Shown: positions 1 to 64,000 of the stretch, one piece after another | Layout of the letters: each line of letters opens with the position of its first letter | How positions within the stretch are numbered: position 1 is the first letter of the stretch | Sequence record: NC_047979.1 | Reading direction: 5' to 3' (one strand) | Source: Escherichia phage Gostya9 | DNA length: 64,000 nucleotides | The notes under the pieces: generated by a model | What the model saw: only the letters and a program-made list of their open reading frames with translations | What the model was told of the DNA's origin: nothing | The model's database searches: none | Program-made: the position numbers and the translations under genes

Positions 1-215
1 GTATAGATAACACTTGGTCTATTATCCTTTTTAACGGACCAACGTAGAGCTTCTACAATAGCCGTGAGTTCCATCTCATTATTTGTAGTTTTAGGATTAT
101 AACCAGATTTAGAGCCTAAACGATCGTCATTATCATCATAGACAATAAAACCCCAAGCACCCGGGCCAGGGTTGGACTTACAAGCACCATCTGTGTAAAT
201 GTGGAAAACCGACAT
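1..215 (-). CDS. rnh: Ribonuclease H, N-terminal part (gene runs off the window start)
   Basis: Minus-strand translation from ATG at 215 gives [28 protein letters not shown]...[13 protein letters not shown], the RNase HI TDG(A/S)C..NPGPG..MEL signature. Not in the ORF track because it is truncated by the window edge. Confidence 0.6.
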
Positions 216-217
216 TA

Positions 218-727
218 TTATTCCCCTTCGTAGGTATCTTCAGGCCAATGTGATGGTTCACTATCTGCTGGTTTATACATTCTAGGTAGTGCTAATAGTG
301 AGAGAAAAGCTGGCTCACTAAAGTAGTGAGTATATTCTTTAAACTCTGAGAACCACTCAGTTACCTCTTGAATATCCTCTTCACAAGGTGAGAGAGTTTC
401 TATGGAACAGGTTGCACCCCTCTTAGGTTTGGTTTTATAATAGTCATCTAGTACTCTTTGAACCTTCTGTGCTGTTTCCTCAGCAGTTAAAGATTCATCA
501 CACTCTATACTATCTATCTCCTCTGCTAGATAGTCCGGCCATTCCTCTCCCTGACCTACTCCATCATAACGAATGACTGGCTGGCAGTCCTCATCACTAT
601 TTAGTGCATGTAGTTCCATATAATGGAACGTTTGGGCTATTACATCTAGCAGCAACTTTAGTTGCTCTTTTGAGGCTGTCCCTTCTTTGTACTTAATATA
701 GGCATTAGCTACTTTTGGATTAATCAT
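218..727 (-). CDS. Hypothetical early protein (169 aa), acidic
   Basis: Intact ORF with its own upstream promoter-like element and RBS (aaggat); no motif recognised. Confidence 0.5.
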
Positions 728-761
728 ATTCGTATTTATCCTTTGTTTATTAATTGAGTAT

Positions 762-790
762 ATTATATTTAAATTTCACTAAATAAGCAA
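762..790 (-). promoter_or_regulatory. Sigma70-type early promoter, TTGCTT-17-TATAAT on minus strand
   Basis: Reverse complement reads aaatttcatTTGCTTatttagtgaaatttaaaTATAATat; same family as the other early promoters in this window. Confidence 0.45.
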
Positions 791-828
791 ATGAAATTTA
801 AGTATAATAGCCCCGAAGGCTATTTAAA

Positions 829-1602
829 TTATACAAACTCATACGCCGGGAACTTAGGTGAACGAACTCTATTACCTATAGTCGCTGTGGAACACCCCAA
901 TGCTCTAGCTGCTGCACTCATACTAACGTATTCCACACCATCCACACGTACTGCCTTAAAGTGAGTAGGAATGGGTGTCTTTCCCTCTCTAATACTTTCT
1001 TGGTACTGCTTAGAAGCCTGAGACATCTTGCTCAGAGCCTCTTCAGTGTGCTTCTTCCCATAAAAGGAGTTATTCTCACCTGTTCGATCCCTACAACTAT
1101 TACAGTACTCCCCATTAGTGTTATTAAGGGCTAGTAGGGAACCACAATCAATACATGTTTTTGAGCGAGTAGATACTCCTCCCTTCCAGTTATAGTTTAG
1201 CTCGCCTGGTCTACTCCACCGGGCTTTTCTTTCTTCTTTAGATAAGGACGCTATATGCTTTCTAACACTCTCACTAATTCTCTTAATAATCTCCTCTCTT
1301 CGAGGATTATTTGTGAGATTATCCCCGCCACCGTAGCTACCTATGTTGAACTCTGCTCCCAGCTCCTTAGCCCACTCTTCTTCTAGTAAGAACTGCTGAT
1401 CTACTTCTTCAGTAGTATCTAAGATGTCAAATACAAAGTCTTGCTTTCCGGTTTTATCATAAGCTCTCTGTAGAAAAGCGTTATGGTGGTTCCCCTTACT
1501 TAGTGAGTAAAAATGTTTACGCTTTCTAGCCTCAATATCCTTAGTCGATCCAACGTACTGTCTTCCCGTAGATAGCTGAGTTATACTATAGATGTAAATC
1601 AT
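829..1602 (-). CDS. GIY-YIG homing endonuclease (free-standing, Seg/I-TevI-like)
   Basis: N-terminal IYIYSI...YVGST GIY-YIG block; C-terminal Cys cluster CIDCG..CNSC and a helix-turn-helix-like tail typical of phage GIY-YIG endonuclease DNA-binding modules. Start overlaps the thyA stop. Confidence 0.8.
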   Translation of the reverse strand: MIYIYSITQLSTGRQYVGSTKDIEARKRKHFYSLSKGNHHNAFLQRAYDKTGKQDFVFDILDTTEEVDQQFLLEEEWAKELGAEFNIGSYGGGDNLTNNPRREEIIKRISESVRKHIASLSKEERKARWSRPGELNYNWKGGVSTRSKTCIDCGSLLALNNTNGEYCNSCRDRTGENNSFYGKKHTEEALSKMSQASKQYQESIREGKTPIPTHFKAVRVDGVEYVSMSAAARALGCSTATIGNRVRSPKFPAYEFV

Positions 1603-2432
1603 GCTGCCATTTTACCAGTTAATTTAGGGTGATGTTTATATTCTTCCAGGATAAAGTCTTTGGGTGTTAGGGCCAGAAGATCTTCTAAGGAAGAGAAGTT
1701 TGGCAGTACTAGTCTAGGTAGCTCCAGGGGTTCTCTAGTTACTTGCTCCTTTACTTGGTCTAGGTGATTTAAGTAAATATGAGTGTCCACAAGATGTCCT
1801 GTTACTGACCCAGGTTTCTTTCCTGTGAGTGCAGCTAAAATATGACAGAGTAAGGCATAGCTAGCTATATTAAATGGTAATCCTAGAAATACATCACAAC
1901 TAACCTGGTACCATGTTAAGTGTAGGTGTCCATCTCTTTGGTTTACAGAGAACATTACGTGGCAGGGAGAAAGCACAACGTCGTCAAGTTTTGCAGGATT
2001 CCATGCTGAGACTACCATTTTTCTATTATGAAAAATATCGGATTTGATATCCTCGATTAGTTTCATAATCTGGTCTGTACCGAAGAAGTCTCTCCAGTTT
2101 TTCCCATAAATATATCCCAGATAACCTTCAGTGTAGCCTTTTTCGACCCCTTGTTTTTCATAATTAGGATGCCAGATAGTACGCTTCTCTCCTCTAGTCC
2201 CATGAGTATACTCTTCTAGATCATACAAGTTAGTAGATCCTGAGAGGAACCACAACAACTCCCCTACCACGGATTTCCACGCTAGTGCTTTTGTTGTTAC
2301 TGCTGGAAACCCTTTAGTAAGGTCAAAAGAGACAATATTATTTAGGGAAGAGATAGTACCTACACCTGTCCGGTCAGACACGTGGGTTCCCTCAGATAAA
2401 ACTTTATTAATTAAATCAATATACTGTTTCAT
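1599..2432 (-). CDS. thyA: Thymidylate synthase
   Basis: Catalytic LSPCHVMF motif plus GLPFNIASYALL block; length typical of ThyA. Confidence 0.9.
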   Translation of the reverse strand: MKQYIDLINKVLSEGTHVSDRTGVGTISSLNNIVSFDLTKGFPAVTTKALAWKSVVGELLWFLSGSTNLYDLEEYTHGTRGEKRTIWHPNYEKQGVEKGYTEGYLGYIYGKNWRDFFGTDQIMKLIEDIKSDIFHNRKMVVSAWNPAKLDDVVLSPCHVMFSVNQRDGHLHLTWYQVSCDVFLGLPFNIASYALLCHILAALTGKKPGSVTGHLVDTHIYLNHLDQVKEQVTREPLELPRLVLPNFSSLEDLLALTPKDFILEEYKHHPKLTGKMAA

Positions 2433-2965
2433 TAATAAGTAACCAATTCCTGTACAAATCGCAGGCTGTTATCACTGTTTGCGCCAACTGCATAGACTAA
2501 TCTAGTGGATTCATAGTTATAATCCAGTATCATACTATCTAGGTATGTATCTGCCTCTAGCTTCTGTTCGCTAAAGATTGTAGATACAAAAGCACTTTCT
2601 ATATGCCCATGTTGGTACATTTCTAGAAGAAGATTAGCTCCGCCTAGAACTACTGTTTGCTGATCTTTTAGAAAAGTAGGTAATGTATCACCTATCATTG
2701 ATATGGGAGTGTAAATATCATGTGTAATATCGTCTGGCAGTGGACGATCAGCACGAATAAATAGGTCAGAAGTTCCAATCATACGTTCCCTAACGGCGTA
2801 TGGAAGAGCTAAATAAGTACCTGCCCCAATAATAATATTATCAGGATTTAGTACATCTAATTGTGAATAAAAAGCATCTAGTTCTTCTTTAAAAGAACCC
2901 CAGGGAAGCTTACCTCGGAGGCCGAACTCCCCATTCGGCCCAACTGCATACATTGCACTAATCAT
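2432..2965 (-). CDS. frd: Dihydrofolate reductase
   Basis: N-terminus MISAMYAVGPNGEFGLRGKLPW resembles DHFR; 177 aa; sits immediately downstream of thyA as in phage thy-frd modules. Confidence 0.75.
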   Translation of the reverse strand: MISAMYAVGPNGEFGLRGKLPWGSFKEELDAFYSQLDVLNPDNIIIGAGTYLALPYAVRERMIGTSDLFIRADRPLPDDITHDIYTPISMIGDTLPTFLKDQQTVVLGGANLLLEMYQHGHIESAFVSTIFSEQKLEADTYLDSMILDYNYESTRLVYAVGANSDNSLRFVQELVTY

Positions 2966-4107
2966 AGGAAATCTCCAAATTCATTGCCCAGATCTTTTAG
3001 AGTATCAGTAGAAGTCTCAGTTACCTGACCTACACGATAGGCTGCACCAATCTGGATTTCTTGTGGAGCAGGCTGTAGAGAAGTAGTATCCAACCAGTTC
3101 ATGATCCACGGAATAGGGTTTTTAGTGATTACTGGTAAGTGACTAGGCCATTCTACGCCAATGTGCATAAACGCGTTACGTCCCACAAAGTACAGGTACT
3201 CTTCTAGCAGTTCTGCATTCAGACCAATCAGACTGCGACCTTTGAAAATGAAATGACCCCATTCAATTTCAGTTTTCAGAGTTTTCAGGAGCTGTGCTGG
3301 TGCTTTAGCCACTGCCTCATCTACCAGATCTTTGTCAAACTGCTGGAACATAATCTGGATGATTGTTTTAGACATCTGGGTGTGCAGAGCTTCATCTTTA
3401 GCGATCAATTGCAGATTTTTAGCGATACCTTGCAGAATATCGTTCTCTGCTAACGCAAAGGTGCACGCAAAGGATGCGTAGAATTGCATTGCTTCCAGAC
3501 CGTAGATTGCAAAATAAGCATCTAACAGTTTAGCCTGAGTTTCACGCTTAACTTCAGGGAACTCAGTTTCTGGGTACGTATTGTCACCACGATGATCACG
3601 TACTGCGATGAAATACTGACCTAACTGGTACAGTTCATCGAACAGCTCAACAGAATCTGCGATACGTGCAAATGCTTCTTGGTTTTTAGTTACAGAATCA
3701 ATAAATTCTGCCGGATCAGTCAGCACATTACGAATAATGTTACTATAAGCACGGCTATGCAGGTCTTCAAAGTAGCTCCACTGCTTGAGCATACCTTCTA
3801 GTTCTGGACGGCTTACCAGCGGCATAATAGCTGCTTCAGGCGCTCGACTGATAAAGGAATCAGTTTGAGTCTGCCATGCTAAGTTCAGGAGTGTGATTTC
3901 CTGAATTTCACGTGGGAGATTGGGCCATTGTTTCTTATCGGCTTCTAAACTGATTTCTGTCTCAGTCCAAAATTGCGAGCGTTGCAGAAGTGCCAGACGC
4001 TCTAATTCTGGGTGTGCTACGCGTACATAATCTGCGATACCTAGAGAATCGCCCAGGAAAAGATCAGCGTTAGTATGATCCCAATTCAGGTTTAGTAAAG
4101 TAGTCAT
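2962..4107 (-). CDS. nrdB: Ribonucleotide reductase class Ia beta subunit
   Basis: 381-aa ORF with ferritin-like diiron architecture (EALH ligand block); adjacent to nrdA. Confidence 0.85.
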   Translation of the reverse strand: MTTLLNLNWDHTNADLFLGDSLGIADYVRVAHPELERLALLQRSQFWTETEISLEADKKQWPNLPREIQEITLLNLAWQTQTDSFISRAPEAAIMPLVSRPELEGMLKQWSYFEDLHSRAYSNIIRNVLTDPAEFIDSVTKNQEAFARIADSVELFDELYQLGQYFIAVRDHRGDNTYPETEFPEVKRETQAKLLDAYFAIYGLEAMQFYASFACTFALAENDILQGIAKNLQLIAKDEALHTQMSKTIIQIMFQQFDKDLVDEAVAKAPAQLLKTLKTEIEWGHFIFKGRSLIGLNAELLEEYLYFVGRNAFMHIGVEWPSHLPVITKNPIPWIMNWLDTTSLQPAPQEIQIGAAYRVGQVTETSTDTLKDLGNEFGDFL

Positions 4108-4138
4108 TGATTTTCCTCTTTCTCACTATTTCAGGAAT

Positions 4139-4167
4139 ATTATAGCAAATCAGATAGCGATTAGCAA
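4139..4167 (-). promoter_or_regulatory. Early promoter TTGCTA-17-TGcTATAAT on minus strand, upstream of nrdB
   Basis: Reverse complement reads aaattttacTTGCTAatcgctatctgattTGCTATAAT; extended -10 and conserved A/T-rich -35 flank. Confidence 0.5.
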
Positions 4168-4180
4168 GTAAAATTTCAAA

Positions 4181-4212
4181 GAAAAAGGAGACCCGAAGAT
4201 CTCCTTATTTTT
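4181..4212 (-). terminator. Hairpin terminator between nrdA and nrdB
   Basis: aaggaga-cccgaaga-tctcctt stem-loop flanked by A/T runs on both sides. Confidence 0.45.
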
Positions 4213-4213
4213 A

Positions 4214-6544
4214 TTAGATAGTACAACCACCAGAAGCACAGCCCGCTGCTTCTTCACCAGCCCCACCACCATTTGCAGTGTTGAAGTTAGCATAATACCA
4301 AGTCTTCCAACCATATTTAACAGCAGTCATGAAATCACGAACTACTACTGGGCCAGGAATAATTTCATTCTCAAACTTGGTGTAGTCATAGTACATATTC
4401 GTACTGATAGACTGACTGAAGAATTTCTGCATAGTTGCTACCCATTTGATCCATTCAATACGATCCACATCATAAGCCAGTTTATAGCTCATGAGAGTAT
4501 CCCAATCAGTTGCACCTGGAGCGATTGCAATTACTTTATTCACTGCACTACCCTTGATAGATACAATCTTACGAGGTGGTTCAATAGAGTTAGTAACCCC
4601 CAACAGAACGGAAGAACTTTCTCCAGGCATCTGCGCAGTCAGAACAGAGTTACGCATACCGTATTTCAGAATATCTGCACGCAGAGATTCCCAATCCATT
4701 TCTAGACCTACGGATACCAGCTCATCAACAGTTTTCTTATACGTGTCGATTACCAGTGTTCCTTTAGATGGTTTAGTACGATTAAACCATTCACACGCAC
4801 CTTGCTCTTTGGCTAGACGTACAGAGGCTTTATGCAGGAAGTAAGACAGTTTTTCAGCTTCACGATGAATCCAGTTACGTGCTTCAACGCCTTCATAAGC
4901 CAAACCTTCCGCCGCCATTGCACCTGCTGCGTTCATCAGACCAATACCAACGTTACGACGTTTCTTAGCTGTATATTCCATAGTTGGGAACGGGTAATCC
5001 TGAATTTCAATGATGGTATCAACGAATTTCAGAAGAATATAGCAAGTTTTTTCCCACTCAGCCAGAGATTCCATGCGTCCAAGTACAACACCACCTAAGT
5101 TACACAGAGATACTTCCCCAATATCCTCCGGCTTCATTTGATCAAGTTGTTCTTTTGTTTTATACAGCTCTGTAATGTGGTGGAATGGGCGTGTAGGCTG
5201 AGTAATTTCAAGGCATAAGTTACTCATACGGATCGGATCAAGGAAGTTACCGTGACGATTAGATTCCCCGATGTGGTGCGCATACATACGTCCTGTTTCC
5301 ATTCGGATACGTAGCCAAGTATCTAGGATTTCTTTTGCAGAGACTTTAGGAGCTGCTGGAACTGTTTTTCCTTCGTGGTCGATCTTTGTAAGAGATGCCA
5401 CACGTTTCTCCGCTGCCGCATAGATTTCTTCAAATTTAGCCTCGTCATCACTATAAAACGCTTCATGAACTTCTGGAGCATAGAAGTATGACATTAGCGT
5501 AATATCTTCATTTTTCAGATAACGTTTTAACAAAAGATTATTAAAGTTCAGAGAATAATCCATCTTATCGATTTTATTCTCGTCTGTAGCACGTTGTTGC
5601 TTAACCTGCATCAACTGAATGATTTCAGGGTCAAAGTAAGGATAGGATACAGTAGCAGAACCACCACGAGTTTGCTGAGTATTAGCCTTTACTGATCGGT
5701 CAATGTGTCGATAATATGGCAGTTTTCCGGAATGCGGGAATGCCCCGTTTCGCACCGGATCAGCAATTGATCGGCTTTCAAGATGATACCCGATTCCCGC
5801 TCTGGCTGCAACCATTTTGAAGACGATGTGTTCGGCTGTGTCGATTGAATCCAATGTGTCAGTGGAATCAACGAGGCAACAACTAGCAAATCCACGGTCA
5901 CTAGAGCGCAAGCCAACCAATGGCGGCGTAGGAACGTTGATCTTGTGGAGTGACATTGCATTGTAGAGATCGATTGCATCTAGAATTGTCCAGTTAGGTT
6001 GAGATAGCATCGCCATTGCCATGCCCATATAGGCAAACTGCGGGGTTTCGTAAATTTCGCCAGTTGCGATATTACGACGGGAATACTTATCAAAGAATTG
6101 TTTCAGTCCTCCACTAGTGAAAAGACGGTCGCGATCATGGTCGATAACCTGATTCAGAGCCTCAAACTGCTCATCGGTAATCCATGCACTCATGTCTTCC
6201 CATGCACCTACACTAACCATATGATCGTGGAAGAAGCGTAGAGAAGGCGGTTCGAAGGAATCATAAAGGCGTTTACGCATCTGCGCAAGACGTAATTCCT
6301 TTGCTGGCACGTCGTATGCTGGGTTATCTTTGATAAGACTTTCAGCAGCTTTAATTAACGCATCCATCAGAGTATCGGAATCTACAACCCCTTTAGGTAG
6401 AGTTTTTTGAGCAGCCATAGTAATGGCTGACCAACTTACATCAACTGTTTTGCAACCATACTCTGCCCAACCATTGAGTTTTTCAGGAGCAAAGTCTTCT
6501 ACAGTACCGTCACGTTTAATTACTTTTTCAATGCGATGGCTCAT
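4214..6544 (-). CDS. nrdA: Ribonucleotide reductase class Ia alpha subunit
   Basis: ATP-cone N-terminus (MSHRIEKVIKRDGTVEDF), large catalytic body, C-terminal Cys pair (CASGGCTI). Start moved to the ATG at 6544, which has an aaggaaaa RBS; the track ORF extends to 6649. Confidence 0.9.
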   Translation of the reverse strand: MSHRIEKVIKRDGTVEDFAPEKLNGWAEYGCKTVDVSWSAITMAAQKTLPKGVVDSDTLMDALIKAAESLIKDNPAYDVPAKELRLAQMRKRLYDSFEPPSLRFFHDHMVSVGAWEDMSAWITDEQFEALNQVIDHDRDRLFTSGGLKQFFDKYSRRNIATGEIYETPQFAYMGMAMAMLSQPNWTILDAIDLYNAMSLHKINVPTPPLVGLRSSDRGFASCCLVDSTDTLDSIDTAEHIVFKMVAARAGIGYHLESRSIADPVRNGAFPHSGKLPYYRHIDRSVKANTQQTRGGSATVSYPYFDPEIIQLMQVKQQRATDENKIDKMDYSLNFNNLLLKRYLKNEDITLMSYFYAPEVHEAFYSDDEAKFEEIYAAAEKRVASLTKIDHEGKTVPAAPKVSAKEILDTWLRIRMETGRMYAHHIGESNRHGNFLDPIRMSNLCLEITQPTRPFHHITELYKTKEQLDQMKPEDIGEVSLCNLGGVVLGRMESLAEWEKTCYILLKFVDTIIEIQDYPFPTMEYTAKKRRNVGIGLMNAAGAMAAEGLAYEGVEARNWIHREAEKLSYFLHKASVRLAKEQGACEWFNRTKPSKGTLVIDTYKKTVDELVSVGLEMDWESLRADILKYGMRNSVLTAQMPGESSSVLLGVTNSIEPPRKIVSIKGSAVNKVIAIAPGATDWDTLMSYKLAYDVDRIEWIKWVATMQKFFSQSISTNMYYDYTKFENEIIPGPVVVRDFMTAVKYGWKTWYYANFNTANGGGAGEEAAGCASGGCTI

Positions 6545-6625
6545 TTGGTTTTCCTTTTTATGGTTATCAGAATTTAGGAAATAGTTTACTTTATTCTCAG
6601 TCATTTGGCAAATAAAATTTTCTGA

Positions 6626-6660
6626 TAGAAAAGGCCCGGGTATTTTCATACCCAGGCCTT
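6626..6660 (-). terminator. Hairpin terminator upstream of nrdA
   Basis: 12-bp stem aaggcccgggta / tacccaggcctt with a 6-nt loop, followed on the minus strand by a T-run. Confidence 0.5.
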
Positions 6661-6688
6661 CTGTGTTGTCAGTCTAGTTTTTGGCCAC

Positions 6689-6886
6689 TTAAGTTCTCAG
6701 CAGAATATCTATTGAGGTACTTAGTTCATTATAATTGAAGGGCCGATTTGGATTTGAGGTTACAATTTTCCACGCTAGGGTAGTCTTAGGACTATCTTCC
6801 CCTTCCTTACGTGTAATCATATTAGCAGCGCTCAATGAGGTATGATGAATTTTAGTTTTTCGGCGTAGATGTACAACGTTTCCCAT
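6689..6886 (-). CDS. Small basic hypothetical protein (about 65 aa)
   Basis: ATG at 6886 lies 1 nt after the phoH stop with a ggggaagg RBS; followed by a terminator. The track ORF 6689-6955 overlaps phoH and is probably over-extended. Confidence 0.3.
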   Translation of the reverse strand: MGNVVHLRRKTKIHHTSLSAANMITRKEGEDSPKTTLAWKIVTSNPNRPFNYNELSTSIDILLRT

Positions 6887-6887
6887 A

Positions 6888-7649
6888 CTACACCTTCCCC
6901 ATGTCTTTAAAAATATCGTAGAATGCTTTAGACTCAGCAGAACGAACGTTATCAATCAATTCGATCATTGAGAATGGGGCATTTTCATACTTCTCATAAA
7001 CTTCCATAAGAAGTGCTAGACCTGAGTCACCTTTAATGTCTTTTTGGGCTATATCTCCACAGATAATTAAACGGCAGTCTTGTCCTACACGAGTTAGGAG
7101 ACAAACCATTGCCTCAACGGAAATATTCTGAGCTTCATCGACAATTACATAGGAGTTGTTGAAAGTTCTGCCACGAGCATGTTCTATAGCCAAAAATTTA
7201 ATTTTCTGACGTTCGACATATCCCTTATAGGCGTGATCACCGATGGCCCATTTCATACCATCAGCTATTGGCTCCAACCAAGGCTCTAGCTTTTCTGCTA
7301 GATCACCAGGAAGCATACCAAGAGACTTACCTAGAGGTTCATTAGGACGGACGAGAATCACTTGCTCAATATCTGAGTGAGTGTCTACGAGTTCCTGAGC
7401 TGCAAGAACGGACGGGATAAAGGTTTTACCAGTACCTGGCTCACCGATACCCACAGTCACTGTGTTGTTCTTGATCATATTGATATATGATTTTTGCTCG
7501 CGGTTTTTACCTACTAGGGATTTAGCAACTGGGTTGACGTAATCATTAGAAAAATCAGCCTGAATTACGTTACTCTCATATTTGTTGCCACGCTTTCTTG
7601 AACCATTGCGGTTCTCTCTTTTTTGACGTGCTTTTCCCATAAATAACAC
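6888..7649 (-). CDS. phoH: PhoH-like ATPase
   Basis: Walker A GIGEPGTGKTF and Walker B IVDEAQN; typical PhoH length. Confidence 0.9.
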   Translation of the reverse strand: MLFMGKARQKRENRNGSRKRGNKYESNVIQADFSNDYVNPVAKSLVGKNREQKSYINMIKNNTVTVGIGEPGTGKTFIPSVLAAQELVDTHSDIEQVILVRPNEPLGKSLGMLPGDLAEKLEPWLEPIADGMKWAIGDHAYKGYVERQKIKFLAIEHARGRTFNNSYVIVDEAQNISVEAMVCLLTRVGQDCRLIICGDIAQKDIKGDSGLALLMEVYEKYENAPFSMIELIDNVRSAESKAFYDIFKDMGKV

Positions 7650-7716
7650 TCCTATAGTGTACTTCGCTTCTAACAGAGGATCAACAAAAAGATCTTGTTT
7701 ATCAACTTACAAATAT

Positions 7717-7745
7717 ATTATACCAGTATATATAGTAAAAAGCAA
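7717..7745 (-). promoter_or_regulatory. Early promoter with extended -10 on minus strand, upstream of phoH
   Basis: Reverse complement reads aaaattgtagTTGCTTtttactatatatacTGGTATAAT. Confidence 0.5.
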
Positions 7746-7882
7746 CTACAATTTTAAATAAGCCTATGATATTGCATTTAAATAAAAAATTTGCTTGCTT
7801 ATAAAGGTAGAAATATGATACTAGATAATCATTTATTTATACGCGAAATATTACAGTATTAGATGGCGAAAGAAAAATTTAA

Positions 7883-7911
7883 TTGACATAGTGGGTAATA
7901 TTTAGTATAAT
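7883..7911 (+). promoter_or_regulatory. Consensus sigma70 promoter TTGACA-17-TATAAT upstream of nrdD
   Basis: Exact consensus hexamers with 17-bp spacer, followed by a ~130-nt leader before the nrdD ATG at 8045. Confidence 0.6.
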
Positions 7912-8044
7912 AAGTGTAAAAATTCTGAGGAGAAAACTAACCCACAGTAACTACTGTAAAGAGTAGAACTGTCAGTACAGAAGTTTTAACGGGGTATAGA
8001 GGTCCTCGGTACTGTAGCTACAAAATTTATAGAGGAAATAATTA

Positions 8045-9871
8045 ATGACAGAGAATGAATTAATTGAGAATTGCAAAGGTCTGCTCACTCTAACTGCGGA
8101 TAAAGACTTACAACATAATAATGCTAATAAGCCTAGTGAGATGTTCCATACTCAAAGAGACTTATTGGCCGGAGAAATCAACAAGTATTTAGTATCGCAG
8201 GAATTACCCAAACATCTATTAGACGCCCATAATCTAGGTAAGATACACATTCATGATATGGATTACAGAGCGCAGGGGTACACTAACTGTTGCTTAGTAG
8301 ACCTTGGTGGCATGCTGAAGAATGGTACTAAAATTGGTAATGCAAATATTGAAACTCCTAAATCCATAACTACTGCATGTGCAATCACTGCCCAGATTAT
8401 TGCACAAGTATCTGGTGCTCAGTATGGTGGCACCTCTATTGATCGTATCGACGAGGTTCTAGCCCCGTATGTCAGAAAGTCTTACAATAAACATCTGGGT
8501 CGTGGTCTACGTTGGCTCAAGGATGAAAGAAAAGCTGCCGTGTACGCTACTGAGCTTACTGAAAAAGAGTGTTATGATGCATTCCAAGCTCTAGAGTATG
8601 AAACTAATTCATTATTTAACTCTAACGGGCAGACTCCTTTTGTTACGCTTGGCTTTGGGCTAGGACAGGGGTGGGAGGAAAGGATGATTCAGAAAGCCAT
8701 CCTCCAAAATCGTATTAAAGGTTTAGGTGCTGCTGAGTCAACCCCTATCTTCCCTAAACTAGTATTCTCAGTTAAAGAAGGATTAAATAAAAATCCAGGG
8801 GATCCTAACTACGATATAAAACAGCTAGCACTTGAGTGTTCTGCTACTCGTATGTATCCAGACTATTTAAGTTACGAGAAAGTTGTAGCTGTTACTGGTG
8901 ATTTTAAAGCCCCTATGGGTTGTCGTAGTTTTTTATCTGCTATCCCCTCTGGAGAAATTGCAGGGCGTAATAATTTAGGTGTAGTGTCTATCAATCTACC
9001 TATGGTTGCTGCTGAGGCAGATGGAGTTTTTGAAGATTTCTGGGATATTCTAGACAAATATGTGGATGAGGCTTTTGAAGCGCATGACTTCTTCTTAAAC
9101 AGACTGAAGAAAGTTAAGGCTAAACAAGCCCCTATTCTTTATATGCACGGCGGTTTTGGTGTACGTTTAGATGGGGAAGAATATGTATGGCCTATTTTTG
9201 AAGGTAGATCTTCTGTATCTCTTGGGTACATTGGGGTCTATGAGATGTGTCAAATAATGTTTAGTTTACCACAGACTCATAGGGACTGTATTGAGTTTAC
9301 AGAGGAAGTTCTCACTCACCTAAAAAATCGTTGCGAAGTTAAAGCTAACGAGACTAATCTTGGGTTTAGCTTGTATGCAACTCCTAGTGAGTCTCTATGT
9401 AATCGCTTTAATAAACTACTGGAACGTAGATTCCCAGAGTATTCTTGGCTAACAGATAAAGGCTATCTCACTAATAGTCACCATTTGGACGTAAGAGAGA
9501 AGGTAGCTCCGGATACTAAATTTGAGTATGAAGCTCATTTCACCAAAATAGCTAATGGTGGTAATATATCGTTTGTGGAACTACCACAAATGAAAAAGTT
9601 CCATAAAGCTCTTGAATACGTAGTAGATAAGGGATTAGAATGTAGCCATTATATTGGTGTTAATATACCAATTGATGAGTGCTTCAACTGTGGGTATATG
9701 GGTGAATCTGTTGCCTCTGAACGTGGGTTTGTATGTCCGAGTTGTGGATCTGAAGAAATAGAGGTTACACGTAGGGTTTGTGGGTACCTGGGATCCCCGG
9801 GCAGTAGGCCTTTCAATTCTGGGAAACAAAAAGAAGTGCTTGGTAGAGTAAAACACTTAAATCTTAAGTAA
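8045..9871 (+). CDS. nrdD: Anaerobic ribonucleoside-triphosphate reductase
   Basis: C-terminal Zn ribbon (CFNCG...CPSCG) followed by the glycyl-radical motif RVCGYLG. Confidence 0.9.
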   Translation: MTENELIENCKGLLTLTADKDLQHNNANKPSEMFHTQRDLLAGEINKYLVSQELPKHLLDAHNLGKIHIHDMDYRAQGYTNCCLVDLGGMLKNGTKIGNANIETPKSITTACAITAQIIAQVSGAQYGGTSIDRIDEVLAPYVRKSYNKHLGRGLRWLKDERKAAVYATELTEKECYDAFQALEYETNSLFNSNGQTPFVTLGFGLGQGWEERMIQKAILQNRIKGLGAAESTPIFPKLVFSVKEGLNKNPGDPNYDIKQLALECSATRMYPDYLSYEKVVAVTGDFKAPMGCRSFLSAIPSGEIAGRNNLGVVSINLPMVAAEADGVFEDFWDILDKYVDEAFEAHDFFLNRLKKVKAKQAPILYMHGGFGVRLDGEEYVWPIFEGRSSVSLGYIGVYEMCQIMFSLPQTHRDCIEFTEEVLTHLKNRCEVKANETNLGFSLYATPSESLCNRFNKLLERRFPEYSWLTDKGYLTNSHHLDVREKVAPDTKFEYEAHFTKIANGGNISFVELPQMKKFHKALEYVVDKGLECSHYIGVNIPIDECFNCGYMGESVASERGFVCPSCGSEEIEVTRRVCGYLGSPGSRPFNSGKQKEVLGRVKHLNLK

Positions 9872-9878
9872 GCTAATC

Positions 9879-9912
9879 AGCCAGGTTGCTAGTCGACCTG
9901 GCTTTTATTTTA
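9879..9912 (+). terminator. Rho-independent terminator after nrdD
   Basis: agccaggt / acctggct stem followed by tttatttt. Confidence 0.6.
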
Positions 9913-9913
9913 T

Positions 9914-9942
9914 TTGCTTTCAGCTAAAAATATATGTATAAT
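9914..9942 (+). promoter_or_regulatory. Early promoter TTGCTT-17-TATAAT
   Basis: Followed by the conserved ATAGATTTATAAATTTGAGGAGG initial transcribed region and RBS. Confidence 0.55.
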
Positions 9943-9971
9943 AGATTTATAAATTTGAGGAGGTAGGAATT

Positions 9972-10352
9972 ATGGCTTTAAAACCGTATATAGTGGAGTC
10001 TACGTGTGGTGGTTTCCACCTGGGTGTGGATGATATTGCTGAGGCTGTCTTTGCTGCCACAGGTGATTACTCTCATATAGAGGGTGCTGGATACCCCACC
10101 GTTATTGGTGATTGGGTGGAAACAAATCTAGATGTATCGCCTTATAACCCGTATTGCTTGTTTGATGAAGACAGAGATGAAGTAAAATGTAATCTTGAAT
10201 TTGTGTATAATAGAGTGTTAAAAGTATACCAACGTAGTCCCGAGGGATACGAAGATATTACTTGGAGTATTAAACAGTATCTTAAAGATGTATACTCTAG
10301 TTTTTCTGACGAAGGCCTAGAAACAGTTGCAGTGGAGTTTAATAATGACTAA
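9972..10352 (+). CDS. Hypothetical early protein (126 aa)
   Basis: ATG with strong gaggagg RBS immediately downstream of the promoter. Confidence 0.6.
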   Translation: MALKPYIVESTCGGFHLGVDDIAEAVFAATGDYSHIEGAGYPTVIGDWVETNLDVSPYNPYCLFDEDRDEVKCNLEFVYNRVLKVYQRSPEGYEDITWSIKQYLKDVYSSFSDEGLETVAVEFNND

Positions 10353-10578
10353 GAATGTGAAACACCTTAAATATCGTTTAATCTATAACGGACGTATGGA
10401 AACTGAAGAGCTAGCTCAATTAGCTATTAACTCTAATGAGGTTATGGTGCGTGCGCTAGCAATTGAAAAGTTGCGGGCTTCTTATGAAAGTCGTATTATG
10501 GAACTAGAGGAGAAACTTTATGGACTTCTCGAAGCCGAAGCTAGAAGCAATTCAGAGGACAGGCCTACTAAGCAATAG
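10345..10578 (+). CDS. Hypothetical early protein (about 77 aa)
   Basis: ATG at 10345 with a ggag RBS, overlapping the upstream stop; the track start at 10327 lacks an RBS. Confidence 0.4.
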   Translation: MTKNVKHLKYRLIYNGRMETEELAQLAINSNEVMVRALAIEKLRASYESRIMELEEKLYGLLEAEARSNSEDRPTKQ

Positions 10579-10646
10579 AAGGTATGTATATAGGGAGTAA
10601 TTTTACCTCAAAACATTATTGAAGGATTTAAGAGAGGGATTGTACA

Positions 10647-11474
10647 GTGCGTAGATTAATTATTATTAGCGGTGCAGGTTTGAGTGTTGAAAGTGGTGTA
10701 CGAGCCTTCCGTACTGATACTGCTAGTGGTAAAGCATTGTGGGATGATTATGATCTAGAAGAAGTATGTAATATTCATGCCTTTCGTGGTAATTTTTATC
10801 ATAAAACTCATATGTTTTACAACAAGCGTCGTGAAGAGTTAGAAACTGTTGAACCCAATCTTGCACACTTGCGTATTGGTGAATGGCATAAGAAATACCA
10901 GGGTCAAGTAGTAAACTTGACTACCAACGTTGATGACCTTATTGAGCGTGCTGGCGTTCCACATAGTGACATTCTGCACATTCATGGGTATTTAAAAGAG
11001 GTTGTTGTAGCTGATAGCTACAATAGTAGCAATAAACGAGTTATTGATGTTGGGTATAGCTCTATTGACCCAGAGGATTATAAATGGGTTAAACCTAATG
11101 TAGTCTTCTTTGGTGAGCATGCTCCAGCGTACGCAGAAATGTACAATATTTTTGATGGTATTACCAGTCAAGATATGATTATTGTGGTTGGTTGCTCTAA
11201 CCAAGTAATTAACTTCTACTGGGAATTATTCCCTGTTCTTAACCGTACTGCTGCGAAACTTATGGTGGTTAACTACTACGATATTACCCTCGCGGCAGAA
11301 CCAGGCTATCAAGGTATGACTCGTAGTGAGATGTACCAACTGGAAGAACGGGGTATTCCTTACTGGGGTAAAGGTGCGGTAGATGCTTTCAGTGACCCTG
11401 ATTTTATTGCTCGTGTGGAAGCCCATTTAGAGGGTAGACCTTATATGCCGGGGAACAAATATGTCCATAGTTAA
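10647..11474 (+). CDS. Sirtuin (SIR2)-family NAD-dependent protein, no zinc ribbon
   Basis: GAGLSVESGVRAFR (sirtuin GAGIS..SGIP.FR), TTNVDDLIERAGVP..ILHIHG (catalytic His block) and VVFFGE; no CxxC...CxxC zinc module. GTG start with gagaggg RBS. Confidence 0.75.
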   Translation: MRRLIIISGAGLSVESGVRAFRTDTASGKALWDDYDLEEVCNIHAFRGNFYHKTHMFYNKRREELETVEPNLAHLRIGEWHKKYQGQVVNLTTNVDDLIERAGVPHSDILHIHGYLKEVVVADSYNSSNKRVIDVGYSSIDPEDYKWVKPNVVFFGEHAPAYAEMYNIFDGITSQDMIIVVGCSNQVINFYWELFPVLNRTAAKLMVVNYYDITLAAEPGYQGMTRSEMYQLEERGIPYWGKGAVDAFSDPDFIARVEAHLEGRPYMPGNKYVHS

Positions 11475-11643
11475 ATCTGTATGTACACATCCCGATGATA
11501 TATTTGTATGGGCGGATGGTAGTTGGTGTTATCGATGTGAGCTATGGGAAATGGACTATAAATCCGATGACTATGGTGTCATATATGTTGATACGGTTGA
11601 GTATGATACGTTCTTAGAAAGGAACAAAAATGGAAATAAGTAA
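11461..11643 (+). CDS. Hypothetical small Cys-rich protein (60 aa)
   Basis: ORF overlapping the upstream stop; Cys/His/Trp-rich (C..H.....W..C..C). Confidence 0.35.
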   Translation: MSIVKSVCTHPDDIFVWADGSWCYRCELWEMDYKSDDYGVIYVDTVEYDTFLERNKNGNK

Positions 11644-12016
11644 TACTCCAATTATTTTTCTAGACATTGATGGGGTGCTTAATTCGAGCATCTCCCATCA
11701 CCATGCACCTGATGATGAAAAGGTTTTCTTTGGAAGTGACTGGGTTTTTAAACCGCTTCTCAAGGTTTTTCAGGACTTTATTCGTCCTTCTCCAATAATG
11801 ATTGTTGGGGTATCCTCATGGTTCTCTGTCAGGAATGAGATGGAGAACGTTCAGATTATGACCGGATTAGGTCTTATCGATCGTTTTCTTGGTATAACGG
11901 GTTTTACTGGTGGTGGGCTATCTAGAGGTAATTCTGTTCTTCACTTCGTTGAAAAGCATAAGCTCAAACATTGGTGCTATGATGTATCAGTATCCAACGG
12001 TTATAGTCAACGGTAG
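11630..12016 (+). CDS. HAD-superfamily hydrolase-like protein (possible nucleotidase), possibly frameshifted
   Basis: N-terminal IIFLDIDGVLNS matches HAD motif I (DxDGV/T); aaaggaac RBS. Only 128 aa, with a second ORF (11910-12116) continuing in another frame. Confidence 0.4.
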   Translation: MEISNTPIIFLDIDGVLNSSISHHHAPDDEKVFFGSDWVFKPLLKVFQDFIRPSPIMIVGVSSWFSVRNEMENVQIMTGLGLIDRFLGITGFTGGGLSRGNSVLHFVEKHKLKHWCYDVSVSNGYSQR

Positions 12017-12118
12017 AACTGGAATAAATCTTCAAGATTTAAGAGCTGTTAGCTATATGCTAGAATTTAGTCCAGATCTTGAAATGTGTAAAGCTCTACA
12101 ACAATTTAAGGTGTAAAT

Positions 12119-12547
12119 ATGTTCAATAATGTATTCTCTAAAGAAGCTAACCCAATATTGGTTAATTTTTGGCGTACTCTTCCAGCCAACCTGTACAATG
12201 AGGCTATTAATGCTCTGAAAATATGGTGTGAGAATAATGAAATCTCCTTTGCTTTTAAGGATGAGATTGAAGAAGCTCCCTGTATTGGTTTAATTGTGCA
12301 GGTAGAGGATGGCTTTGAAGAGATTGTCGGCTGGAAAGAGTTGGATGAAATGGGATTGGTTTTTGCATTAAACTATAAGCTGTTTATGCCTAATAAACAC
12401 CGTATTGTTGTTAATTATAAAACCAGTGAATCTCCTGGTTTTCAAGTTAATGAACATTACGGTTGGTCTTACTCACCGGAAGAAGTAAATGATGGTATCC
12501 AAAGACTTCGTCGTTTTGGTTATCAAATTCCGGGTTTAACTGCCTAA
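12119..12547 (+). CDS. Hypothetical protein, paralog A of a tandem pair
   Basis: Shares with the next ORF PC(I/V)G...(W)xEL..MGL(V/I)xAL(N/D)..LF.P and a C-terminal G(Y/I)(Q/Y)(I/V)PGL block. Confidence 0.55.
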   Translation: MFNNVFSKEANPILVNFWRTLPANLYNEAINALKIWCENNEISFAFKDEIEEAPCIGLIVQVEDGFEEIVGWKELDEMGLVFALNYKLFMPNKHRIVVNYKTSESPGFQVNEHYGWSYSPEEVNDGIQRLRRFGYQIPGLTA

Positions 12548-12556
12548 GGGGGCACA

Positions 12557-12949
12557 ATGGAACAAGTATATTGGCGTCAGATTGATCCTAGTTTGGTGAA
12601 GAGTGCGGAGAAGCTGCTACAACGTTGGTTGGGGGTAAGACAAGCCTCCTTCACTTTTCCGGAGCAGCAAATAGACGATCCCTGTGTTGGTGTTTTCCTA
12701 TCAGGCTACGCTAGGGAAGTGGAATTGGATTGGAATGAATTGTCTGCTATGGGTTTAATTGTTGCACTAGATTTCTCTTTGTTCCATCCAAGTGGTTTGG
12801 CAATATGTCGTGTGCCTGATGACGGTTGTTCGCCCCATCTTTTACAGGTGGAAGATAATATTTGGGAGTACCCTCCAGATATTCTCAAAGAAGCTAAAGA
12901 ACAATTAAATCGTGTTGGGATTTATGTTCCAGGCCTGAATGATGAATGA
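12557..12949 (+). CDS. Hypothetical protein, paralog B of a tandem pair
   Basis: See paralog A; gggggc RBS before the ATG. Confidence 0.55.
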   Translation: MEQVYWRQIDPSLVKSAEKLLQRWLGVRQASFTFPEQQIDDPCVGVFLSGYAREVELDWNELSAMGLIVALDFSLFHPSGLAICRVPDDGCSPHLLQVEDNIWEYPPDILKEAKEQLNRVGIYVPGLNDE

Positions 12950-12972
12950 TTTTTATTAGCTGAACTCTGATT

Positions 12973-13000
12973 ACCGAGTCATTTTGGCTCGGTTTTCTCT
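12973..13000 (+). terminator. Rho-independent terminator
   Basis: accgag / ctcggt stem followed by tttctct. Confidence 0.45.
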
Positions 13001-13040
13001 ATGCTCAAAGACACTGGTAGCAGCATCCGGAAAATTTTAC

Positions 13041-13069
13041 TTGCATGATGCCCAAAATCTTGATATAAT
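13041..13069 (+). promoter_or_regulatory. Early promoter TTGCAT-17-TGaTATAAT with no ORF behind it for about 600 nt
   Basis: aaaattttacTTGCATgatgcccaaaatctTGATATAATatttatattgaattgagagac; downstream 13070-13666 has no ORF of 60 aa or more on either strand. Confidence 0.5.
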
Positions 13070-13666
13070 ATTTATATTGAATTGAGAGACATTAGTAAAA
13101 ATTGATTTTGCTAATTTTTCTTAGTGAAGCTGACAAGGGATTTACGGCGAGAGGAATCGATGACCCGTAAATAGCTGCATAAGGTACGTTGCTAGAGCTT
13201 TACGAAAAAGTTTTTTCTTGTTTACAATCCGCGATACGGAACAGTTAGGCTGCCCCATTAAGGGTTGTTTTAACTGTTACGTGTTAGTTTTTAAACAACT
13301 AATTAATAGAATACTTAGCGATCTGCGTCCCATAGGAACCCTGGTAAGGCCTCGAAGCAACCTAGTATGAGGTGGTTGTGAAGTGAGATGGGAGGAGTGA
13401 AAAACTACCGAGACGTGATTCTGTAAGTTATATTGCATCTAGTATGAGCTAGTATATGAAGCATTAGGTGAGCAAATCTGGCTTAGCGGCCATCCTCAAG
13501 GATTTGTGCGGTATAATGAGGCAGCAGCGCAGCGTGAAAGTGGAAGTTGCCACCCCACTTCAGTATTTGCAATTAATTTGTTGAGAAATTGACAGTAACA
13601 GTTGTTCTATTCTTTCTGAATAGTCCTAAAGAAAACTTATTTCATTTCCAACACAGGAGTATTGTT

Positions 13667-16456
13667 GTGTTTTCAATCCTACAAGGTCATGCAGGATTTC
13701 ATCGCGATTTAGCCACGGGCAATTGGCGAGAAGTTAAAGCAGAAGATTATCTTTTTGCTAAAAGATTTTCCTCAAAGCATCCTGAAGGTAAACCAGCTTC
13801 AATGCCCTTCAAGTTTGATGTAATTGACGAAGTTGATCCTCAAACCCTAGTAGAAATGCTCCCTCTTATGAGACGTTTAACGTCTGACCCTCATATCGTT
13901 GCGGTACGAGGTCGATGTCTTGCACCTAAAAATAATGTGCGGCGTAAGAAGGGCAACTTTAATGTATCTAATCCTAGTAATATTATTGCTATGGACGTGG
14001 ATGGTATTGTAGATACAGGTGGTTGTAACAAGTTTGATCTTGTTGGCATGGCTCGACATATTATTAGGATGTTAAATAGTATTAGTGAGGATATGTTTCC
14101 TCTTGATGCAGGGTTTATTGCTCATGCATCGTCTTCGGCTGGGCTAAAACCAGGTATCCGAATGCACTTAATACTAGAATCTAATGTTAAAGTAACTCAG
14201 GGTCAAATCAAGTTCTTATTTACATCTATCAACGAAAGTAGTAGACAAAAGTATGGCTTTGATATTGCCGACTTAGCTTATTACTCTTCCGTACAGCTCC
14301 ATTATTTTGCAGATCCTCTATTTATTGATGGTATAGTTGATCCGTTTAAAGCGGAGGGTGCTTCACGTCTGGTATTTGTTAAGGGTTCTAAAGTAAATTT
14401 ACCTAATAATCTAGTTGACTATGAAACAACTAGAGGAGAGTTTAAAGAGGAATTCTACTCTTTACTCGATCAAATTAAAGGTAAAAAAGCTGCCTCTGAT
14501 AAAGTAGAGGAAACTATCAGTGAGCTAGAAGAGGCTGATGATGGGGTATACTTACGTATTATTCCAAAGCTATATCACCGAGCGTTAGAGGATGGGGTAG
14601 ATTTTGGTTGGCTAGAAAAAGAAATCCGCCCAGCTTTATCAGAATATATTGCAACTAAAGATAATAGCCGTAATATTCAAGACTACTTTAACAACGGTCG
14701 AAAACAGGCTCTGAAAGCATTTGTTAATAATTCTAAACGTGATATACCCGATGTTTTAAAAGGTATTCCGCTTAAAAAGCTAGAAACTAATTCACTAGAG
14801 ACCGACAACTTCTTGAAATTAAATACTGTACCACCAGAAGGCTATATGACTTTTGTAAAAGCAAGTCTAGGTACAGGTAAAACCACGGCGGTTGTGCGTT
14901 GGCTGGATTCAGGAGTTATTAAAGGTAATTTCTTAGCAGTTACCAACACTAGAGCACTGGTATCTTCAAATGCTAAGAAATTTAGTGCAGGACAATACGA
15001 TAAGTCTGTAGATATGCTTAATTTTAAGCGTGGTGCTATTGACCGTATGTCCACAACCATTCACTCTTTGCATAAGTTTAAGAGTTTTATTGGTCAAATT
15101 GATGCAATCTTTATAGATGAATGTGATGCAGTAATGAATGACCTATTATTCGCCCCGGTTGTTAAGCAACGTCGTGAGTGTATTCAGGTTCTTCGTGATA
15201 TTCTTGCAACTGCAAAAATCATTATACTATCCGATGGTGATATTAGTGCCGAGACGATTGAAGCATATGGTTCTTTGATTGAGTTCGATAAACCAGTTGC
15301 ATTCTATAATCATCACCGTAAGATGCTGTCAAAAGCTCATGCTTATGAGTTCCCTGATGAGTCCAGTATTTGGGTTGCACTTCAGACTTCTCTAGAGATG
15401 GGTGAGAAATCTATTCTAGTATCTGATTGTGGCCCTGATGAGCTGAATGAGAAGGGTATGGCACTACGTCGTAATACTGGTGCATTAGTTAAAGAAATCC
15501 ATTCAAACTCCACTTCAGATGTGGATATTCGACGTATTCTGGATTATACAACTAATGAGCTAATTGATCAACAAATTGATTGCTTATTATGTAGTCCATC
15601 CGTAACGAGTGGTGTTGACTTTAACTATTTCGATAATGTATTTGTTATTACTAGAACCAGTAATCAGGCGCCAAACATGCGTTTTCAAGCAATCAGGCGC
15701 GACCGTGGTGCTCAGAATATCTATTATTTTATTGATAAATCCACTAGTGGATTCTCTGCGGGTTCTGAACAATATAATATCGATGAAGGTTGGCTGGAGT
15801 TAGCACAGCAATTATATGCACGTCGCAGGGAGCTGGAGTCTAGGAACTATACTAGTACTTTACGTTATTACTTGCTTGATCAGGGTGCAACTATTGATAT
15901 TTTCAGTGAAAGCTGGGGAACTATTGAAGGTGCTGGTAAAGAATACACAGAAGAGCGAATCAAAGCTATTCTACATTCAACTCCTGATTATTGTGCTCCA
16001 CGTCATGCGGATGCGTATGAGGCTAAACTACTTATTGTTCGCTATTATCATCTTGAGTCTATTAAAGATGTAACAGTTGAGCATGTTGAACAATATATCA
16101 AAGATAAGCCGAATGATCGAGCTGCATTCTTCCATAAGATGCACGAGATGTTCTGGGAAGATATTAAGAAGTGTTCAAATGTGACCATTAAACCATTCAT
16201 AGAAGCTCTGAAAGGTAAGAAGAAAGATTTCTTCCTTAAAACAGGTCAGAGTGCTAACCCAAAATATGCTAGAATGTATCTTGGTATGATGGGTATTGGT
16301 AAAGATATGAACACGGAGAATATCGTAGACTGGTATAGAACCTACTGCAAAATCGAATGTATGCCAATTCCTTTCAAATTCATGACAGAAGAAGAGAAAG
16401 CTATGGCAGAAGAAGCAATGTCAGAGCTAGGTGCTAGAAATGACAGTGAAGAATAA
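13667..16456 (+). CDS. Large replication ATPase, origin-binding-helicase-like
   Basis: Walker A KASLGTGKTTAVV and Walker B IFIDECDAV in the middle of a roughly 930-aa protein. Start placed at GTG 13667 (aggag RBS 7 nt upstream); the track begins at TTG 13589, so the start is uncertain. Confidence 0.6.
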   Translation: MFSILQGHAGFHRDLATGNWREVKAEDYLFAKRFSSKHPEGKPASMPFKFDVIDEVDPQTLVEMLPLMRRLTSDPHIVAVRGRCLAPKNNVRRKKGNFNVSNPSNIIAMDVDGIVDTGGCNKFDLVGMARHIIRMLNSISEDMFPLDAGFIAHASSSAGLKPGIRMHLILESNVKVTQGQIKFLFTSINESSRQKYGFDIADLAYYSSVQLHYFADPLFIDGIVDPFKAEGASRLVFVKGSKVNLPNNLVDYETTRGEFKEEFYSLLDQIKGKKAASDKVEETISELEEADDGVYLRIIPKLYHRALEDGVDFGWLEKEIRPALSEYIATKDNSRNIQDYFNNGRKQALKAFVNNSKRDIPDVLKGIPLKKLETNSLETDNFLKLNTVPPEGYMTFVKASLGTGKTTAVVRWLDSGVIKGNFLAVTNTRALVSSNAKKFSAGQYDKSVDMLNFKRGAIDRMSTTIHSLHKFKSFIGQIDAIFIDECDAVMNDLLFAPVVKQRRECIQVLRDILATAKIIILSDGDISAETIEAYGSLIEFDKPVAFYNHHRKMLSKAHAYEFPDESSIWVALQTSLEMGEKSILVSDCGPDELNEKGMALRRNTGALVKEIHSNSTSDVDIRRILDYTTNELIDQQIDCLLCSPSVTSGVDFNYFDNVFVITRTSNQAPNMRFQAIRRDRGAQNIYYFIDKSTSGFSAGSEQYNIDEGWLELAQQLYARRRELESRNYTSTLRYYLLDQGATIDIFSESWGTIEGAGKEYTEERIKAILHSTPDYCAPRHADAYEAKLLIVRYYHLESIKDVTVEHVEQYIKDKPNDRAAFFHKMHEMFWEDIKKCSNVTIKPFIEALKGKKKDFFLKTGQSANPKYARMYLGMMGIGKDMNTENIVDWYRTYCKIECMPIPFKFMTEEEKAMAEEAMSELGARNDSEE

Positions 16457-16673
16457 AAAATGGGAAACAAGGAAGTTTCCAGTAAAAGAACGTAAAGTTC
16501 CCATTTATGATACTTCGGAGAAGCTATGTAGGGTGGTACCGCACAGATTAGCTGGCATCCCTAACATATCCGAGTGGCTACTTAAACAACGGAGGACTAG
16601 CGTATCCCTTCGCATAGGGTTTGAGTTAGATAAAGTATATGCTGAACTTTCTTCTTTGCTCAAAGAATCATAA
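16431..16673 (+). CDS. Hypothetical small protein (80 aa)
   Basis: ORF overlapping the 3' end of the upstream gene; no clear RBS. Confidence 0.25.
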   Translation: MLEMTVKNKKWETRKFPVKERKVPIYDTSEKLCRVVPHRLAGIPNISEWLLKQRRTSVSLRIGFELDKVYAELSSLLKES

Positions 16674-16682
16674 AAAATTTAT

Positions 16683-16711
16683 TTGCATAGTTCAAAAAAT
16701 TTCTGTATAAT
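16683..16711 (+). promoter_or_regulatory. Strong early promoter, T5 PN25-like
   Basis: tcataaaaaatttaTTTGCATagttcaaaaaatttcTGTATAATagattcataaatttgagagaggagtt; from TTTCTGTATAAT onward this matches the T5 PN25 promoter as I recall it. Confidence 0.65.
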
Positions 16712-16742
16712 AGATTCATAAATTTGAGAGAGGAGTTTAAAT

Positions 16743-17447
16743 ATGGCTGGTTCTCGCAGAAAGAAACATATCCATGAAATCCCGGATGAAGTCTTTAAAA
16801 AGGTTATAGAGCATCTGGAGAACGGCGGTACTAAGAAAGCAGCATGTGAAATGCTCGGCGTATCATCCAACCCAACTATGGAAAGGATGATAGAAGAGTG
16901 GCAAGATCGCCAAATTCAAGTTGCCGAGATGAAGAAAAAGAAACGTGGTACACTCATTGAAGGCATCGAGTTAGCTAACGTTATTGAACAGTATTTATCT
17001 GGTGATTCTTTTGAAGAGATTGCCGATCGTAATTACCGCTCTGTAGCAATGGTTAAATCTGTTCTGGAACGATATGGTGCTCTACTTCGTTTGAACGATA
17101 TTGTAGATCCATTGAATCCACCAATTATTCCTGACGATGCTGTAGCAGAAGAATTTGAGGTAGGTGAGCTTGTTTGGGTTCCTGGATACCAGTGTATCGG
17201 TGAAATCAAAAAAGCAATGGATAATCCTGTTGGTTGTTACCGTGTATGGCTTCTATCAGAAGGCAAACAACAGAACGTTCATTATATGAATTACGAGCTG
17301 GCTTCTGTTAAACATCTGGAAAAGCTAGGGGTTGACGTAAAATCTCTGGGGTATAAATGGTCTCGGGAAGAAGTTATCACACTGATTAACGAAGCTGTTA
17401 AGGCCGCCCTGAAACTTGATAAAGAAAAAGGAAAACGCCGTGAGTAA
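16743..17447 (+). CDS. Hypothetical early protein with N-terminal HTH-like segment
   Basis: First gene behind the PN25-like promoter; GGTKKAACEMLGVSSNPTMERM resembles a helix-turn-helix. Confidence 0.55.
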   Translation: MAGSRRKKHIHEIPDEVFKKVIEHLENGGTKKAACEMLGVSSNPTMERMIEEWQDRQIQVAEMKKKKRGTLIEGIELANVIEQYLSGDSFEEIADRNYRSVAMVKSVLERYGALLRLNDIVDPLNPPIIPDDAVAEEFEVGELVWVPGYQCIGEIKKAMDNPVGCYRVWLLSEGKQQNVHYMNYELASVKHLEKLGVDVKSLGYKWSREEVITLINEAVKAALKLDKEKGKRRE

Positions 17448-17691
17448 ACTAACTGATTTACTTAAAGATGGGGAAGTAAAAACACTATATCGTAGAAGCT
17501 GGGGTAACGATAATAACGGCTTAGTGTTACTAACTTTAGATGCTGACTCGGATGTAGCTACTCAACATACCTGGGTAGCGGGCAACTATCCATATAGCGA
17601 GGTTGTTTCATTAACAGTATGCGAAGCTGTTGCAGACGATTGGGAGATTGCCAGCATTGATGATATGCTCGCTGTTGGCCTAGTGGAGTAA
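17440..17691 (+). CDS. Hypothetical small protein
   Basis: GTG at 17440 preceded by an aaaggaaaa RBS; the track start at 17416 is TTG. Confidence 0.35.
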   Translation: MSKLTDLLKDGEVKTLYRRSWGNDNNGLVLLTLDADSDVATQHTWVAGNYPYSEVVSLTVCEAVADDWEIASIDDMLAVGLVE

Positions 17692-17708
17692 CTACTTAAA
17701 AATTTCAG

Positions 17709-17737
17709 TTGCTTAATCCTACAATTCTTGATATAAT
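17709..17737 (+). promoter_or_regulatory. Early promoter TTGCTT-17-TGaTATAAT
   Basis: aatttcagTTGCTTaatcctacaattctTGATATAAT. Confidence 0.5.
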
Positions 17738-17794
17738 ATTCTCATAGTTTGAAAGAACTATTCTGTTTAATTCTTAATTAAGGAAATATAAAAT

Positions 17795-18205
17795 ATGACT
17801 ACTCCAACTCAGTGGACTGATGAACTGTTTGAAAAAATGTCTTCCGAATACGTTGCTCGTATGGAGCAATTCCCAGAGGATGAACGTCCGAGTGTTAGCA
17901 TGGAAATTGTTAGTGAAATTGCCCAGGAAAATGGTGTAACTCCGAACGGTTTTCGTATGAAGCTGACTAAAGCAGGTTTGTATATCAAGAAAGCTGCTGG
18001 CTCCGCTTCTAAATCTAGTGCATCTACTGGAGAAAAAGCTTCCGGTGGTTCTCGTACCTCCAAAGCCCAGGCCCATGCGGATCTTCGTTCAGCATTCTCT
18101 GATGCTGGCTTAGCACCAGATTTTCTGGATGATGCAATTATCGACAAACTGACTGGTAAAGCGGCTGCTCATCTGGCTGAAGCAATCCGAGCTATCACTA
18201 AGTAA
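17795..18205 (+). CDS. Hypothetical early protein (136 aa), optimal-codon rich
   Basis: aaggaaatataaaatATG RBS and start; codon usage resembles highly expressed E. coli genes. Confidence 0.6.
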   Translation: MTTPTQWTDELFEKMSSEYVARMEQFPEDERPSVSMEIVSEIAQENGVTPNGFRMKLTKAGLYIKKAAGSASKSSASTGEKASGGSRTSKAQAHADLRSAFSDAGLAPDFLDDAIIDKLTGKAAAHLAEAIRAITK

Positions 18206-18219
18206 TAGGGAGATTATAC

Positions 18220-18507
18220 ATGAATAAACAAGAAATTATCTCCGCATGTGAAGCCCATAATGAGTTCTACCTTCATTATGAGAAACTACGCCAAAAGGGT
18301 ACTACATACCTTCAGGGTACTATGGATTTTTCTGATAAGTACCTAAGTAAACGTTTTGCTCAGGAGCGTATCCGTCAACCAAAAGATGACGAAATTCTAG
18401 TGTTTAGTCGCACTAATGACAGCTTCCGTTTCATTCCTGTTGCGAAAGTTCGTCGCATTACGAGCCTTCAGTCAGAGTTAGATCGTGCTTCTCCAGTAGG
18501 CCGATAA
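18220..18507 (+). CDS. Hypothetical protein (95 aa)
   Basis: gggagattatacATG start, followed by a terminator. Confidence 0.5.
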   Translation: MNKQEIISACEAHNEFYLHYEKLRQKGTTYLQGTMDFSDKYLSKRFAQERIRQPKDDEILVFSRTNDSFRFIPVAKVRRITSLQSELDRASPVGR

Positions 18508-18517
18508 GATAGCAATT

Positions 18518-18541
18518 AAGCCCCTATATGGGGCTTTTTGT
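18518..18541 (+). terminator. Rho-independent terminator
   Basis: agcccc-tatat-ggggct followed by ttttg. Confidence 0.55.
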
Positions 18542-18558
18542 GTATTTGAGAAACGTAA

Positions 18559-18867
18559 ATGAGCGATCAGGTAAACCAAAACTATGAAGGACACGTTGAT
18601 GATCAGTCAATCCTTCTATGGGAAAAAGAAGGGGAACAAATAAGATTGACAGTATCTGAATTTCGTGGGAATCTATACATGGGAATTAGGTATTGGCTCC
18701 AGGATATTACTGGAGAATGGTTTCCAACGAAATCCGGCTTCTCTTTTCCGTACACTCTAGAAACTACTTCGCAGCTATTCTATGCTTTTACGCAAATCCT
18801 TAGTGAATCTGAGGTTCTTGCCGAAGTACAGAAACGAGCTGAAGAACTCAAAGCCAAGAATGCCTAG
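18559..18867 (+). CDS. Hypothetical protein (102 aa)
   Basis: ORF followed by a terminator hairpin. Confidence 0.45.
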   Translation: MSDQVNQNYEGHVDDQSILLWEKEGEQIRLTVSEFRGNLYMGIRYWLQDITGEWFPTKSGFSFPYTLETTSQLFYAFTQILSESEVLAEVQKRAEELKAKNA

Positions 18868-18883
18868 TTCTTGGCTTTTTCTT
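18853..18883 (+). terminator. Rho-independent terminator
   Basis: gccaagaa-tgcctag-ttcttggc followed by tttttc. Confidence 0.6.
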
Positions 18884-18894
18884 TATAAATGTAT

Positions 18895-18923
18895 TTGCTT
18901 TCAACTCAGTTTTGTTATATAAT
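18895..18923 (+). promoter_or_regulatory. Early promoter TTGCTT-17-TATAAT
   Basis: gtatTTGCTTtcaactcagttttgttaTATAATatttatataaatt. Confidence 0.5.
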
Positions 18924-18954
18924 ATTTATATAAATTAATGAGAGATATAAATAA

Positions 18955-19926
18955 ATGACTAATGTAAAAGAATTTATTAAACGCTGTCAAGAAGCATATT
19001 ATCAGGGCATGTCTTTAATCTCTGATGAGGAGTATGATCGCCTGGTAAAACGCTTCCCGTTAGAGGAAGAGATCGGGCCTAAGGGTGATATTCCACACCT
19101 ATATCGTATGTATTCTTTACAGAAAGTTTATTATAATCGTGGAGATAAACCCCCATTTGACCCGTTAGGTCAAGTAGAAACTGATAAGTTAGATGGTTGT
19201 GCGATTTCCCTGCTATATATTAACGGTGAATTTGTTCAAGCACTAACTCGTGGTAATGGTATTCTGGGAAATGATGTCACAAGCAACGTAAGATTGCTGA
19301 ACATCCCTAAAAAGATTTCCCAAAAAGTACCTACTCAAATCACTGGTGAAGTTCTAATTACAAAAGAAGTAGAAAATAAACGTAACTTTGCCTCTGGTGC
19401 TATTAACCTCAAAGATAGTGATGATTTCATGCAACGTATCGGGGAAGGTGGTTTAATCTTCGTTGCATACGGTATCCAGTGTTCTGCTGAATCTGTAGGT
19501 ATTACAGAAGCGTATTTAAAAGATATGCTTTGGCTAGAGAATGAGAACTTCTTAACAGTTGTTAATGTGCGTTCCTTCTTTAAATGGATTCCGACGGACG
19601 GTAAAGTTGTTCGTATTAATGACAATAACAAATTCTTCCGTGAAGGTTGGACTAATAAATTTCCTCGTGGGGCATTCGCTATTAAAGAGGATGAAGAAGG
19701 CGAGATTACAACTCTTACTAAAGTTGAATGGCAGGTAGGGGCTTCTGGTAAAGTAACTCCAGTCGGTTATTTTGAACCAGTAATTATTGATGATGCTACA
19801 ATTGTTAAAGCGACTCTTAATAATGTTGATTATATTAACTCTCTCGATCTAGAGATCGGTTGCCAGATTCGAGTGATTCGTGCTGGTGGTGTAATCCCGT
19901 GCATAGTAGAGCGAGTTTATGATTAA
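18955..19926 (+). CDS. NAD-dependent DNA ligase, adenylation-domain subunit (LigA-like N-terminal half)
   Basis: Adenylation-site KxDG motif (ETDKLDGCAISL); ends after the OB-like region, with the remaining ligase domains in the next ORF. Confidence 0.75.
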   Translation: MTNVKEFIKRCQEAYYQGMSLISDEEYDRLVKRFPLEEEIGPKGDIPHLYRMYSLQKVYYNRGDKPPFDPLGQVETDKLDGCAISLLYINGEFVQALTRGNGILGNDVTSNVRLLNIPKKISQKVPTQITGEVLITKEVENKRNFASGAINLKDSDDFMQRIGEGGLIFVAYGIQCSAESVGITEAYLKDMLWLENENFLTVVNVRSFFKWIPTDGKVVRINDNNKFFREGWTNKFPRGAFAIKEDEEGEITTLTKVEWQVGASGKVTPVGYFEPVIIDDATIVKATLNNVDYINSLDLEIGCQIRVIRAGGVIPCIVERVYD

Positions 19927-19976
19927 TACATAACCCTTTGCTACCCCTCTACCATATCGGAATTATAAAGTGGTTA

Positions 19977-20005
19977 TTGACATTTTCGCCGCTTAGGTAT
20001 ATACT
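19977..20005 (+). promoter_or_regulatory. Promoter TTGACA-17-TATACT inside the ligase split
   Basis: TTGACAttttcgccgcttaggtaTATACT. Confidence 0.4.
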
Positions 20006-20069
20006 ATTATCATTCAGTTGAGGGATAGAAAGTTATGGCGAGGGTAAGCAAAGTTAGTTAAAATTGTAG

Positions 20070-20098
20070 TTGCTAAATGCTTAAATACTTGCTATAAT
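20070..20098 (+). promoter_or_regulatory. Early promoter TTGCTA-17-TATAAT inside the ligase split
   Basis: aaaattgtagTTGCTAaatgcttaaatacttgcTATAATatttatataaattgataaggaag. Confidence 0.5.
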
Positions 20099-20125
20099 AT
20101 TTATATAAATTGATAAGGAAGAAAT

Positions 20126-20908
20126 TTGATGAAAATCGAAATTCCAACACAATGTCCCTCTTGTGGTTCTAAGCTAGATCTTGTCAACGGACAATTATTC
20201 TGTCGTAATAAGTCCAACTGTCCAGCGCAATCAAGTAAGTTAATTGAGAACTTCTGTACAAAAATGAAGTTAAAGGGCTTTGGCCCGAAAACTATTGAGA
20301 AGCTGGAGCTGACGAAGATTTCAGAACTATTTTACCTAACCGAAGAAGATTTGGTTAGAGCCGTGGGTAGCAAGGTTGCCGCTAAGTTAATTAGCGAATT
20401 AAATACTAAAGTTCGCGGAGACATTGACTTTGGTTCAGTTCTCGGTTCTTTAGGAATCCCTCTAATTGGAGAGGTTGCAGCAAAGAAATTATCCCAAAAT
20501 TGCACTAGCTTCCACGATGTGAAGGCTGACGGCAGGGCTGGAGAAAACTATAAAGCCTGGCTAAATTCCCCACAAGGCAAGGATGTTATCGAATTACCGT
20601 GGAAATTCACAACCGGTATTAAAGGTGCTAAAGCTGAGGTCAGCATTACTGATGGTCTAGTAGCCCAACCAAATGGAATCACGGTGTGTATTACCGGATC
20701 TTTGCAAGATTTTGCAAATAGAACGGATGCAACAAACTATCTAGAAGGTCTAGGGTATACTGTTAAAAAATCAGTTACCAAAGACGTTAAATACCTCATC
20801 TGTGAGGATGAATCTAAGCGTTCTTCCTCATCTTATAAGAAAGCCGAAACGAATGGGATAGAAATCCTGTCGATTAAAGAACTATTGGAGAAAAATAATA
20901 ATGTCTAA
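20126..20908 (+). CDS. NAD-dependent DNA ligase, Zn-finger/HhH/BRCT subunit (LigA-like C-terminal half)
   Basis: Zn finger CPSCGSKLDLVNGQLFCRNKSNC, HhH-like segments, C-terminal BRCT-like region; own aaggaag RBS. Confidence 0.7.
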   Translation: MMKIEIPTQCPSCGSKLDLVNGQLFCRNKSNCPAQSSKLIENFCTKMKLKGFGPKTIEKLELTKISELFYLTEEDLVRAVGSKVAAKLISELNTKVRGDIDFGSVLGSLGIPLIGEVAAKKLSQNCTSFHDVKADGRAGENYKAWLNSPQGKDVIELPWKFTTGIKGAKAEVSITDGLVAQPNGITVCITGSLQDFANRTDATNYLEGLGYTVKKSVTKDVKYLICEDESKRSSSSYKKAETNGIEILSIKELLEKNNNV

Positions 20909-21668
20909 ACTGAACTGGAACGTAGAAGGTGTAACCGAGTCTCTGAAAGCAAAAGCCACTGCTCTGGGTGTTGCTGTAATCTCTCAAGAACAAGTAGCTG
21001 CTATCGCTGCTGAACTGGCTGCTGAAACTGGCAAAGACGTTACCGCTCGCTCTGTTGGCTCTAAGCTGCGTAAAGAAGGTTTCGAAGTACAGAAAGCTAA
21101 CGAAGTACAGAAATCCCCGTGGACTCCTGAGCAGGAAGCTGAACTGGTTGATTTCCTGAACTCTCATGCTGGTCAGTATACTTATGCTGAAATCGCTGCT
21201 GCTGTAGCTGGTGGTCAATTTGGTGCTAAGCAGGTACAGGGTAAGATCCTGAGTCTGGAAATGACCGCTTCTGTTAAACCAACTGAAAAAGCTGCTGCTG
21301 TTCGTTCCTTCACTCCTGATGAAGAAACTGATTTTGTTAATCAGGTTGTTGCTGGTGCTACTATTGAAGCTATTGCTGCTCACTTCGGTCGTAATATCAA
21401 GCAGATCCGTGGTAAAGCTCTGAGTCTGCTTCGTGAAGGTCGTATCGCTGCTATGCCGGTACAGGAAACTTCAAGTGCTAAAACTCGTGAAGATCTGCTA
21501 GAAGGTCTGGATCTGGCTAACATGACTGTTGCTGAGATCGCTGAGAAAACTGGTAAGTCTGAGCGCGGTGTTAAATCTATGCTGTCTCGTCGTGGTCTGG
21601 TTGCTAAGGACTATGATGGTGCCGCTAAGCGTGCTAAACTGGATGCAAAAGCTGCGGCTGCTGAATAA
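20901..21668 (+). CDS. Hypothetical protein with four tandem about 45-aa HTH-like repeats, optimal-codon rich
   Basis: Repeats of T.(A/E)EIA....G.....(V/I).(G/S)K.LSL...G; E. coli-optimal codons (ctg, cgt, gct, ggt); followed by a strong terminator. Confidence 0.6.
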   Translation: MSKLNWNVEGVTESLKAKATALGVAVISQEQVAAIAAELAAETGKDVTARSVGSKLRKEGFEVQKANEVQKSPWTPEQEAELVDFLNSHAGQYTYAEIAAAVAGGQFGAKQVQGKILSLEMTASVKPTEKAAAVRSFTPDEETDFVNQVVAGATIEAIAAHFGRNIKQIRGKALSLLREGRIAAMPVQETSSAKTREDLLEGLDLANMTVAEIAEKTGKSERGVKSMLSRRGLVAKDYDGAAKRAKLDAKAAAAE

Positions 21669-21685
21669 TCTGGTAAATTAAACCT

Positions 21686-21717
21686 AAGGGGTGGGGGCTA
21701 TGCCTCTACCCCTTTTT
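21686..21717 (+). terminator. Rho-independent terminator
   Basis: aaggggtgg / ctacccctt stem followed by ttttt. Confidence 0.55.
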
Positions 21718-21750
21718 GCATTTAGAAGGCACGAAAGCGTGCAAAGGAGA

Positions 21751-23223
21751 ATGACCTTGTTTAACGTGCAAGCTGTAGTGTTGAAGATGCTTCTAGCTTC
21801 CGAACAGAAGCAAATAGCATTGGAAACATTCTCAAAACTGCATAAAGATCATTTTAATGACGCTTTCTCCTCAATTTACCAAGCCGTCCAGAATTATTAT
21901 AAAAAATATAACACAATGCCGTCCATTGACGCACTGATGCTTGAGGCTAATAGGAACGCCCGCCTTTCTCAAGCTCTAGTCGTTTTAGCTAACACTCAAA
22001 TTCCAGAAGTTAGCATGGAACAGGCACTTGAAGTCCTAGAGGCCGAGTATACACAGGATTTATTCCTGAAGCTTCTAGAAACAGACGTGCTTCAAGATTT
22101 AACAATGCTGGATCAGGGAGAAATTCTTAACCGAGTTGCCTCCCTTCACTTAAAATTAGAAGAGAAAGTAACGAATACTGGAAAAGTATTCAACGCAGAT
22201 AACATGCGTATTTTCCAGAGAGAAGAAGATACCAAACTGAACTTAATCGCTCTTGGTATTTGTAATGAGTTCGACGCTCAAATTGGTTTAGCTCGCACAG
22301 AAACGTTACTGCTTGGTGGTTGGCGTGGTACTGGTAAATCCATTATCTGTTCAAACATACAGGTTCAGCAATATTTGAATGGAGATATTGCTCCATACTT
22401 CTCAATTGAGATGAAAGAACATGAAGTATTTAGACGTAATCTAGCTATGTTAGCTGGTGTATCAGCACTAGCAATGCGTAATAATACTCTAGAAGGTGCA
22501 GCTCTGTTGAGATTAGCCAGAACTAGAGCTAGGATGTTTAACGGTGGTGAAGAGCTTTTCGATAACTTCGTTAAACAGTACACAATGGCTAAGATGAGTG
22601 ATTTCTACGATATGGAAAGTAAGCTAATAGAAGGATATGAGCTACATACTCCTATGATTATTGTTTATGATCCTGAGCTGTCTATTACAACAGTTGACGT
22701 AGAATTAAATAAATTAGTTGCTAGATATGGGGATAAAGTTACAGTAGCTTTACTAGACTATATTAACCAAACCCGACTTCCAGACTCTAAAACCATTGAT
22801 ATGTATGACTGGAAAGAACAGATGGTTGTTAGCTCGTCTTTCAAATCTATCTGCCAGAAACATAACGTGGCTGGTGTAGCTCCTTACCAGATCGATCAAG
22901 ATGGTAGAACACGTATGTCGAAGGGGATTCTTGATTCCGCAGACATGGCTGCTAATCTTAATGCTGCAAAAGCTGATAATGGTCAAGGTGCTATTATGTT
23001 TGACTTCGTTAAGACTCGGTCTTCTGATAGCGTGAAGTTTATGCCTAAAATGAACTGGGAAACCCTGCGGATGGATAACACTACCAACCTAGCAATGGAA
23101 GATATATCTCAAATGGAAGCTGAGTTCGTTATCCCTATTGAGAAGGATAAGCCGACTCAATCTAAACGTGCTAAGAAAGACAAAGCTGAAAATTCAACAG
23201 GTGAACAGGCCAGCGATATATGA
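21751..23223 (+). CDS. DnaB-like replicative helicase
   Basis: RecA-like core with Walker A GGWRGTGKS. Start moved to ATG 21751 (aaaggaga RBS) because the track start lies inside the upstream terminator; start uncertain. Confidence 0.6.
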   Translation: MTLFNVQAVVLKMLLASEQKQIALETFSKLHKDHFNDAFSSIYQAVQNYYKKYNTMPSIDALMLEANRNARLSQALVVLANTQIPEVSMEQALEVLEAEYTQDLFLKLLETDVLQDLTMLDQGEILNRVASLHLKLEEKVTNTGKVFNADNMRIFQREEDTKLNLIALGICNEFDAQIGLARTETLLLGGWRGTGKSIICSNIQVQQYLNGDIAPYFSIEMKEHEVFRRNLAMLAGVSALAMRNNTLEGAALLRLARTRARMFNGGEELFDNFVKQYTMAKMSDFYDMESKLIEGYELHTPMIIVYDPELSITTVDVELNKLVARYGDKVTVALLDYINQTRLPDSKTIDMYDWKEQMVVSSSFKSICQKHNVAGVAPYQIDQDGRTRMSKGILDSADMAANLNAAKADNGQGAIMFDFVKTRSSDSVKFMPKMNWETLRMDNTTNLAMEDISQMEAEFVIPIEKDKPTQSKRAKKDKAENSTGEQASDI

Positions 23224-23753
23224 TAACACAGGAAAGGCTAAAAGAGTTATTTGATTACTCCCCAGTTTCTGGGGAGTTTACTAGAAAAGTATCTAGAGGT
23301 AATCAGAAAGCTGGTAGTATAATAACCAGAAAAGACTCTAACGGTTATATAATTATTGGTATAGATGGCAAGGATTACAAAGCCCATCGGATGGCTTTTC
23401 TATTTATGGAAAATACATTGCCGGAAAAAGTAGACCATGTAAACAGAATACCTTTTGATAATAGGTGGTGTAATCTAAGAGACGCCACAGCTCAGGAAAA
23501 TAGTAGAAATAAAACCGCATGTAGTAAGTCTGGATATTTGGGAGTTGCTTGGGATATCGAAAAACAAAGATGGAGAGTTCAAGTAAGAGACTCTAATAGC
23601 ACTCTTAAAAATGGTGGCAGATTTAAGTATGAAGAGCTAGAGCTAGCTGTAAATTCAGCAAATATATTAAGGACTAAGTTACATGGAGAACGTGCTGTTA
23701 TAGAAATTTTTGATACATCTAATTATCCTTCACTGGAGGAGTTAAATTCATGA
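23220..23753 (+). CDS. HNH homing endonuclease with AP2-like DNA-binding domain
   Basis: HNH core VDHVNRIPFDNRWCNLR...ENSRN and AP2-like YLGVAWDIEKQRWRVQV; ATGA start/stop overlap with the helicase. Confidence 0.7.
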   Translation: MITQERLKELFDYSPVSGEFTRKVSRGNQKAGSIITRKDSNGYIIIGIDGKDYKAHRMAFLFMENTLPEKVDHVNRIPFDNRWCNLRDATAQENSRNKTACSKSGYLGVAWDIEKQRWRVQVRDSNSTLKNGGRFKYEELELAVNSANILRTKLHGERAVIEIFDTSNYPSLEELNS

Positions 23754-24640
23754 GTCGAATAACAGAATTACTTGATCTTAAGGGAATTGAGTATAAAGAT
23801 ACTGGTGGAGATATTTTAATCTGTTGTCTAAATCCAGATCATGATGATAAACACCCAAGTTTGCGTATTGACCCTGAAACAGGTATTATGCACTGCTTGA
23901 GTTGTGGCTTCGGTAAAGGTATACCGAGCATTTACCATTATTTTAATGAGACTCAGTACCGACAGTCCCCAAGACTATCCCAAGTACGTAAAAAGATTTC
24001 AGAGATTAGAAATGGATCTACAAATCTTGCAATCCCAGAATCTGCTTTTCTTTTTGAAGGTGATTTCCGAGGTATCAGTTCTAAGACCTTAAAGAAATAT
24101 TTTGCTTTCCAACACCAAGAGGACTGGGAGGGCAGAATTGTATTCCCAATCACAGATGCTGTTGGACGCAATATCCTATTTTTGGGTCGTTCTATAAACA
24201 GTTCTGCCCCTCCTAAATACTTAGTAAAACCAAAACAAGTTTCACCACCAATTTTCCCTGTACGATATAATACTCCAGTTCTTATTCTAGTTGAAGGCAT
24301 CTTTGATATGCTGAAGCTAGAGGATAATGGTATAGACTATGCTTCCTGCTGTTTTGGTACACATCAGTTTACTTCCGATAACATTGCAGATAAGTTCAGT
24401 CCTTATATTATTGCCGGTGTAAAAGTTGTTGTTATCTTACTAGATAATGATGCTTCTGGTAATAAAGCTGCCCAGTCTCTAGCGAAGTTAATTCGTACAA
24501 AAACGCGTTTAACACCTGTAGTTGCTAACTTTCTTCTGCCTGAAGGTAAAGACCCTGGTGACTTAAATAAAGAAGAAGTCGATACGTTAGCAAAACGTAT
24601 TGAAATTTTAGTTGCTGAATCGCTTAAAGATTTGGTATAA
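23750..24640 (+). CDS. DNA primase (DnaG-like, Zn finger plus Toprim)
   Basis: CHC2 zinc finger CLNPDHDDKHPSLRIDPETGIMHCLSCG; Toprim acidic motifs (VEGIFDML, LLDNDASG). Confidence 0.8.
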   Translation: MSRITELLDLKGIEYKDTGGDILICCLNPDHDDKHPSLRIDPETGIMHCLSCGFGKGIPSIYHYFNETQYRQSPRLSQVRKKISEIRNGSTNLAIPESAFLFEGDFRGISSKTLKKYFAFQHQEDWEGRIVFPITDAVGRNILFLGRSINSSAPPKYLVKPKQVSPPIFPVRYNTPVLILVEGIFDMLKLEDNGIDYASCCFGTHQFTSDNIADKFSPYIIAGVKVVVILLDNDASGNKAAQSLAKLIRTKTRLTPVVANFLLPEGKDPGDLNKEEVDTLAKRIEILVAESLKDLV

Positions 24641-24641
24641 T
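24612..24641 (+). promoter_or_regulatory. Early promoter TTGCTG-18-TATAAT inside the 3' end of the primase gene
   Basis: aaattttagTTGCTGaatcgcttaaagatttggTATAATatattgg. Confidence 0.45.
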
Positions 24642-24702
24642 ATATTGGTAAGTTAGAGAAGAAACACTGAAGTTATACTTACTTACCAAGAGGAGATTAA
24701 AT

Positions 24703-27700
24703 TTGAAAATTGCAGTAGTTGATAAAGCTCTAAACAACACTCGTTATGATAAACATTTCCAGCTATACGGCGAGGAAGTTGATGTATTCCATATGTGTAA
24801 CGAGAAGTTATCCGGTCGTTTGCTCAAAAAGCATATTACTATCGGGACCCCGGAAAACCCATTTGACCCGAATGATTATGATTTTGTTATACTGGTAGGT
24901 GCCGAACCTTTCCTGTACTTTGCGGGTAAGAAAGGTATTGGTGATTATACTGGTAAACGTGTAGAGTATAATGGATATGCTAACTGGATTGCTAGTATCA
25001 GCCCAGCCCAGTTACACTTTAAACCTGAAATGAAACCAGTTTTTGATGCAACAGTAGAGAGTATCCACGATATTATCAATGGTCGTGAGAAGATTGCAAA
25101 AGCTGGTGATTACCGTCCTATTACTGACCCTGATGAGGCAGAAGAATATATCAAGATGGTGTATAATATGGTTATCGGACCTGTCGCATTCGACTCCGAA
25201 ACCTCAGCACTATACTGTCGAGATGGTTATCTGCTTGGTGTTTCTATTTCTCACCAAGAGTATCAGGGTGTATATATCGATTCTGATTGTCTCACAGAGG
25301 TTGCAGTATATTATCTCCAGAAAATTCTGGATAGTGAAAACCACATTATTGTTTTTCACAACTTGAAGTTTGATATGCACTTTTATAAGTACCATCTGGG
25401 ACTTACTTTTGATAAAGCACATAAAGAACGCAGGCTCCATGATACCATGTTGCAGCACTATGTTCTAGATGAACGTCGTGGTACTCATGGCTTGAAATCT
25501 CTAGCAATGAAGTATACCGATATGGGTGACTATGACTTCGAACTAGATAAGTTCAAAGATGATTACTGCAAAGCACATAAAATCAAGAAAGAAGATTTCA
25601 CCTATGATCTGATTCCGTTTGATATTATGTGGCCATATGCATGTCTTACTCACGATTCCCAAGTTCGGATGGCTTCAGGGAATTGGAAGACTATTGGGGA
25701 ACTTGTTCGCACCAAATCTACAGAAGCTGTAGTATCATTCAACGAGTCAACTGGGCAATTTGAGAACAAACCGATTACTGGATGGTATAAAAATGAACAT
25801 AAATCCAAGCAATGGAAGAAGTTAATAGTTAAATCTCAGCAAAGAAACTCTAAGGGTACTATTAATGGGCCAGTATTTACACCAGATCATAGGGTATTAA
25901 CTCAGAATGGATACATAGAAGTCCAAGATATTATTCCAGGACAGGATAAAATCCTAACTGAAGAACTTGCTTTACCATCTGATAGTAAGCAAGTATTAAT
26001 GGCATCCCTATTTGGGGATGGTGCTCTGGTATCTAGAAATAATTGGGGCGCGGGTCTACAACTGACACAGTCAGAAGCGCATAAAGAGTATCTAGATTTT
26101 AAGGCAGCCTCTCAAGTAGAAACACCAACTCTTAGTTCCTCTACAAAAGGAGATAAAAAAGCATATACGTATAGTTTCCCCTATACCTCGGAGTATTCTG
26201 ACTTATTCTCTACCTTAGAGGTACGAGATAATACTACAAAATATAAGTTAAAAATTACTAAGAAAAATCTAGAAGGGTTAGATGAAAAAGCACTAGCTAT
26301 TTGGTATCAAGATGATGGTAACCTGCCACAAGGAAACGCACGCATTTGGTCTAGAACAGTTGCTGATTGTAAAGAAGAGCAGCAAAATTTCATAGAATGG
26401 TGTAAAAATCTAGGCATTACAGCACGCTACCATAACGATGGAGAAAATAACCAGTTCTTTGTATTAGATAATGAAGAACTATTCCCTTTGATTGCTCCAT
26501 ATATGCATAGCTCTATGGCTTACAAGGTGCCAGAAAGATTCAAGCACTTAGTAGGAACAGGAACTTGGGATTTTTCAACATCTAAGTACTACTATGCAGA
26601 AGTGTATGGGGTTGAGGATTGGGTAGTTCCAGCCTCTAGAAGAGGTTACTCTACCAGTTGGTGTATAGATGTAAAAGATAACCATAACTTTGTAACTAAA
26701 GTTGGTGTAGTTCACAACTGTAAAGATACAGATGCTACCATACGTTTGCACAACTTCTTCTTACCAAAAATTGAGAAGAATGAAAAACTTTGCAGTCTAT
26801 ATTACGATGTTCTAATGCCTGGTTGTGTATTCCTACAGCGTGTCGAAGATCGTGGTGTACCTATCTCTATTGATCGTTTGAAAGAAGCTCAGTATCAATT
26901 GACTCATAATTTGAATAAAGCCCGTGAGAAACTGTATACTTATCCAGAAGTTAAACAGCTAGAACAAGATCAGAATGAAGCATTTAACCCGAACTCTGTT
27001 AAGCAGCTGCGTGTTCTTCTGTTCGATTATGTTGGTTTGACTCCAACTGGTAAGTTAACGGATACTGGTGCAGATTCTACGGATGCAGAAGCTCTGAATG
27101 AACTGGCTACGCAGCATCCAATTGCTAAAACTCTACTAGAGATTCGTAAGCTGACTAAGCTGATCTCTACTTATGTTGAGAAGATTCTTCTGAGTATTGA
27201 TGCAGATGGTTGCATTCGTACTGGTTTCCATGAACATATGACTACTTCTGGTCGTCTGAGTTCTTCTGGTAAACTGAACCTGCAACAGCTACCTCGTGAT
27301 GAATCTATCATTAAGGGTTGTGTAGTTGCACCACCTGGATACCGTGTAATCGCATGGGACTTAACAACTGCGGAAGTTTATTATGCTGCTGTTCTATCTG
27401 GTGATAGAAATATGCAACAAGTATTTATCAACATGAGAAATGAACCCGATAAATACCCTGACTTCCACTCTAACATCGCCCACATGGTATTTAAATTGCA
27501 ATGTGAACCTCGTGATGTTAAAAAGTTATTCCCAGCTCTGCGTCAAGCAGCTAAGGCAATTACCTTTGGTATTTTGTACGGTTCTGGCCCGGCTAAAGTA
27601 GCACATTCTGTTAACGAAGCATTGCTAGAACAAGCAGCCAAAACTGGGGAACCATTTGTTGAATGTACTGTTGCAGATGCTAAAGAGTACATTGAGACTT

Positions 27701-28347
27701 ACTTTGGTCAATTCCCACAGCTTAAGCGTTGGATTGATAAGTGCCACGATCAAATCAAGAATCATGGGTTTATCTATAGTCACTTTGGTCGTAAACGTCG
27801 TCTACATAATATCCACTCTGAAGACCGTGGCGTTCAGGGTGAAGAAATTCGTTCTGGGTTTAACGCAATCATTCAGTCTGCTTCTTCTGATAGTCTCCTT
27901 TTAGGTGCTGTAGATGCAGATAATGAGATCATTTCTCTTGGCCTAGAACAAGAGATGAAGATTGTTATGCTGGTTCATGACTCCGTAGTTGCTATTGTTC
28001 GTGAAGACTTGATTGATCAATACAATGAAATTCTGATTCGTAATATTCAGAAAGACCGTGGTATCAGTATTCCTGGCTGTCCGATTGGTATTGATTCAGA
28101 TTCTGAAGCTGGAGGTTCTCGTGACTATTCTTGTGGTAAGATGAAGAAACAGCACCCATCAATCGCTTGTATTGATGATGACGAATATACTCGTTACGTT
28201 AAAGAAATGCTTCTTGATTCTGAATTCGAGTATAAGAAATTAGCTGCAATGGATAAAGAGCATCCAGATCATAGCAAATACAAGGATGATAAGTTTATTG
28301 CTGTATGTAAGGATCTGGATAACGTGAAAAGGGTTCTCGGTGCTTAA
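24703..28347 (+). CDS. Family A DNA polymerase with 3'-5' exonuclease domain, interrupted in-frame by an intein
   Basis: Exo I VAFDSETSALY; pol motif B RQAAKAITFGILYGSG; motif C LVHDSVV. 1214 aa in total; 855 aa once the 359-aa intein is removed. TTG start with aagaggaga RBS. Confidence 0.9.
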   Translation: MKIAVVDKALNNTRYDKHFQLYGEEVDVFHMCNEKLSGRLLKKHITIGTPENPFDPNDYDFVILVGAEPFLYFAGKKGIGDYTGKRVEYNGYANWIASISPAQLHFKPEMKPVFDATVESIHDIINGREKIAKAGDYRPITDPDEAEEYIKMVYNMVIGPVAFDSETSALYCRDGYLLGVSISHQEYQGVYIDSDCLTEVAVYYLQKILDSENHIIVFHNLKFDMHFYKYHLGLTFDKAHKERRLHDTMLQHYVLDERRGTHGLKSLAMKYTDMGDYDFELDKFKDDYCKAHKIKKEDFTYDLIPFDIMWPYACLTHDSQVRMASGNWKTIGELVRTKSTEAVVSFNESTGQFENKPITGWYKNEHKSKQWKKLIVKSQQRNSKGTINGPVFTPDHRVLTQNGYIEVQDIIPGQDKILTEELALPSDSKQVLMASLFGDGALVSRNNWGAGLQLTQSEAHKEYLDFKAASQVETPTLSSSTKGDKKAYTYSFPYTSEYSDLFSTLEVRDNTTKYKLKITKKNLEGLDEKALAIWYQDDGNLPQGNARIWSRTVADCKEEQQNFIEWCKNLGITARYHNDGENNQFFVLDNEELFPLIAPYMHSSMAYKVPERFKHLVGTGTWDFSTSKYYYAEVYGVEDWVVPASRRGYSTSWCIDVKDNHNFVTKVGVVHNCKDTDATIRLHNFFLPKIEKNEKLCSLYYDVLMPGCVFLQRVEDRGVPISIDRLKEAQYQLTHNLNKAREKLYTYPEVKQLEQDQNEAFNPNSVKQLRVLLFDYVGLTPTGKLTDTGADSTDAEALNELATQHPIAKTLLEIRKLTKLISTYVEKILLSIDADGCIRTGFHEHMTTSGRLSSSGKLNLQQLPRDESIIKGCVVAPPGYRVIAWDLTTAEVYYAAVLSGDRNMQQVFINMRNEPDKYPDFHSNIAHMVFKLQCEPRDVKKLFPALRQAAKAITFGILYGSGPAKVAHSVNEALLEQAAKTGEPFVECTVADAKEYIETYFGQFPQLKRWIDKCHDQIKNHGFIYSHFGRKRRLHNIHSEDRGVQGEEIRSGFNAIIQSASSDSLLLGAVDADNEIISLGLEQEMKIVMLVHDSVVAIVREDLIDQYNEILIRNIQKDRGISIPGCPIGIDSDSEAGGSRDYSCGKMKKQHPSIACIDDDEYTRYVKEMLLDSEFEYKKLAAMDKEHPDHSKYKDDKFIAVCKDLDNVKRVLGA
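25642..26718 (+). mobile_element. Intein with LAGLIDADG homing endonuclease inside the DNA polymerase
   Basis: Block A CLTHDSQVRMASG begins at Cys; block B FTPDHRVL; two LAGLIDADG motifs (LMASLFGDGAL, LAIWYQDDGNL); blocks F/G VKDNHNFVTKVGVVHN followed by +1 Cys (CKDTDA). Confidence 0.85.
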
Positions 28348-28837
28348 TTTCAAATTGCCCGTCTATGCGTTACGGGCGTTTGTATCAATTGAGCAAGAAG
28401 GTGATTATTCCGTAATTACAACAAGATATAATAAATATGTGCTAGATAACAGGAAGTTGCCTGGCACGTTTTCTCAACGTAGGCTTATTCTATTTGAGAA
28501 ACGGAAAGAATTACCATATAAGCTCTATCCTATTAGAGGTAGAATATCAATGTTGTCTCAATTAGTTGGGTCAAAGCGTAACCAATTTATAGATTCTGAT
28601 GGAAATCTTATTAATTGGAAGAAAACAACGTTCTACGATGTTGTCACCTCTAAAGTTTTGCATTCAGCTAGAATTTACAATGGAAAATACCAATGCTACG
28701 TGGCTAAAGTCCCTTATCCATTTGTATTATCCTATGTTCCAGCTTATATAAGCTATATTCTGGTAAATAATAGCCCTGTTATTTATCAAGTCCATCAAGA
28801 GGAGCCTGAAATTCCTAGACTTAGAATAAAATTATGA
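28340..28837 (+). CDS. Hypothetical protein (about 165 aa), AT-rich
   Basis: GTG start with aaaaggg RBS overlapping the polymerase stop; composition is more AT-rich than the flanking replication genes. Confidence 0.4.
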   Translation: MLNFKLPVYALRAFVSIEQEGDYSVITTRYNKYVLDNRKLPGTFSQRRLILFEKRKELPYKLYPIRGRISMLSQLVGSKRNQFIDSDGNLINWKKTTFYDVVTSKVLHSARIYNGKYQCYVAKVPYPFVLSYVPAYISYILVNNSPVIYQVHQEEPEIPRLRIKL

Positions 28838-30186
28838 AGGTTGTTATATCTAATAAAGCCTATTTCAAGCCCGATGATGAACTTTGGGATTATTGTAGTA
28901 AGCAAACCACTTACCACATAGAGACAATGACTAGTAAATACCCTATTATGTATAAGAATAGTGGTGTTGTTGCCAAAGAGATTAAGTGGATTCCTATTAC
29001 GCGTCTGGATTTACTAGATGCTAAAGGAATAAAATACGAATTAGTTGATAAACGCACGTTAGCTCCGGTAGATATACCAAAACCGTCGTTTAAACTGCGT
29101 GAAGAAGATCAGCTTCCAATATACGAAGAGTGCGATGATACCTGCATTATTAATGGTAAGCCTGGATTTGGTAAAACTATCCTAGCACTTGCACTTGCGT
29201 ATAAATTTGGCCAGAAAACTTTGGTAATCTGTACGAATACATCCATTCGTGAAATGTGGGCGGCGGAAGTTCGTAAATGGTTTGGGTTTGAACCGGGCAT
29301 CATAGGTTCTGGGAAATACAATATCGATCCACCAATTGTAGTCAGTAATATTCAAACAGTGAATAAGCATGCGAATAATCTTTCTAAAGTATTCGGTACT
29401 GTTATAGTTGATGAAGTTCACCATTGTGTAGCTACAACTTTCACTAACTTCCTAGAAATATCATGTGCTCGCTATAAAATTGGACTATCCGGCACACTAA
29501 AACGTAAGGATGGCTTGCAAGTTATGTTCAAAGATTTCTTTGGATATAAAATCTTTAGTCCTCCAGTTAATAATACTGTTGCTCCTACAATCCACAGGTA
29601 CTCCGTACCAGTTGAATTGTCTGGAAACCAAAACGTACCGTGGGCATTACGTGCTAACGATGTGTATAACCATCCTGAATATCGAGGGGCTATTATAAAC
29701 CTAGCACATTTATATGTGAATATGGGGCATAAAGTACTCATTGTAAGTGATAGAACAGAGTTAATCCAAACAGTACTAGAAGCTCTTACGCAGCGGGGTG
29801 TCACAACCTATGAAATTATAGGGGCAACCCACTTAGATGACCGATTAAAAATTCAGGAAGATATAGCAAAAGGTGGGCCTTGTGTACTTGCAGCAGCTCA
29901 AAGTATCTTCTCTGAAGGTATTTCCCTTAATGAGCTATCTTGTTTAATAATGGGAAGCCTCATTAATAATGAATCTCTCATTGAACAGCTTGCAGGCCGT
30001 GTTCAACGTATTGTCGATGGTAAACTCGACCCTATTGTTGTAGATCTAATTATGAAAGGTGGCACTGGACTAAGACAGGCTTCTGGACGTATGGCAGTAT
30101 ACCGTAACAATGGGTGGAAAACTATTACTATGACTCCTGAGAAAGCAGTTCAATTAGCCAAAATTGCATTTGGCAACAGCTCATAA
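28834..30186 (+). CDS. DEAH-box DNA helicase (superfamily 2)
   Basis: Walker A NGKPGFGKTILA; DEAH box VIVDEVHH; helicase C-terminal domain. Confidence 0.8.
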   Translation: MKVVISNKAYFKPDDELWDYCSKQTTYHIETMTSKYPIMYKNSGVVAKEIKWIPITRLDLLDAKGIKYELVDKRTLAPVDIPKPSFKLREEDQLPIYEECDDTCIINGKPGFGKTILALALAYKFGQKTLVICTNTSIREMWAAEVRKWFGFEPGIIGSGKYNIDPPIVVSNIQTVNKHANNLSKVFGTVIVDEVHHCVATTFTNFLEISCARYKIGLSGTLKRKDGLQVMFKDFFGYKIFSPPVNNTVAPTIHRYSVPVELSGNQNVPWALRANDVYNHPEYRGAIINLAHLYVNMGHKVLIVSDRTELIQTVLEALTQRGVTTYEIIGATHLDDRLKIQEDIAKGGPCVLAAAQSIFSEGISLNELSCLIMGSLINNESLIEQLAGRVQRIVDGKLDPIVVDLIMKGGTGLRQASGRMAVYRNNGWKTITMTPEKAVQLAKIAFGNSS

Positions 30187-30198
30187 ATGATGTATAAT
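30170..30198 (+). promoter_or_regulatory. Early promoter TTGGCA-17-TGTATAAT (first copy of a tandem pair)
   Basis: tgTATAATatatacataaatttgagagagaaag, followed by a hairpin (ttcgga...tccgaa). Confidence 0.45.
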
Positions 30199-30269
30199 AT
30201 ATACATAAATTTGAGAGAGAAAGTTTCGGATTGATAAGAAAGTCCGAAGCAGAAAAATAAAAATTTTAG

Positions 30270-30299
30270 TTGCTAAATTCTCTTGAAATCTAGTATAAT
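30270..30299 (+). promoter_or_regulatory. Early promoter TTGCTA-18-TATAAT (second copy)
   Basis: aaaattttagTTGCTAaattctcttgaaatctagTATAATatatacataaattcgaggag. Confidence 0.5.
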
Positions 30300-30406
30300 A
30301 TATACATAAATTCGAGGAGAAAACAAAAATTAAATTCTTCGATTATGAAAGGCTATATTTACTAGCTAGAGGAAATTCCGACCTAATTATTAAGCTATTC
30401 AAAAGA

Positions 30407-30691
30407 ATGCTTACAGAGCCTGATGCTCACCAATTATTGGTCGGTTCCTCATTCATTTTGAATGAATCAACAATAGTTGATAATCCAAATAAATTGTCTA
30501 ATAGACAACTGGCAGAATATCTAGGAATTTTAAGTCTACGAAATTATGCCGAATACAAGTTTACAAACGATCCTAGTTTGGACATACAATATGTTCCAGT
30601 ATGGATACCACGTTTAGTAATCGACACTAACCCACTAATCGCAATTAACAAATCGAAATTAATCTTTAAAGAGGAAATAAAATATGGCTAA
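30407..30691 (+). CDS. Hypothetical protein (94 aa)
   Basis: ORF downstream of the tandem promoters; no RBS or motif recognised. Confidence 0.35.
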   Translation: MLTEPDAHQLLVGSSFILNESTIVDNPNKLSNRQLAEYLGILSLRNYAEYKFTNDPSLDIQYVPVWIPRLVIDTNPLIAINKSKLIFKEEIKYG

Positions 30692-31457
30692 GTCTTGGGG
30701 CGAAACTACTGGCGGTTCTAACGATAAAATCGAATTCCTGAAGTTCAATAACGGTATCACTCGTGTTCGTATCGTTTCTGGTGTTCTTCCACGTTATGTT
30801 TATTGGCTGACTAATAAAGAAGGTGGCGTAGCTCCTTTCGAATGTCTCCGTTTTAACCGTGACAAAGAGAGCTTTGTTCGTGGTAAAGCTGATCCGGTTC
30901 ATGAGATGGGCTTCTTTGAGAAAGAGCTGGATAAAGATGGTAATCGCGTTCCACTGAAACCGAAGAAAAACTATATCGCTTTTGTTATCGACCGTTCTGA
31001 TAACAAACTGAAAGTAATGGAAGTCAAAGCTACTATTCTGAAAGGCATCCAGTCTATCATGAAACAGTTGAATCTGGCAACTCCGTTTGATATTGATATT
31101 TCTATCGAGAAAAAAGGCAAAGGTTTCGATACTGAGTATGATGTACAGCAGATTGCTGCTATGCAGTTCCAGATTAAGCTACAAGATCCTAACAGTGCAG
31201 AATCTAAGCAATATGCTGCAGATGTAGATCTGATTGGTGAAGCTATGTGTGATGAAGATGGCGACATCATTAAGTTCGAGAAAGTTCCTTCTCTGGAACA
31301 AACCTATCCGGTTCCTACCTATGAAGAGCAGAAAGAAGCAATTCAAGCCTTCATGGAAGGTCGTGAGAATAAAGATGATGATGCCAAGTCTGGTAATAGC
31401 AATGCTGGTTCCCAGAAAGGTATTGACCAAGAAGCTGCAAGCGATCTGGACGACTAA
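30684..31457 (+). CDS. Highly expressed early protein with acidic C-terminal tail, possible ssDNA-binding protein
   Basis: gaggaaataaaatATG RBS; optimal-codon bias; C-terminus ...SGNSNAGSQKGIDQEAASDLDD is acidic like SSB tails; followed by a terminator. Confidence 0.4.
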   Translation: MAKSWGETTGGSNDKIEFLKFNNGITRVRIVSGVLPRYVYWLTNKEGGVAPFECLRFNRDKESFVRGKADPVHEMGFFEKELDKDGNRVPLKPKKNYIAFVIDRSDNKLKVMEVKATILKGIQSIMKQLNLATPFDIDISIEKKGKGFDTEYDVQQIAAMQFQIKLQDPNSAESKQYAADVDLIGEAMCDEDGDIIKFEKVPSLEQTYPVPTYEEQKEAIQAFMEGRENKDDDAKSGNSNAGSQKGIDQEAASDLDD

Positions 31458-31463
31458 TAAATA

Positions 31464-31488
31464 GAGGGGCTTCGGCCCCTTTCTTTTT
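31464..31488 (+). terminator. Rho-independent terminator
   Basis: ggggc-ttcg-gcccc followed by tttcttttt. Confidence 0.65.
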
Positions 31489-31493
31489 AACTT

Positions 31494-32471
31494 ATGAGAA
31501 TATTATTTAGTGCTGATCATCATATTAAGCTGGGCCAAGATAAGATACCCAAAGAATGGCAGAAGCGTCGCTTCCTGATGCTAGGGGAACGGTTAAATGA
31601 TATATTCCATAATCATAACTGTGATCTTCATATTATTGGTGGTGATTTATTTGATCATTCCGACCCGTCGTCGGAAGAAGTAGAACTTCTAGAAAAATTT
31701 ATGTCTAGGCTAGATCATATAGGAATGGTATTTACAGGTAATCATGAATTAATAACTAAAACCATTTCATGTCTATACCATTATGCGGGAGTTATTAATA
31801 AAGTAACTAGTGGAAAGTGGGAAGTAATTACCAAACCATATCGTTCCCCTGAATTTGATATTGTTCCGTATGATGAGATTCATAAACCCAAGTGGAAACC
31901 TGCTGAATCAAAACTATGTTTCACGCATGTTCGTGGCGAAATCCCTCCACATGTAAAACCAGAAATTGATCTAACTAAGTACAACTGTTATGATACTGTA
32001 ATTGCTGGCGATCTACATTCTTATACTAATAGCCAGACTATCGGATCTACCAGACTTCTCTACCCAGGGTCTCCATTAACTACATCGTTCCATAGAGAAC
32101 GCACAAAAGGTACGAATGGTTGCTTTATCATTGATACCGACACATTAAAAGTAGAATGGATTGAACTAGGTGATTTACCACAACTGATTCGTAAAACAAT
32201 CGGAGCTGGTGAAGAAATGGAACCTAGTGATTATGATCGTGTAGTCTACGAAGTTACTGGTGACGTTGTTCAATTAAAGTCTATCAAAGACTCTGATTTA
32301 TTAGATAAGAAGATTAACCATCGAGTTACTAAAGACGCTAAGTTAAATCTTGTTGATCTTGATATGTTAGGTGAACTTGAACTTTACTTCCGTGAAGTTG
32401 AGAAGCTACCTCAAGGCGACATTGATAGAATCTTGGCTAGAGCTGCGAAATATGTCAAAGATTACAATTAA
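31494..32471 (+). CDS. SbcD/Mre11-like nuclease (calcineurin-like phosphoesterase)
   Basis: Metallophosphatase motifs ILFSADHH, GGDLFDH, GNHE. Confidence 0.8.
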   Translation: MRILFSADHHIKLGQDKIPKEWQKRRFLMLGERLNDIFHNHNCDLHIIGGDLFDHSDPSSEEVELLEKFMSRLDHIGMVFTGNHELITKTISCLYHYAGVINKVTSGKWEVITKPYRSPEFDIVPYDEIHKPKWKPAESKLCFTHVRGEIPPHVKPEIDLTKYNCYDTVIAGDLHSYTNSQTIGSTRLLYPGSPLTTSFHRERTKGTNGCFIIDTDTLKVEWIELGDLPQLIRKTIGAGEEMEPSDYDRVVYEVTGDVVQLKSIKDSDLLDKKINHRVTKDAKLNLVDLDMLGELELYFREVEKLPQGDIDRILARAAKYVKDYN

Positions 32472-34290
32472 GACACTAAAATTTAGTAACGTTATGTCTT
32501 ACGGTAAGGACATCGTAATTCATTTCGATAAGAATCCAGTTACTCAACTAATTGGCGGCAATGGGCTAGGGAAATCCACTATCGCCACTGTTATAGAAGA
32601 GCTATTCTATAATAAAAATTCTCGCGGTATCAAGAAGGATGCATTGTTCTCTTGGAATGCCCCTAAGAAAGAATACGATATGCACGCTTATTTCTCGAAA
32701 GATGATGATGAGTATGAGCTGCATAAAGTTGTCAAGTCAACTGCTAAGGTTACACTCATTAAGAATGGGGAAGATATTAGTGGACATACGGCAACCCAAA
32801 CATATAAGATGATTGAGGAGATTATGGGTGGTGACTTTCAAACATTCACCAAACTGATTTATCAATCAGTGGGTTCCAACCTAGACTTTCTAAAAGCAAC
32901 GGATGCAACACGTAAAGCGTTTCTTGTTAATTTGTTCAATCAAGAGCAATACAAAGAAATGTCGGAAACTATTAAGGCTGACCGTAAAGAAATAGCAAAT
33001 ACCTTAAATAATTTGCAGGGCCAAATGGCTGTAATTACGAAAATCCTTAATGGAAAAAATAATCTAGGAACTTTGCAGGAACCTGTAGAAGTACCGGAGT
33101 TTAATGAAGAGCCATTAGCACAAGAACTTACTGAATCGAAAATTAAGGCGGCATTAGCCAAGTCTCAAGAGGCTAATATTACTAAGTTGCGTAATTTGGA
33201 CAAAGCTGTACAAGTTGCCGAACAATCTTTCGAACCTTTCAAAAATTTGCCCGCGCCCACCGACCAAAATGAAGAGATCTCAAGTGTTACGCGTGACCTA
33301 ACGATTGTGACCTCACGTGCGAGCGAAGTTAAGAAACGTTATCAGAAGTTCAAGCAAGAGGCTTCAAATACTGAATGCCCTACTTGCGGTACTCATCTGG
33401 ATACAACTGCTGCTCAAAAAGCAATGGATATGGCTAGAACAGAATATGATCCTCTGTTCAAAGAGAAGCAGTCTCTTGAAGCTAAGCTAGAACAGTTGAA
33501 GAAAGAACAACTTGAGTACGTTGCGTATACTAGAGCAAAAGATGCTTTGGATAAAGCAGTGGCAGCTAGAGACGAGTTCAAAAATTCAATGAGTGATGCT
33601 TCTTTTGAAGAACTCAATGTGCAAATCCTACAGGTGCAAATCCGACAATTAGAACAGGAAATCGCTGATGGCCGCTCTAAAGTTGCGATTGCCAAAGAGC
33701 ATAATGCAAATGTCGAATTAGCTAATGCAAAATATAAAGCGAAACTAGAACAGATTGAGAAAGCTGAAGCAGAAATGACTGAGATTACTTCCAAACTTGA
33801 TGGAGTAGCCGAAGCTGTAGCTGATCTTGATATTCTAATTGCTGCTTTGAAAAATCTGGTAGGATATAAACTAGAGCATAGTGTGAAAGTATTTGAAGAA
33901 CTAATTAATAAATACCTTTCCATTATGACTGGTGGTAAATTCGCACTTGGATTTGAGCTTGATGAAACGAAATTACAAGTAGTAATCTTCAATGATGGAA
34001 ACCGTACCAGTATGGAGAACTGCTCTACTGGTCAGCAAAGTCGAATTAATCTAGCAACCCTGCTAGCTATTCGGATGCTGTTAACATCTATTAGTAAAGT
34101 TAATATTAATCTTCTATTCCTTGATGAGGTAATTAGCTTTATTGATACGAAAGGACTTGATACTCTCGTTGAACTATTAAATGAGGAAGAAAGTCTAAAT
34201 TCTATCATTGTTTCTCACGGGCATACGCATCCATTGGCTCATAAGATTACTGTCAAGAAAGATGCAGAAGGATTTTCCTACTTAGAATAA
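32452..34290 (+). CDS. SbcC/Rad50-like ATPase
   Basis: N-terminal Walker A GGNGLGKSTI; long coiled-coil middle with a CPTCG zinc hook-like motif; C-terminal Walker B LLFLDEV. Start taken at ATG 32452; the track start is further upstream. Confidence 0.75.
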   Translation: MSKITIKTLKFSNVMSYGKDIVIHFDKNPVTQLIGGNGLGKSTIATVIEELFYNKNSRGIKKDALFSWNAPKKEYDMHAYFSKDDDEYELHKVVKSTAKVTLIKNGEDISGHTATQTYKMIEEIMGGDFQTFTKLIYQSVGSNLDFLKATDATRKAFLVNLFNQEQYKEMSETIKADRKEIANTLNNLQGQMAVITKILNGKNNLGTLQEPVEVPEFNEEPLAQELTESKIKAALAKSQEANITKLRNLDKAVQVAEQSFEPFKNLPAPTDQNEEISSVTRDLTIVTSRASEVKKRYQKFKQEASNTECPTCGTHLDTTAAQKAMDMARTEYDPLFKEKQSLEAKLEQLKKEQLEYVAYTRAKDALDKAVAARDEFKNSMSDASFEELNVQILQVQIRQLEQEIADGRSKVAIAKEHNANVELANAKYKAKLEQIEKAEAEMTEITSKLDGVAEAVADLDILIAALKNLVGYKLEHSVKVFEELINKYLSIMTGGKFALGFELDETKLQVVIFNDGNRTSMENCSTGQQSRINLATLLAIRMLLTSISKVNINLLFLDEVISFIDTKGLDTLVELLNEEESLNSIIVSHGHTHPLAHKITVKKDAEGFSYLE

Positions 34291-34293
34291 AAC

Positions 34294-34776
34294 ATGGCCG
34301 TAGATAGTAGAGAGAAAGGCAAACGTGGTGAATATCAGGTAAGAGATATTCTACGTGAGCGTACTGGTCTTGAGTGGGAACGTGTTCCAGGCTCTGGTGC
34401 TTTTGGCCAGAGCCACGGACTGAAAGGTGACATTTACCTTCCCCCACAAAGTGGACATATTAGTAAATACTGCTTCGAAGTTAAGTGGTATAAAGACGAC
34501 GCATTATCAAGTAATTTATTTAATGTTGGTGAATCCACTCTAGAGAAGTGGTGGCAGCAGTGCTCACGTGAAGGTGAGCAGATGAACTCCAAACCTGCAT
34601 TAATATTCAAAAAAGACAGAGGACAGTGGTTAATAGCTTTGGATAGCTCAGACCCGATGGTTGACAACTTAATGAGTCGTACCCATATGGTGTTAAATAA
34701 GAAAGATATGGAAATTGTAATAGGGTTGTTTGAACCGTGGCTACATCATGCATCTGTTGAGGACTTAATTAAATAA
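34294..34776 (+). CDS. Putative PD-(D/E)xK-type nuclease (160 aa)
   Basis: GDIYLP...FEVKWYK resembles a D...E.K restriction-fold core; lies between the SbcCD-like genes and the flap endonuclease. Confidence 0.35.
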   Translation: MAVDSREKGKRGEYQVRDILRERTGLEWERVPGSGAFGQSHGLKGDIYLPPQSGHISKYCFEVKWYKDDALSSNLFNVGESTLEKWWQQCSREGEQMNSKPALIFKKDRGQWLIALDSSDPMVDNLMSRTHMVLNKKDMEIVIGLFEPWLHHASVEDLIK

Positions 34777-35651
34777 TGAGTAAATCCTGGGGAAAATTTA
34801 TTGAAGAAGAGGAAGCTGAAATGGCTTCCCGTCGCAACCTAATGATTGTCGATGGAACTAACTTAGGCTTTCGCTTCAAACATAATAATAGTAAGAAACC
34901 ATTTGCCTCAAGTTATGTTTCCACTATTCAGTCTCTGGCAAAGTCTTATTCTGCTAGAACTACAATAGTTTTAGGGGATAAGGGGAAATCTGTATTTCGT
35001 CTAGAACATCTACCAGAGTATAAAGGTAATCGTGATGAAAAGTACGCACAACGTACGGAAGAGGAGAAAGCATTAGATGAGCAGTTCTTTGAGTATTTGA
35101 AAGATGCTTTCGAGTTGTGTGAAACTACATTCCCAACTTTTACCATTCGTGGCGTAGAAGCAGATGATATGGCAGCTTATATTGTTAAACTCATCGGGCA
35201 TTTATATGATCACGTTTGGTTGATTTCTACTGACGGTGACTGGGATACCTTATTAACTGATAAAGTTTCTCGTTTCTCTTTCACAACACGTCGTGAATAC
35301 CACCTTCGTGATATGTATGAGCACCATAATGTTGACGATGTAGAGCAGTTTATCTCTCTAAAAGCAATTATGGGTGATCTAGGGGATAATATTCGTGGTG
35401 TTGAAGGTATTGGGGCAAAACGCGGGTATAACATTATTCGTGAATTCGGTAACGTTCTGGATATTATTGATCAGCTTCCACTGCCTGGAAAACAGAAATA
35501 TATACAGAATTTAAATGCTTCGGAAGAATTGCTCTATCGAAACTTAATTCTGGTTGATTTACCAACCTACTGTGTAGACGCTATTGCTGCTGTAGGTCAA
35601 GACGTATTAGATAAGTTTACAAAAGATATTTTGGAGATTGCAGAACAATGA
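34776..35651 (+). CDS. Flap endonuclease / 5'-3' exonuclease
   Basis: N-terminal MIVDGTNLGFRF and acidic metal-binding clusters of the FEN/5'-nuclease family; 291 aa. Confidence 0.8.
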   Translation: MSKSWGKFIEEEEAEMASRRNLMIVDGTNLGFRFKHNNSKKPFASSYVSTIQSLAKSYSARTTIVLGDKGKSVFRLEHLPEYKGNRDEKYAQRTEEEKALDEQFFEYLKDAFELCETTFPTFTIRGVEADDMAAYIVKLIGHLYDHVWLISTDGDWDTLLTDKVSRFSFTTRREYHLRDMYEHHNVDDVEQFISLKAIMGDLGDNIRGVEGIGAKRGYNIIREFGNVLDIIDQLPLPGKQKYIQNLNASEELLYRNLILVDLPTYCVDAIAAVGQDVLDKFTKDILEIAEQ

Positions 35652-36094
35652 TTAAAATTAAGTTAACTCATCCAGATTGTATGCCTAAGATTGGTTCCGA
35701 AGATGCCGCAGGTATGGATCTGCGAGCATTCTTTGGTACTAACCCTGCAGCGGATTTACGTGCTATTGCACCAGGCAAATCCCTAATGATTGACACCGGT
35801 GTCGCGGTAGAAATTCCGCGAGGTTGGTTCGGTTTGGTGGTTCCGCGTAGTTCTTTAGGAAAGCGCCATTTGATGATCGCAAACACCGCAGGAGTGATCG
35901 ACTCAGACTATCGTGGTACTATTAAGATGAACCTTTATAACTACGGTTCTGAAATTCAAACTCTGGAGAATTTTGAAAGACTTTGCCAACTAGTGGTACT
36001 ACCACATTACTCAACTCATAACTTTAAAATCGTTGACGAACTAGGGGAGACTAATCGTGGGGAAGGCGGATTTGGAAGTTCAGGAAGTAAATAA
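35648..36094 (+). CDS. dut: dUTPase
   Basis: dUTPase motifs AGMDLRA and GVIDSDYRG; 148 aa. Confidence 0.85.
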   Translation: MIKIKLTHPDCMPKIGSEDAAGMDLRAFFGTNPAADLRAIAPGKSLMIDTGVAVEIPRGWFGLVVPRSSLGKRHLMIANTAGVIDSDYRGTIKMNLYNYGSEIQTLENFERLCQLVVLPHYSTHNFKIVDELGETNRGEGGFGSSGSK

Positions 36095-36320
36095 TTTTAC
36101 TGATCCTAATATGGTAGGTATTGATACTAATGTGTCAACTTATCAGACTAAAACTACTGAACCAGAAACATTTATACTAAAAACAGACAAAGAAGGTAAT
36201 GTTACTTTCTGGGATCCTGAAGGTTTTGTAGAGCTTTGTACTAATACAGATAATGAGCAGTTAAAATTACTACTAACTATTTATAATCTTGGTATTATAG
36301 AAGGTTGTAGAAGAGAATAA
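36057..36320 (+). CDS. Hypothetical small protein
   Basis: ORF overlapping the dut 3' end (alternative start); last plus-strand ORF before the convergent terminator. Confidence 0.3.
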   Translation: MGKADLEVQEVNNFTDPNMVGIDTNVSTYQTKTTEPETFILKTDKEGNVTFWDPEGFVELCTNTDNEQLKLLLTIYNLGIIEGCRRE

Positions 36321-36323
36321 TAG

Positions 36324-36358
36324 AAAACCCCAGTGGACAAAATCCACTGGGGTTTTAT
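36324..36358. terminator. Bidirectional terminator where the early (plus) and late (minus) blocks converge
   Basis: 14-bp perfect stem aaaaccccagtgga / tccactggggtttt with loop caaaa; A-run on one side and T-run on the other. Confidence 0.7.
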
Positions 36359-36377
36359 TGTACTTAGCATCATAAAA

Positions 36378-36575
36378 CTATGCTAAGTTCTCTATATTAA
36401 CAAGTTTATTTACAAAGGCTTTAAGTTCTTCAGCGAAGTTACCGCGACCACCCAAACCGTTACCGATCCAGGAACCAATTAAACCACCGATCGCACCACC
36501 GATACCAGCCGCACCAGCTTCACCGCCGAAACCGTCGCCACCGAGATTAGTAGGTAAAAGAGTCGTGTCAGACAT
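36378..36575 (-). CDS. Small glycine-rich protein (about 65 aa)
   Basis: ATG at 36575 with a ggag RBS 8 nt upstream: MSDTTLLPTNLGGDGFGGEAGAAGIGGAIGGLIGSWIGNGLGGRGNFAEELKAFVNKLVNIENLA. The track ORF extends upstream to 36698 without an RBS. Confidence 0.45.
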   Translation of the reverse strand: MSDTTLLPTNLGGDGFGGEAGAAGIGGAIGGLIGSWIGNGLGGRGNFAEELKAFVNKLVNIENLA

Positions 36576-36796
36576 AGGAAAATCTCCATATATGGATTTG
36601 TTAAGCGGATGTAACCAACTGGTTACGCTGGTAAGTATACTCGTTAACATATTATTTACCATGATATGCGTGTAAATAAATTGTAAATAGTTTGGCATTG
36701 GTACTCTTATAATGCAATGGACGTCACGACTTGAACAAAATGAGGAAGCTATGTTTAAACGCGGTGCGGTCGCAGGTAAGGTGAGAAAGTAACAAC

Positions 36797-36820
36797 TAAA
36801 AAAGGAGCCAAACGGCTCCT
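36797..36820 (-). terminator. Rho-independent terminator after the tail-fibre gene
   Basis: On the minus strand: aaggagcc-gttt-ggctcctt followed by ttttttag. Confidence 0.6.
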
Positions 36821-36832
36821 TAATTATTGTGG

Positions 36833-39502
36833 TTATGGCAGATCGTTGTTAACCACATTGCCCTTCAACGCAGCTATCTCCGCTTTCAAACTATCAATTT
36901 CTGCTTTGAGCGCTTGAGTGGCACCCATCAAGTCCATAATAATAGGGTTAGTATCAATTGAAGGTCTGTCTCGGGTCTTCTGTGAAACAATTTTCTTCTC
37001 GACTTCACGACGAATAAATTTATGTTCAATGCGTTGTTCTTTGATTTGTTCTGTAATACCAGTCTCGGGGTCGGTATGATCTACAGTAACCTCTACAGGT
37101 ACATCCTCATATATATCCTTATAAACATCCTCGTATACATCCTCATAAATCTCTTCATTGTGCTTCACATATTGTGGGGTGACTTTCTCCGATTCTTCTG
37201 CAATAATACCAAATCTTATTCTTTCTTGTTCATCGTCCTTATAAATAAAAGTGACCATGCGTTGTGCCATGATGCGGTTTAAAGCATCAATAGGATTACC
37301 GTCATTGATCTCCTTTTTATATGCTAAGCCCGATGTTCCTTGCAGTGCAAGGGTTCCGGCAGCACTCGGAAGTCTAATCCAATGCTCAGGCGAACCTGCT
37401 ACGGTATATGTTTGAAATCCATAGCTCCCTACAGTTTCGCTAAACCCCACACGGTTTCGAATAACTCCATTTGCTGCTAAGTTACAAACATAAGACGCTG
37501 CACCATTGGATTTAAACGTTGCAGCGTCGGTTCCTGCGTCCCCGCCACCCGCTGTAATTCGCCCGGTAATATTGGTAGAGAACGCAATTGCAATCCCAGT
37601 ACCCGCACCCCCAATGGCTAACGGAGTAGAATGATACGAGCCATCCTCATTGTAGTAGTAGAATGCGTAGCCCCCGCTGATAGCAAGCCCTGATCGCCAT
37701 CTTACAGTAGATGGACTGGAAGGTCCGGTATAAGCTGTGTAAGCCGAACCCGGTCCCGTCGCTCTAATTAATACGCTGTCTTGACTATAACCCCCAGTTG
37801 TCCTGAGCTGACCAACTTCCCCAAATGAACTAGTCTTGTGAGCTGGTAGCGTGACTGTTTTAGCTGAAGCGCTGTAGTTAAAGACAACATTAGTGTTACC
37901 AGTATCGTTCTCCTGGAGTCGTATGTTACCGCCATCCATAACCATAACATAGCCAGTTACATCATCTGGGGCGCCAACTTCTTCAAATTTAATTGCTGGG
38001 TTAACACTCTTGATTAAAAGAGGATTACCAGCGTTCGCCCCAAATTCTGCATTAAGGTTAAACTTCTGCTTTTTGGTAAAAGTATTTTCAGCATCAAGTT
38101 TAGCTAGGCTGGAGGGGTCCAGTGAATCCGCATACCCTTTCGCGCGGTTAGCTTCCTCTGTTGCTAGGGTGGCTTTCTGCCCTGCGGTTGCAGCGCTGCC
38201 TGCGGCTGCTGTAGCTTGTTCCACCGCTTCGGTTGCACTAGCACCAGCTTGAGCTGCAGAAGCTGCGGCAGCGTCTTTTAGCGGGGTTATTGTATTAATT
38301 GCTTCCGTCTTAGCGGTGTTGACCGCAGCAACACCCGATGTTTTAACTGTATTAACTTCTTCGACTGCGTCGGCTTTAGCTATTGCGACTTCAGTCAACG
38401 CGGAGTCTTTAATTGCTTGAGTATCTGTTTTTAACTGAGTAACGTCAGCTTTAAGCTGGGTAACTGTAGTTACAGCAGCACTAGCTGTGCTAGCAGATCC
38501 CGCCGCGTCAGCTTGTGCTTGGCTAGCAGCGTCTTCACTAGCTTTTGCGTTAGTTTCTGAAGTTTTTGCAGCAGTTTCTGAGTTTTTTGCTGATTCAGCA
38601 TCAGCAGCAGCTTGTGTAGCGAATATTTCTGCCTCATCCCTAAATCCTTTAGAGTCAGAAGCAGCACTAGCACTATTAGCAGCATTAATCTCAGAAGTTT
38701 TAGCCGCAGAAGCAGATGCAGCAGCATTAGTTTCTGAGATGTTTGCTGCGGAGGCCGCGGCAGCTGCAGTAGTTTCGCTAGCGTTTGCATTAGTTTCTGA
38801 AGTTTTAGCTGCCAGTTCACTAGCCTTTGCATTGGTTTCTGAAGTTTTAGCTGCGGTTTCACTATTAGCAGCCGCAGTAGCAGAAGAAGCAGACTGAGTT
38901 GCAGATTGCTGAGAAGATGCTGCAGAGATTTCCGCTTCATTTTCAGAGTCCTTAGCATTTAGCTCTGACTGCTTAGCATTAGTTTCTGATGTTTTAGCTG
39001 CTGAAGCAGAAGCAGCCGCAGCAGTTTTACTACTATTAGCGTTGGTCTCAGAAGTTCTAGCTGCGGTTTCACTAGCTTTTGCGTTAGTTTCTGAAGTTTT
39101 AGCTGCGGTTTCACTAGCTTTTGCGTTAGTTTCTGAAGTTTTAGCTGCGATTTCACTAGCTTTTGCATTAGTTTCTGAAGTTTTAGCAGCGGTTTTACTA
39201 TTGGCAGAAGCAGTAGCAGAAGAAGCAGACTGAGCTGCGGATTGCTGAGAAGATGCCGCAGAAATTTCTGCGGCATCTTCCGAATCTTTAGCATTTAGCT
39301 CTGACTGTTTTGCATTAATTTCAGATTGCTTAGCTGCTGCAGCAGATGCTCTAGAAGACCCTATTGCAGAGGTTAGCTCTCCTGCAGTAATAGAGCTAAT
39401 TGTGTTTCCCAGAACTACGGTATACTTAGGGTATTTACTTGCAGTTATACTATTCTGGTCCATAGTGACCATTTGTTGTAGAATTATTTTAGTTATAGCC
39501 AT
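36833..39502 (-). CDS. Tail fibre protein with repeat-rich shaft and C-terminal intramolecular-chaperone-like domain
   Basis: N-terminal third made of 14-aa repeats (AAKTSETNAKASE-like); beta-rich Gly/Ser/Thr middle; C-terminal about 150 aa resembles the self-cleaving chaperone domain of phage fibres; final coiled coil ALKAEIDSLKAEIAALK. Confidence 0.75.
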   Translation of the reverse strand: MAITKIILQQMVTMDQNSITASKYPKYTVVLGNTISSITAGELTSAIGSSRASAAAAKQSEINAKQSELNAKDSEDAAEISAASSQQSAAQSASSATASANSKTAAKTSETNAKASEIAAKTSETNAKASETAAKTSETNAKASETAARTSETNANSSKTAAAASASAAKTSETNAKQSELNAKDSENEAEISAASSQQSATQSASSATAAANSETAAKTSETNAKASELAAKTSETNANASETTAAAAASAANISETNAAASASAAKTSEINAANSASAASDSKGFRDEAEIFATQAAADAESAKNSETAAKTSETNAKASEDAASQAQADAAGSASTASAAVTTVTQLKADVTQLKTDTQAIKDSALTEVAIAKADAVEEVNTVKTSGVAAVNTAKTEAINTITPLKDAAAASAAQAGASATEAVEQATAAAGSAATAGQKATLATEEANRAKGYADSLDPSSLAKLDAENTFTKKQKFNLNAEFGANAGNPLLIKSVNPAIKFEEVGAPDDVTGYVMVMDGGNIRLQENDTGNTNVVFNYSASAKTVTLPAHKTSSFGEVGQLRTTGGYSQDSVLIRATGPGSAYTAYTGPSSPSTVRWRSGLAISGGYAFYYYNEDGSYHSTPLAIGGAGTGIAIAFSTNITGRITAGGGDAGTDAATFKSNGAASYVCNLAANGVIRNRVGFSETVGSYGFQTYTVAGSPEHWIRLPSAAGTLALQGTSGLAYKKEINDGNPIDALNRIMAQRMVTFIYKDDEQERIRFGIIAEESEKVTPQYVKHNEEIYEDVYEDVYKDIYEDVPVEVTVDHTDPETGITEQIKEQRIEHKFIRREVEKKIVSQKTRDRPSIDTNPIIMDLMGATQALKAEIDSLKAEIAALKGNVVNNDLP
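39059..39184 (-). repeat. Three tandem 42-nt repeats inside the tail-fibre gene
   Basis: Plus-strand unit agctgcggtttcactagcttttgcgttagtttctgaagtttt repeated 3 times with 1-3 substitutions; a larger degenerate duplication spans about 38470-39350. Confidence 0.85.
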
Positions 39503-39924
39503 TATTGAGTCACCCCATCGCTAATATAAATTTTGCCTTCCATAATACGGAAAGAACTAGCAGCATTACCAACAGCTGTTCTAGTAATAATTACATCATA
39601 GTACCCAGCTAATCTCTGTCTGGGGTTATATCTATCTCTTTCTTTGGATGCTTTGGAAGCAATAGTAGCTACAGCACTAACAGGTAGACTTATAGAGGCT
39701 ACCCCCTGTGCAGCATCAACAATAGATGTAGTAAAAGATGCTAAAGTTTCAGCCCCATCTTCAAAGCTACTTTTAATACTTCCTCTAAGAGAAAAGCCAG
39801 TAAGGTCTACTGGTGTAGATGTAGGGGGATAAACACTATCATCTACATCCATAAATTGCATAAGTAAACCATAAGGTACGTTCTCATCTACTACTAAATC
39901 AATAACTCTATTTTCTGTACTCAT
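39502..39924 (-). CDS. Small tail/collar-associated structural protein (140 aa)
   Basis: Position between the baseplate-protein gene and the tail-fibre gene; stop overlaps the fibre start. Confidence 0.5.
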
Positions 39925-39928
39925 TATT

Positions 39929-42013
39929 TTACCTTATATGGATATACCCGTTTTGCAGGTCTATCTTCATTTTGTAAGATCCCTCTGGGTTAGAGGATAG
40001 TGCTGCTGCACGATCATATATAATATTTACACCTATTTGTGATAAGAAAGCATTATTAGCAACAATTTTACTAGCAGTTACCGTACCATTAACTATCATA
40101 TCACCATGTAAAACCATTGCAGGGCTAGCCCATGCTGAACCATTCCACTGCCTAGTAAACGCTGTTCCAGGTGCATCACTTTTATACTCAGTCAATACAT
40201 CATACTTAACAGGGCCACTACCGAAGTTAGATGTAAAAAACGAATTGGCTTGAGAATCATTCCATGCCGTTAAATTAGTAATAGCAACGGAGTACATACC
40301 GGGACCACGTTGTCCATTAGCACCTGGACTACCATTGGCCCCTGGCCTACCATCAACCCCTTCTGTACCACTCCATTGAACTACATCTGACCAACTGGTT
40401 CCAGATACTAACTGATTAGTAACAGGGTCTAAAGTACCAGTAGAACAATAAATATTCTGAGTATTAGATGTTCTATTCGGTGGAGTTTTAGACCAACCTG
40501 AAGGTGGGTATGCAGGACTTGTTGGTTTAGCAGGCAATGAAGTACCTAGAATATAGATAAATACTGTCTGCTTACCTTGTATACCTGTTGCTATATCGAT
40601 GTCACCGTTAGGTGTACCAATTACAACCCCACTAGAGATTCTTAACGTATCCCCATCATAACGAATGTACTGTGTAGCATTACCAATGTCCAGTTTTGGT
40701 TTAGCAGTAGCGTTATCCATGCCCATCCAAATGCCGGATTTTGTGTCTCCCCAAGTTTTGCCTTGAGTATAGATTGCTGGGTTGTCTTGACCAGTTAAGT
40801 TAGTCATTACAAAGTTCGCAGCATTAATGGTTTTAGTTATTACACTTCCATCAACGTTAACTATCTTTTTAATAGGGTCAAAAGATATTGGTGCTTTTCC
40901 TTCTGCATCTAGAAGACCTATATTAATAGCACCGGTGGCAGCATCTATTAAGAAGGTTTGTTTCCAGGTCGATCCATCTTTAATTTTACCCTTAATGTGC
41001 GCGTAATTTACTTCGATACCAGTTTCATTAACAAAACTATTATCTAGTGGAGTACTCTCATTTAATATAAATGTCTGTACTGCGGAATCAGTAACATCTT
41101 GGGCATCTGGTCCCCAGGCAATAGATGACACTTTAAATTTATGTTCTACTTTCCACGGGAATGAGATAATTGTTGCAGCTTGAGCAGCACCAACGTTAAT
41201 CTTTTGAGCTTTAGTCCAACCACTACGTGCGAACTCTGCTGAGTCTATATAAGAAACAACAAACTCTCTAACGTTAGCACCAGCACCACGTTCCCAGTCC
41301 CATTCTACTCTAACATCATATCGTTCCTTACCATCTGCAATTCGTGCAGCTTTAAACACGATATTAACAGGAGCTGTAGGAGGCACAAAGTTATATTTAA
41401 CTTCAAAGACGGTAGGATACTCAAAATACCCTGAGGAATCAACTGTTACCCCGTCAGGTAGGGTTACTTGTCCTGAGATCCTTACTTTATAGAATCCAAT
41501 AGGTACTCCACCAAACATAATAGTTGGCATCAAAGCACCCACGTAATATTTAATCCAAGGACTATCTGCACTAGAATTATCTTTTAACTCTATAGTACAA
41601 TAATCGGCCTCCCCGGTAGTATCTATATAAACTATTGGAGAACCAACACCAACGTCCACCGGTTCTGACTCGCATCGAGCACCCGTGATTCTAGGTGCTG
41701 ATTTCATTCTAAAAGTTTGTTTGTCAGATAAATTAATACCTATCTGAGCATTAAGTAGTTCAGAGTCTATTATAGAATCATAAAATGCACCCTGAACTTC
41801 ATAAGTTGTCGTAGGTTTTAAGTTATTAATAGTTACAGAGAATGTATCAACACCAGTAAAATCCCTACGAGTGATGTTGTTACCTTCTTTAAGCCAGAAG
41901 GATCTACCAATAACGTCGTAATCCGAGTAAATGGAGTGCTGGATATACGCTAAGGTATATCCAGTCAGTACGCTATTTAAGACCATCTTGGCTGGTGCAT
42001 TATTTGAAATCAT
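39929..42013 (-). CDS. Baseplate/tail-tip structural protein (pb4-like position)
   Basis: 694 aa from ATG 42013 (TAATG overlap with the upstream stop, ggag RBS); beta-rich; position downstream of the pb3-like gene. Confidence 0.6.
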
Positions 42014-44862
42014 TAAATGGATGCCCACTCCACAGACTGTTCTCCATCATCTCCTTCAGCTCTAATACGAAAATACAATTTTCTATTTATACCTAGAGCA
42101 CCGCTGTTCTGGAGAGCAAAGTCTGCCTTATTATATATTAATAAATAGTCATAAGTATACTGATTTTCAATACGTACACTTCTTAACATCCTATTTTGCG
42201 AATCGTGTATTTCAAGTGTATAAAATATACTATCTATTATATCTTCTTCAGGTATTCTATCCCAAGCTAGTTTCACATCTGGGCCAACAAACTCAGTTAC
42301 ATCTCCAGAAGCAGTATTAGTTACCCTAAAATTAGATACTACACTAAGGTTTTTAGCAGAATTAAGTTCTATAGACAGAGTCACCGGGGAACTTCTTCTA
42401 CCATTAATATCTACTGCCCTTATCTCAAATATAGCCAGACCTGCTGGTTCCCCAATTATCTCTTGGATCATACGTTCGTTAGGATTATTCTCTAACTGTT
42501 GTACTATGTAAGGTTCAGCATGACCGGAATGCACGATAGAGTAATAAACTACGTTATTAGTTAAGCTTGGAAGCCAGGATAATTCACCATTTTTTCCTAT
42601 AGAACCAACTAAACCACCAGGTGTAGGAGTATACTTAAAATCTCTAGGTGGAAGGACATTGTTACTAATATCTGGTATATCATTACCACTATTATCTACT
42701 TGATCAGAGTTGATGAATACATCTTCTCCATACTCCTGTAGAGTAACATTTATCTTACCTTCTCTAGAGTTTTCCACTTCGTCTACTAGGAAGTACTTCC
42801 TATCCCACCCATAACGGCCATATGTGAATGCAATAGCATCGTTAGGTTCAATACCAATGAATTGATACGGCAATGAGAAAGAAAGTGTTCTTGAGTATCT
42901 GGATTTCTTAAGTTCTCTATCAGCAAAACTTCTTGCAGTATAGTAATTAGTAATATTAGCAAAAGATAGTTGTAATTTTTTATCTAGGTTCTTGTCCTGT
43001 TCCTTATACTGGGAGTTATAGAATGTAATGGAATTAGTTTTCCAGCTAAGGGCTGGATCTACGATAGATGCTTGAACTGAGTTGAATTTATTTCTACCAG
43101 TAGTATCTGATAGCTCCAAATCACCGTAAGTATCTAGAAAATTAATCTCTAACGGAGTATTAGAGTATTTTTCTACAGTAACCCTGTACTGGCCAGATAA
43201 GTTGTTAATAGCCCCACCAAAGGATTCTAATATACCTTGAACGTTTTTAAATACTGATTCAGAAGTGTCTAGTATGGTGTTTAGTTGAACTATTTGACGA
43301 TGCTCGGAGTAAGAATCTTCCCAACCAACGTAGCGCCAGTAGGGTTGCCAGCCAACTTGGTAAGATTCATCAATTATATCTAGAATCTTAGCTTCGGCGA
43401 TTACCTGCTGCAGCGGGAACTGATCAATGGTGATATTAGCCCCGTAACGTTCGGAAGTCAAATAATCCATTAACTGCCAGATACCGTTTAAGCTAGTTTT
43501 GTTGGCCACTACAGAACCGTCAGAATGGTAGACTTTTACTTTTTTACCTTGAATTTCAGCACTAACTTCAGGAATATCAGTTCTGTTTTCATTAATAGTA
43601 AAACGCACTACGGCATAAGCGGTATCTAGTAGCTTATATCTGGCGTCCCAGTACTCCGGTCCATTGCCATTCATATTCTGAAGGTAGAACCCACGTTCTC
43701 TAGCTATATCTACTAGTACTTCAGAAGCCGTTTGATTAGACTTTCCGTGGTAAGTCCAAATCCTTATATCACCATTTCCATCATTATACCTATACTCTTG
43801 ACCATGAACGGATGGACTACTAGAGGAAATTCCAGATGCTATCCTCTGCATGGTATCTCCTACTATTTTTTTAGTACCGAAGCAGGTTCTAGCGGAGCTA
43901 TCATTATCGTCTACACAAATCATAGGGTTATCACCAAAGGAGAAATCAAGAAAACCATCAATCTCTCCCTCAGCAAAGGCGTATACGACATAAACTATGT
44001 TGGGATTGTGTAGTTCTGTATCAGCAAAAATAGGTATCCCCGGTATTTTCTGTACACCATAAACTACTGGTATATATTTAGCAGCAAGGTTAAAATCTAT
44101 ATCTACTTCCTTAGTAACAGTTTCATAGTATTTTTTAAGGCTGTAGCTTCTAGATAAACCAAATAATTTTTTCTTTGATTTTAGCTTGTATCTTTCTTCC
44201 TGTACTTGGTACTTTGCCAGTATAGATATACTTTTATTAGCATGAAAGAACCCATAGTCTTCTTGGTACTCAGGTCTTTTAGCACCGTTAGATGGTACTA
44301 GCTGTCCAGCTACAACTTCAAGCCCCCTATGAGAAGCATCATCAGTATATCTGCCATTAACCCTATCAAAGTCATAGAATTGGTTAGAACAATTCCAGGT
44401 AATTGTAGAAGTTCCTACTCCAGAGGTACTAATGTTATCTTTAATGCCTCCTCCAGTAATCCTTCCCCTAAAGTACAGTAAAGGACCATTTGTATCTGGG
44501 TCTACTGGCAGAATAGAACCATCTTCAGTAATAATTGCTTGATGAATTGATACGGTTCTATCTAAGAAGGACACGCCATTTTGTACTAGTTTTAGCACTT
44601 CATCCTGTGCTGTGCCAGTAATGGTAAAAGATAGACTTCCAATAGATAAATCTCTGTTTTGTTTGTGTGGGCTAATAGACTTAACTTTACCCGCTTGGTA
44701 TAGGATGCCATTATATATTACATCTCTAAAATAATCAGTTAAATAAATAAAAGCAGTACTAGTACCAGTAGAGCCAGGTAACTCTAGAGAAATTAGACTA
44801 GCAGTTTTTATTCTGCTATTATTTTTTAAGTAGTTTCTAGCACTATCTAGTATTTTTTTCAT
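42013..44862 (-). CDS. Baseplate hub / tail-tip protein (pb3-like)
   Basis: 949-aa structural protein between the Dit-like and pb4-like genes; size and position match the T5 baseplate hub as I recall it. Confidence 0.65.
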   Translation of the reverse strand: MKKILDSARNYLKNNSRIKTASLISLELPGSTGTSTAFIYLTDYFRDVIYNGILYQAGKVKSISPHKQNRDLSIGSLSFTITGTAQDEVLKLVQNGVSFLDRTVSIHQAIITEDGSILPVDPDTNGPLLYFRGRITGGGIKDNISTSGVGTSTITWNCSNQFYDFDRVNGRYTDDASHRGLEVVAGQLVPSNGAKRPEYQEDYGFFHANKSISILAKYQVQEERYKLKSKKKLFGLSRSYSLKKYYETVTKEVDIDFNLAAKYIPVVYGVQKIPGIPIFADTELHNPNIVYVVYAFAEGEIDGFLDFSFGDNPMICVDDNDSSARTCFGTKKIVGDTMQRIASGISSSSPSVHGQEYRYNDGNGDIRIWTYHGKSNQTASEVLVDIARERGFYLQNMNGNGPEYWDARYKLLDTAYAVVRFTINENRTDIPEVSAEIQGKKVKVYHSDGSVVANKTSLNGIWQLMDYLTSERYGANITIDQFPLQQVIAEAKILDIIDESYQVGWQPYWRYVGWEDSYSEHRQIVQLNTILDTSESVFKNVQGILESFGGAINNLSGQYRVTVEKYSNTPLEINFLDTYGDLELSDTTGRNKFNSVQASIVDPALSWKTNSITFYNSQYKEQDKNLDKKLQLSFANITNYYTARSFADRELKKSRYSRTLSFSLPYQFIGIEPNDAIAFTYGRYGWDRKYFLVDEVENSREGKINVTLQEYGEDVFINSDQVDNSGNDIPDISNNVLPPRDFKYTPTPGGLVGSIGKNGELSWLPSLTNNVVYYSIVHSGHAEPYIVQQLENNPNERMIQEIIGEPAGLAIFEIRAVDINGRRSSPVTLSIELNSAKNLSVVSNFRVTNTASGDVTEFVGPDVKLAWDRIPEEDIIDSIFYTLEIHDSQNRMLRSVRIENQYTYDYLLIYNKADFALQNSGALGINRKLYFRIRAEGDDGEQSVEWASI

Positions 44863-45473
44863 AAACTTTCCCGTAAATTTAATGAGATGCCGGAATATGT
44901 TCCGTTATTATTTAATGTAGATCCGAAAGCATCACCATTCATGAGTTTTGTTCTAAACAGTATCCCATTAAATACTGGTTTTTCAGCTCCAGTGGTGGTT
45001 ATAAATAGGTCAGGGTATACGTTAATAGACCATGAATTGCCAGATCTATTAAATGATGTTATTTTATAAACTTTTGGGTGATTGGATAATTTAAATAAAT
45101 CACCTGGTTTAGGGATACCAGTAAGAACACCTCCTGTATTCATAGTAATATTGGAACCTCTTTGTCCTGCTGGTATATTTACTAAGTTAGTATTGCCCCT
45201 AACCCTAAAAGCTTCATACTGAGGTAATATAACATCTATATAGCCACCGGTCCTTTTGTACTCTAGAATAAAAGCATCTAGAACACTATATTCATCTGGA
45301 AATAATTCTGGATAAGAAATATTTATACCCCAGTATTGAGCAGATACCTTAACTTCGTTAACTTTACCATTTGGTAACTCATCACGAATTACTGGGTCAT
45401 TATCAATCAGGTTAACACTTTCGAATCCTAAGCCTGAAAGTTCTGGATTCGTGTATGGGTCTGGTAATCTCAT
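44859..45473 (-). CDS. Distal tail protein (Dit, pb9-like)
   Basis: 204-aa ORF immediately downstream of the tape-measure gene, the canonical Dit position. Confidence 0.65.
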   Translation of the reverse strand: MRLPDPYTNPELSGLGFESVNLIDNDPVIRDELPNGKVNEVKVSAQYWGINISYPELFPDEYSVLDAFILEYKRTGGYIDVILPQYEAFRVRGNTNLVNIPAGQRGSNITMNTGGVLTGIPKPGDLFKLSNHPKVYKITSFNRSGNSWSINVYPDLFITTTGAEKPVFNGILFRTKLMNGDAFGSTLNNNGTYSGISLNLRESL

Positions 45474-45551
45474 AGTTAATTTCTCCTCTTTAATAACAAT
45501 ATTATAATAGTATTAGAAAATTTTATCAAGAAATTTTTATTTTTCCATAAA

Positions 45552-45577
45552 GAAAAGGAGGACTCAAAGTCCTCCTC
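45552..45577 (-). terminator. Hairpin between the tape-measure and Dit genes
   Basis: aggaggact-caa-agtcctcct stem-loop with flanking A/T runs. Confidence 0.4.
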
Positions 45578-45582
45578 CAGTT

Positions 45583-48500
45583 TTAAGAATTTCCTAGTGT
45601 TTTTAGGCTAGCACCATTCTCATTCAGAGCTAATTCTACTGCATCCCTCAGAGCACCGCTATTACTAGAGGCGAACTCTCTAAAACTAGCAGCATCCATA
45701 GCACTAATATTCAGGATGATAGGTCTTCCTGAAGCTGAATTAGAGGAATTTTTTAACTCATCATTAGGTGTAGCTTTCATAGGAACCATAGGAGTAATTA
45801 CTTCTGTACCGTGTTCTCCCATCTGGTAGCTAACCCCTGGGTACATATTACCACCTTCGGCACGCGGCACAAATGAGTTGGCATTACCAATACCTTTCTC
45901 ACCCCGTACATAAGATAGTTCTCCAGCATTAGCAGACATAGATACATCAATGCTCTTCTGACGCTCTCCAAGAGTTAAATAACTAGTGGTATTTGCTCCA
46001 GAATCCACAGAGGGCATAGAGGATGCATTAGAAGCAGCGGCTAAGGATAGTGCGCCTGCAGCAGCCGCAGTGGCCATCATCGTTAACCCTAATGGTAAGA
46101 ACGGTTGGGTAGCTGCAGCGTTCATCATAGCTACGGCTGTAGATATGATTATTTGCTTTTTAGCTTCTCGCTGCTGTATCTTAGTCTTTTCTGCCTCCAA
46201 CTTCTTGATTTTAGCTTTAGATTCCTCAGATTTACCATCACGCTTCTGTTCTGCTGCAATAGCCTGGTCTATTGCACTTATTTGCTGGTTAGCAGAATAT
46301 GCCATCATCTGTCCCACCATCTGCATACCTGCAGATATGGTTGTTATGCTATCCAAGCTATCTTGTGCATTAGCCACCACTGCTAAGGAGAAATTACCTA
46401 TGCTGTTAGCCAATGCTGTAGAAGCAGAATCCACTTCTGACATCTTAGCTATAGCCTGATCATACATAGACATTCTATTCTCAAAATCAGCAAACTCTTT
46501 ATCAGCACCAGATAATCCATTGGTAGGAGTGAATGTACCCCCTAGTGAGGATACGACTGATTTGTACGTTTGATCCTCTCTTTGCTTTTTAAGCTGTTCT
46601 AGGGCCGCTGAAGTTTTATAAATCTCATTACGATACCTGATCTCTTCCTCGGTATTGCCCTTAGATAGTTCCAGCTGTTGCTGCAGAATGGATAGTCTTT
46701 CCGTAAGAATTTGGGATTGGCCAGTAACATTTCTCTGTGTTTGGCTAACCTCTAATGCATCCATGAGGGCTGATACATGTGAGGCAGTTGCCTGATTTTC
46801 TGCTTCCCATAGCTCTCTACTTATTTGTGCCTGAGCGCGCCTTGACTGTTCTACCTTAGCTTGACCATCCGCTTGTTTAGAGTATAATTCCGTTTTTTCC
46901 TGCTCTAACTGCAGCTCTAGTCTTAACTGCTCCAAACGATACTGAGTACTCGTCATAGTGCGGTCATTAAGAAGAGCTATTTCTCTATCAATACCAAGAA
47001 TCTTATCTGTGTAATCCTTGACCTTCTTCTGAGCTTCCATTCCCTGGTTAGTGAGTTTAATTTTCTCCAGCTGAATTTTTTCAATTTCTCTCTCAACAGC
47101 TTTGTTCCCCTGGTTTGTTTGAAGAACACGGCGTAAAGCAGCTTCTTGCTCTTCTAACTGTTGGAGTTCTAAACGCCTACCAGCTTCCTGTGCCTTTTCT
47201 TTATCCTTAGTTTGATTATATACATCAGCTATCTTCTGTTGAACTGCTAACTGATTTTTAGTTTCATTACCAGTTAGTTTAACGTACTCAGATAGAGCCT
47301 GGGATGCAGTTTTCATTTCAGACAGGGTGTTATAACCCAGGTTAAGGTTTTTAACGTACTCATCTGCACTTTTACCAGTACCTTGAGATAGTGATTCTAT
47401 ATTTTTTATAGCATCTGCTAGTGTAGCACTAGTTTTAGCGGCGGTATCTGTACTCTGAGCAACGTTCTGTATATCATTAGCTAGGTCACTAGCAGTTTTC
47501 TTAGTTTGATTATATGCTTTCTGTTGTTCAGTTAGTCCTTTTAGTACTGTAGAGTTAAAGTCATATACAGCACCAGGATCAGTAGTATCCCTATGTAGAT
47601 TAATCTGTTTCTGGAACTCTGGGTTAGCTTTTGCAGCAGCCGCACCCGCAGCTTGATAGGCTGACTTCCAAGCATTAAGGTTTTCAGTAGAATCCTCTAC
47701 TTCCTTATCTAGTCTGGCTACTTGTAGACCCATAGCCGCTGTTTCTTCTACAAACTTTTTATTAGCTTCGGAAGAACCTATGCGCATCCCTCCTACTTCA
47801 AATCCCCCAGCAGCTAACCCAACGGGCATTCCCTCGCCCACCAACCTAATAGCGGCGGCAGTACTAGCGTCTGCTTGCTCCATTCGTTTATCGAACTCAG
47901 ATTTTAGCTTATTACGCTTATCCAGGGATTCCCTATACATATCTAGAGCTTTATTATACCCCTCTTCAGAGGCAGATAGACTTAAAGCAACAGCACCAAC
48001 GTTGGTAGGATCTATCTGTCTATTAGTTTTTTCTTGAGCTCTAGCTGCTTCAGCAGATACAGAAGCCTGAGAAGTATAAAATACTGTGTTGATAGCATCA
48101 ATTACTGGTCCTAAGTACTTAGCAGCAGCTTGTTGTATTGTTCTTAGTGCAGCATCTGCGTTAGCAGCAAACTGCTCCCACGGAGTAGCACGTAAAACTT
48201 CATCTAAGTAACCAAAACGTTTAGTAGACTCTGCTATAACAGCATTAGCATACGCTTGCTGTTTCTGGAAAGTAGTGAGACTATTAATATTATAAGTTAT
48301 ACCCGTGTTAGCAGCATTTAGCTGTTTAACATAGTCAGCATATGCGTCATTAAGACGAATAGTAACACCAAGTTCATCCAGAAGTTCGATTTCCTGTTTT
48401 GATACACCCTTAATTACACGGTTAAGTGCATCAGTCATATCAACACCAAGAACAGCAGCAGCACGACGGGCTACTAGACCAAATTTATTAAGTTGCTCGG

Positions 48501-49290
48501 CATCAAATCCGTATGCAGAAGCAGAGGATGCTTGTCTCATAGCTTCTTCAAAGGAAATAGCGTACCCGGCTGCTTCTTGTAGTGATCTAGCAAGAGACTG
48601 AACAGGAGTACCTGTCTGAGTACCCACTATAACACCAAATTCTTCTAGACGATTTAGCTGGTCACCTAGTTTAAGTTGTTCGAGTGCAGATTGCAGAACG
48701 AAGATGTTAGAAGCAATAGCAGCGTACAGAAGAGGTAAACCACCACCAACTTTAGCCATTGCCGCAAAGTTACGAGTAGCTCCGCGTGCTGAACCAGAAG
48801 TATTACCAATAGCTCTAGAAGCTCTACCAGCGGCACCAGCAGTATCATTAAAACCTCTAGCTGTACCGCCTAAAACTCTATTGGTGTCGTACAATCTATC
48901 TTGAACTTTCTCTGTTGCAGCTGCAACATCATTACCCATTGCTTTAACAGACCTAGATACTCCATCAAATCCAGCCTCTAGTTTGTCTGCTACTTCAATC
49001 ATTGCAATAGATAGATCATCCAGCTTAGCACCTATACTATCAATAGATTTAGTGATACCAGCCATACCCCTACTAGCTTGCATTTTAGTAAGACTTTTCG
49101 CTGCTCTGTCTGCCGCCCTCTCAATGGAGTATAGAGTTTTGGGCATTTTACCTAACTGTTCATTTGTCAGTTCGGAAGCAGCAGCAGCATTTTCTAATGC
49201 ATCAGATACGTTTTCGATAGACTTTGCAGTACGGGTTGCCCCCTTCTGTTTAACGTCTATTAGTAATTCTCGTATTAGCTTATCAGTCAT
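45583..49290 (-). CDS. Tape measure protein (pb2-like)
   Basis: 1235 aa; long Ala/Gln/Glu-rich predicted coiled coil; hydrophobic Ala/Met-rich segment near the C-terminus; canonical position upstream of Dit. Confidence 0.85.
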   Translation of the reverse strand: MTDKLIRELLIDVKQKGATRTAKSIENVSDALENAAAASELTNEQLGKMPKTLYSIERAADRAAKSLTKMQASRGMAGITKSIDSIGAKLDDLSIAMIEVADKLEAGFDGVSRSVKAMGNDVAAATEKVQDRLYDTNRVLGGTARGFNDTAGAAGRASRAIGNTSGSARGATRNFAAMAKVGGGLPLLYAAIASNIFVLQSALEQLKLGDQLNRLEEFGVIVGTQTGTPVQSLARSLQEAAGYAISFEEAMRQASSASAYGFDAEQLNKFGLVARRAAAVLGVDMTDALNRVIKGVSKQEIELLDELGVTIRLNDAYADYVKQLNAANTGITYNINSLTTFQKQQAYANAVIAESTKRFGYLDEVLRATPWEQFAANADAALRTIQQAAAKYLGPVIDAINTVFYTSQASVSAEAARAQEKTNRQIDPTNVGAVALSLSASEEGYNKALDMYRESLDKRNKLKSEFDKRMEQADASTAAAIRLVGEGMPVGLAAGGFEVGGMRIGSSEANKKFVEETAAMGLQVARLDKEVEDSTENLNAWKSAYQAAGAAAAKANPEFQKQINLHRDTTDPGAVYDFNSTVLKGLTEQQKAYNQTKKTASDLANDIQNVAQSTDTAAKTSATLADAIKNIESLSQGTGKSADEYVKNLNLGYNTLSEMKTASQALSEYVKLTGNETKNQLAVQQKIADVYNQTKDKEKAQEAGRRLELQQLEEQEAALRRVLQTNQGNKAVEREIEKIQLEKIKLTNQGMEAQKKVKDYTDKILGIDREIALLNDRTMTSTQYRLEQLRLELQLEQEKTELYSKQADGQAKVEQSRRAQAQISRELWEAENQATASHVSALMDALEVSQTQRNVTGQSQILTERLSILQQQLELSKGNTEEEIRYRNEIYKTSAALEQLKKQREDQTYKSVVSSLGGTFTPTNGLSGADKEFADFENRMSMYDQAIAKMSEVDSASTALANSIGNFSLAVVANAQDSLDSITTISAGMQMVGQMMAYSANQQISAIDQAIAAEQKRDGKSEESKAKIKKLEAEKTKIQQREAKKQIIISTAVAMMNAAATQPFLPLGLTMMATAAAAGALSLAAASNASSMPSVDSGANTTSYLTLGERQKSIDVSMSANAGELSYVRGEKGIGNANSFVPRAEGGNMYPGVSYQMGEHGTEVITPMVPMKATPNDELKNSSNSASGRPIILNISAMDAASFREFASSNSGALRDAVELALNENGASLKTLGNS

Positions 49291-49305
49291 AATTTATTTT
49301 TCCCA

Positions 49306-49338
49306 ATAAAAAAGGCTCTGGGCAAATCACCCAGAGCC
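49306..49338 (-). terminator. Hairpin terminator upstream of the tape-measure gene
   Basis: On the minus strand: ggctctggg-tgatttg-cccagagcc followed by ttttttatt. Confidence 0.5.
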
Positions 49339-49373
49339 AAGCCTCATCGTGGAACGCCCATTGGAGGAAACTT

Positions 49374-49865
49374 TTACCGTGCTCGAGATTTGGCATGTGG
49401 CTTAACGTTAGGTATTCTACCGTTTTGCGGTTTATGCTTCTCAGCACGTTTACGTGCAGCGTCTACAGCTTTAGCATCAAATATATTGATAATGTGTAGA
49501 ACAAATTCTTTTTCTATAGGATCGGTAATCCCATAAATATCGAATAAGACACCTAAAGCAGCTTTGTCTTTGCCTATAAATATAGGAAAGTCACCCGGTA
49601 TGAAACAGTCAACTAGACTGTTATAGATATTCATACTAATAGCTACAATAGGTGGAAAGTCTTCAAGTTCAACAGGCATAGCCTTAGGATCAGGTTCTAT
49701 ACCCATTGACTCACAAAGTATTAAGTATTGTTGTTTAGTCATTTTAGATGCTGAGCTTTTAATACACTTATCTGCAAAATCAGCAACAGCATCTAGTAGT
49801 TCTTTACGCTTTTGAGCTACGAAAAGTGTCGAGGTGGAACACTGTCTGGTTGATCCAAGAATCAA
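49374..49865 (-). CDS. Candidate tail assembly chaperone, downstream frame
   Basis: Overlaps the upstream ORF by 62 nt in another frame; track start is TTG; first ATG (49742) has no clear RBS. Confidence 0.4.
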   Translation of the reverse strand: MILGSTRQCSTSTLFVAQKRKELLDAVADFADKCIKSSASKMTKQQYLILCESMGIEPDPKAMPVELEDFPPIVAISMNIYNSLVDCFIPGDFPIFIGKDKAALGVLFDIYGITDPIEKEFVLHIINIFDAKAVDAARKRAEKHKPQNGRIPNVKPHAKSRAR

Positions 49866-50208
49866 ACGCAGCAGAGTTCTGCATAAGCATTACAGCATTA
49901 TCACGACTAAATGGAACTTCAGTAGTAGGATCAGCATCTGTTTCAATCAGCATCAGCTTTTCAACGTCGCCTACAGTCAAACCAGTCCAACCTTTAATTG
50001 CAGCATCAACGAAAGCTTCAATAAACTTATCGTCATCCTGTACTTGAATTAGGGTACCATTAACCCATTCATCGCGTTTGGCAGAAGAGATAACACGTTT
50101 AGAAGTAGCACGAGACATATAATTAAGCTCTAGCTTAAAGTTTGGCATACCTGGGTATGAAAGAGTAATAGTACGGGTATCAAGAGTAATATCTTTTAAG
50201 TTAATCAT
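49804..50208 (-). CDS. Candidate tail assembly chaperone, upstream frame
   Basis: 134-aa ORF immediately upstream of the tape-measure gene, the usual chaperone position. Confidence 0.45.
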   Translation of the reverse strand: MINLKDITLDTRTITLSYPGMPNFKLELNYMSRATSKRVISSAKRDEWVNGTLIQVQDDDKFIEAFVDAAIKGWTGLTVGDVEKLMLIETDADPTTEVPFSRDNAVMLMQNSAAFDSWINQTVFHLDTFRSSKA

Positions 50209-51104
50209 TATTTTCTTTCTCCAAAGAAGTTTATTTCTACAGGGTCTGAATCAGCAGTAGGGATTACATCATACTCTACCTGATACAAATCTGAGAAGTT
50301 TAGGCGTTTTGAAATACGTGCTAAAGGGAATGTTATAGAAACATATTTATTTTTAATAATTAGTGGAGTTCTTGTTTCAGGATCTAGATTCAAGAACTTA
50401 TCTCCTACCAATCTCTTAACATAATAGAAAGCTAGCGTTGCGGAAGCATTCATCTCATTGACATAAGCTCGTTTATTAGTATAAACTTTGTTTATATCAA
50501 ATATACTTCTATCCTCTCTCCAAGAACATTGTTGCTGGAAGGACATAGATGCTGAAACTAATGCAGGCAATGGTGCGCTATTGGTATACACAGCCGGAGG
50601 ACTATATGGGAGTACCTCACCTTGTGTAATTGTATATCCATCACGGAAAGTAGATACTTCAGAGAATTTTCCAGACTCAATACCAACATTTAGAATCGGT
50701 ATACTCTTATCTAGAGAAAAGTCAACTGTTGATACATAACAGTTTTCAAAATAAATACAGCTATTATTATGATTAATAATATACATATTGAACATAATAG
50801 GTTCAATATTGGGAGTATTTCTTGGCAAAAATAAAGAATTTCCCTCACGCGTGAATCCCATCCAGTCAAAGAAATTAGACTCAATAAGCGTAGTACTGAA
50901 ATTTATTGCCAATGAAATAGATGAAGGATCTTGAGCATTAATAATAGAGTCTGCATAGTTAGTACGATTATGGATAGTACGCCTAAGGGTTTTAAACTCC
51001 TGAAAAGACGTACTAGCATCATAGTTAGAGAGGGCATCGAAATGATACCCTCTACCGTCATACTCAATAACTATTTTAGACTCTCGCATGAGAGAATAAA
51101 ACAT
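50208..51104 (-). CDS. Tail-associated structural protein (298 aa)
   Basis: Position between the tail tube gene and the chaperone pair. Confidence 0.45.
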   Translation of the reverse strand: MFYSLMRESKIVIEYDGRGYHFDALSNYDASTSFQEFKTLRRTIHNRTNYADSIINAQDPSSISLAINFSTTLIESNFFDWMGFTREGNSLFLPRNTPNIEPIMFNMYIINHNNSCIYFENCYVSTVDFSLDKSIPILNVGIESGKFSEVSTFRDGYTITQGEVLPYSPPAVYTNSAPLPALVSASMSFQQQCSWREDRSIFDINKVYTNKRAYVNEMNASATLAFYYVKRLVGDKFLNLDPETRTPLIIKNKYVSITFPLARISKRLNFSDLYQVEYDVIPTADSDPVEINFFGERK

Positions 51105-51108
51105 TTAA

Positions 51109-52503
51109 TTAACCACCTGCTGTTACAGTAATCTGCTTAGTGCCTTTAACTCCAGAACCATCTTTAGCAGTAGCTTCTATGGTTACTACACCAGTTTTAC
51201 TAGCATCTGCTGTTAACAGTCCTGCTGCACTGATAGTAGCTGCGTCACCAGCAGTGATAGCCCAAGTAACTTCCTTATTCTGTGCAGAAGAAGGAGTAAC
51301 TTCAACACTCATTTGGAGAGTAGCCGAGTTGTTTACTGTAGTAACATCACCAGCAGATTTAACAGTAATTGCGGTTACAGCATCAGTAGACCCATCACCA
51401 TTAACAATCAAGTTATTAATAGTTGTTTTAGTATACTTGTTAGAAAATCCAAGATAACCTTCGTCACCAGTATCCAAATCTGTAGGAATAGCCTTAAATT
51501 CCACTGAGGTACCAAGTACATCATCAGTTTCAATAGTAGGAATATTAACGTGCGCCTGTTTAGCTACTAGAATAGCTGCAGGACGTTCTTCGTCATATTC
51601 ACCACCAAGTACCAGAGCGATTTCGAAGCGGTTAACTACTTTCAGAGTTTTGATAAGATCTTTATACAGTTCCATAGAACCAAGAGATTTATCATTCAGA
51701 TAAGCAGTTAATGAACCCGTTAACTCAAACGCACCAGTAAATGAACCGATAGGAATATTTACACGGGACATAATATTTGGGGTTAGATATGTGATGTTGT
51801 TATTAACGGTAAAAGTACCACCAGTAATAGGTATGTCATATGCCTTACCAGAATCCATATCCTTAATTTTCAGGATAGTTAACTTGTTCTTAATGTAAGA
51901 ACTCTGAATAGTCATATAAGTTTCATCATCAATACCTAGCGCATCTGGATCAAATGGTTGCTCATCCAGTGGGATTAGCTGATTACCATTACCAGACCAA
52001 GTTACACGACCAATATCTTCAATATCAACGTTAACTTCTGCCTGGTTGATCTGGCAAGAGTCAATGTAACTCCACGCATTGTCAGTCAGAATGTAAATAT
52101 GCAGCATAGCCAGTTCGTGATATGCGTTATCTTTGAAGTTAACCATGAAGTTAGTAGCATTATTATGTGCTCCAGTATCTCCATCAAGGTCAATAGCTTT
52201 ACCACTAGAAAGTGCATGCCATAACATATAGTCAGGAACAATTTGTTTACCAGTAGTTGTATCCTCGTATGGTAGGATATAGGTGGAAAAGCTCCACTCA
52301 GCCGCGTTCAAGGAATCGTTAAAACGTTTAGAACCACGAGTAGGACGCGGACCAGCTTCGTTAACAGTAATATCTGTTGAGTTACTGTCCTGACCCCAAG
52401 AAATATCATCCTGAACTAGAATCTCTTGCGTGTTGGTCGTATCATGACCAGTCTTAACCGTAGACACGAAGATTCGAGTATTACGTAATAGTTGTAAAGA
52501 CAT
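51109..52503 (-). CDS. Tail tube protein with C-terminal Ig-like domain (pb6-like)
   Basis: 464 aa; optimal-codon rich; C-terminal about 80 aa is Ig-like (TVEVTPSSAQNKEVTWAITAGDAATISAAGLLTA...GVVTIEATAKDGSG). Confidence 0.75.
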   Translation of the reverse strand: MSLQLLRNTRIFVSTVKTGHDTTNTQEILVQDDISWGQDSNSTDITVNEAGPRPTRGSKRFNDSLNAAEWSFSTYILPYEDTTTGKQIVPDYMLWHALSSGKAIDLDGDTGAHNNATNFMVNFKDNAYHELAMLHIYILTDNAWSYIDSCQINQAEVNVDIEDIGRVTWSGNGNQLIPLDEQPFDPDALGIDDETYMTIQSSYIKNKLTILKIKDMDSGKAYDIPITGGTFTVNNNITYLTPNIMSRVNIPIGSFTGAFELTGSLTAYLNDKSLGSMELYKDLIKTLKVVNRFEIALVLGGEYDEERPAAILVAKQAHVNIPTIETDDVLGTSVEFKAIPTDLDTGDEGYLGFSNKYTKTTINNLIVNGDGSTDAVTAITVKSAGDVTTVNNSATLQMSVEVTPSSAQNKEVTWAITAGDAATISAAGLLTADASKTGVVTIEATAKDGSGVKGTKQITVTAGG

Positions 52504-52529
52504 TTAATTATTTTCTCCTAATCTGTAAC

Positions 52530-53015
52530 TTATCTGCGAAGTGACCTACGTGGAGGCTGATACCTCACTGTTACATTTATTTCTGCTAAACCATATGGGG
52601 CCAGTAGACCCTCATCTGTACTAACTGATGTAATGCTCATATCAGTCGCCTCACATGGGACGGTCGATCCATTAGGTTTACTAACAGTATATTCTAAATT
52701 TCCACCTGTGTCAATAACGGTTTTTATATCCGCCACGAGTTTTTCAAGCTGCTCTTGAATGTCTGTTTTCTCTTTATCATAGACCAGAATTGGAAGTTCT
52801 AAAAACATCCACTGTTGACCTGAAGGAAGATACTGCCCAGTTTCAGTTCCGATATGAACTGCAACATAAGGAAACTCTCGTATCTCCTCAAACTTATAAG
52901 TTTGACGTGAGACGTTTCCATACAAGTTATTAAAATATTCATCTGGTTGAGAGCCATCCATTTGTGTAGCTATTCGGTCAACCAGAGCTTGTGCTATACT
53001 TGTTCTGTGATCCAT
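52530..53015 (-). CDS. Head-tail joining / tail completion protein (161 aa)
   Basis: Position between the capsid and tail tube genes. Confidence 0.4.
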   Translation of the reverse strand: MDHRTSIAQALVDRIATQMDGSQPDEYFNNLYGNVSRQTYKFEEIREFPYVAVHIGTETGQYLPSGQQWMFLELPILVYDKEKTDIQEQLEKLVADIKTVIDTGGNLEYTVSKPNGSTVPCEATDMSITSVSTDEGLLAPYGLAEINVTVRYQPPRRSLRR

Positions 53016-53018
53016 TTA

Positions 53019-53786
53019 TTAGGTCCCTTGATTAACCTTAATTTTGTATCTGGAGTGAATTAAGTCTCTTGCAGCTTTAGCTATCGCCTCTCCAATTAGT
53101 CTTTGAGGGTTTCTAGCACCAGGGTAGGGTCGTAATGATAATCTTCGATATGTAGATACTGCAGGATTAAATACTGAATATGGACGTACCATATAATTAT
53201 ATGTAACATTTAATTCAGGAGCACCTTTGCTAGTCCCAGCATCTCTAAGCATAACATCTTTAACTTTTAGAGAATTTGCAAAACGACCTGTTCTAAATTT
53301 AAGTGGAGCTCCTGCTTTTTTCATATCCTTTATTAAGTATTCTTTGGCAACCAACTCCAGAATAACCTTCATATTACTATTTGATACAAAACGACCAGAA
53401 GCCCCTGTTACTGCACCTGAGTATCCATCCTCAACATCACTAGGGTCCCCAAAGTTTACCTCTACTCTACCAGTAGAGCGTTTTTTACCTACAGAAGATT
53501 TCTTACCGGCGGTTGCTTGAATAAGGCTTTCTAAGGCCCCTAGATCTCCAGTTAGGTCTAAGCTAGAAGAAACTGCTTTTAGAATAGAGGCTGTCCTAAC
53601 ACTAAGGAGATCCTGAGATACCGGTTTTGAGAATTTAAAAGATACTTGAGCAACAGTACCATCTCTAGTAGGATCCTTTAATCCTGTTTCAACAGAATAT
53701 ACAACAGTATTCTTATTGTTCTCGGAACGCCCAACATTATCTAGCTGCTCTTTAATAATTCGTGTAGCTAAATCAGAAAGAGACAT
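53019..53786 (-). CDS. Head-tail joining protein (255 aa)
   Basis: Position in the neck module. Confidence 0.4.
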   Translation of the reverse strand: MSLSDLATRIIKEQLDNVGRSENNKNTVVYSVETGLKDPTRDGTVAQVSFKFSKPVSQDLLSVRTASILKAVSSSLDLTGDLGALESLIQATAGKKSSVGKKRSTGRVEVNFGDPSDVEDGYSGAVTGASGRFVSNSNMKVILELVAKEYLIKDMKKAGAPLKFRTGRFANSLKVKDVMLRDAGTSKGAPELNVTYNYMVRPYSVFNPAVSTYRRLSLRPYPGARNPQRLIGEAIAKAARDLIHSRYKIKVNQGT

Positions 53787-54298
53787 TATACTCTCCTGTA
53801 AACTTCAATAATAGTACGAATATGCTCTGGAATACCAGACTTAGTATTATTAAAAGTAACTGTTTCACCCCCAATAGTCTTGGCTTGACGATAATCTTGT
53901 TTATGCCAGTGATCTACTAATAGACATGCTGCAAGTTTGAGATCTTCAGGGATTGGGTTAAATCCACCTTGTGTGTACTCTACATCCATATAACCTTCTG
54001 GGGGATTAAATTTAAGAAGTATAACCCCATCAGAGTATAATCTGTATTGCTCGGGGTCTATCTCCTTATCATTAATAGTCATTTTGGTTACTGAAGTAGC
54101 TGAGGGAGAACTTAAAAAGTATTTTTTACGAGTAGGTTTTGTATTGATTAACTGGTCTACCGCGTCAGCATCATCCATACCTAAAAGGCTAGTAATCAGC
54201 GCATTGGCAGCAGTAATCATCATCTCTACTCCAGATTCTAGTTCAGGTCGTTTTAAACCACCGTATAATCTATAGTCTTCAGCTGTGATGATTTGCAT
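53786..54298 (-). CDS. Head completion / connector protein (170 aa)
   Basis: First gene after the capsid terminator; neck module position. Confidence 0.4.
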   Translation of the reverse strand: MQIITAEDYRLYGGLKRPELESGVEMMITAANALITSLLGMDDADAVDQLINTKPTRKKYFLSSPSATSVTKMTINDKEIDPEQYRLYSDGVILLKFNPPEGYMDVEYTQGGFNPIPEDLKLAACLLVDHWHKQDYRQAKTIGGETVTFNNTKSGIPEHIRTIIEVYRRV

Positions 54299-54312
54299 TT
54301 ATTTTTCCTAAT

Positions 54313-54341
54313 AATAAAAAAGGAGAGCCGAAGCTCTCCTT
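54313..54341 (-). terminator. Rho-independent terminator after the major capsid gene
   Basis: On the minus strand: ggagagc-ttcg-gctctcc followed by ttttttatta. Confidence 0.65.
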
Positions 54342-54360
54342 ATCGGCTGAAAAGCCTGTA

Positions 54361-55737
54361 TTAAGATGCAGCGTAAGCACCGGATACAACGCCGTTCTCG
54401 AAGTAACGTTGCAGGTTAACACGCTGAGTAACGTAGTATGCGTCACGCTGTTTGCCAGCTTGGCGCTCACGTTCAACAGTAACAGCACGCTGACGTGGCA
54501 TCACGAAGTTATCTTTATAAACAATAACCGCGAACTCTTTACCAGCTGCTTTAGCTGGGAAGTACTCAGAAACTACAACCGGCAGACCATAAATACGACC
54601 AACCTGACCCTGCAGTTTAACAGCATCATTACCAACCTGAGCAACATCCTGCCATTCTTCGTCTTCCAGCAGATCGTAGTAAGCATCCATAGATACAATC
54701 AGTACCAGTTTGGACAGTTTCAGACCATGACGGCCCAGCTTACGACGCAGTTTAGAGATAGTTTTAGCAGTTACCAGAACAGAACCATCAGCTTTAGCTT
54801 CGGTAGTAACTTTAGCACTATCTTCACTAGCAAGAGTCAGCAGACCTTTCGGCTTACCGGAACCATCACCAGTCATGAAGGCTTCTTCAATAGAAACAGC
54901 GTGTGCTTCAATTAGACGCTTACGAAGCAGTGGCAGCAGGGAGAAGATTGCATCTTCTTCAGTTTCATCAGTAATGAAGGATTTAGCAGCCAGTTTGTAA
55001 GTACTGAAGTGGATTTCTGTAAGAGCGCCTGTAACTTCGCTACCAGTAGTATTGTCACTACCATAAGCAGAAGCAGCAACCCAAGTAGCTCTACCAGCAT
55101 CCGGTTCAACCAACATAGTAAGAATCTTACTGGACATCGGCAGTTCTTCGAACAGTGCGCCAACTACCAGCTCTTTCTGCAGGTCACGGATAATACGCTG
55201 AGAGAAAATAGTTTCATAGCTTTCACTAGAAACTTCTACAGAAGAGGACTGATTCACTGCTTTCAGGTGTTTTTGACCGTGTTCGGTTTCAAATACGCCT
55301 TTTTCCATTACATAGGACAACAGAACCAGTTTTTCTACTTCGTCTTCAAAGTTTTCCTGAGTACCATACAGTGCTTTAGCAACACTATTACCAACGAAGG
55401 AACGACCTTCACGAGCTGTTAGCAGGGATTTAATTTCGTCCTGAAGACCAACAATAGTTTCCTGTTGTTTTTCTACAGTTTGTGCAAACAGTTCTGCACT
55501 CTTCTTAGATTTTTCATCCAGGGACTTAACCAGTTCCAGAGCTTGTTCCAGTTTCTGACGATCTTCGCCAACTGCTTTAGAAACCAGGGCATTCATACGA
55601 GCCAGTTCTTTTTCTTCCTGCTCTTTACGCATACGTTCAGCTTCCTGAGCTTTCTGAGCAGCGGTCAGACCTTCCAGAGATTTAGCCAGATCACCCAGAC
55701 CAAGTTCTTCTTTCAGCTTATTAATATCAATAGTCAT
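54361..55737 (-). CDS. Major capsid protein (HK97-fold, pb8-like)
   Basis: 458 aa directly downstream of the prohead protease; strong optimal-codon bias; followed by a terminator. Confidence 0.8.
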   Translation of the reverse strand: MTIDINKLKEELGLGDLAKSLEGLTAAQKAQEAERMRKEQEEKELARMNALVSKAVGEDRQKLEQALELVKSLDEKSKKSAELFAQTVEKQQETIVGLQDEIKSLLTAREGRSFVGNSVAKALYGTQENFEDEVEKLVLLSYVMEKGVFETEHGQKHLKAVNQSSSVEVSSESYETIFSQRIIRDLQKELVVGALFEELPMSSKILTMLVEPDAGRATWVAASAYGSDNTTGSEVTGALTEIHFSTYKLAAKSFITDETEEDAIFSLLPLLRKRLIEAHAVSIEEAFMTGDGSGKPKGLLTLASEDSAKVTTEAKADGSVLVTAKTISKLRRKLGRHGLKLSKLVLIVSMDAYYDLLEDEEWQDVAQVGNDAVKLQGQVGRIYGLPVVVSEYFPAKAAGKEFAVIVYKDNFVMPRQRAVTVERERQAGKQRDAYYVTQRVNLQRYFENGVVSGAYAAS

Positions 55738-55754
55738 TTTTAAATAATTCTCCG

Positions 55755-56387
55755 TTATTCTTTAACGTAGCCTAAAGCTATCGCAAGTTTTTCTAGTTCA
55801 GAAAGATTACGTTCTTGAGCTGGGACAGCTTTAGAACTTATTGCAGTAAAAGATTTACGCCATTCAGTATAATCATGACCATTCATACTCTTAGCGAGAT
55901 TGAATGTTGAGTCCTGATTACAAGGTACAGAAACTACCGAAACTTCGTATAGTTCTAAATCTTTAATAATAAATATATCAGTAGCTTCATCCCATTCTGC
56001 ATCTAGGCAGCGGAATCCGATACTAAAAGTTTTCAGTACACCGTTTTTAATTAGTGAAAAGATAGCTGGGTCAGAACTTTCATAGATCTCACATTCAATT
56101 TCGAGACCCATTTCAGTAGGGTTAAGATCAATACACTTACCGATTGGACGACGATGATCGTGTCCGAAAAGAATAATCGGGTTTTTCATGTAGTTAGTAA
56201 GTGCATTAGACGTTTTCCACGCAGAAGCAGGAATTACATCACCAGCGCGATCTTTACTAATTGTATTAGCGAATCCACGGATTTTTACAACGCCCTCTTT
56301 GGATTCGCTATCAATAGATTTAATATAAGCATCTAAATGAACGGGTGCTGATTTTAACTTGTTATAGTCAATAGCAGCTTGTGTCAT
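55755..56387 (-). CDS. Prohead protease (HK97 / S78 family)
   Basis: 210 aa; N-terminal block KIRGFANTISKDRAGDVIPASAWK resembles the S78 signature; sits between portal and capsid genes. Confidence 0.7.
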   Translation of the reverse strand: MTQAAIDYNKLKSAPVHLDAYIKSIDSESKEGVVKIRGFANTISKDRAGDVIPASAWKTSNALTNYMKNPIILFGHDHRRPIGKCIDLNPTEMGLEIECEIYESSDPAIFSLIKNGVLKTFSIGFRCLDAEWDEATDIFIIKDLELYEVSVVSVPCNQDSTFNLAKSMNGHDYTEWRKSFTAISSKAVPAQERNLSELEKLAIALGYVKE

Positions 56388-56390
56388 TTA

Positions 56391-57128
56391 TTAGTCTCCA
56401 GGAACAACAGGATTAACTGTCACAGCACATATAGTAGAGTCCTTGCTTACTTGCTTACTATCTGTTACAGTTACTTTATAAGAGCCGGCATCCTCAGCTG
56501 CTGCTGCAGGCTTAGTATAGGTAGCTTCTGAAGCATCCGGAATAGGAGAACCATCTTTAGTCCATGCATAAGTATATGGACCAGTACCACCAGTTGCAGT
56601 AACAGAAAGTGTTAATGCTGCTCCCTCTTCGACTGACATGCTAGCAGCTAAATCTGTAGAAAGAGTTAATGGTGGAATAACTGTAGTCACACACTCAACA
56701 GACGTTATACTAGCTTGTTTACTATCAGTAACTACTACTTTATAAGTACCAGCGTCTTCCGCAGCTGCTGTAGCTTTAGTAAAGTTAGGTCCTGATGCTT
56801 CTAGAGGAGAACCATCCTTAGTCCAAGCATACGTATATGGAGCTGTACCGCCACTAACTGTTACGCTTAGATTAATTGCCTCTCCAGTATCAACTTCCAA
56901 AGTGCTATCTAGATCCTTAGTAAAAGCCAGAGGAGGAAATGCTTTATCATAAGCCTCTACAAATTTCTTCCATACTTTACGGTTAGTATGCGCAGATGAA
57001 AGTCCTAGTTCTCTACGCAGAAAAGCATAGCTAGGAACATATTCATGCGCAGCGACCGTAGCAAAGAAGATATGAGATTCTGGCAGGTTTTCACCAAAAA
57101 TGGTCTTTAGACCATTATAATCAATCAT
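56391..57128 (-). CDS. Capsid decoration-like protein with two tandem Ig-like domains
   Basis: Two about 55-aa repeats (SVTVSGGTAPYTYAWTKDGSPLE... and SVTATGGTGPYTYAWTKDGSPIP...). Confidence 0.6.
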   Translation of the reverse strand: MIDYNGLKTIFGENLPESHIFFATVAAHEYVPSYAFLRRELGLSSAHTNRKVWKKFVEAYDKAFPPLAFTKDLDSTLEVDTGEAINLSVTVSGGTAPYTYAWTKDGSPLEASGPNFTKATAAAEDAGTYKVVVTDSKQASITSVECVTTVIPPLTLSTDLAASMSVEEGAALTLSVTATGGTGPYTYAWTKDGSPIPDASEATYTKPAAAAEDAGSYKVTVTDSKQVSKDSTICAVTVNPVVPGD

Positions 57129-58342
57129 TCTTTATCTCCCTCGGTGGAACCTTGAGGTCTACCACCTTCTTGACCAGATACACCTGTTGCAGAACCAGCA
57201 ACGTTAGCAGGAATACGAATCCTATTCATCTGCTCATCATCTAAAGGTTCAAGGTTCAGCTCTAAACGAGCTTCGTTACCAGTCATAATACCATTATTAA
57301 CCAATGAGGTTAAATGTTTAGCCTCAGCTTCTTTATCTGGTGTTAATGCAGCTACCTCCTTAGTATTAGGGGTAATCCTATAACCAAAAAAGAAAGTAAG
57401 AGAACTAGTCAGTTTGTTCAGCATAGGAATGATAGTCATATAATAGAACAATTCGATGTTTGGTCGAATATTCGCATTATTACCACCATCAATCAGTACT
57501 TGCGGAACACCAAAGGCTAGACAGATAGATTTATTAAATCCTGCGATGTCTTCCTTAAAGTCTAGATCTTTAAAAGAGGATATTTGGGAGTACGGTTTAG
57601 CTTTCATACCACCATCTAGAATCAGGACAGAAGACTGACCCGTACTAGGATTATAATCGAGTTGTAATTCTTCTTGTTTACGCTCACGCAATTTCTTGTT
57701 CAGGATTTCATCCGTTTCAAGAATAAGACCAATCACGGTTCCGTTATCTAGGAACTTCTCTTTAAAGTTAAGCATTTTAGAACGCTTCTCAAGAGAATCA
57801 ATAACAGTAGCAACACGAGATTGTCCAGAAATTTGAGAATTTGTGCCACACACGTAACTGTTATCCTTTATAAAGATAATCTCATCTACGCGATAGTTTA
57901 TCTGATTATTAAATATAAATTTTTTGATAAACTTATTGGCATCTGCCTCGACCTGCATAAGAGCGGCCGGGACGTGGTAAAGCGATGTGCCATCCCAATA
58001 GATGTATGCACAACCCTCAAAAAGTAGGTCAGTGACTACAAGTCTACGGAATGTGCTTATATCCATGAATGGATTAGGTCGTACATTTAAGAGAGTGTCT
58101 AGAGTCTTTGTTTTGACGCCATTAGCGTACGTAACAATATTATATTTATCTCCGACAGTATAAGAACACTCCGCCGCACTATCTATAACCATATTGGCAG
58201 TTCGATTGAGAATCTCAATCTTGCTATAGGCTTGTCCAGTGGTAAAAGGCTTACGGTTAGTGCGATGACTAACTGGTTCCATGTCTCTTATAATACGTTG
58301 ACCCGGATTTAGCTTTTCAGTAATCCAGCTTTTAAAACCCAT
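57125..58342 (-). CDS. Portal protein
   Basis: 405 aa directly downstream of terminase/HNH and upstream of the protease. Confidence 0.7.
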   Translation of the reverse strand: MGFKSWITEKLNPGQRIIRDMEPVSHRTNRKPFTTGQAYSKIEILNRTANMVIDSAAECSYTVGDKYNIVTYANGVKTKTLDTLLNVRPNPFMDISTFRRLVVTDLLFEGCAYIYWDGTSLYHVPAALMQVEADANKFIKKFIFNNQINYRVDEIIFIKDNSYVCGTNSQISGQSRVATVIDSLEKRSKMLNFKEKFLDNGTVIGLILETDEILNKKLRERKQEELQLDYNPSTGQSSVLILDGGMKAKPYSQISSFKDLDFKEDIAGFNKSICLAFGVPQVLIDGGNNANIRPNIELFYYMTIIPMLNKLTSSLTFFFGYRITPNTKEVAALTPDKEAEAKHLTSLVNNGIMTGNEARLELNLEPLDDEQMNRIRIPANVAGSATGVSGQEGGRPQGSTEGDKE

Positions 58343-58794
58343 TATAAGAACCTTGCGAATCCTGATTTTGTTTCAGTCTTGACTTGTGTCTTTTCTTGAG
58401 GATTCTGTAATTTGTCTTTCTGCTTTTGAACCCATGCTTTCTGTTTATCAGCAGAAAATAATGGAGGTTCTTTCGTGTAAACCTTATGTAGTAATTGGTG
58501 ATGGTGCTGGCACAATGTTACCACGTCCCTAACTAACTCATGCTCATATTTCTTGTAGAATGCTTCCCTATTTGAAAGGACGATATTCTCATCAGTGAAA
58601 TCCAGCTGGAGTTCTTTAGCAAATTTTTTTATTAGCTGAGATATAGTATGATAATGGTGAAGTTCTAGGTCTTCACTACTACCACATATAGCACAGCAAC
58701 CATCCTTACTATACCTAGATTTTATACCATCCCTCATTATAGAAATGGCATCACGTTTGTACTTAGTATTAGTGGCCATAATCCTCCAATCCAA
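58342..58794 (-). CDS. HNH endonuclease, terminase-associated
   Basis: CAICGSSEDLELHHYH...LCQHHHQLLH HNH/Zn motifs; 150 aa; between terminase and portal. Confidence 0.75.
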   Translation of the reverse strand: MDWRIMATNTKYKRDAISIMRDGIKSRYSKDGCCAICGSSEDLELHHYHTISQLIKKFAKELQLDFTDENIVLSNREAFYKKYEHELVRDVVTLCQHHHQLLHKVYTKEPPLFSADKQKAWVQKQKDKLQNPQEKTQVKTETKSGFARFL

Positions 58795-59297
58795 AGCTAC
58801 TTAGAAAGATTACTATATCCTCTAGGGCAACATTGAGATTCCATCTAATGTGGTATAGCATATATGACCCTTATTGTGTTATAGATGTAGTTTTTATTAG
58901 TATAGTTATTTGATAGCACATACCCTATTCTGAGTATTTTGGCTTTAATAGCTACATCTAGTGATATAGTGTAGAGGTGTAATGTGGTGTTGCTTCCCAA
59001 ACGTGTGCTCTCTGGCATTTAAATACTGTTTTTGTACGTTGGTTTACATATTCACCGACAATTTGGATTCCACGATCAGCTAATCTAATATTTATATCTT
59101 TTATTGTTAGCTTTTGTCGACCCGTAGAATCTCCTACACCTCATGTAGAGCATTAATTTTTTCTTGTTTACGTTCTATTATGGGAGAAGTTCTCCCGATC
59201 AATGAATATAGTATACATAATCGTATCGAATTTGTAAAGGGGATTTTAAAATACAGGAATGGGATACCAACTGAGTAGTATCCCATCCTATACTTAT

Positions 59298-60614
59298 TTA
59301 TTTACCACGGGAAATAGAGTAAATTCCATAGCGGAGCGCATCACAAAGGTGAGAGTTAGCATCATGACGTGGCCTTTCACGTGATAATTTCTCTTCACCT
59401 TCTTGGAAGTCCCACTTATAGTTCTGCAATGCATGAATTAAGGAGGAACATGAGGCATCCACAATAATTTTCCCTTGCTGGAATAGTGCTTGCAAGCATG
59501 CTAGGCCATCTAGGACAGATTTTTTAGCCGGAGCCGACGCGATTTCATGCTCATACGCTAAGTCCTGGCGGAACTGAGCTGCTGCAGAGTCAACAAAAAT
59601 ACGATCAACTTTATAACGATCTATACAGTGCTGAATATAAGCAGCATGCTGAGCTGTAGTTTTCTCCGCCTGCTGGTATTCTTCTAACACATAGTAGGTA
59701 TCTGTATCGTAATGATACTTAATAGTAAGAACTGCTGTAGGATCACGATAACCAACGTCAATACCAAGCAACGTTTCGAATGCTTCATCATCTTTAAAGA
59801 AGTGACGCATACCTTTGAGGTCTTTAACATGATCGATAGCATTAAAGGTATCAAATATCTGTCCTTCGAATACAGAGAAGTCAGCCTCGTATTCCTGGCG
59901 GAAATAGTTTTTACTAACTGTACGACGTGCTTCCTCAATGTCATGCAAGTCAGCACGTGGGTTATCACGATATGTACCATGAATAGATACCCAGTTAGGC
60001 AACGTATCATCAAATCCGTAGGCGTAAAACTCTTTAAACCAGTTACCTCCACGAGGAGTGGAAATAAATAGAGCCTTAGAATTAGGTTTATCTAGAGTAG
60101 GACGCAGCTGAACCCTGAAGGCATCACCGCCCACGTCGGAAATTGCAGCCTCGTCAAAGATGATAAAATCATATGAACGTCCAACTGCGGAGTCAGCCTG
60201 AGCCGCGGAAGCTAGTTTAAATAGAGAACCATTAGCTAACTCAATCTCTTTATCTTTGGCGTTTTCACGTTCGGTTTGTAGGCCATACTTCTTAATAAGA
60301 CCACGAATCTGAGACCATCCGATATTAGCTAGTGAATAGTTAGGAGCAACTACTAGTACCTTCACATTAGGTTCCAGCAATTTTAGGAACCCTAGTGTGT
60401 ATGCTATAAAGGACTTGCCCACACGGCGTGATACACACGCCGTTACAAAACGATGTCTAGGGTCTTCTAGCGCATTGATAATCGCTATTTGAGGGCCATT
60501 AGGTGTAATACCCTCTTGTGCTAATATTCCTGAAACAGGTAGACGAAAGAAACGTTTGTCTACCCCGAAATCAATAACATCTACTGTGTTAACGTAGGGT
60601 CTTGATACTTCCAT
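59298..60614 (-). CDS. Terminase large subunit
   Basis: N-terminal ATPase with Walker A-like CVSRRVGKSF and Walker B-like IIFDEAA; C-terminal nuclease region; 438 aa. Confidence 0.85.
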   Translation of the reverse strand: MEVSRPYVNTVDVIDFGVDKRFFRLPVSGILAQEGITPNGPQIAIINALEDPRHRFVTACVSRRVGKSFIAYTLGFLKLLEPNVKVLVVAPNYSLANIGWSQIRGLIKKYGLQTERENAKDKEIELANGSLFKLASAAQADSAVGRSYDFIIFDEAAISDVGGDAFRVQLRPTLDKPNSKALFISTPRGGNWFKEFYAYGFDDTLPNWVSIHGTYRDNPRADLHDIEEARRTVSKNYFRQEYEADFSVFEGQIFDTFNAIDHVKDLKGMRHFFKDDEAFETLLGIDVGYRDPTAVLTIKYHYDTDTYYVLEEYQQAEKTTAQHAAYIQHCIDRYKVDRIFVDSAAAQFRQDLAYEHEIASAPAKKSVLDGLACLQALFQQGKIIVDASCSSLIHALQNYKWDFQEGEEKLSRERPRHDANSHLCDALRYGIYSISRGK

Positions 60615-61096
60615 TACTTCTTACCTCCAGTAGCTAGGGAAGTAATTAAGTCCATGTAGTTTTGATCCCCAGCTCCAGCAATAATGTTATTCTGGATATT
60701 GGTCTGGTTAGCAGGAGCTCGAACGGCGGCTTTAGCTTTCTCTAGCTCTACCATCATCTTCATTTCTTCCATCTTCATTTTGTGTGCCTTCCAGAGAATA
60801 TCCATAATATCCTGGTCAGAGCCCATGCCAGTTTCTTCCAGTTCCTCTAGTTTACGCTTAATAACTTCGTCTAGAACCCCAAACAAACGATCCCTATTAC
60901 GGAATCCACTCTCCATAAAAATATCGTTTAAGTAGTTCTTAACTTCACTACGATTCATAATATCTCGAAAAGCAATTTCAGACATTCCAAGACTACGTGC
61001 GGCAGAAGGCACATCACTGCCGCACTGTAAATAAGCTTCAATCACATCCATCCCTTCAGGGGACATAAGATCTGGTACTAATACATCATTTGCCAT
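60614..61096 (-). CDS. Putative terminase small subunit
   Basis: 160 aa immediately upstream of terminase large with overlapping stop/start; HTH-like [17 protein letters not shown]. Confidence 0.5.
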
Positions 61097-63033
61097 TATG
61101 TTAACCTCTGTATATTTAATCTTAGCTTAGGAAATTGGATGTACGGCGGTTTGCCTGTGGAAACTCCACCAACCGTTAGAGGAGTAGCACGAGAAGTTCC
61201 CCAGAACTCCAGATTACCAGTACTGCCATTCTTCCTTATATAGTATTGGAACCTGCTCTTTGGTTTACCACCACTAGAGCTAGAAGCCCCTGAGTAGCTA
61301 AAAGCATTTTCCACATAGATAGGAACGTAGACGTTAGGGTTTAAAACTATTATTTGGTGAGATACAGCATCACCTTTATCATAGTCAAATTTGGTTAATC
61401 TTTTGCTAACCCCTGCCGGACTGTATATAGAGCTATTTAAACTCCAGAGATAACCCATTGAAGGATCTCCATTAGGGGAGCATAGGTCATTTCCCATCCA
61501 TTCTATGCTCATAAGCACTACTGTAGTACCAGATGCCGGTAATCCCATCCCAACACTACTAATCATTTTTGTACCACCAGTGGCTATCTCGTGTAGCCAC
61601 TCGTTATCTCCTATAATTACATTACTAGCCTTATTACCAGTAAAGAGCTGTAGAGGCCTAACTGTAGGACTCCAAATATCTACATTATTTATAGAGATTT
61701 TAGGACCCGAGCTATTAATAGCAATACTGCTATTGGTGGGGAATTTGTAAAGCCCAATATTCCATTGTGTTGTAGAACCTATGGAAGTTTCAACGTTTGA
61801 AGCTGCCCAGCTACCTGAACCTCCGGATCCGGTAGTACCATAAAACCTGAAAGCGCCCCCATCCGGTAACGCAGTGGCAGAAGATGCCTGAGTATTACTG
61901 CAAAAGTAGGTATTGCTTATACTAGGAGTACCTGTACTAACCGCTGATAACATTTCATAGGATGTGCTGCGCAAATTGACACCTTTTATATTAAAGTCAG
62001 TCCTACTAACTTTTATATCACTACCCGTAAAAAGGTTTTGAGCTGTATATCCACCAGTATTACTGAATGTTACGTTTAGAACTAGGTATTCCATACGTAC
62101 AGGGGTCATCCCAGCGTAGGTAGCTTCAGTAAACCCAGAAATTAATCCATTCCTAACATGGCGTTCAATCCCAGCACGAACAAATTTAGACATAGGTACA
62201 GAAGCATATAAATCTGGAATACTATTAGCGTAATAATCTATATTCCTAACAGATGAGGCTGTAGTACCTGCATATGTATTTTTTATCCCTGTTAGATTTC
62301 TGGCCCCACCTGCCCTAACGAATACAGTATCATAGGTGCTACTAGATGGGCCTAGGGGATACATATAATCTGGGTTTATCAGAAAGTTTTTTTCCATATC
62401 ACGAATATTTCCTGTGTATGGATTACTGCCTCTAGGAAGCCAATTCCTATTAGGTGTCCTTTTATACGGGTATTGAGACCATACACCAGTAATAGTAGCC
62501 CCCGAAGCTATATCAAAAGCATACGCTGGGTCATAATCCTCTCCAGCCTCAACATTAAATATAGTATAGCCACCAGTACCTGCCACACCAATTCTATCTG
62601 CTACAGTAACTCCCGAAGCAGCCGTATAGTACCCCCATTCTAAGTTGAGATCAAAGGATAAAGACCCACCATATAGACAGGACACACCTATTAAATCTAA
62701 GTCATGCCAAAGGTAGCTAGAAGCTCTGGCCATCCCAAACATCTGATGGTAATATTCAGTACCACCGCTGTTCTTACATACTAAAACAGGAATAACAACG
62801 TTGGCTCTATTGGCCAGGATAGTACGTAGTTCGGTTGGAAGTGTACCAATGAAGTAACCATCACCACCAGCACCTAAGTTTACCGTATAACGTGTCTTCA
62901 CGAAAAGATGTGGCATGTCTGAGTGAAATATAGTATTCCCGTTTGGCGTGTTATGTATGTTAACATCTCCCCCAGAAGCCGTATTGAGGGAAAGGACAGT
63001 TTTCGTTCCTATTCTTCCGGCAAAGAAGCTCAT
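61096..63033 (-). CDS. Putative receptor-binding tail protein (pb5-like position)
   Basis: 645-aa Gly/Ser/Thr/Asn-rich beta-type protein at the head of the late block; size and position match the T5 receptor-binding protein as I recall it. No sequence comparison was possible. Confidence 0.5.
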
Positions 63034-63194
63034 AAAACCTCAAAATTTCACTTGTCAACAAGTCTTTATTTTTGTATACTATAAGTATAAATTAAAAAGG
63101 TATCCAAGTAAACTAAATTTTTTATTTCTTGGACGGTATACTGGCAGAAACCACTATGTAAGAAAAGTAGAAGTCCTTCTAGGAGTCCACAATC

Positions 63195-63386
63195 ATGGTC
63201 GGTTATGCACAAATTATAAAATACTTTAAATATCACATTTATAGGAGCATGAAAGATATGTCAAACAAGAGAAAAAGTAGACGCGGAGAAGTGTATGAGA
63301 GTTGGGTTAATAGTTTTGGACTTGGGACTATCCTATTTTTTATTTTCGTAGGTTTTTGGTTGGCAGCTATGGCGGGGTGGATTTAA
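63195..63386 (+). CDS. Small membrane protein (C-terminal transmembrane helix)
   Basis: aggag RBS 9 nt before the ATG; C-terminal GLGTILFFIFVGFWLAAMAGWI; stop overlaps the next start (TAATG). Confidence 0.45.
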   Translation: MVGYAQIIKYFKYHIYRSMKDMSNKRKSRRGEVYESWVNSFGLGTILFFIFVGFWLAAMAGWI

Positions 63387-63487
63387 TGGAATGGGTAATT
63401 GTTACATTGCTAGGGATTGTGATTATTGGGCAATGTATTAATCACTTAGCTAGAATTGAAACTTTATTACTGGAGAAACGTAAATGA
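63386..63487 (+). CDS. Tiny membrane peptide (33 aa)
   Basis: MEWVIVTLLGIVIIGQCINHLARIETLLLEKRK; translationally coupled on both sides (TAATG and ATGA overlaps). Below the track length cut-off. Confidence 0.35.
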   Translation: MEWVIVTLLGIVIIGQCINHLARIETLLLEKRK

Positions 63488-63678
63488 TGGAAGTAGTAGC
63501 TACACTAATAGTAGTACAAGTCTGGGCAACTTTCATTGTTTCTTATAACGCGTATGTTCGCCTAAAAACTCTAGAAGCTCAAGTAAAACAACAACAAGTT
63601 ACTCTAGAAAAGCTAGTACTACTGCAACGTTGTGATAGTACCCGCATTTTGCAAATTGAGAGGGAATTAGATGTTTAG
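63484..63678 (+). CDS. Small membrane protein (N-terminal transmembrane helix)
   Basis: MMEVVATLIVVQVWATFIVSY... then a coiled-coil-like tail; coupled to its neighbours. Confidence 0.4.
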   Translation: MMEVVATLIVVQVWATFIVSYNAYVRLKTLEAQVKQQQVTLEKLVLLQRCDSTRILQIERELDV

Positions 63679-63916
63679 TATTATACTTGCTTTTATTATC
63701 GGGGTGCTTGCTGGAATTTTCGGAATGACTGCGGCTATTAACAAGCATCGCAAATATATTGCGGGAGTATCGCGGGAGATTGCGGAAAGGGAGCGGAAGT
63801 TTGACGAGAAACGTGCGGAGTTTGAGCGGGAGTGGAGTGATGGTTCTCGGGCGTCGCGGAAGAGATTTCGTGAGTTTAAACCTGAACATCGGTTTGATGA
63901 CCATTCTATGCGCTAA
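63671..63916 (+). CDS. Small membrane protein (N-terminal transmembrane helix, charged tail)
   Basis: MFSIILAFIIGVLAGIFGMTAAI... followed by an Arg/Glu-rich tail; 8-nt overlap with the upstream ORF. Confidence 0.4.
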   Translation: MFSIILAFIIGVLAGIFGMTAAINKHRKYIAGVSREIAERERKFDEKRAEFEREWSDGSRASRKRFREFKPEHRFDDHSMR

Positions 63917-64000
63917 TTGGGAAATCTCGAAATTTCATAAGATTACACATGGAGGTGTGCTCACTGCCGGAGGCGAAAATACTTAGTCTGCTAACCGCCA

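Follow-up and report, generated by a model that had tools for sequence, protein, structure and literature searches.

HNH enzymes of the I-HmuI type are nickases, and I-HmuI itself cuts within a few bp of its intron insertion site. Free-standing homing endonucleases have a different genomic setting. In phage T4, MobE, SegF, and SegG are encoded by promoter-less cassettes that lie between conserved genes and are carried on an existing polycistronic message; each has its target in a conserved gene next to it, and homing co-converts the flanking markers (PMC2988022). HNH-AP2 homing endonucleases have been described in bacteria and phages (Magnani et al., 2004; Wessler, 2005; both as cited in PMC5714182), and it is mainly in their variable HNH genes that T5-like phages differ in gene content (PMC10644984).

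The window analysed in this study, a stretch of 64,000 nucleotides from Escherichia phage Gostya9 (NC_047979.1), comes from a T5-like phage, and its 177-aa ORF between helicase and primase is T5 hegJ; therefore, the feature was already known. The ORF shares 97.6% nucleotide identity with T5 hegJ (T5.120, YP_006948.1, "putative H-N-H-endonuclease P-TflX", NC_005859 69614-70147), with 3 amino acid differences, and the T5 gene likewise runs from ATGA to ATGA between the D6 helicase and the primase, next to the same recoded primase haplotype. No material difference separates both genes, and the T5 annotation was made by sequence similarity only. Searches of the accessible literature for biochemical or genetic experiments on hegJ found none. 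The gene call adds nothing, as hegJ has long been annotated in the T5 reference genome and the HNH-AP2 architecture has been described. What is new is a hairpin in the primase gene of gene-less relatives, together with its silent recoding in every carrier examined.

The hegJ gene and its product

The features of the locus, and two further nuclease genes of the window, are as follows:

21691-23223, + strand: DnaB-like replicative helicase gene (T5 D6), upstream neighbour (Pfam DnaB_C, PHROG 19)
23220-23753, + strand: hegJ-type free-standing HNH-AP2 endonuclease gene, ATG start, 177 aa (ORF list)
23220-23749 (equivalently 23224-23753), + strand: 530-bp cassette, from alignments of occupied and empty junctions
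23220-23369, + strand: N-terminal module, aa 1-50, with an ITQERLKEL...TG.FT motif and beta strands
23376-23507, + strand: HNH_3 (His-Me finger) catalytic core, aa 53-96 (Pfam, PHROG)
23529-23693, + strand: divergent AP2 DNA-binding domain, aa ~104-158, three strands and a long helix (family profile, structure model)
23735-23741, + strand: GGAGGAG, putative Shine-Dalgarno sequence within the cassette's 3' end and 8 nt upstream of the primase start codon
23750-24640, + strand: DnaG-type primase gene, downstream neighbour and presumed target gene (Zn_ribbon_DnaG, DNAG_N, Toprim; PHROG 47)
23756-23830, + strand: silently recoded primase 5' tract (primase nt 7-81 in the window), protein unchanged, linked to the cassette
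23797-23829, + strand: site at which gene-less relatives encode the conserved primase hairpin (primase nt 48-80), lost here through recoding; predicted target region
829-1602, - strand: GIY-YIG ORF, I-TevI-like
58342-58794, - strand: terminase-side HNH gene, between portal and terminase; sciA in relatives

The preliminary description had proposed an HNH-AP2 protein overlapping the helicase stop and the primase start, and both the ORF list and the sequence bear this out: the hegJ ATG shares an ATGA with the helicase stop codon (23220-23223), and its TGA shares another with the primase ATG (23750-23753). The identity given to the two neighbours agrees with their Pfam and PHROG profiles. Profile searches also recovered the HNH domain, residues 53-96 matching Pfam HNH_3 (PF13392) above its cut-off (E=6.3e-8, 32.6 bits, cut-off 24.8) and the protein matching PHROG 99 "HNH endonuclease" (E=4e-57). 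The HNH_3 match is present in 65/65 HegJ homologs, the family-invariant residues H73, N85, and N97 are all retained, and the core has a beta-beta-alpha metal-finger fold with conserved His and Asn residues.

The proposed AP2 domain was recovered less directly. Pfam AP2 (PF00847) scored 14.9-16 bits on HegJ, isolated C-terminal half included, against a gathering threshold of 33.3 that is reached by no T5-clade protein on its own; because this model stays below threshold, the domain was assigned from the family profile together with the structure model. Indeed, 39 of the 65 full-length homologs match Pfam AP2 directly (best 7e-13), the HegJ family profile (positions 93-159) matches WRI1 at 1.2e-9 and TEM1 at 1.3e-5, and the region is modelled as a three-stranded sheet with one helix packed against it. 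The structure model, a confident one, matches I-HmuI in its fold, and by this analogy the N-terminal module is presumed to contact DNA. Family profile and model together show that HegJ joins an I-HmuI-like nuclease to an AP2 domain; its endonuclease activity is predicted.

The gene is under strong purifying selection, with dN/dS values of 0.04-0.08 against close alleles within a class and 0.2-0.3 between allele classes. The 15 alleles examined are all full length (176-177 aa), and dS among alleles reaches 0.35-1.0. Regarding expression, an own promoter or terminator of the cassette was rejected: the promoter scan gave 10 promoter-like sites vs. 9.3 expected by shuffling, and the T5 annotation places no promoter at the gene. 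At the position of the GGAGGAG sequence, empty-site genomes have only a weak match upstream of the primase. A weak terminator-like hairpin lies inside the ORF at 23379-23398. A 9-bp hairpin in the ORF at 23257-23277, whose stem is conserved while its loop varies, was rejected as a regulatory element: its 101-nt fold has only z=-1.84 and its arms encode the conserved motif P.TG.F.

Four selfish nuclease elements had been counted in the window. hegJ, the GIY-YIG gene, and the LAGLIDADG_2 intein carried by the polymerase stand, whereas the terminase-side HNH gene is the conserved nickase gene sciA: DT57C and other relatives have it annotated as "nicking site-specific endonuclease", and its locus is occupied across relatives. 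The elements are thus three and not four. A group I intron that would hold the GIY-YIG ORF and split thyA was considered and discarded: Rfam finds nothing at E<=0.01, thyA is intact (277-aa ORF), and the 77-bp shared piece corresponds to the downstream terminator region.

Distribution of the cassette and recoding of the primase

The span of the helicase-primase junction is 1004 bp in empty genomes and 1534 bp in occupied ones, exactly 530 bp shorter in the former; since ATGA occurs at either end of the cassette, its boundary can be placed only to within 4 bp. Synteny at the junction reveals an optional insertion, occupied in 70/545 junction matches (~70 among ~445 related T5-like phage records, most of them empty), counts that are inflated by RefSeq/GenBank duplicates and drawn from genomes that are not phylogenetically independent. 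DT57C is among the genomes without the gene, giving a one-piece match to the empty junction. An initial whole-junction megablast had placed hegJ in 421/443 relatives, an artefact of an 80% coverage cut-off applied to a query of which the gene makes up only 18%; it was corrected with a tighter junction query. Carriers belong to Tequintavirus and to Epseptimavirus (JNwz02, polluks), and the flanks of JNwz02 match its hegJ-less relatives Sepoy and sal2. hegJ is a precise insertion polymorphism spread across two genera. The earlier reading of the gene as a free-standing homing endonuclease between replication genes is supported, with activity and homing predicted from sequence.

Occupied and empty genomes differ on one side of the insertion. 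Over primase nt 1-120 the divergence between them is 12-14%, compared with 1.4-2.3% among empty sites, all of it synonymous, with fixed differences at nt 51, 66, and 69, whereas 1400 bp of helicase contain zero fixed differences. This asymmetry is weaker evidence than it appears, because the final ~60 nt of the helicase are invariant in all genomes and co-conversion on that side would be invisible. At least 8 recoded haplotypes occur in occupied genomes, with differing replacement bases at nt 30, 42, 57, 60, 69, 72, and 81, and recombination visibly shuffles primase haplotypes and HNH allele classes. Nevertheless, the cassette and the recoded hairpin tract are completely linked: the empty-type tract is found in no occupied record and the window-type tract in no empty record, so that carriers differ from gene-less genomes at this putative target without exception. 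Queried with a chimera of the HNH end and empty-type primase, the best occupied record was only 93.1% identical; with the reciprocal chimera (empty junction and window-type primase), all those at >=95% among the matches listed were two-piece, i.e., occupied. In JNwz02, HZ_ZJUN2, NR01, and PH204, the first 41-50 primase nt, next to the insertion, keep the empty-type sequence, and recoding is confined to nt 42/51-84. The divergence of the tract is comparable to that of hegJ alleles (dS 0.35-1.0), and the tract could therefore be ancient linked donor DNA.

In all ~22 empty T5-like IMG/VR loci, the corresponding primase segment forms a 14-bp hairpin of -19.4 kcal/mol. Only 2-6 of 10,000 synonymous recodings are as stable (P=0.0002-0.0006). 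All IMG/VR contigs with the exact hairpin have empty sites (19/19), and none of 9 occupied contigs contains it; a scan of IMG/VR with the exact 31-mer returned only contigs already in the set and no further genomes. Sugarlandvirus keeps the hairpin with a compensatory A54G/U73C pair, and Providencia-type phages have an analogous one in a shifted register. Empty-site sequences are almost invariant, and support for the structure consists of this one compensatory pair, the Providencia-type analogue, and the recoding null. A conserved hairpin in the 5' coding region of the primase, strongly non-random and previously unremarked, is described here for T5-like, Sugarlandvirus, and Providencia-type phages. 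My1-like relatives have neither hairpin nor hegJ, and carry similar AT-rich codons at the recoded sites. In occupied genomes the region folds at -4 to -13, except in SHSML-45/H8 (two near-identical records of one lineage), which reaches -19.6 from a different sequence and appears to have rebuilt the hairpin; APCEc03 (-9.7) and HdH2 (-12.0) are possible intermediates toward such a rebuilt structure.

Proposed homing and rival explanations

hegJ is likely to encode a free-standing homing endonuclease that lacks a promoter of its own and has its target in the recoded primase segment; the recoding would provide self-immunity and travel with the gene. The helicase would supply the transcript, HegJ translation would be coupled to the helicase stop codon, and the displaced primase would be served by the strong GGAGG ribosome-binding site of the cassette. 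In a cell infected by both a carrier and a gene-less T5-like phage, HegJ would nick or cut the gene-less genome ~50-80 bp downstream of the empty site, within the segment encoding the conserved hairpin and adjoining the zinc-ribbon cysteines. Repair by recombination with the carrier genome would then copy in the cassette and the adjoining recoded tract, a process equivalent to the "intronless homing" of the T4 seg/mob genes. The immunity proposed for carriers follows from the silent recoding of their primase tract. From these data we infer that HegJ cleaves, whether by a nick or a double-strand break, where exactly its target lies, and in which direction transfer runs. The hairpin recoded at the primase start probably marks the HegJ cut site, with a predicted target of ~30 bp, in its empty-type form GACACAGGTGGGGACATCCTCATCTGTTGTC (primase nt 49-79).

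More tentatively, HegJ may have homed onto a doubly constrained segment, the mobile unit being the gene plus a ~80-bp recoded, hairpin-less stretch, with at least one lineage (SHSML-45/H8) having rebuilt the hairpin. Gene-less phages could not easily mutate such a target, because zinc-ribbon-proximal codons and an mRNA (or DNA) hairpin both constrain it. If true, a selfish nuclease and a structural RNA element would be visibly engaged in an arms race inside an essential replication gene.

Several observations would also fit a homing endonuclease with its target at or across the ATGA junction, the recoded tract being hitch-hiking old donor sequence or the result of drift once the Shine-Dalgarno sequence of the cassette made the hairpin dispensable. 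Insertion at the ATGA would itself disrupt a junction-spanning target, a strong Shine-Dalgarno sequence for the primase is supplied by the cassette, and the synonymous saturation of the tract matches the deep divergence of hegJ alleles. Moreover, most occupied haplotypes fold with energies typical of random recodings, and the My1-like relatives show similar codons without hairpin and gene. This alternative is nonetheless unlikely, given that not one of the ~70 occupied records breaks the linkage, despite the recombination that shuffles haplotypes. Furthermore, the pattern of JNwz02, HZ_ZJUN2, NR01, and PH204 is unexpected from a simple co-conversion gradient starting at the junction, differing bases at identical sites point to repeated independent hits, and the equally stable hairpin of SHSML-45/H8 speaks for a continuing use of the structure in carriers.

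A domesticated nuclease benefiting the phage, either by degrading or excluding competing T5-like genomes or through a role in replication or recombination, is distinctly improbable: ~85% of close relatives lack hegJ, with helicase and primase directly coupled, and the gene is thus dispensable. Strong purifying selection and the embedding of hegJ in the replication operon, to which it would be translationally coupled, are in line with such a role, and T-even phages offer documented cases in which homing endonucleases cause marker exclusion (PMC2988022); competitive exclusion, however, is the same molecular act as homing and cannot separate the two readings. Retention of H73, N85, and N97, dN/dS values of 0.04-0.08, full length in all 15 alleles inspected, and a confident structure model make a decaying, inactive remnant very improbable, an idea with nothing specific in its favour beyond the general tendency of such genes to decay when they have become fixed or immune. 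The fold of HegJ matches the I-HmuI-type HNH enzymes, which are nickases, and the protein might on that ground be considered for the characteristic single-strand nicks of T5 virion DNA. T5-like phages do carry site-specific nicks (PMC10644984). This assignment is barely credible and is effectively refuted by the distribution of hegJ, missing from DT57C and most T5-like phages, and by the separate HNH gene sciA at the portal-terminase locus (58342-58794, - strand), which is occupied across relatives.

Homing of this kind would also have practical consequences. In the engineering of T5-like phages, hegJ+ and hegJ- phages may recombine non-neutrally around replication genes, and the predicted target comes with natural recoded, presumably resistant variants and, for T5, natural hegJ- partners (DT57C, chee24-type).

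Comparison with known systems

I-HmuI of Bacillus phage SPO1 (PDB 1U3E) is an intron-encoded HNH nicking endonuclease, whereas hegJ is free-standing; the C-terminal DNA-binding part of I-HmuI is not AP2, in contrast to that of HegJ, and the predicted HegJ target lies ~50-80 bp from the insertion, unlike that of I-HmuI. With the described HNH-AP2 homing endonucleases, HegJ has in common the HNH_3 plus AP2 architecture, the AP2 domain of the T5 clade being too divergent for Pfam. [quoted passage not shown] Compared with the T4 endonucleases, in which Segs are GIY-YIG and Mobs are HNH proteins with other C-terminal domains, hegJ encodes an HNH-AP2 protein. Cleavage by the T4-type enzymes has been demonstrated, and their sites are reported to lie hundreds to thousands of bp away; cleavage by HegJ is predicted, at a distance of tens of bp from the gene.

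The hegJ gene and the domains of its product

More than 400 records of T5-like phages (Demerecviridae, Markadamsvirinae) match the helicase-primase region of the window at 92-98% identity. T5-like helicase/primase/polymerase sequence (90-96% identity) was also found in OR848168, OR847493 and OR849157 ("Listeria phage LM ...") and in MG065642 ("Campylobacter phage A148"), which are probably mislabelled or contaminated entries. As the preliminary description had it, a 177-aa ORF is wedged between the helicase and primase genes through ATGA overlaps, both of which are read in the sequence: its start overlaps the stop of a 510-aa ORF encoding a DnaB-like helicase (23220-23223), and its stop overlaps the start of a 296-aa ORF encoding a DnaG-type primase with CHC2 zinc ribbon and Toprim domain (23750-23753). 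The ORF is slightly AT-richer than the helicase gene (GC about 0.36 versus 0.39-0.43). Since the T5 reference has hegJ/T5.120, "putative H-N-H-endonuclease P-TflX", at the same position (97.6% nucleotide identity), the feature is already annotated and hence already known, and the HNH-AP2 endonuclease gene is almost certainly orthologous to hegJ. No experimental work on hegJ was found in a literature search.

Nuclease elements of the window
23220-23753, + strand: hegJ-type ORF, ATG start, 177 aa
829-1602, - strand: GIY-YIG ORF, I-TevI-like (GIY-YIG, NUMOD3, I-TevI DNA-binding domain)
24703-28347, + strand: DNA polymerase with LAGLIDADG_2 intein (about 25669-26718), 1214 aa versus 855 aa in T5
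58342-58794, - strand: terminase-side HNH (sciA), 150-aa zinc-finger HNH ORF (CxxC...HH...CxxHH) between portal and terminase

Profile searches bore out the HNH half of the HNH-AP2 assignment directly: Pfam HNH_3 matched residues 53-96 (32.6 bits versus a curated threshold of 24.8), and PHROG 99 "HNH endonuclease" matched the entire protein (E=4e-57). The AP2 half fell below the Pfam threshold (15-16 bits versus 33.3), even with the C-terminal half alone, and was recovered by independent lines. Of 83 homologs found in the database, many that are full-length and 40-50% identical have AP2 plus HNH_3, and 39 of the 65 aligned homologs matched Pfam AP2 at E<=1e-3 (best 7e-13). In the profile of these 65 sequences, C-terminal positions matched AP2 domains of solved structure, those of WRI1 (1.2e-9) and TEM1 (1.3e-5), and positions 37-118 matched I-HmuI (7e-8), which nicks DNA. 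The family-invariant residues H73, N85 and N97 are all present in the hegJ of the window. Domain matches, family profile and invariant residues therefore define a predicted I-HmuI-like nuclease with a divergent AP2 domain, an architecture described for His-Me group 2 (PMC5714182).

Two structures were observed nearby. Between the D5-like gene and the helicase gene, at 21686-21714 (+), a 13-bp GC-rich stem with a T-run after it makes a terminator-like element. As this element overlaps the GTG assigned mechanically as start of the helicase ORF, translation of the helicase probably begins further downstream, as the T5 annotation has it. Within hegJ, a perfect 9-bp hairpin at 23257-23277 (+), ACUCCCCAG-UUU-CUGGGGAGU, keeps its stem among alleles while its loop varies (TTT, GAA, AAA); its arms encode a conserved P.TG.F motif, and its fold in context was not significant (z=-1.84).

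Junction polymorphism and other nuclease elements

The synteny comparison proposed earlier revealed hegJ to be optional. A 1534-bp junction query matched 545 records, with full coverage in only 70 (counts that cover related genomes, without phylogenetic correction), and most other matches consisted of two pieces spanning exactly 1004 bp, i.e., 530 bp shorter. In the alignment, empty sites read ...GCGATATATGA|GTAGAATAAC..., with the helicase stop directly overlapping the primase start, and occupied sites carry the 530-bp insert, bounded by ATGA on either side. Neither a promoter scan nor the T5 annotation gave evidence of a promoter belonging to the cassette. The cassette takes over the initiation context that originally belonged to the primase, and includes GGAGGAG at 23735-23741, 8 nt before the displaced primase ATG. 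Occupied genomes were found in Tequintavirus and Epseptimavirus (JNwz02, polluks), and the helicase flank of JNwz02 matches its empty Epseptimavirus relatives.

All alleles examined encode 176-177 aa and fall into at least three classes by amino acid identity to the window (>=94%, ~82% and ~64%); dN/dS is 0.04-0.08 among alleles of the close class and 0.2-0.3 in comparisons with the other classes. Comparison of window positions 23220-23309 and 23550-23670 with three other alleles (L004, L017, L021) revealed mosaicism, as alleles that are ~65% identical elsewhere, and of different classes, have the same first 90 nt. The ~82% class differs mainly in the AP2 region, and the polluks/JLBYU43 allele departs from that of the window almost exclusively in this DNA-recognition part, which suggests an exchange of modules or rapidly evolving specificity.

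Published work names HNH homing endonuclease genes as the chief source of variation in gene content between T5-like phages (PMC10644984; PMC12639943). Four selfish elements had been counted in the window, and three of them stand. The GIY-YIG ORF is free-standing: it follows an intact thyA (1599-2432, -), whose stop it overlaps, and no group I intron was detected by Rfam at this locus; at megablast level the region is common to only one other record, Escherichia phage SelmaRatti, other relatives matching only a 77-bp terminator region downstream. The polymerase intein (CLTHDS... to ...VVHNC) is restricted to 6 of the 417 records of related phages, among them Salmonella phage Kenya-K36. The terminase-side HNH, without a Pfam match at E<=1e-3, is annotated as sciA, a nicking site-specific endonuclease, in DT57C and other relatives, and its locus is occupied across relatives; it was therefore rejected as a mobile element, so that the window has three optional nuclease elements and one resident nickase. 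That sciA annotation belongs to the portal-terminase gene also led us to reject hegJ as the T5 nickase.

The recoded primase tract and a hairpin in gene-less relatives

Flanks were compared first between 7 occupied and 6 empty genomes, then between 15 and 6. No fixed difference was found across 1400 bp of helicase, and primase nt 1-120 diverged by 12-14% between groups versus 1.4-2.3% among empty genomes. All differences within nt 7-84 are synonymous, residues 1-28 being identical in all compared genomes except polluks (E14D). Positions 51, 66 and 69 are fixed differences, and the replacement bases vary among at least 8 occupied haplotypes (nt 30 T/A, 42 G/T, 57 C/A/G, 60 A/T, 69 A/T, 72 A/T, 81 A/G/T). 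In four occupied genomes the 41-50 nt adjoining the insertion are empty-type, and recoding is limited to nt 42/51-84. Linkage was tested collection-wide with two chimeric queries, each joining a junction piece to a primase start of the opposite type. With empty junction and window-type primase, 42/42 listed records at >=95% identity were two-piece (occupied), the first one-piece (empty) record appearing at 92.2%; the HNH 3' end with empty-type primase was covered by 70 records, the best 93.1% identical. Thus, no occupied record had empty-type sequence and no empty record had window-type sequence.

When an RNA-level reason for conservation of the empty-type sequence was sought, nt 48-80 of the primase gene in empty genomes were found to fold into a hairpin immediately ahead of the zinc-ribbon cysteines; its 14-bp stem has a single bulge and its loop is ACAU (nt 40-90, -19.4 kcal/mol).

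Primase hairpin in loci of relatives
L002 (chee24), 2048-2080; L005 (Klebsiella IME260), ~2051-2083; L053 (Providencia-type): primase hairpin, equivalent to window 23797-23829

In Klebsiella Sugarlandvirus, ~70% identical overall, a compensatory A54G/U73C pair together with a C51U wobble preserves it (-22.7; 150-nt z=-4.36). An 11-bp hairpin of shifted register (-16.5) occupies the corresponding position in Providencia-type phages, whose primase is 57% identical; My1-like and more distant relatives have no such hairpin. Among 5000 synonymous recodings of the same peptide (mean -7.9 +/- 2.5 kcal/mol), the share that reached -19.4 was just 0.02% under codon-usage weighting and 0.06% under uniform codon choice, so the hairpin is far more stable than chance (P about 2-6e-4). 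It might serve translation control or RNA processing, or act as a signal at the DNA level. In IMG/VR, all ~22 empty T5-like loci have it, and the exact 31-mer occurs in 19 contigs, 19/19 empty; the 40-nt segment of occupied loci folds at -4.4 to -6.7 in 7/9 and at -12.4 in 2/9. In the window itself, the fold is no stronger than in shuffled sequences (z=+0.83). SHSML-45 and H8, a single occupied lineage, reach -19.6 via a different hairpin made of changed bases, subsets of which occur in APCEc03 (-9.7) and HdH2 (-12.0).

In one record, Salmonella phage misterkot (NC_102108; locus L014, 2094 onward), a 368-bp frame-breaking deletion of primase nt 36-403 begins 6 nt ahead of the first variant site associated with the HNH gene and takes out hairpin and zinc ribbon; a repair scar, a defective genome and an assembly error are all conceivable explanations.

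Mobility and alternative readings

Very likely, hegJ spreads by homing or did so until recently. The dN/dS values contradict the idea of a decaying remnant; a domesticated nuclease with a beneficial role is conceivable but improbable, hegJ being dispensable in ~85% of relatives. We lean towards a target within primase nt ~40-85, where the enzyme would either nick, as I-HmuI does, or make a double-strand break. With the cleavage site inside the recoded tract, complete gene-tract linkage would be expected, as intronless homing predicts, because the stretch from hegJ to the cut would always be co-converted during repair and a carrier whose own site stayed sensitive would be cut by its own enzyme. 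The hairpin would account for the invariance of the site in gene-less phages, and hence for its being a good target. The main rival keeps homing and places the cut at the junction, the recoded tract being linked old donor DNA or drift. The rebuilt SHSML-45/H8 hairpin, from one lineage, suggests that carriers still benefit from the structure and speaks against a mere relaxation of constraint. The specific target prediction within the primase gene and the conserved hairpin slightly raise the interest of hegJ.

The initial proposal of a free-standing homing endonuclease inserted between replication genes, one of a known kind, is supported by the insertion polymorphism, distribution across two genera, promoter-less in-operon design and purifying selection, all of which agree with "intronless homing", a model worked out on the seg and mob genes of T4 (PMC2988022).

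Follow-up and report, generated by a model that had tools for sequence, protein, structure and literature searches.

Biotechnology makes use of T5-type DNA polymerase for its strand displacement and high processivity. The closest described relative of the element analyzed here is encoded in the polymerase gene of Escherichia phage SelmaRatti (Bas34), where GenBank record MZ501103.1 annotates the same 1077 nt as a mat_peptide 'intein' in an 'intein-containing DNA polymerase precursor'. The polymerase intein of Escherichia phage Gostya9 is therefore not new, having already been annotated at equivalent coordinates in that record. Gene, insertion site and 1077-nt length are shared by the two phages, and the inteins are 96.1% identical in nucleotide and 95.3% in amino acid sequence; however, the Gostya9 copy differs at ~17 residues and has Asp225 where SelmaRatti has Ala. 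Literature searches for a T5-family polymerase intein had as their sole find a sentence in the methods of the BASEL collection paper that mentions annotation of inteins (PMC8594841), and they returned no experiment on the Gostya9 intein or any allelic copy.

An insertion within the Exo III motif of a T5-type polymerase

The window analyzed is a 64,000-nt stretch of Gostya9 DNA (NC_047979.1), and all features lie on its plus strand. As the preliminary description held, a polymerase precursor of 1214 aa is encoded at 24703..28347 (stop codon included), with a TTG start preceded by the Shine-Dalgarno sequence AAGAGGAGA at 24688-24696. Pfam places DNA_pol_A_exo1 at residues 137-313 and DNA_pol_A at residues 732-1119 of the precursor, and the gene product belongs to the T5-type family A DNA polymerases. 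Alignment with intein-free T5-family polymerases leaves a gap that falls exactly at 25642-26718, the interval originally proposed, and this in-frame 1077-nt insertion translates into 359 aa without a stop. Excision leaves 855 aa, the length earlier given for the T5 polymerase, and this product can be aligned over its full length with the polymerases of DT57C, T5, GEC_vB_N5, Sw2 and SuperGirl, which likewise have 855 aa.

The 313-aa N-extein (24703..25641) is 98.1% identical in nucleotide sequence to intein-free DT57C. It comprises an N-terminal domain, together with Exo I (FDSETS, 25189-25206), Exo II (NLKFD, 25360-25374) and, from Exo III, Tyr-Ala (PYA, 25633-25641). The 542-aa C-extein (26719..28347) supplies the C-K-D of Exo III and, after it, the polymerase domain, in which motif A is DLTTAEV (27358-27378), motif B is RQAAKAITFGILYG (27541-27582) and motif C is VHDS (27973-27984). 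The earlier statement that catalytic motifs flank the insertion thus fails for polymerase motifs A, B and C, all of which lie downstream. What the insertion splits is Exo III: this motif, Y-x3-D in the 3'-5' exonuclease domain, is interrupted as Y-A|intein|C-K-D, a point that corresponds to Klenow Y497-A498|A499-E500-D501.

Could the 359 residues simply be a native accessory domain that the polymerase has retained? The uninterrupted reading frame, and nothing else, speaks for this. The segment is missing from 441 of the 447 T5-like records in INPHARED, where the gene matches in two pieces, and the 855-aa proteins are otherwise collinear with the Gostya9 product. Moreover, a catalytic motif is split, the insert is predicted to adopt HINT and LAGLIDADG folds, and its relatives reside in unrelated host proteins, including dCMP deaminase-like and UDG-like enzymes and a ligase. 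A native domain is refuted by the alignments, and we regard it as having a negligible chance of being correct.

The sequence at the junctions differs between alleles. The +1 codon at 26719..26721 is TGT (Cys) in Gostya9, and all the intein-free alleles examined encode Ala here (GCA/GCG), as at the site ...ATGTGGCCTTACGCT|GCAAAAGATACAGATGC... in the DT57C and T5 polymerase genes. Since carriers have Cys and intein-free alleles have Ala, the Cys codon travels with the intein, and the spliced polymerase differs from an intein-free polymerase by an Ala-to-Cys scar in Exo III. Only four extein positions separate intein-bearing from intein-free alleles (5 versus 5), and one of these is a silent third-base change at 25641 in the -1 Ala codon, which is GCA in all five intein-bearing alleles and GCT in all five intein-free ones. 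A search for intein-free alleles retaining the Cys footprint (pattern ATGTGGCCNTAYGCNTGYAARGAYAC) gave 0 matches, versus 34 for the Ala version, so nothing points to precise loss of the intein.

Splicing motifs, predicted fold and endonuclease domain

The 359-aa intein (CLTHDSQV...VGVVHN, 25642..26718) is supported by the indel, profile matches, the predicted fold and the independent GenBank annotation of the SelmaRatti allele. Translation from 25642 begins at Cys, in agreement with the proposed start, and block A (CLTHDSQVRMASG, 25642..25680), which contains this Cys1 nucleophile, scores 29.3 bits against TIGR01445 (cutoff 24.5). Block B (GPVFTPDHRVLT, 25867..25902) contains the predicted TPDH at intein residues 80-83, and T80 and H83 of this T80-x-x-H83 motif are invariant in alignment A1. 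In block F (STSWCIDVKDNHNFV, 26650..26694), position F:4, usually Asp, is Cys341 (26662-26664), which lies opposite the block F Asp of the Spl DnaX mini-intein in an alignment of the two. Block G (VGVVHN, 26701..26718) scores 16.1 bits against TIGR01443 (cutoff 15.6) and ends in the penultimate His358 and terminal Asn359; the next codon is the TGT of +1 Cys, just as the preliminary description had it. Both NCBIfam intein models are therefore above cutoff, and none of the residues needed for catalysis (Cys1, TxxH, His-Asn, +1 Cys) is missing. The Pfam model Intein_splicing (PF14890) reaches only 20-24 bits, under its 35.8-bit threshold. Base composition shows no anomaly, with GC at 38.1% in the intein versus 38.9% and 39.9% in the exteins.

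A single-sequence search of the PDB with the intein gave no significant match; the profile and fold searches were informative. An AF2 model of the intein (pLDDT 92.4, pTM 0.88) has as its best full-length Foldseek matches TliVMA, PI-SceI and PI-PfuI. For the splicing domain the best matches are Mtu RecA and Ssp DnaB, and these two inteins as well as PI-SceI and TliVMA are matched with probability 1.00. By AF2 and Foldseek together, the predicted structure has the HINT fold.

Nested in this domain is an I-SceI-like LAGLIDADG endonuclease domain (25966..26592, approximately intein residues 109-317), recognized by Pfam, profile and Foldseek searches and by phrog_11023. LAGLIDADG_2 (PF03161) scores 39 bits (cutoff 25), a profile search of the PDB matches I-SceI at E=1e-16, and Foldseek superimposes the domain on I-SceI with a TM of 0.66 and an rmsd of 3.7 Å over 211 columns. 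Two LAGLIDADG motifs had been reported, and both are found, each with a catalytic Asp followed by Gly: motif 1, LMASLFGDGAL, at residues 119-129 (25996..26028; LFGD126-G), and motif 2, LAIWYQDDGNL, at residues 218-228 (26293..26325; YQDD225-G). D126, G127, D225 and G226 are invariant in alignment A1. The domain is homologous to those of I-SceI (PDB 1R7M), from a yeast mitochondrial group I intron, and I-WcaI, and it shares with I-SceI the architecture of a monomeric double-LAGLIDADG enzyme. I-SceI, however, is free-standing and intron-encoded, whereas the Gostya9 domain sits inside a HINT domain.

I-SceI-like endonucleases are typically intron-encoded, and in phage Kenya-K44 the helicase gene next to the polymerase contains a sequence resembling a group I intron, so one might ask if the segment is instead a group I intron that carries the gene of a LAGLIDADG homing endonuclease and is excised from the RNA. 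Against this, no Rfam match was obtained in 23000-29500 even at E<=1, the frame is open across both junctions, and the HINT blocks A, B, F and G flank the endonuclease with Cys1, Asn359 and Cys+1 positioned precisely at the indel boundaries. A group I intron was rejected on the basis of the Rfam result and the continuous ORF, and its probability is vanishingly small.

With high confidence, the segment at 25642-26718 is thus a genuine splicing intein that contains a LAGLIDADG endonuclease domain, and its architecture is that of a full-length class-1-type intein. By analogy with characterized class 1 inteins, the 1214-aa precursor would be translated first, and an N-S acyl shift at Cys1 would be aided by T80 and H83. 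The N-extein would then pass to +1 Cys, and cyclization of Asn359, aided by His358, would free an intein of ~41 kDa. A final S-N shift would yield the 855-aa polymerase with a restored Y-A-C-K-D, Ala being replaced by Cys relative to intein-free alleles, and with the predicted ligated junction peptide ...IMWPYACKDTDATIR. All five other carriers have been isolated and propagated as phages, with this polymerase as their replicase, and the insert would therefore have to be removed; their viability suggests that excision does occur in them. Polymerase activity would be expected to depend on splicing.

Distribution, transfer and the state of the endonuclease

The intein is present at the same site in 6 of the 447 INPHARED records, representing five phages: SelmaRatti and the Salmonella phages Kenya-K44, K36, K42 and smaug. 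The copies in the latter four are unannotated, and four of the five public carriers label the gene simply 'DNA polymerase'; the correct annotation would be a polymerase precursor that contains an intein and gives rise to two mature peptides. In IMG/VR, none of 34 T5-like contigs contains the intein, and a scan of that resource with the intein itself returned only two matches, at ~25% identity. This rarity in both collections implies that the endonuclease is not sweeping the population.

The sequences nevertheless carry a signal of movement. Between Gostya9 and the Epseptimavirus smaug the intein is 97.0% identical in nucleotide sequence, versus 87.5% for the exteins, and dS is 0.085 in the intein, versus 0.83 and 0.70 in the exteins. 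Judged from this roughly ten-fold difference in dS, the comparison indicates a recent transfer of the intein across genera (Tequintavirus and Epseptimavirus). In smaug, the C-extein matches that of intein-free Sw2 at 99.2% identity all the way to the Cys codon, and the Gostya9 exteins are nearer to intein-free DT57C than to any intein carrier. Co-conversion tracts are essentially absent, at most ~10-25 nt; these are shorter than expected just after homing, although recombination since then could have removed them. Purifying selection acts on the intein, with dN/dS of 0.09-0.40.

In the proposed homing step, the freed intein or the precursor would cut the intein-free allele ...TGGCCNTAYGCT|GCAAAAGAT... 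of a co-infecting T5-like phage, and repair from the intein-bearing copy would install the 1077 nt together with the Cys codon. Is the Gostya9 endonuclease still able to do this? An alternative hypothesis is that the intein is splicing-competent and its endonuclease now inactive, the element being kept since imprecise loss kills an essential gene and spreading passively via recombination. The rare and patchy distribution, the lack of a detectable co-conversion tract, an intein dN/dS several-fold above that of the exteins and the replacement of catalytic Asp225 by Ala in SelmaRatti all fit such a state. However, this replacement occurs in SelmaRatti only, and the Gostya9 copy retains the two catalytic Asp residues along with all residues that are invariant in the family. 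The dN/dS of the endonuclease domain is well under 1 (0.09-0.36 in pairs that differ by one or more nonsynonymous changes). In addition, the near-identical Gostya9 and smaug elements lie within far more divergent exteins with breakpoints at the intein edges, a precision that endonuclease-driven homing would produce. We therefore consider loss of endonuclease activity unlikely, though a real possibility, and the Gostya9 enzyme is somewhat more likely than not to be active today.

Relation to known inteins

PI-SceI (Sce VMA1), TliVMA and PI-PfuI resemble the Gostya9 intein in their bipartite architecture (Foldseek E 1e-12 to 2e-09) and in the canonical Cys1 ... His-Asn/Cys+1 chemistry predicted from its residues. 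Sequence identity to these three is only 10-14% and the global TM is 0.31-0.37, a low value that reflects a different domain arrangement. The Gostya9 intein also differs from them in its length (359 aa versus 366-537), its endonuclease family (I-SceI/LAGLIDADG_2) and its F:4 Cys. The HINT domains of Mtu RecA (PI-MtuI) and the Ssp and Npu DnaB mini-inteins superimpose on that of Gostya9 at a TM of ~0.6 and an rmsd of 2.8-3.4 Å, and a profile search matches the N-terminal 117 residues to such inteins at E ~1e-5; identity is ~20%, and F:4 is Asp in these inteins but Cys in Gostya9. The distance from D422 to N440 in Mtu RecA, 18 residues, equals the spacing from F:4 to the terminal Asn in the Gostya9 intein.

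Metagenomic inteins of family A polymerases occupy the same Exo III point, Y-[A/G/S] | C-x-D-x-D, and likewise have an I-SceI-like endonuclease, Cys1 and F:4 Cys. Four of these (P0002-P0005) lie in T5-like polymerases; of P0006 and others, many lie in UDG-PolA fusions. They are 30-51% identical to the Gostya9 intein, and in many the last two residues are Ser-Asn or Lys-Asn rather than His-Asn; the inteins have diverged roughly in step with their exteins. The wider family became visible by exhaustive HMMER search, which yielded ~2,000 representatives at E<=1e-3; a word-indexed protein search with the intein had returned a single match, a PhoH intein at 29% identity. This large metagenomic clade is apparently undescribed and is probably mostly phage-borne. 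Among 102 relatives, Cys1 is present in all and TxxH in 96, F:4 is Cys in 89 and Asp in 10, and B:12 is Val, Ile or Leu and never Trp.

Gostya9 offers a clean natural case of a selfish element that interrupts a catalytic motif in a replicase essential to the phage, and that brings its +1 nucleophile codon with it. Being compact and mesophilic and containing an I-SceI-like nuclease, such an intein could also be a useful reagent.

What might the block F Cys mean? Asp at F:4 is usual, not universal, in class 1; the Gostya9 intein has Cys341 instead, so catalytic details may differ. A phage origin has been proposed for class 3 inteins. Like the class 3 DnaB intein of mycobacteriophage Bethlehem (PMC2807308), the Gostya9 intein is phage-borne and has F:4 Cys. 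The class 3 signature consists of the absence of an N-terminal nucleophile together with Trp(B:12), Cys(F:4) and Thr(G:5) (PMC2807308). The Gostya9 intein, in contrast, has Cys1, Val85 at B:12 and Val357 at G:5, and class 3 membership was rejected with one of the four elements (Cys341) present. One could also propose a conditional (for example redox-gated) or non-canonical intein, in which Cys341 acts as a nucleophile or forms a disulfide with Cys1 or Cys+1 and so regulates polymerase maturation. The prevalence of F:4 Cys among the relatives, where class 1 usually has Asp (PMC2807308), and the three cysteines that would sit at the active center lend themselves to this idea, which is quite improbable. 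Apart from F:4, the class 3 signature is lacking, with an invariant Cys1, no Trp at B:12, Val at G:5 and a canonical TxxH. It is also quite improbable that the clade with Cys1, TxxH and F:4 Cys stands mechanistically between class 1 and class 3 inteins or represents a thiol/disulfide-gated intein; if the latter were true, maturation of a T5-type replicase and proofreader would be conditional. The conserved block F Cys is the only point that might alter the current understanding of inteins, which in other respects the Gostya9 polymerase intein leaves unchanged.

The polymerase insert and its intein-free counterparts

The DNA polymerase precursor ORF (24703-28347, + strand) comprises 1214 codons from a TTG start with a strong Shine-Dalgarno sequence, AAGAGGAGA, 7 nt upstream, and Pfam places DNA_pol_A_exo1 at precursor residues 137-313, LAGLIDADG_2 at 430-578 (39 bits, cutoff 25) and DNA_pol_A at 732-1119. 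Public records annotate the start differently (24703 versus 24793 in the window): in DT57C, K44 and smaug the gene is annotated from the TTG with its strong Shine-Dalgarno sequence, giving a mature protein of 855 aa, and in T5 (AY587007), SelmaRatti, SuperGirl and GEC_vB_N5 from an ATG 90 nt further downstream. Translation confirms the in-frame insert of the preliminary description, which opens at a Cys, closes in VVHN and precedes a second Cys: 359 residues (CLTHDSQV...KVGVVHN) are encoded at 25642-26718 (+), directly followed by the +1 codon TGT (Cys; 26719-26721, +). Block B (TPDH, intein residues 80-83) and both LAGLIDADG motifs (LMASLFGDGAL, 119-129; LAIWYQDDGNL, 218-228) were located as claimed there, and the C-terminal VGVVHN occupies residues 354-359.

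A megablast search of the polymerase gene against 50,697 phage records matched 447 T5-like genomes; in 441 of these the alignment breaks into two segments that together span 70% of the query. Full-length matches were confined to six records representing five phages (Kenya-K44, K36, K42, SelmaRatti and smaug). Codon-by-codon alignment with the intein-free genes of DT57C, T5, GEC_vB_N5, Sw2 and SuperGirl, all of 855 codons, places the gap at precisely 25642-26718 in five of five, as had been anticipated, and the T5 polymerase length given in the preliminary description was correct. After removal of the insert, the window protein differs from that of DT57C at 9 of 855 residues.

Both NCBIfam intein models score above cutoff (intein_Nterm, 29.3 bits against 24.5; intein_Cterm, 16.1 bits against 15.6), and Pfam Intein_splicing covers the insert at only 20-24 bits, below its threshold of 35.8. 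With the intein as query, an exhaustive HMMER search covering 1.84 billion representatives returned 2,034 relatives at E<=1e-3. Among the 102 complete relatives, the first residue is Cys and the last Asn in all 102, block B reads TxxH in 96, and the +1 residue is Cys (95) or Ser (7). Many relatives carry Ser or Lys instead of the penultimate His, a variability already described in phage inteins (PMC5050341). An AlphaFold2 model built from a 16-sequence alignment was confident (pLDDT 92.4, pTM 0.88); its top full-length PDB matches are the endonuclease-containing inteins TliVMA, PI-SceI and PI-PfuI (E 1e-12 to 2e-09), and its splicing domain best matches the mini-inteins of Mtu RecA and Ssp DnaB, with a TM of about 0.6 and an rmsd of about 2.8-3.4 A. 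Family models, catalytic residues and fold thus support the preliminary interpretation of the insert as a real intein, with two refinements, namely its Exo III location and an Ala-to-Cys scar. A group I intron was ruled out, since Rfam, group I introns included, gave no match within 23000-29500 even at E<=1. Examination of both strands revealed no noteworthy competing ORF.

Position within the enzyme and predicted activities

The spliced window sequence aligns to the Klenow fragment (E=4e-50), such that the T5-type ...DIMWPY-A-C-K-D-TDATIRLH pairs with ...EEAGRY-A-A-E-D-ADVTLQLH, and counting chain positions equates the Tyr and Asp flanking the insert with Klenow Y497 and D501. This Tyr and Asp form Exo III (Y-x3-D) of the 3'-5' exonuclease, and the intein accordingly interrupts the proofreading active site, separating the catalytic Tyr from the catalytic Asp. 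Upstream of the intein are Exo I (FDSETS) and Exo II (NLKFD), and polymerase motifs A, B and C all lie downstream. The earlier statement that the catalytic motifs sit on either side of the insert is therefore corrected: it is Exo III that is split.

How would a functional enzyme be produced? The analysis demonstrates anatomy, catalytic residues and fold, as well as selection and horizontal spread. By the established class 1 pathway, splicing would begin with an N-S shift at Cys1, proceed through transesterification onto Cys+1 and cyclisation of Asn359, and end with an S-N shift that yields an 855-aa polymerase carrying A314C. Because Exo III is split, the precursor should be without a functional exonuclease site, and it is plausible that it would also be without polymerase activity.

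The claim that the insert carries a LAGLIDADG endonuclease holds, with both motifs present, Pfam LAGLIDADG_2 above cutoff and I-SceI recovered in a profile search of PDB sequences (E=1e-16). I-SceI is also the best fold match of this domain in the AlphaFold2 model (TM 0.66, rmsd 3.7 A), and the catalytic Asp of each motif (D126, D225) is kept. Residue 225 is likewise Asp in K44, K36 and smaug. In SelmaRatti (MZ501103.1), the only published annotated copy, it is replaced by Ala (about 4612-4614 of that locus), which suggests an endonuclease inactivated as expected late in the homing cycle.

Mobility of the intein and neighbouring elements

Comparison of five intein-bearing with five intein-free alleles revealed only four extein positions that separate them: the wobble position of the -1 Ala codon (25641; GCA with the intein, GCT without) and the entire +1 codon (26719-26721; TGT, Cys, versus GCA/GCG, Ala). 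Since the +1 Cys codon is limited to intein-bearing alleles, the element brings its own +1 nucleophile, and the mature enzyme of carriers would read Y-A-C-K-D versus Y-A-A-K-D in intein-free phages. Between the window (Tequintavirus-type) and smaug (Epseptimavirus), the intein is 97.0% identical and the exteins 87.5% and 87.6%, with synonymous divergence of 0.085 versus 0.83 and 0.70. Epseptimavirus variants reach right to both junctions in smaug, whose C-extein is 99.2% identical to that of intein-free Sw2 from the fourth nucleotide on, and the window exteins are nearest those of intein-free DT57C (98.1% and 97.5%), not those of any carrier. Co-conversion tracts span at most about 10-25 nt. 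These patterns point to horizontal movement between polymerase alleles with breakpoints at the element's own edges. By analogy with homing endonucleases, intein-free alleles would be cut in co-infections and the intein and Cys codon then copied in. The intein dN/dS (0.09-0.40) is above that of the exteins (0.01-0.04) yet low, indicating weaker but real constraint, the endonuclease domain included. In GC content it does not stand out from its flanks.

A 177-aa HNH homing-endonuclease ORF (23220-23753, +; Pfam HNH_3; phrog_99, E=4e-57) overlaps the replicative helicase gene (21691-23223) and the primase gene (23750-24640) by 4 nt each. Together with the intein, the window thus has two selfish nuclease elements, independent of each other, within 3 kb of its replication module. 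No such ORF occurs in DT57C, SelmaRatti, K44, K36 and smaug, whose helicase and primase genes adjoin; T5 aligns through the region, with only the 225-nt ORF111 annotated there. Downstream of the polymerase, a 165-aa ORF (28340-28837, +; the T5 'D10 5' region' protein) overlaps the end of the polymerase gene, stop codon included, by 8 nt. Pfam gave no match for it at E<=0.01, and its position is kept in every T5-like locus examined. The D10-type helicase that follows (28834-30186) is uninterrupted in the window. In K44 (OQ291036.1; 7436-8443 of that locus) it is split by a ~1 kb insert with a below-threshold Rfam group I intron match over the full model length (40.8 bits, E=2e-8) and a 238-aa ORF weakly matching TnsA-like endonucleases.

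The wider family and the block F cysteine

The element is already known at the annotation level. The SelmaRatti (BASEL Bas34) gene is labelled 'intein-containing DNA polymerase precursor' in MZ501103.1, with a 1077-nt mat_peptide 'intein' at positions equivalent to 25642-26718, and the window holds a further allele, about 96% identical. A passage of the BASEL paper describes inteins as pinpointed by comparative annotation (PMC8594841). A survey makes mention of inteins in bacterial DNA polymerase I, and our literature search found no paper describing or testing the polymerase intein.

By tblastn, the intein is restricted among cultured phages to the five T5-like carriers, the next-best matches being inteins of about 25% identity located in genes of the UvsX-like and RNA ligase types. 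Among metagenomic sequences, the top relatives (P0002-P0005; 44-51% identity) are T5-like polymerases that share the insertion site and have junctions reading YA|C...HN|C-x-D-T. The next tier (30-35%) consists mostly of other family A polymerases, many with a fused N-terminal UDG domain, and 46 of the 102 complete matches have the intein at Y-[AGS]|C-x-D. Intein identity roughly follows extein identity (0.51 versus 0.49-0.55; 0.44 versus 0.54-0.56; 0.33-0.35 versus 0.20-0.35), which suggests that this lineage has long been associated with the PolA Exo III site. Motifs read by eye place other clade members in PolA Exo II (e.g. AHN|[C/S]KFD), dCMP-deaminase-like enzymes (C|C-x-HAE), UDG-like enzymes (TNxVK|CRPP) and ligase K-x-D-G; proteins with such catalytic-motif sites, on the same reading, include P0072, P0078, P0088, P0104 and P0117. 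Several proteins (P0037, P0057, P0067) contain two inteins of the clade.

The window intein belongs to a known kind of element and is an ordinary example of it; further work might be worthwhile only on a conserved block F Cys and on how large the PolA Exo III clade is. HMMER aligned 'sWCIDVkdnHNF' to 'hVYDIEVehnHNF' of the Spl DnaX mini-intein, which assigns Cys341 (26662-26664) to block F position 4 (F:4), usually Asp in class 1 inteins (PMC2807308). Every member of the 16-sequence alignment has this Cys, as do 89 of the 102 complete relatives; all F:4-Cys relatives also retain Cys1 and TxxH. In class 3 inteins the F:4 Cys is the nucleophile. The window intein shares that Cys with class 3 but differs in having an N-terminal nucleophile, Val rather than Trp at B:12 and Val rather than Thr at G:5; class 3 membership was rejected because this remaining signature fails. 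By its signature, the intein is filed as class 1, with the F:4 Cys flagged as atypical.

Follow-up and report, generated by a model that had tools for sequence, protein, structure and literature searches.

The analysed window is a stretch of 64,000 nucleotides of Escherichia phage Gostya9 (NC_047979.1), and all coordinates are counted from its first base. The 901 bases around the locus described here match 440 phage records, all of them T5-like phages of Escherichia and Salmonella (Demerecviridae), more than 200 at an identity of at least 95%, with DaisyDussoix and DT57C as the best matches at about 99%; judged from these matches, the window belongs to a T5-like phage of the genus Tequintavirus. 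Two promoter units, P31A and P31B, are placed between the D10 helicase gene and the genes of a T5.125 homologue and of the single-strand DNA-binding protein (SSB) D11 (Table 1). The -35 hexamer of P31A sits within the last codons of the helicase gene, and T5.125 and D11 share 8 nt where the one ends and the other starts. The transcription unit of the two promoters probably ends at the first intrinsic terminator behind them. Regarding T5.125, Pfam gave no match and the PDB no sequence relative, and the sole match was PHROG 4258, a family of unknown function. Elsewhere in the window, the family-A DNA polymerase ORF (24703-28347) encodes 1214 aa, compared to 855 aa in T5; a Pfam search places a LAGLIDADG endonuclease domain at aa 430-578, between the exonuclease and polymerase domains, together with a weak intein-splicing match at aa 323-672, which suggests that this ORF carries an intein-type insertion.

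Table 1. Features of the P31A/P31B locus in the window
Feature	Position	Strand	Basis
D10 ATP-dependent helicase gene	28834..30186	+	ORF list; orthologues annotated D10 helicase in T5, BF23 and AKFV33
P31A core: -35 TTGGCA 30170-30175, 17-bp spacer, -10 TATAAT 30193-30198	30170..30198	+	Consensus scan, 11/12
Repeat copy 1: -10, discriminator and initial transcribed region with purine-rich pseudo-RBS GAGAGAGAAAG	30185..30222	+	
RNA hairpin GUUUCGGAUU-GAUAAGAA-AGUCCGAAGC, 10 bp including 2 G.U, 8-nt loop	30223..30250	+	Folding
A/T-rich tract GAAGCAGAAAAATAAAAATTTTAG at the UP-element position of P31B, about -60 to -37	30246..30269	+	Read from sequence
P31B core: -35 TTGCTA 30270-30275, 18-bp spacer, -10 TATAAT 30294-30299	30270..30299	+	Consensus scan, 10/12
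Repeat copy 2: -10, discriminator and initial transcribed region with Shine-Dalgarno GAGGAG 30314-30319	30286..30323	+	
T5.125 homologue, 120 aa, PHROG 4258, function unknown	30329..30691	+	ATT start; usual annotation ATG 30407
D11 single-strand DNA-binding protein (SSB) gene	30684..31457	+	ORF list; orthologue annotation
First downstream intrinsic terminator	31463..31484	+	Terminator scan; annotated terminator in T5

No + strand sequence in the region matches sigma-70 better than these two promoters, and the two near-identical units about 100 bp apart past the helicase gene, which the preliminary description had reported, are present with near-consensus hexamers and a spacing of 101 bp. The units have in common an identical 21-nt core, at 30192 and 30293, within which the 20-mer GTATAATATATACATAAATT is exact at 30192-30211 and 30293-30312, and a pairwise repeat search returned a direct repeat of 31 nt with 87% identity at the same spacing. 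The predicted start of P31A is A 30205, which we take to be the first transcribed base by analogy with T5 PN25, and that of P31B would be A 30306. The A/T-rich tract in front of P31B, which is 89% conserved in Klebsiella Sugarlandvirus phages, would by its position act as the UP element of this promoter.

In the T5 reference (NC_005859), the orthologous positions carry the annotations 'promoter P31A' (75467-75541) and 'promoter P31B' (75568-75642), in an intergenic sequence that is only a few substitutions apart from that of the window, and the records of AKFV33 and BF23 annotate the second copy (P31B) as a promoter. By this correspondence in sequence and position, the repeated units are the T5 early promoters P31A and P31B, already known from the reference annotation, and the suggestion of a duplicated regulatory module proved to be right, with a tandem arrangement conserved across the family. 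Activity of both promoters in vivo is presumed from their sequence and from a database annotation of unstated evidence; the searchable literature, including Klimuk 2020, the BF23 genome, the D2 helicase work and the CRISPRi-ART preprint, yielded no transcript-level data for the P31A/P31B locus.

When GTATAATATATACATAAATT is searched with up to three mismatches, four more sites are found on the + strand, at 9936, 16705, 18917 and 20092, giving a family of six + strand promoter sites in the window against a chance expectation of 0.01, with the discriminator and initial transcribed region TATAATAnnTnnATAAATT...GAGAG in common. The member at 16706 has the sequence of the classic T5 promoter PN25, and in all four members other than P31A and P31B a Shine-Dalgarno sequence is present and an ATG follows the first base of the -10 by 35-37 nt. 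The P31 units are built in the same way as the T5 PN25 class, i.e., an A/T-rich upstream tract, TTGnnn, a 17-18 bp spacer, TATAAT and ATAAATTTGAGAG with its ribosome-binding site (RBS), whereas no gene lies directly behind P31A. There, ATT 30230 and TTG 30231 stand at the usual start-codon distance from the -10 and open frames of only 9 or 18 codons with non-ATG starts, so that the earlier statement of 'no start codon' after the first unit is correct for ATG and GTG and not for these weaker codons. A mini-ORF from ATT 30230 was considered and set aside: it runs over 22 codons in T5 and in Epseptimavirus, its end falls in the P31B -10 and it is inseparable from the constraint on the promoter, while the window has a TGA at codon 19 and Sugarlandvirus lacks the start codon.

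A second tandem pair named in T5 precedes ligB, P-K28b and P-K28a with a spacing of 93 bp, and because both this pair and P31A/P31B are named, tandem early promoters are a known design feature of T5. As in the P31 pair, a single transcription unit is served by two consecutive sigma-70 promoters, and P-K28b, like P31A, is followed by an RBS-like sequence and then a mini-ORF only; the P31 copies are near-identical from -17 to +18, whereas P-K28b and P-K28a are not alike. In the window this pair lies at about 19978-20098, and the stretch of about 19978-20130 has a layout that parallels P31A/P31B without the hairpin: behind the upstream promoter (TTGACA-17-TATACT) come GAGGGA and a mini-ORF of 8 codons opening with ATG, and the UP element of the downstream promoter comes next. 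The P1-P2 promoters of bacterial rrn operons are likewise tandem sigma-70 promoters feeding one unit and resemble the P31 pair in this respect. We know of no differential regulation of P31A compared to P31B.

The start of T5.125 bears on how P31B is read. The T5 reference and most other inspected Tequintavirus records call a 94-aa protein from ATG 30407, and in the preliminary description, too, an ORF followed only about 100 nt past the second unit. The frame is open from 30311, after an upstream stop at 30308, and no other start codon lies between this stop and ATT 30329, which is 9 nt past the GAGGAG of repeat copy 2 and 35 nt past the start of the P31B -10, in the position where other promoter cassettes place their ATG. 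Epseptimavirus phages (e.g., Seafire) have an ATG at the matching codon and the same N-terminus, MKFFDYER, the start codon being ATT in 23 of 23 Tequintavirus and ATG in 6 of 6 Epseptimavirus sequences. Eight homologues align without gaps from residue 1, positions 1-120 of the PHROG 4258 profile match residues 1-120, and tblastn homology begins at residues 4-10 of the open frame in Klebsiella phages (66% identity) and Vibrio phages (44-49%), whose annotated homologues have 117-121 aa. Among 29 sequences of Tequintavirus and Epseptimavirus, the 25 codons ahead of the annotated ATG have 7/2/14 variable sites at the three codon positions, compared to 10/3/31 behind it, and in the ATT group, the ratio of synonymous to non-synonymous variable codons is 5:2 upstream and 17:7 downstream.

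Taken together, the frame, homologue, profile and codon-position evidence places the start of T5.125, a protein of 120 aa, at AUU 30329, and by the same comparison the T5 reference, like most of the other Tequintavirus records inspected, calls the start of this gene wrongly. Consequently, P31B is an ordinary promoter and ribosome-binding-site cassette, and the untranslated leader of 100 nt that it was supposed to have arises from wrongly called start codons. In Sugarlandvirus (KPN4, L005 685-700; also L040/L041), just 4 nt separate the TATAAT of the last promoter from the start codon ATG of the T5.125 homologue, so that the mRNA would be leaderless in these phages; the start of T5.125 would thus differ by genus, as a Shine-Dalgarno sequence with ATG, a Shine-Dalgarno sequence with AUU, or a leaderless ATG.

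The T5.125 homologue is always directly upstream of the SSB gene, and multi-promoter arrays occur between it and the helicase gene in most Demerecviridae lineages sampled. Two promoters are found in this interval in Tequintavirus, Epseptimavirus, KKP_3711, 70E34-1b, JSF12, L043/44 and L057, three in Sugarlandvirus (KPN4), Pogseptimavirus (PG07) and L045/46, and Jesfedecavirus is also among the lineages with two or three; across these lineages, the promoters are spaced by 72-117 bp, mostly 92-105. In L055, a distant relative of metagenomic origin (41% protein identity), a separate duplication of 66 nt is present, with 94% identity and 105-bp spacing, in which the promoter sequence is a different one (TTGACA-17-TATAGT), and this duplication is, by its sequence, independent. 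A single promoter is present in L042, so the tandem arrangement is dispensable. Absence of the duplication from relatives had been proposed as the mark of a recent neutral event; comparison of the copies in related phages instead shows it to be old and widespread.

Several other features were seen in the same interval. In Cetovirus and in L047/48, a gene driven by the first promoter lies between the two promoters where the other genera have none: in the Vibrio phage Ceto it is gp52 (134 aa, L008 230-634), and in L047 and L048, a Vibrio-phage lineage, it lies upstream of 1201. An HNH homing-endonuclease gene is present between the helicase gene and P31A in some Epseptimavirus and related phages (about 870-1040 in L033 and L038), and by such comparison this intergenic site is a hotspot of mobile-gene insertion. 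The first array promoters of KPN4 (L005 493) and KKP_3711 (L006 593) resemble the promoters at 13064-13110 and 17732 of the window through their transcribed regions, a hint that promoter cassettes may move between sites in Demerecviridae genomes.

With such traffic at the site, the P31A unit could be a relic cassette left after gene loss, or a neutral duplication, without a selected role of its own and with the hairpin as debris. The RBS-like sequence and the weak ATT and TTG codons at the ATG position of a T5 cassette, leading into very short frames only, would be expected of such a relic, as would the real gene between the promoters in Cetovirus and L047/48, the gain and loss of homing-endonuclease genes beside P31A and the single promoter with which L042 manages. 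Yet recombination should readily remove a 21-nt perfect repeat at 101 bp, and two genera have nonetheless kept it in hundreds of genomes; arrays of several promoters turn up with unrelated sequences in many genera, one of them a recent and independent duplication; and the P31A segment is part of the longest perfectly identical run in the locus, so that this explanation is considered unlikely. The persistence of a recombination-prone repeat, together with the independent re-invention of such arrays, argues that promoter multiplicity itself is under selection at this site.

This run of 75 nt, which reaches from the P31A -10 across the hairpin as far as the A-tract, is 100% identical between Tequintavirus and Epseptimavirus, which differ by 12% (88% identity) over the 2.76-kb locus; it is tied in length with the region of the D11 translation start. 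Most of it is covered by promoter parts, namely -10, discriminator, the 20 bases transcribed first and the P31B UP element, and for the remaining 21 nt or so (5' arm and loop), the chance of no change is about 0.07 by our own estimate (0.88^21). The hairpin and this identical block give a hint of something beyond a plain promoter.

The hairpin reported after the first unit was recovered as TTCGGA-N12-TCCGAA at 30225-30248, occurring once in the window, and the A-rich stretch behind it is also there. The RNA stem of 10 bp lies 19-46 nt downstream of the predicted P31A start and folds with -14.0 kcal/mol (z = -7 against shuffles), compared to -5.3 kcal/mol for the - strand, and this strand-specific stability arises because two of the pairs are G.U, which points to a role at the RNA level rather than as a DNA palindrome. 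The hairpin does not differ between Tequintavirus and Epseptimavirus; in Sugarlandvirus the stem (CUUCGGA/UCCGAAG) is retained around a loop of 3 nt, in an otherwise unalignable leader. Outside these three genera, a family-wide hairpin was rejected: no significant hairpin was found in seven of the eight inter-promoter intervals tested in other genera, and that of JSF12 is marginal (-8.8 kcal/mol, z = -1.6). Variants of the stem seen in single genomes disrupt it in three cases (L015, L020, L027) and stay G.U-compatible in two (L017, L035), and no compensatory pairs were found across relatives.

It had been proposed from this arrangement that P31A makes a non-coding RNA of 40-70 nt ending at or after the hairpin, or that the hairpin is a transcriptional attenuator. 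A stable stem so close behind the predicted start, its specificity for + strand RNA, the lack of a canonical ATG or GTG behind P31A and the perfect conservation of the leader between two genera would all suit such a product. However, the stem is followed by CAGAAAAAUAAAAA and not by a U-tract, and the terminator scan of 30187-31462 found no intrinsic terminator, i.e., none before 31463; an Rfam 15 scan of 30000-30700 at a permissive threshold returned noise only, the best score being SprD on the - strand with 20 bits against a 100-bit threshold. Neither a leader peptide nor mutually exclusive terminator and antiterminator structures were found in the P31A leader, most genera with tandem promoters lack a significant hairpin, and variants that break pairs of the stem are about as common as variants that keep them. 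Thus neither a separate small RNA nor an attenuator is supported, and this proposal is rated as very improbable.

Regarding other structures of the leader, the predicted long-range pairings differ between Tequintavirus and Epseptimavirus. An anti-Shine-Dalgarno pairing that would silence T5.125, of UCUCUCGAA with GAGAGA or GAGGAGA, was considered in Tequintavirus and dropped, as it is not kept in Epseptimavirus despite the many substitutions there. The hairpin also recalls the T4-type PeSL cassettes, in which a stem-loop likewise stands directly upstream of an early promoter at a site with gene gain and loss; those are dispersed repeats, whereas a single copy of the hairpin and of its 23-nt flank is present in the 64 kb, and the identity with such a mobile cassette was rejected because the window holds no dispersed family of them. 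A 63-nt hairpin-promoter block also matched Klebsiella phage records of 74 kb and 289 kb, which might have meant a mobile cassette in unrelated phages; in both records the matched locus has the Sugarlandvirus gene layout, and this reading was rejected. One of the two is classified as Sugarlandvirus; the other is listed in Straboviridae and seems to be a mixed assembly.

The leader might also be thought of as a cis element. The primary origin of T7, with demonstrated origin function, consists of the tandem promoters phi1.1A and phi1.1B and an AT-rich unwinding region; oriF and oriG of T4 are transcription-primed origins and are cited as a parallel to the P31A leader; and in the T4 gene 32 mRNA, autoregulation by the SSB works through a structured site of nucleation and, behind it, a leader that is A/U-rich and unstructured. 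Similarly, the P31 tandem promoters adjoin replication genes and are followed by AT-rich DNA, an anatomy compatible with that of T7, with the difference that T7 promoters are served by the phage RNA polymerase while P31A and P31B are host sigma-70 promoters. With strong tandem promoters inside the replication gene cluster and directly before the SSB gene, an A/U-rich tract that runs from the hairpin to the ribosome-binding site, and very high conservation, the leader could conceivably be a functional RNA or DNA element, either an origin of the T7 phi1.1A/B type that forms an R-loop or a primer, or a gp32-like operator by which D11 would regulate its own T5.125-D11 operon, and this is held to be a long shot by analogy. 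If true, it would explain the most perfectly conserved stretch of the locus between the two genera. As to T5 itself, electron microscopy showed multiple internal origins (cited in PMC3632103), with none mapped at the sequence level. As a rival account of the locus, whether as a transcription-primed origin or as an operator for translational autoregulation of the SSB, a cis element is the least probable of those weighed, the support being purely analogical, the hairpin absent in most genera, D11 having a ribosome-binding site of its own, 360 nt past the leader, and the other T5 tandem pair, P-K28b/a before ligB, lacking any link to an SSB.

The reading that we prefer, with a probability of roughly 0.72, is that P31A and P31B are tandem sigma-70 early promoters that boost the SSB operon, the P31A transcripts having a structured leader. 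The 101 bp between them should exceed the footprint of one polymerase and would leave room for each to hold its own host RNA polymerase, presumably with independent loading. Both would transcribe rightward through the T5.125 homologue and then D11 up to the terminator at 31463-31484, and since nothing terminates them before 31463, the P31A transcripts would read through P31B into the operon, with an extra leader of about 124 nt made up of the pseudo-RBS, the + strand hairpin and the P31B promoter sequence. Serial promoters may in this way raise the supply of mRNA for the SSB, which is needed stoichiometrically in replication, or make it more robust, a dosage rationale that would fit an operon in demand of abundant mRNA. 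T5.125 has a strong Shine-Dalgarno sequence, but its weak AUU start probably keeps its translation low, and D11 would be translated from its own strong ribosome-binding site. As for the hairpin, it could be guessed that it stabilises + strand transcripts or marks their processing, whether these come from P31A or from read-through of the pol-D10 operon.

P31A and P31B are then a tandem promoter of the textbook T5 type, with no case as a new small RNA, and the value of the analysis is mostly corrective. The new points are the start of T5.125 at a rare codon, AUU, in Tequintavirus, the recurrence of promoter arrays across the family and a + strand hairpin in three genera. Standing beside very strong promoters, the AUU start of T5.125 would be a natural case of down-tuning at the level of the start codon.

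Follow-up and report, generated by a model that had tools for sequence, protein, structure and literature searches.

A 65-codon open reading frame in the T5-like phage Gostya9 is most likely the recombination scar of a cross-family tail-fibre swap

Exchange of lateral or L-shaped tail fibres has been described for T5-like, T1-like and Queuovirinae phages in the BASEL analysis (PMC8594841), where the N-terminus of the fibre is conserved and the distal part is swapped, and lateral-tail-fibre loci are hot spots of allelic exchange in both of the phage groups concerned here (PMC8594841). The fibre locus of Escherichia phage Gostya9 resembles these cases in that identity falls at the fibre locus and recovers downstream, but the exchange would here have crossed families, from Queuovirinae to Demerecviridae. 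It would also differ from the known exchanges in its right junction, which appears to be illegitimate and to have left an in-frame open reading frame (ORF) with a foreign head and an old fibre tail. The Gostya9 case adds a further instance to a known class of events. The start codon, Shine-Dalgarno sequence (SD) and upstream region of the ORF are those of the gp21 family of phage CAjan, whereas the cassette partners of that family are missing. With transmembrane glycine zippers (GxxxGxxxG) the ORF has in common a (GxxxG)4 register, which falls on the helix predicted for residues 19-38, but its hydropathy and Pfam score are sub-threshold, and the likeness is one of motif, not of family. Like phage morons, the ORF has a promoter-like site, two flanking terminators and a late structural gene upstream, but the unit would be a truncated fragment made by a swap and not an intact accessory gene.

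The window, that is the whole stretch of DNA analysed here, comprises 64,000 nucleotides of Gostya9 (NC_047979.1), and all positions refer to it unless another segment is named. A sequence-only reading had singled out a small glycine-rich product encoded at the end of the late block. Translation of 36575..36378 on the minus strand matched the 65-aa product that it had quoted exactly (MSDTTLLPTNLGGDGFGGEAGAAGIGGAIGGLIGSWIGNGLGGRGNFAEELKAFVNKLVNIENLA), and its glycine repeats were borne out: 17 glycines fall within residues 12-45, G26-G30-G34-G38-G42 form an unbroken glycine zipper, and a small-xxx-small chain spans residues 18 to 42. A ribosome-binding site, GGAG (36587..36584), lies 8 nt 5' of the ATG. 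The features of the locus, with the assignments of origin as read from the alignments described below, are as follows.

38557..39502, minus strand: resident T5-like proximal part of the fibre gene (identity to MET_P1_100_107)
36833..38556, minus strand: putatively imported distal part of the L-shaped tail fibre, ~aa 316-889, with Peptidase_S74 at aa 729-780 (Seuratvirus identity; Pfam)
36576..36832, minus strand: putatively imported Seuratvirus intergenic region of 257 nt (95% identical to SLUR25 and Skure)
36378..36575, minus strand: chimeric 65-aa ORF, Gostya9 gp075 (translation; 100% identity to 'hypothetical protein HOT33_gp075')
36432..36575, minus strand: codons 1-48, 5' end of a Queuovirinae gp21-family gene with the glycine-zipper segment (phrog_9288; SLUR25/Skure homology)
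36378..36431, minus strand: codons 49-65 and TAG, 3' end of the resident T5-like L-shaped tail-fibre allele (MET_P1_100_107 match)
36324..36356, both strands: resident terminator acting in both directions, which also serves the convergent dUTPase/DUF7369 block (hairpin scan)

The neighbours are the L-shaped tail fibre with its Peptidase_S74 domain (889 aa), an LtfC-like collar protein, and a convergent block of dUTPase, flap endonuclease and DUF7369 genes. Terminator-like hairpins were found at 36821..36802 (minus strand, 3' of the fibre gene) and at 36324..36356 (both strands). The placement given earlier, as the last late gene between a fibre terminator and a bidirectional one, therefore holds in that the ORF runs in the direction of the late fibre gene and is bracketed by terminators, but the supposed fibre terminator is part of the apparently imported DNA.

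Many chance ORFs of similar size occur in the window, and the coding status of this one rests on homology, namely the phrog_9288 match and the conserved MSD start, and not on its length. The start at the MSD ATG was as described: it is conserved across the gp21 family, which comprises more than 169 clusters (90% identity), all of 225-237 aa, all starting with MSD and all strongly conserved at the N-terminus. An upstream ATG at 36698, which would give a 106-aa version and which the sequence-only reading had named as a possible true start, was rejected, as the family starts uniformly at MSD, the preceding frame is broken in the T5-like phage HK6, and the preceding sequence is different in CAjan. 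The 65-codon glycine-rich gene is real, and the observation is confirmed.

The two parts of the ORF have different relatives. Residues 1-49 matched positions 1-46 of the 234 positions of phrog_9288 (hmmscan, E=5.3e-19), and homology to the Seuratvirus phages SLUR25 and Skure reaches 36431. Residues 1-48 are ~96% identical to the gp21-family N-terminus and differ from Seuratvirus by an 18-nt in-frame deletion in a GGW repeat, plus M4T and W41L. The family N-terminus (MSDMTLLPT..GFGGEAGAAG.GGA.GGLIGSW.GNG) is present in the ORF, as are all the residues that are invariant in the family alignment (L6, P8, G17, G30, S35, N39 and G40). Codons 49-65, in turn, correspond to the end of the S74 chaperone tail of a T5-like fibre: positions 36432..36300 match the 3' end of the fibre gene and the terminator of Salmonella phage MET_P1_100_107 at 94% over 134 nt (compared segment L004 3001-3134). 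The lateral tail fibre of that phage ends in EVEELKVLVNKLINTDNLA (short form EELKVLVNKLINTDNLA) before its stop codon; the ORF ends in AEELKAFVNKLVNIENLA, the tail of which, EELKAFVNKLVNIENLA, corresponds to the short form with both frame and TAG shared. GC content is 54.9% in codons 1-48 and 27.8% in codons 49-65 plus TAG, against 39.6% in the whole window.

Seuratvirus-like sequence stops at 36431 and T5-like sequence begins at 36432, with a TG dinucleotide as the overlap. A megablast search with 36300-36850 returned HK6 as the single full-length T5-like match (89%), while many Seuratvirus phages matched the 5' part of the ORF and the region upstream. A tblastn search of the phage collection with the 65-aa peptide returned nothing, an effect of the low-complexity filter. 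The junction is shared by HK6 only, and the Gostya9/HK6 junction 25-mer had no exact match in IMG/VR or in the JGI metagenomes. Judged by these alignments, the ORF is a chimera of a 48-codon head from a gene of another phage family and the old tail of the fibre gene.

The same mosaic extends through the fibre gene. Fractional identity in sliding comparisons with the two relatives changed along the minus strand as follows.

39502 to ~38503: MET_P1_100_107 0.83-0.99 (one 100-nt bin 0.55); SLUR25 at most 0.49
~38502 to 36431: MET_P1_100_107 0.19-0.56; SLUR25 0.82-1.00
below 36431: MET_P1_100_107 0.95; SLUR25 0.20

By BLAST, the Seuratvirus (Queuovirinae) block runs from 38556 to 36431, is ~95% identical to SLUR25 and Skure, and covers the distal two-thirds of the fibre, the terminator, the intergenic region and codons 1-48; its fibre part, 36833..38556, is 95-96% identical to SLUR25, SLUR63 and Skure. 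Since T5-like homology continues down to 38471, the left crossover is placed in a zone of shared Ala/Ser-rich repeats (~38471-38556). The proximal part of the fibre gene is itself repetitive, with many near-repeats of a AAKTSETNAKASE-like unit at 38560-39300 (minus strand) that give rise to long spurious ORFs on both strands, and it is in this region that the left junction falls. The intergenic region holds the donor's fibre terminator (36821..36802), a promoter-like TTTACA-16-TAATAT (36676..36649), a palindrome, GTAACCAGTTGGTTAC (36626..36611), and the SD. CAjan carries a different fibre allele and yet shares window positions 36688..36448, and only these, which indicates that the intergenic region and the gp21 part are native to Queuovirinae. 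Together with the uniform 225-237 aa of the parent, this pattern points to transfer from Queuovirinae to T5-like phages. In phages lacking the insert, the gap between the fibre stop and the convergent gene measures ~58 nt and holds nothing but the bidirectional terminator; here it measures 512 nt. That terminator is conserved, and annotated as a terminator, in T5-like phages including T5 and BF23; originally it closed the fibre gene. Sequence comparison establishes the mosaic, its two junctions, the identity of the parent gene and, for the 3' part, the direction of transfer. No account of the Gostya9 scar was found in the literature covered, which did not include the Gostya9 genome paper (Arch Virol 2019).

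The ORF is most likely the recombination scar of a cross-family tail-fibre swap. A T5-like (Demerecviridae) ancestor of Gostya9 and HK6 would have exchanged the receptor-binding two-thirds of its L-shaped fibre gene for a module of ~2.1 kb from a Seuratvirus-like (Queuovirinae) phage. The left crossover would have been homologous, within the Ala/Ser-rich repeats common to both fibre genes, and the right one illegitimate, at the TG microhomology at 36431/36432, falling, on the donor side, after codon 48 of the next gene (the head of a conserved gp21-gp24 cassette) and, on the resident side, 17 codons short of the end of the fibre gene. The join would be in frame by chance, with the result that expression of a 65-aa product now depends on the regulatory region and ribosome-binding site of the donor; this product would consist of the donor's N-terminus and the C-terminus of the old fibre and close at the old fibre stop and terminator. 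We infer that the peptide serves no dedicated purpose in the T5-like phage and survives there because it is short, arose recently and does no harm. Any peptide produced would form a small helix-loop-helix, with the putative membrane anchor of the parent as its first helix. Against a mere scar speak the 48 donor codons, which are intact in both Gostya9 and HK6, and the regulatory region, SD and start codon, which are fully kept; in addition, N-terminal fragments of the same gene recur in several lineages and could be useful rather than frequent by-products.

The value of the case lies mainly in annotation and method, as a neat small ORF with ribosome-binding site, motif and terminators would here be the by-product of a cross-family swap. 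It also provides a base-pair-resolved candidate for homology-facilitated illegitimate recombination that moves a receptor-binding module from Queuovirinae to T5-like phages, and it flags the 5' end of gp21-family genes as a recurrent right-hand boundary of fibre swaps.

The parent is best represented by CAjan gp21 (phrog_9288; VOG6360/6476), a protein of 235 aa whose gene directly follows that of the lateral tail fibre. When 1.84 billion representatives were searched with a profile, the family grew to 128 clusters (50% identity), mostly of 200-290 aa. Neither the ORF nor CAjan gp21 had a usable sequence match in Pfam, NCBIfam, PADLOC (0 families) or PDB, ten distant family members scanned against Pfam gave no domain above threshold, and a match to NCBIfam PRK04081 (16.5 bits against a cutoff of 194) was set aside as compositional. 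The paper on phage 9g gives no virion proteomics for the gp21 family. AlphaFold2 (AF2) modelled a 235-aa member with low confidence at residues 1-65, followed by one long helix at 65-221 (pTM 0.26). The ORF lacks residues ~55-235 of the parent and with them this long helix, a CCC(E)TN motif and a Pro-rich, Cys-containing end (PTPPTPPTGCC). What it retains is the Gly/Ala-rich segment, which is the hydrophobic maximum in most gp21 members (Kyte-Doolittle (KD) 1.1-1.7) and is replaced in distant members by a plainer hydrophobic helix (WLWIIVVFALLF in P0244, GLLGGIGGLILGGLL in P0199); taken together, these two features suggest that the segment serves gp21 as a membrane anchor.

In Seuratvirus, Nonagvirus, Hanrivervirus (Drexlerviridae), Sashavirus and Yersinia phage PY100, gp21 heads a conserved four-gene cassette, gp21-gp24, which was located in five of the compared segments (L003 4091-6055, which is CAjan; L006 4339-6426; L014 3815-5639; L012 3848-5742; L013 3779-5528). 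The partners gp22-gp24 correspond to VOG6120, VOG6119 and VOG5767, and a tblastn search of the 64-kb window with CAjan gp22-25 returned nothing better than E=0.46. There was a weak MazG/PRA-PH-like match for gp22, gp21-gp23 were without a match in the curated libraries, and the homologues seen were all annotated as hypothetical. Being widespread, uncharacterised and repeatedly lost, the parent cassette is a worthier target than the fragment.

Several other broken or fused copies of gp21 were found; like the defects of the HK6 copy and the missing cassette partners, they favour the view that such fragments arise as by-products. A second, independent and more divergent remnant occupies the same locus in the T5-like phages S147, vaffelhjerte, SE24, MET_P1-88 and H8 (L010 and L011 4294-4850; L015, L016 and L017 3294-3950), where it is partly annotated as one or two 'hypothetical proteins'; all of them have an in-frame TAG as codon 110, are truncated near the CC(E)T motif and contain a poly-A tract that ranges from 6 to 14 A. 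In T1-like metagenome contigs, a 92-aa ORF links gp21(1-74) with the 18 C-terminal residues of gp24 (ELAKRIAVKVIAVLGTME), which, judged by its sequence, is an internal deletion of the cassette. It is present in 22 such contigs (e.g. L007-L009 5001-5279) and also sits between two terminators after an S74 fibre gene. In phage KurtStettler, bas22_0024 (L005 2624-4156) joins a piece of fibre with an S74 chaperone domain, in the same frame, to gp21 from about residue 20 onwards; here too a crossover fell within the 5' region of gp21. In Skure, frameshifts interrupt the fibre gene as well as the gp21 homologue (L002 2464-4018 and 4157-4987); they may be genuine or stem from sequencing errors.

The HK6 copy shares with Gostya9 both the junction and the loss of 18 nt in the GGW repeat. 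In addition, a 1-nt deletion ends its ORF after 54 aa, a residue that is invariant in the family is changed (S35F), and the zipper carries G27D. Between the two phages, codons 1-48 differ by 11 synonymous and 6 nonsynonymous substitutions (dS 0.38, dN 0.058, omega 0.15; binomial p=0.0008 against equal rates, or roughly p=0.015 if only transitions are allowed), with differences at 11 of 48 third positions compared with 6 of 96 first and second positions. This is not the pattern of free decay. The dS of the adjacent fibre module is 0.077, so that the value for the ORF patch is five times as high. Along the locus, HK6 diverges by 12-14% between 36656 and 36457 compared with 1-7% in most flanking bins, and the differences within the ORF are mostly at third positions. 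The excess in dS and the local divergence point to a second small imported patch, the synonymous bias of which would have been acquired in a donor with the full gene. The simplest reconciliation is that this patch came from a donor not yet sampled, in which selection acts on the complete gene; the best match to the divergent HK6 allele in the phage collection was 87%, and a closer donor was not among its members. The alternative, purifying selection on the fragment itself, is not separable from a second patch on these data, and a functional mini-gene was accordingly judged unlikely.

Such a captured mini-gene, in which the glycine-zipper helix would be an autonomous membrane-inserting module that acts in the inner membrane (in exclusion, membrane perturbation or lysis timing, for example) and is expressed from the imported regulatory region, comes close to what the sequence-only reading had in mind, and it is unlikely. 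It draws on the low omega and the third-position bias between Gostya9 and HK6, on the retained promoter-like site, conserved 5'-UTR palindrome and SD, on the place of the segment as the hydrophobic maximum of most family members with a plainer helix in P0244 and P0199, and on the recurrence of an N-terminal fragment in the 22 T1-like contigs. An AF2 model of the 65-aa peptide adds predicted helices at residues 19-38 (pLDDT ~68) and 47-64, at a mean pLDDT of 63. However, the dS excess over the fibre module and the local divergence of HK6 favour the second patch, HK6 has replaced both an invariant serine and a glycine inside the zipper, and the C-terminal tail is not conserved. Only two phages carry the ORF, and the three T1-like copies that were compared are identical and so say nothing about selection. 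The peak hydropathy of the ORF, at 1.27 (Kyte-Doolittle, 19-residue mean), is also below the usual transmembrane threshold of 1.6. Rather doubtful, too, is the broader proposal that the gp21 head is an autonomous small membrane protein that T5-like phages captured from Queuovirinae with the fibre tip and that is now under purifying selection, with the independent N-terminal-only versions of T1-like and S147-like phages as further instances.

The specific functions that had been suggested for the peptide fared less well than the description of the gene. The idea of a membrane-active peptide retains some footing, as a minority reading, in the segment that is the most hydrophobic of the parent family, in its clearer helix in distant members and in the mainly synonymous codon changes, but the sub-threshold peak hydropathy counts against it; a membrane-depolarising role found no support there or in the match to Pfam Gly-zipper_Omp (PF13488), which scored 13.1 bits (E=0.097) against a gathering threshold of 25 bits. 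A role as a lysis accessory was likewise unsupported: NCBIfam, PADLOC and PDB returned nothing, and the gp21 part is a 48-codon fragment. The ORF is flanked by the tail fibre and the dUTPase/flap-endonuclease block and not by lysis genes. Nor did NCBIfam or PDB give any match in favour of a structural glycine-rich tail component.

That the ORF is not translated at all, and is neutral DNA or serves as the right-hand arm of homology when fibres are again exchanged with Queuovirinae, would agree with its chimeric origin, with the KurtStettler crossovers inside the gp21 5' region and with the end of the divergent HK6 patch within the remnant. It is nevertheless very unlikely, given that the expressed parent gene has exactly the same start codon, SD and upstream region, all of them undamaged here, and that the three-periodic substitutions imply selection at the protein level somewhere in the history of the ORF. 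A chaperone or T-even gp38-like glycine-rich adhesin for the fibre gene upstream, which the position directly 3' of that gene, the position of the parent after S74-type fibres in Seuratvirus and Drexlerviridae and the annotation of the KurtStettler fusion as 'putative lateral tail fiber chaperone' might suggest, is hardly credible, since the fibre is already equipped with an intramolecular chaperone, Peptidase_S74, the KurtStettler annotation stems from the S74 portion of the fusion, the cassette is not beside a fibre gene in Sashavirus and PY100 (which argues against a fibre-chaperone role), and the 48 of ~235 residues present here have no similarity to a solved or curated chaperone or adhesin in Pfam, NCBIfam or PDB.

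Further observations concern annotation and the upstream region. The GenBank record of HK6 leaves its 885-aa L-shaped tail-fibre gene (L001 1361-4018) unannotated. The folding energy of the 5' UTR as RNA was no better than that of shuffled sequences (z = -0.81), and Rfam gave only sub-threshold matches within 36250-36900, all on the terminator hairpin. Between the promoter-like site and the SD, the palindrome at 36611-36626 keeps its dyad symmetry across families while its sequence differs (GTAACC-N4-GGTTAC, GTAACA-TAAA-TGTTGC, GTGGC-AGGGA-GCCAC and GTAATA-TGCG-TGTTAC, at the sites in the window, L012, L014, L007 and L010), and it may act as an operator or as a stem in the 5' UTR of gp21.
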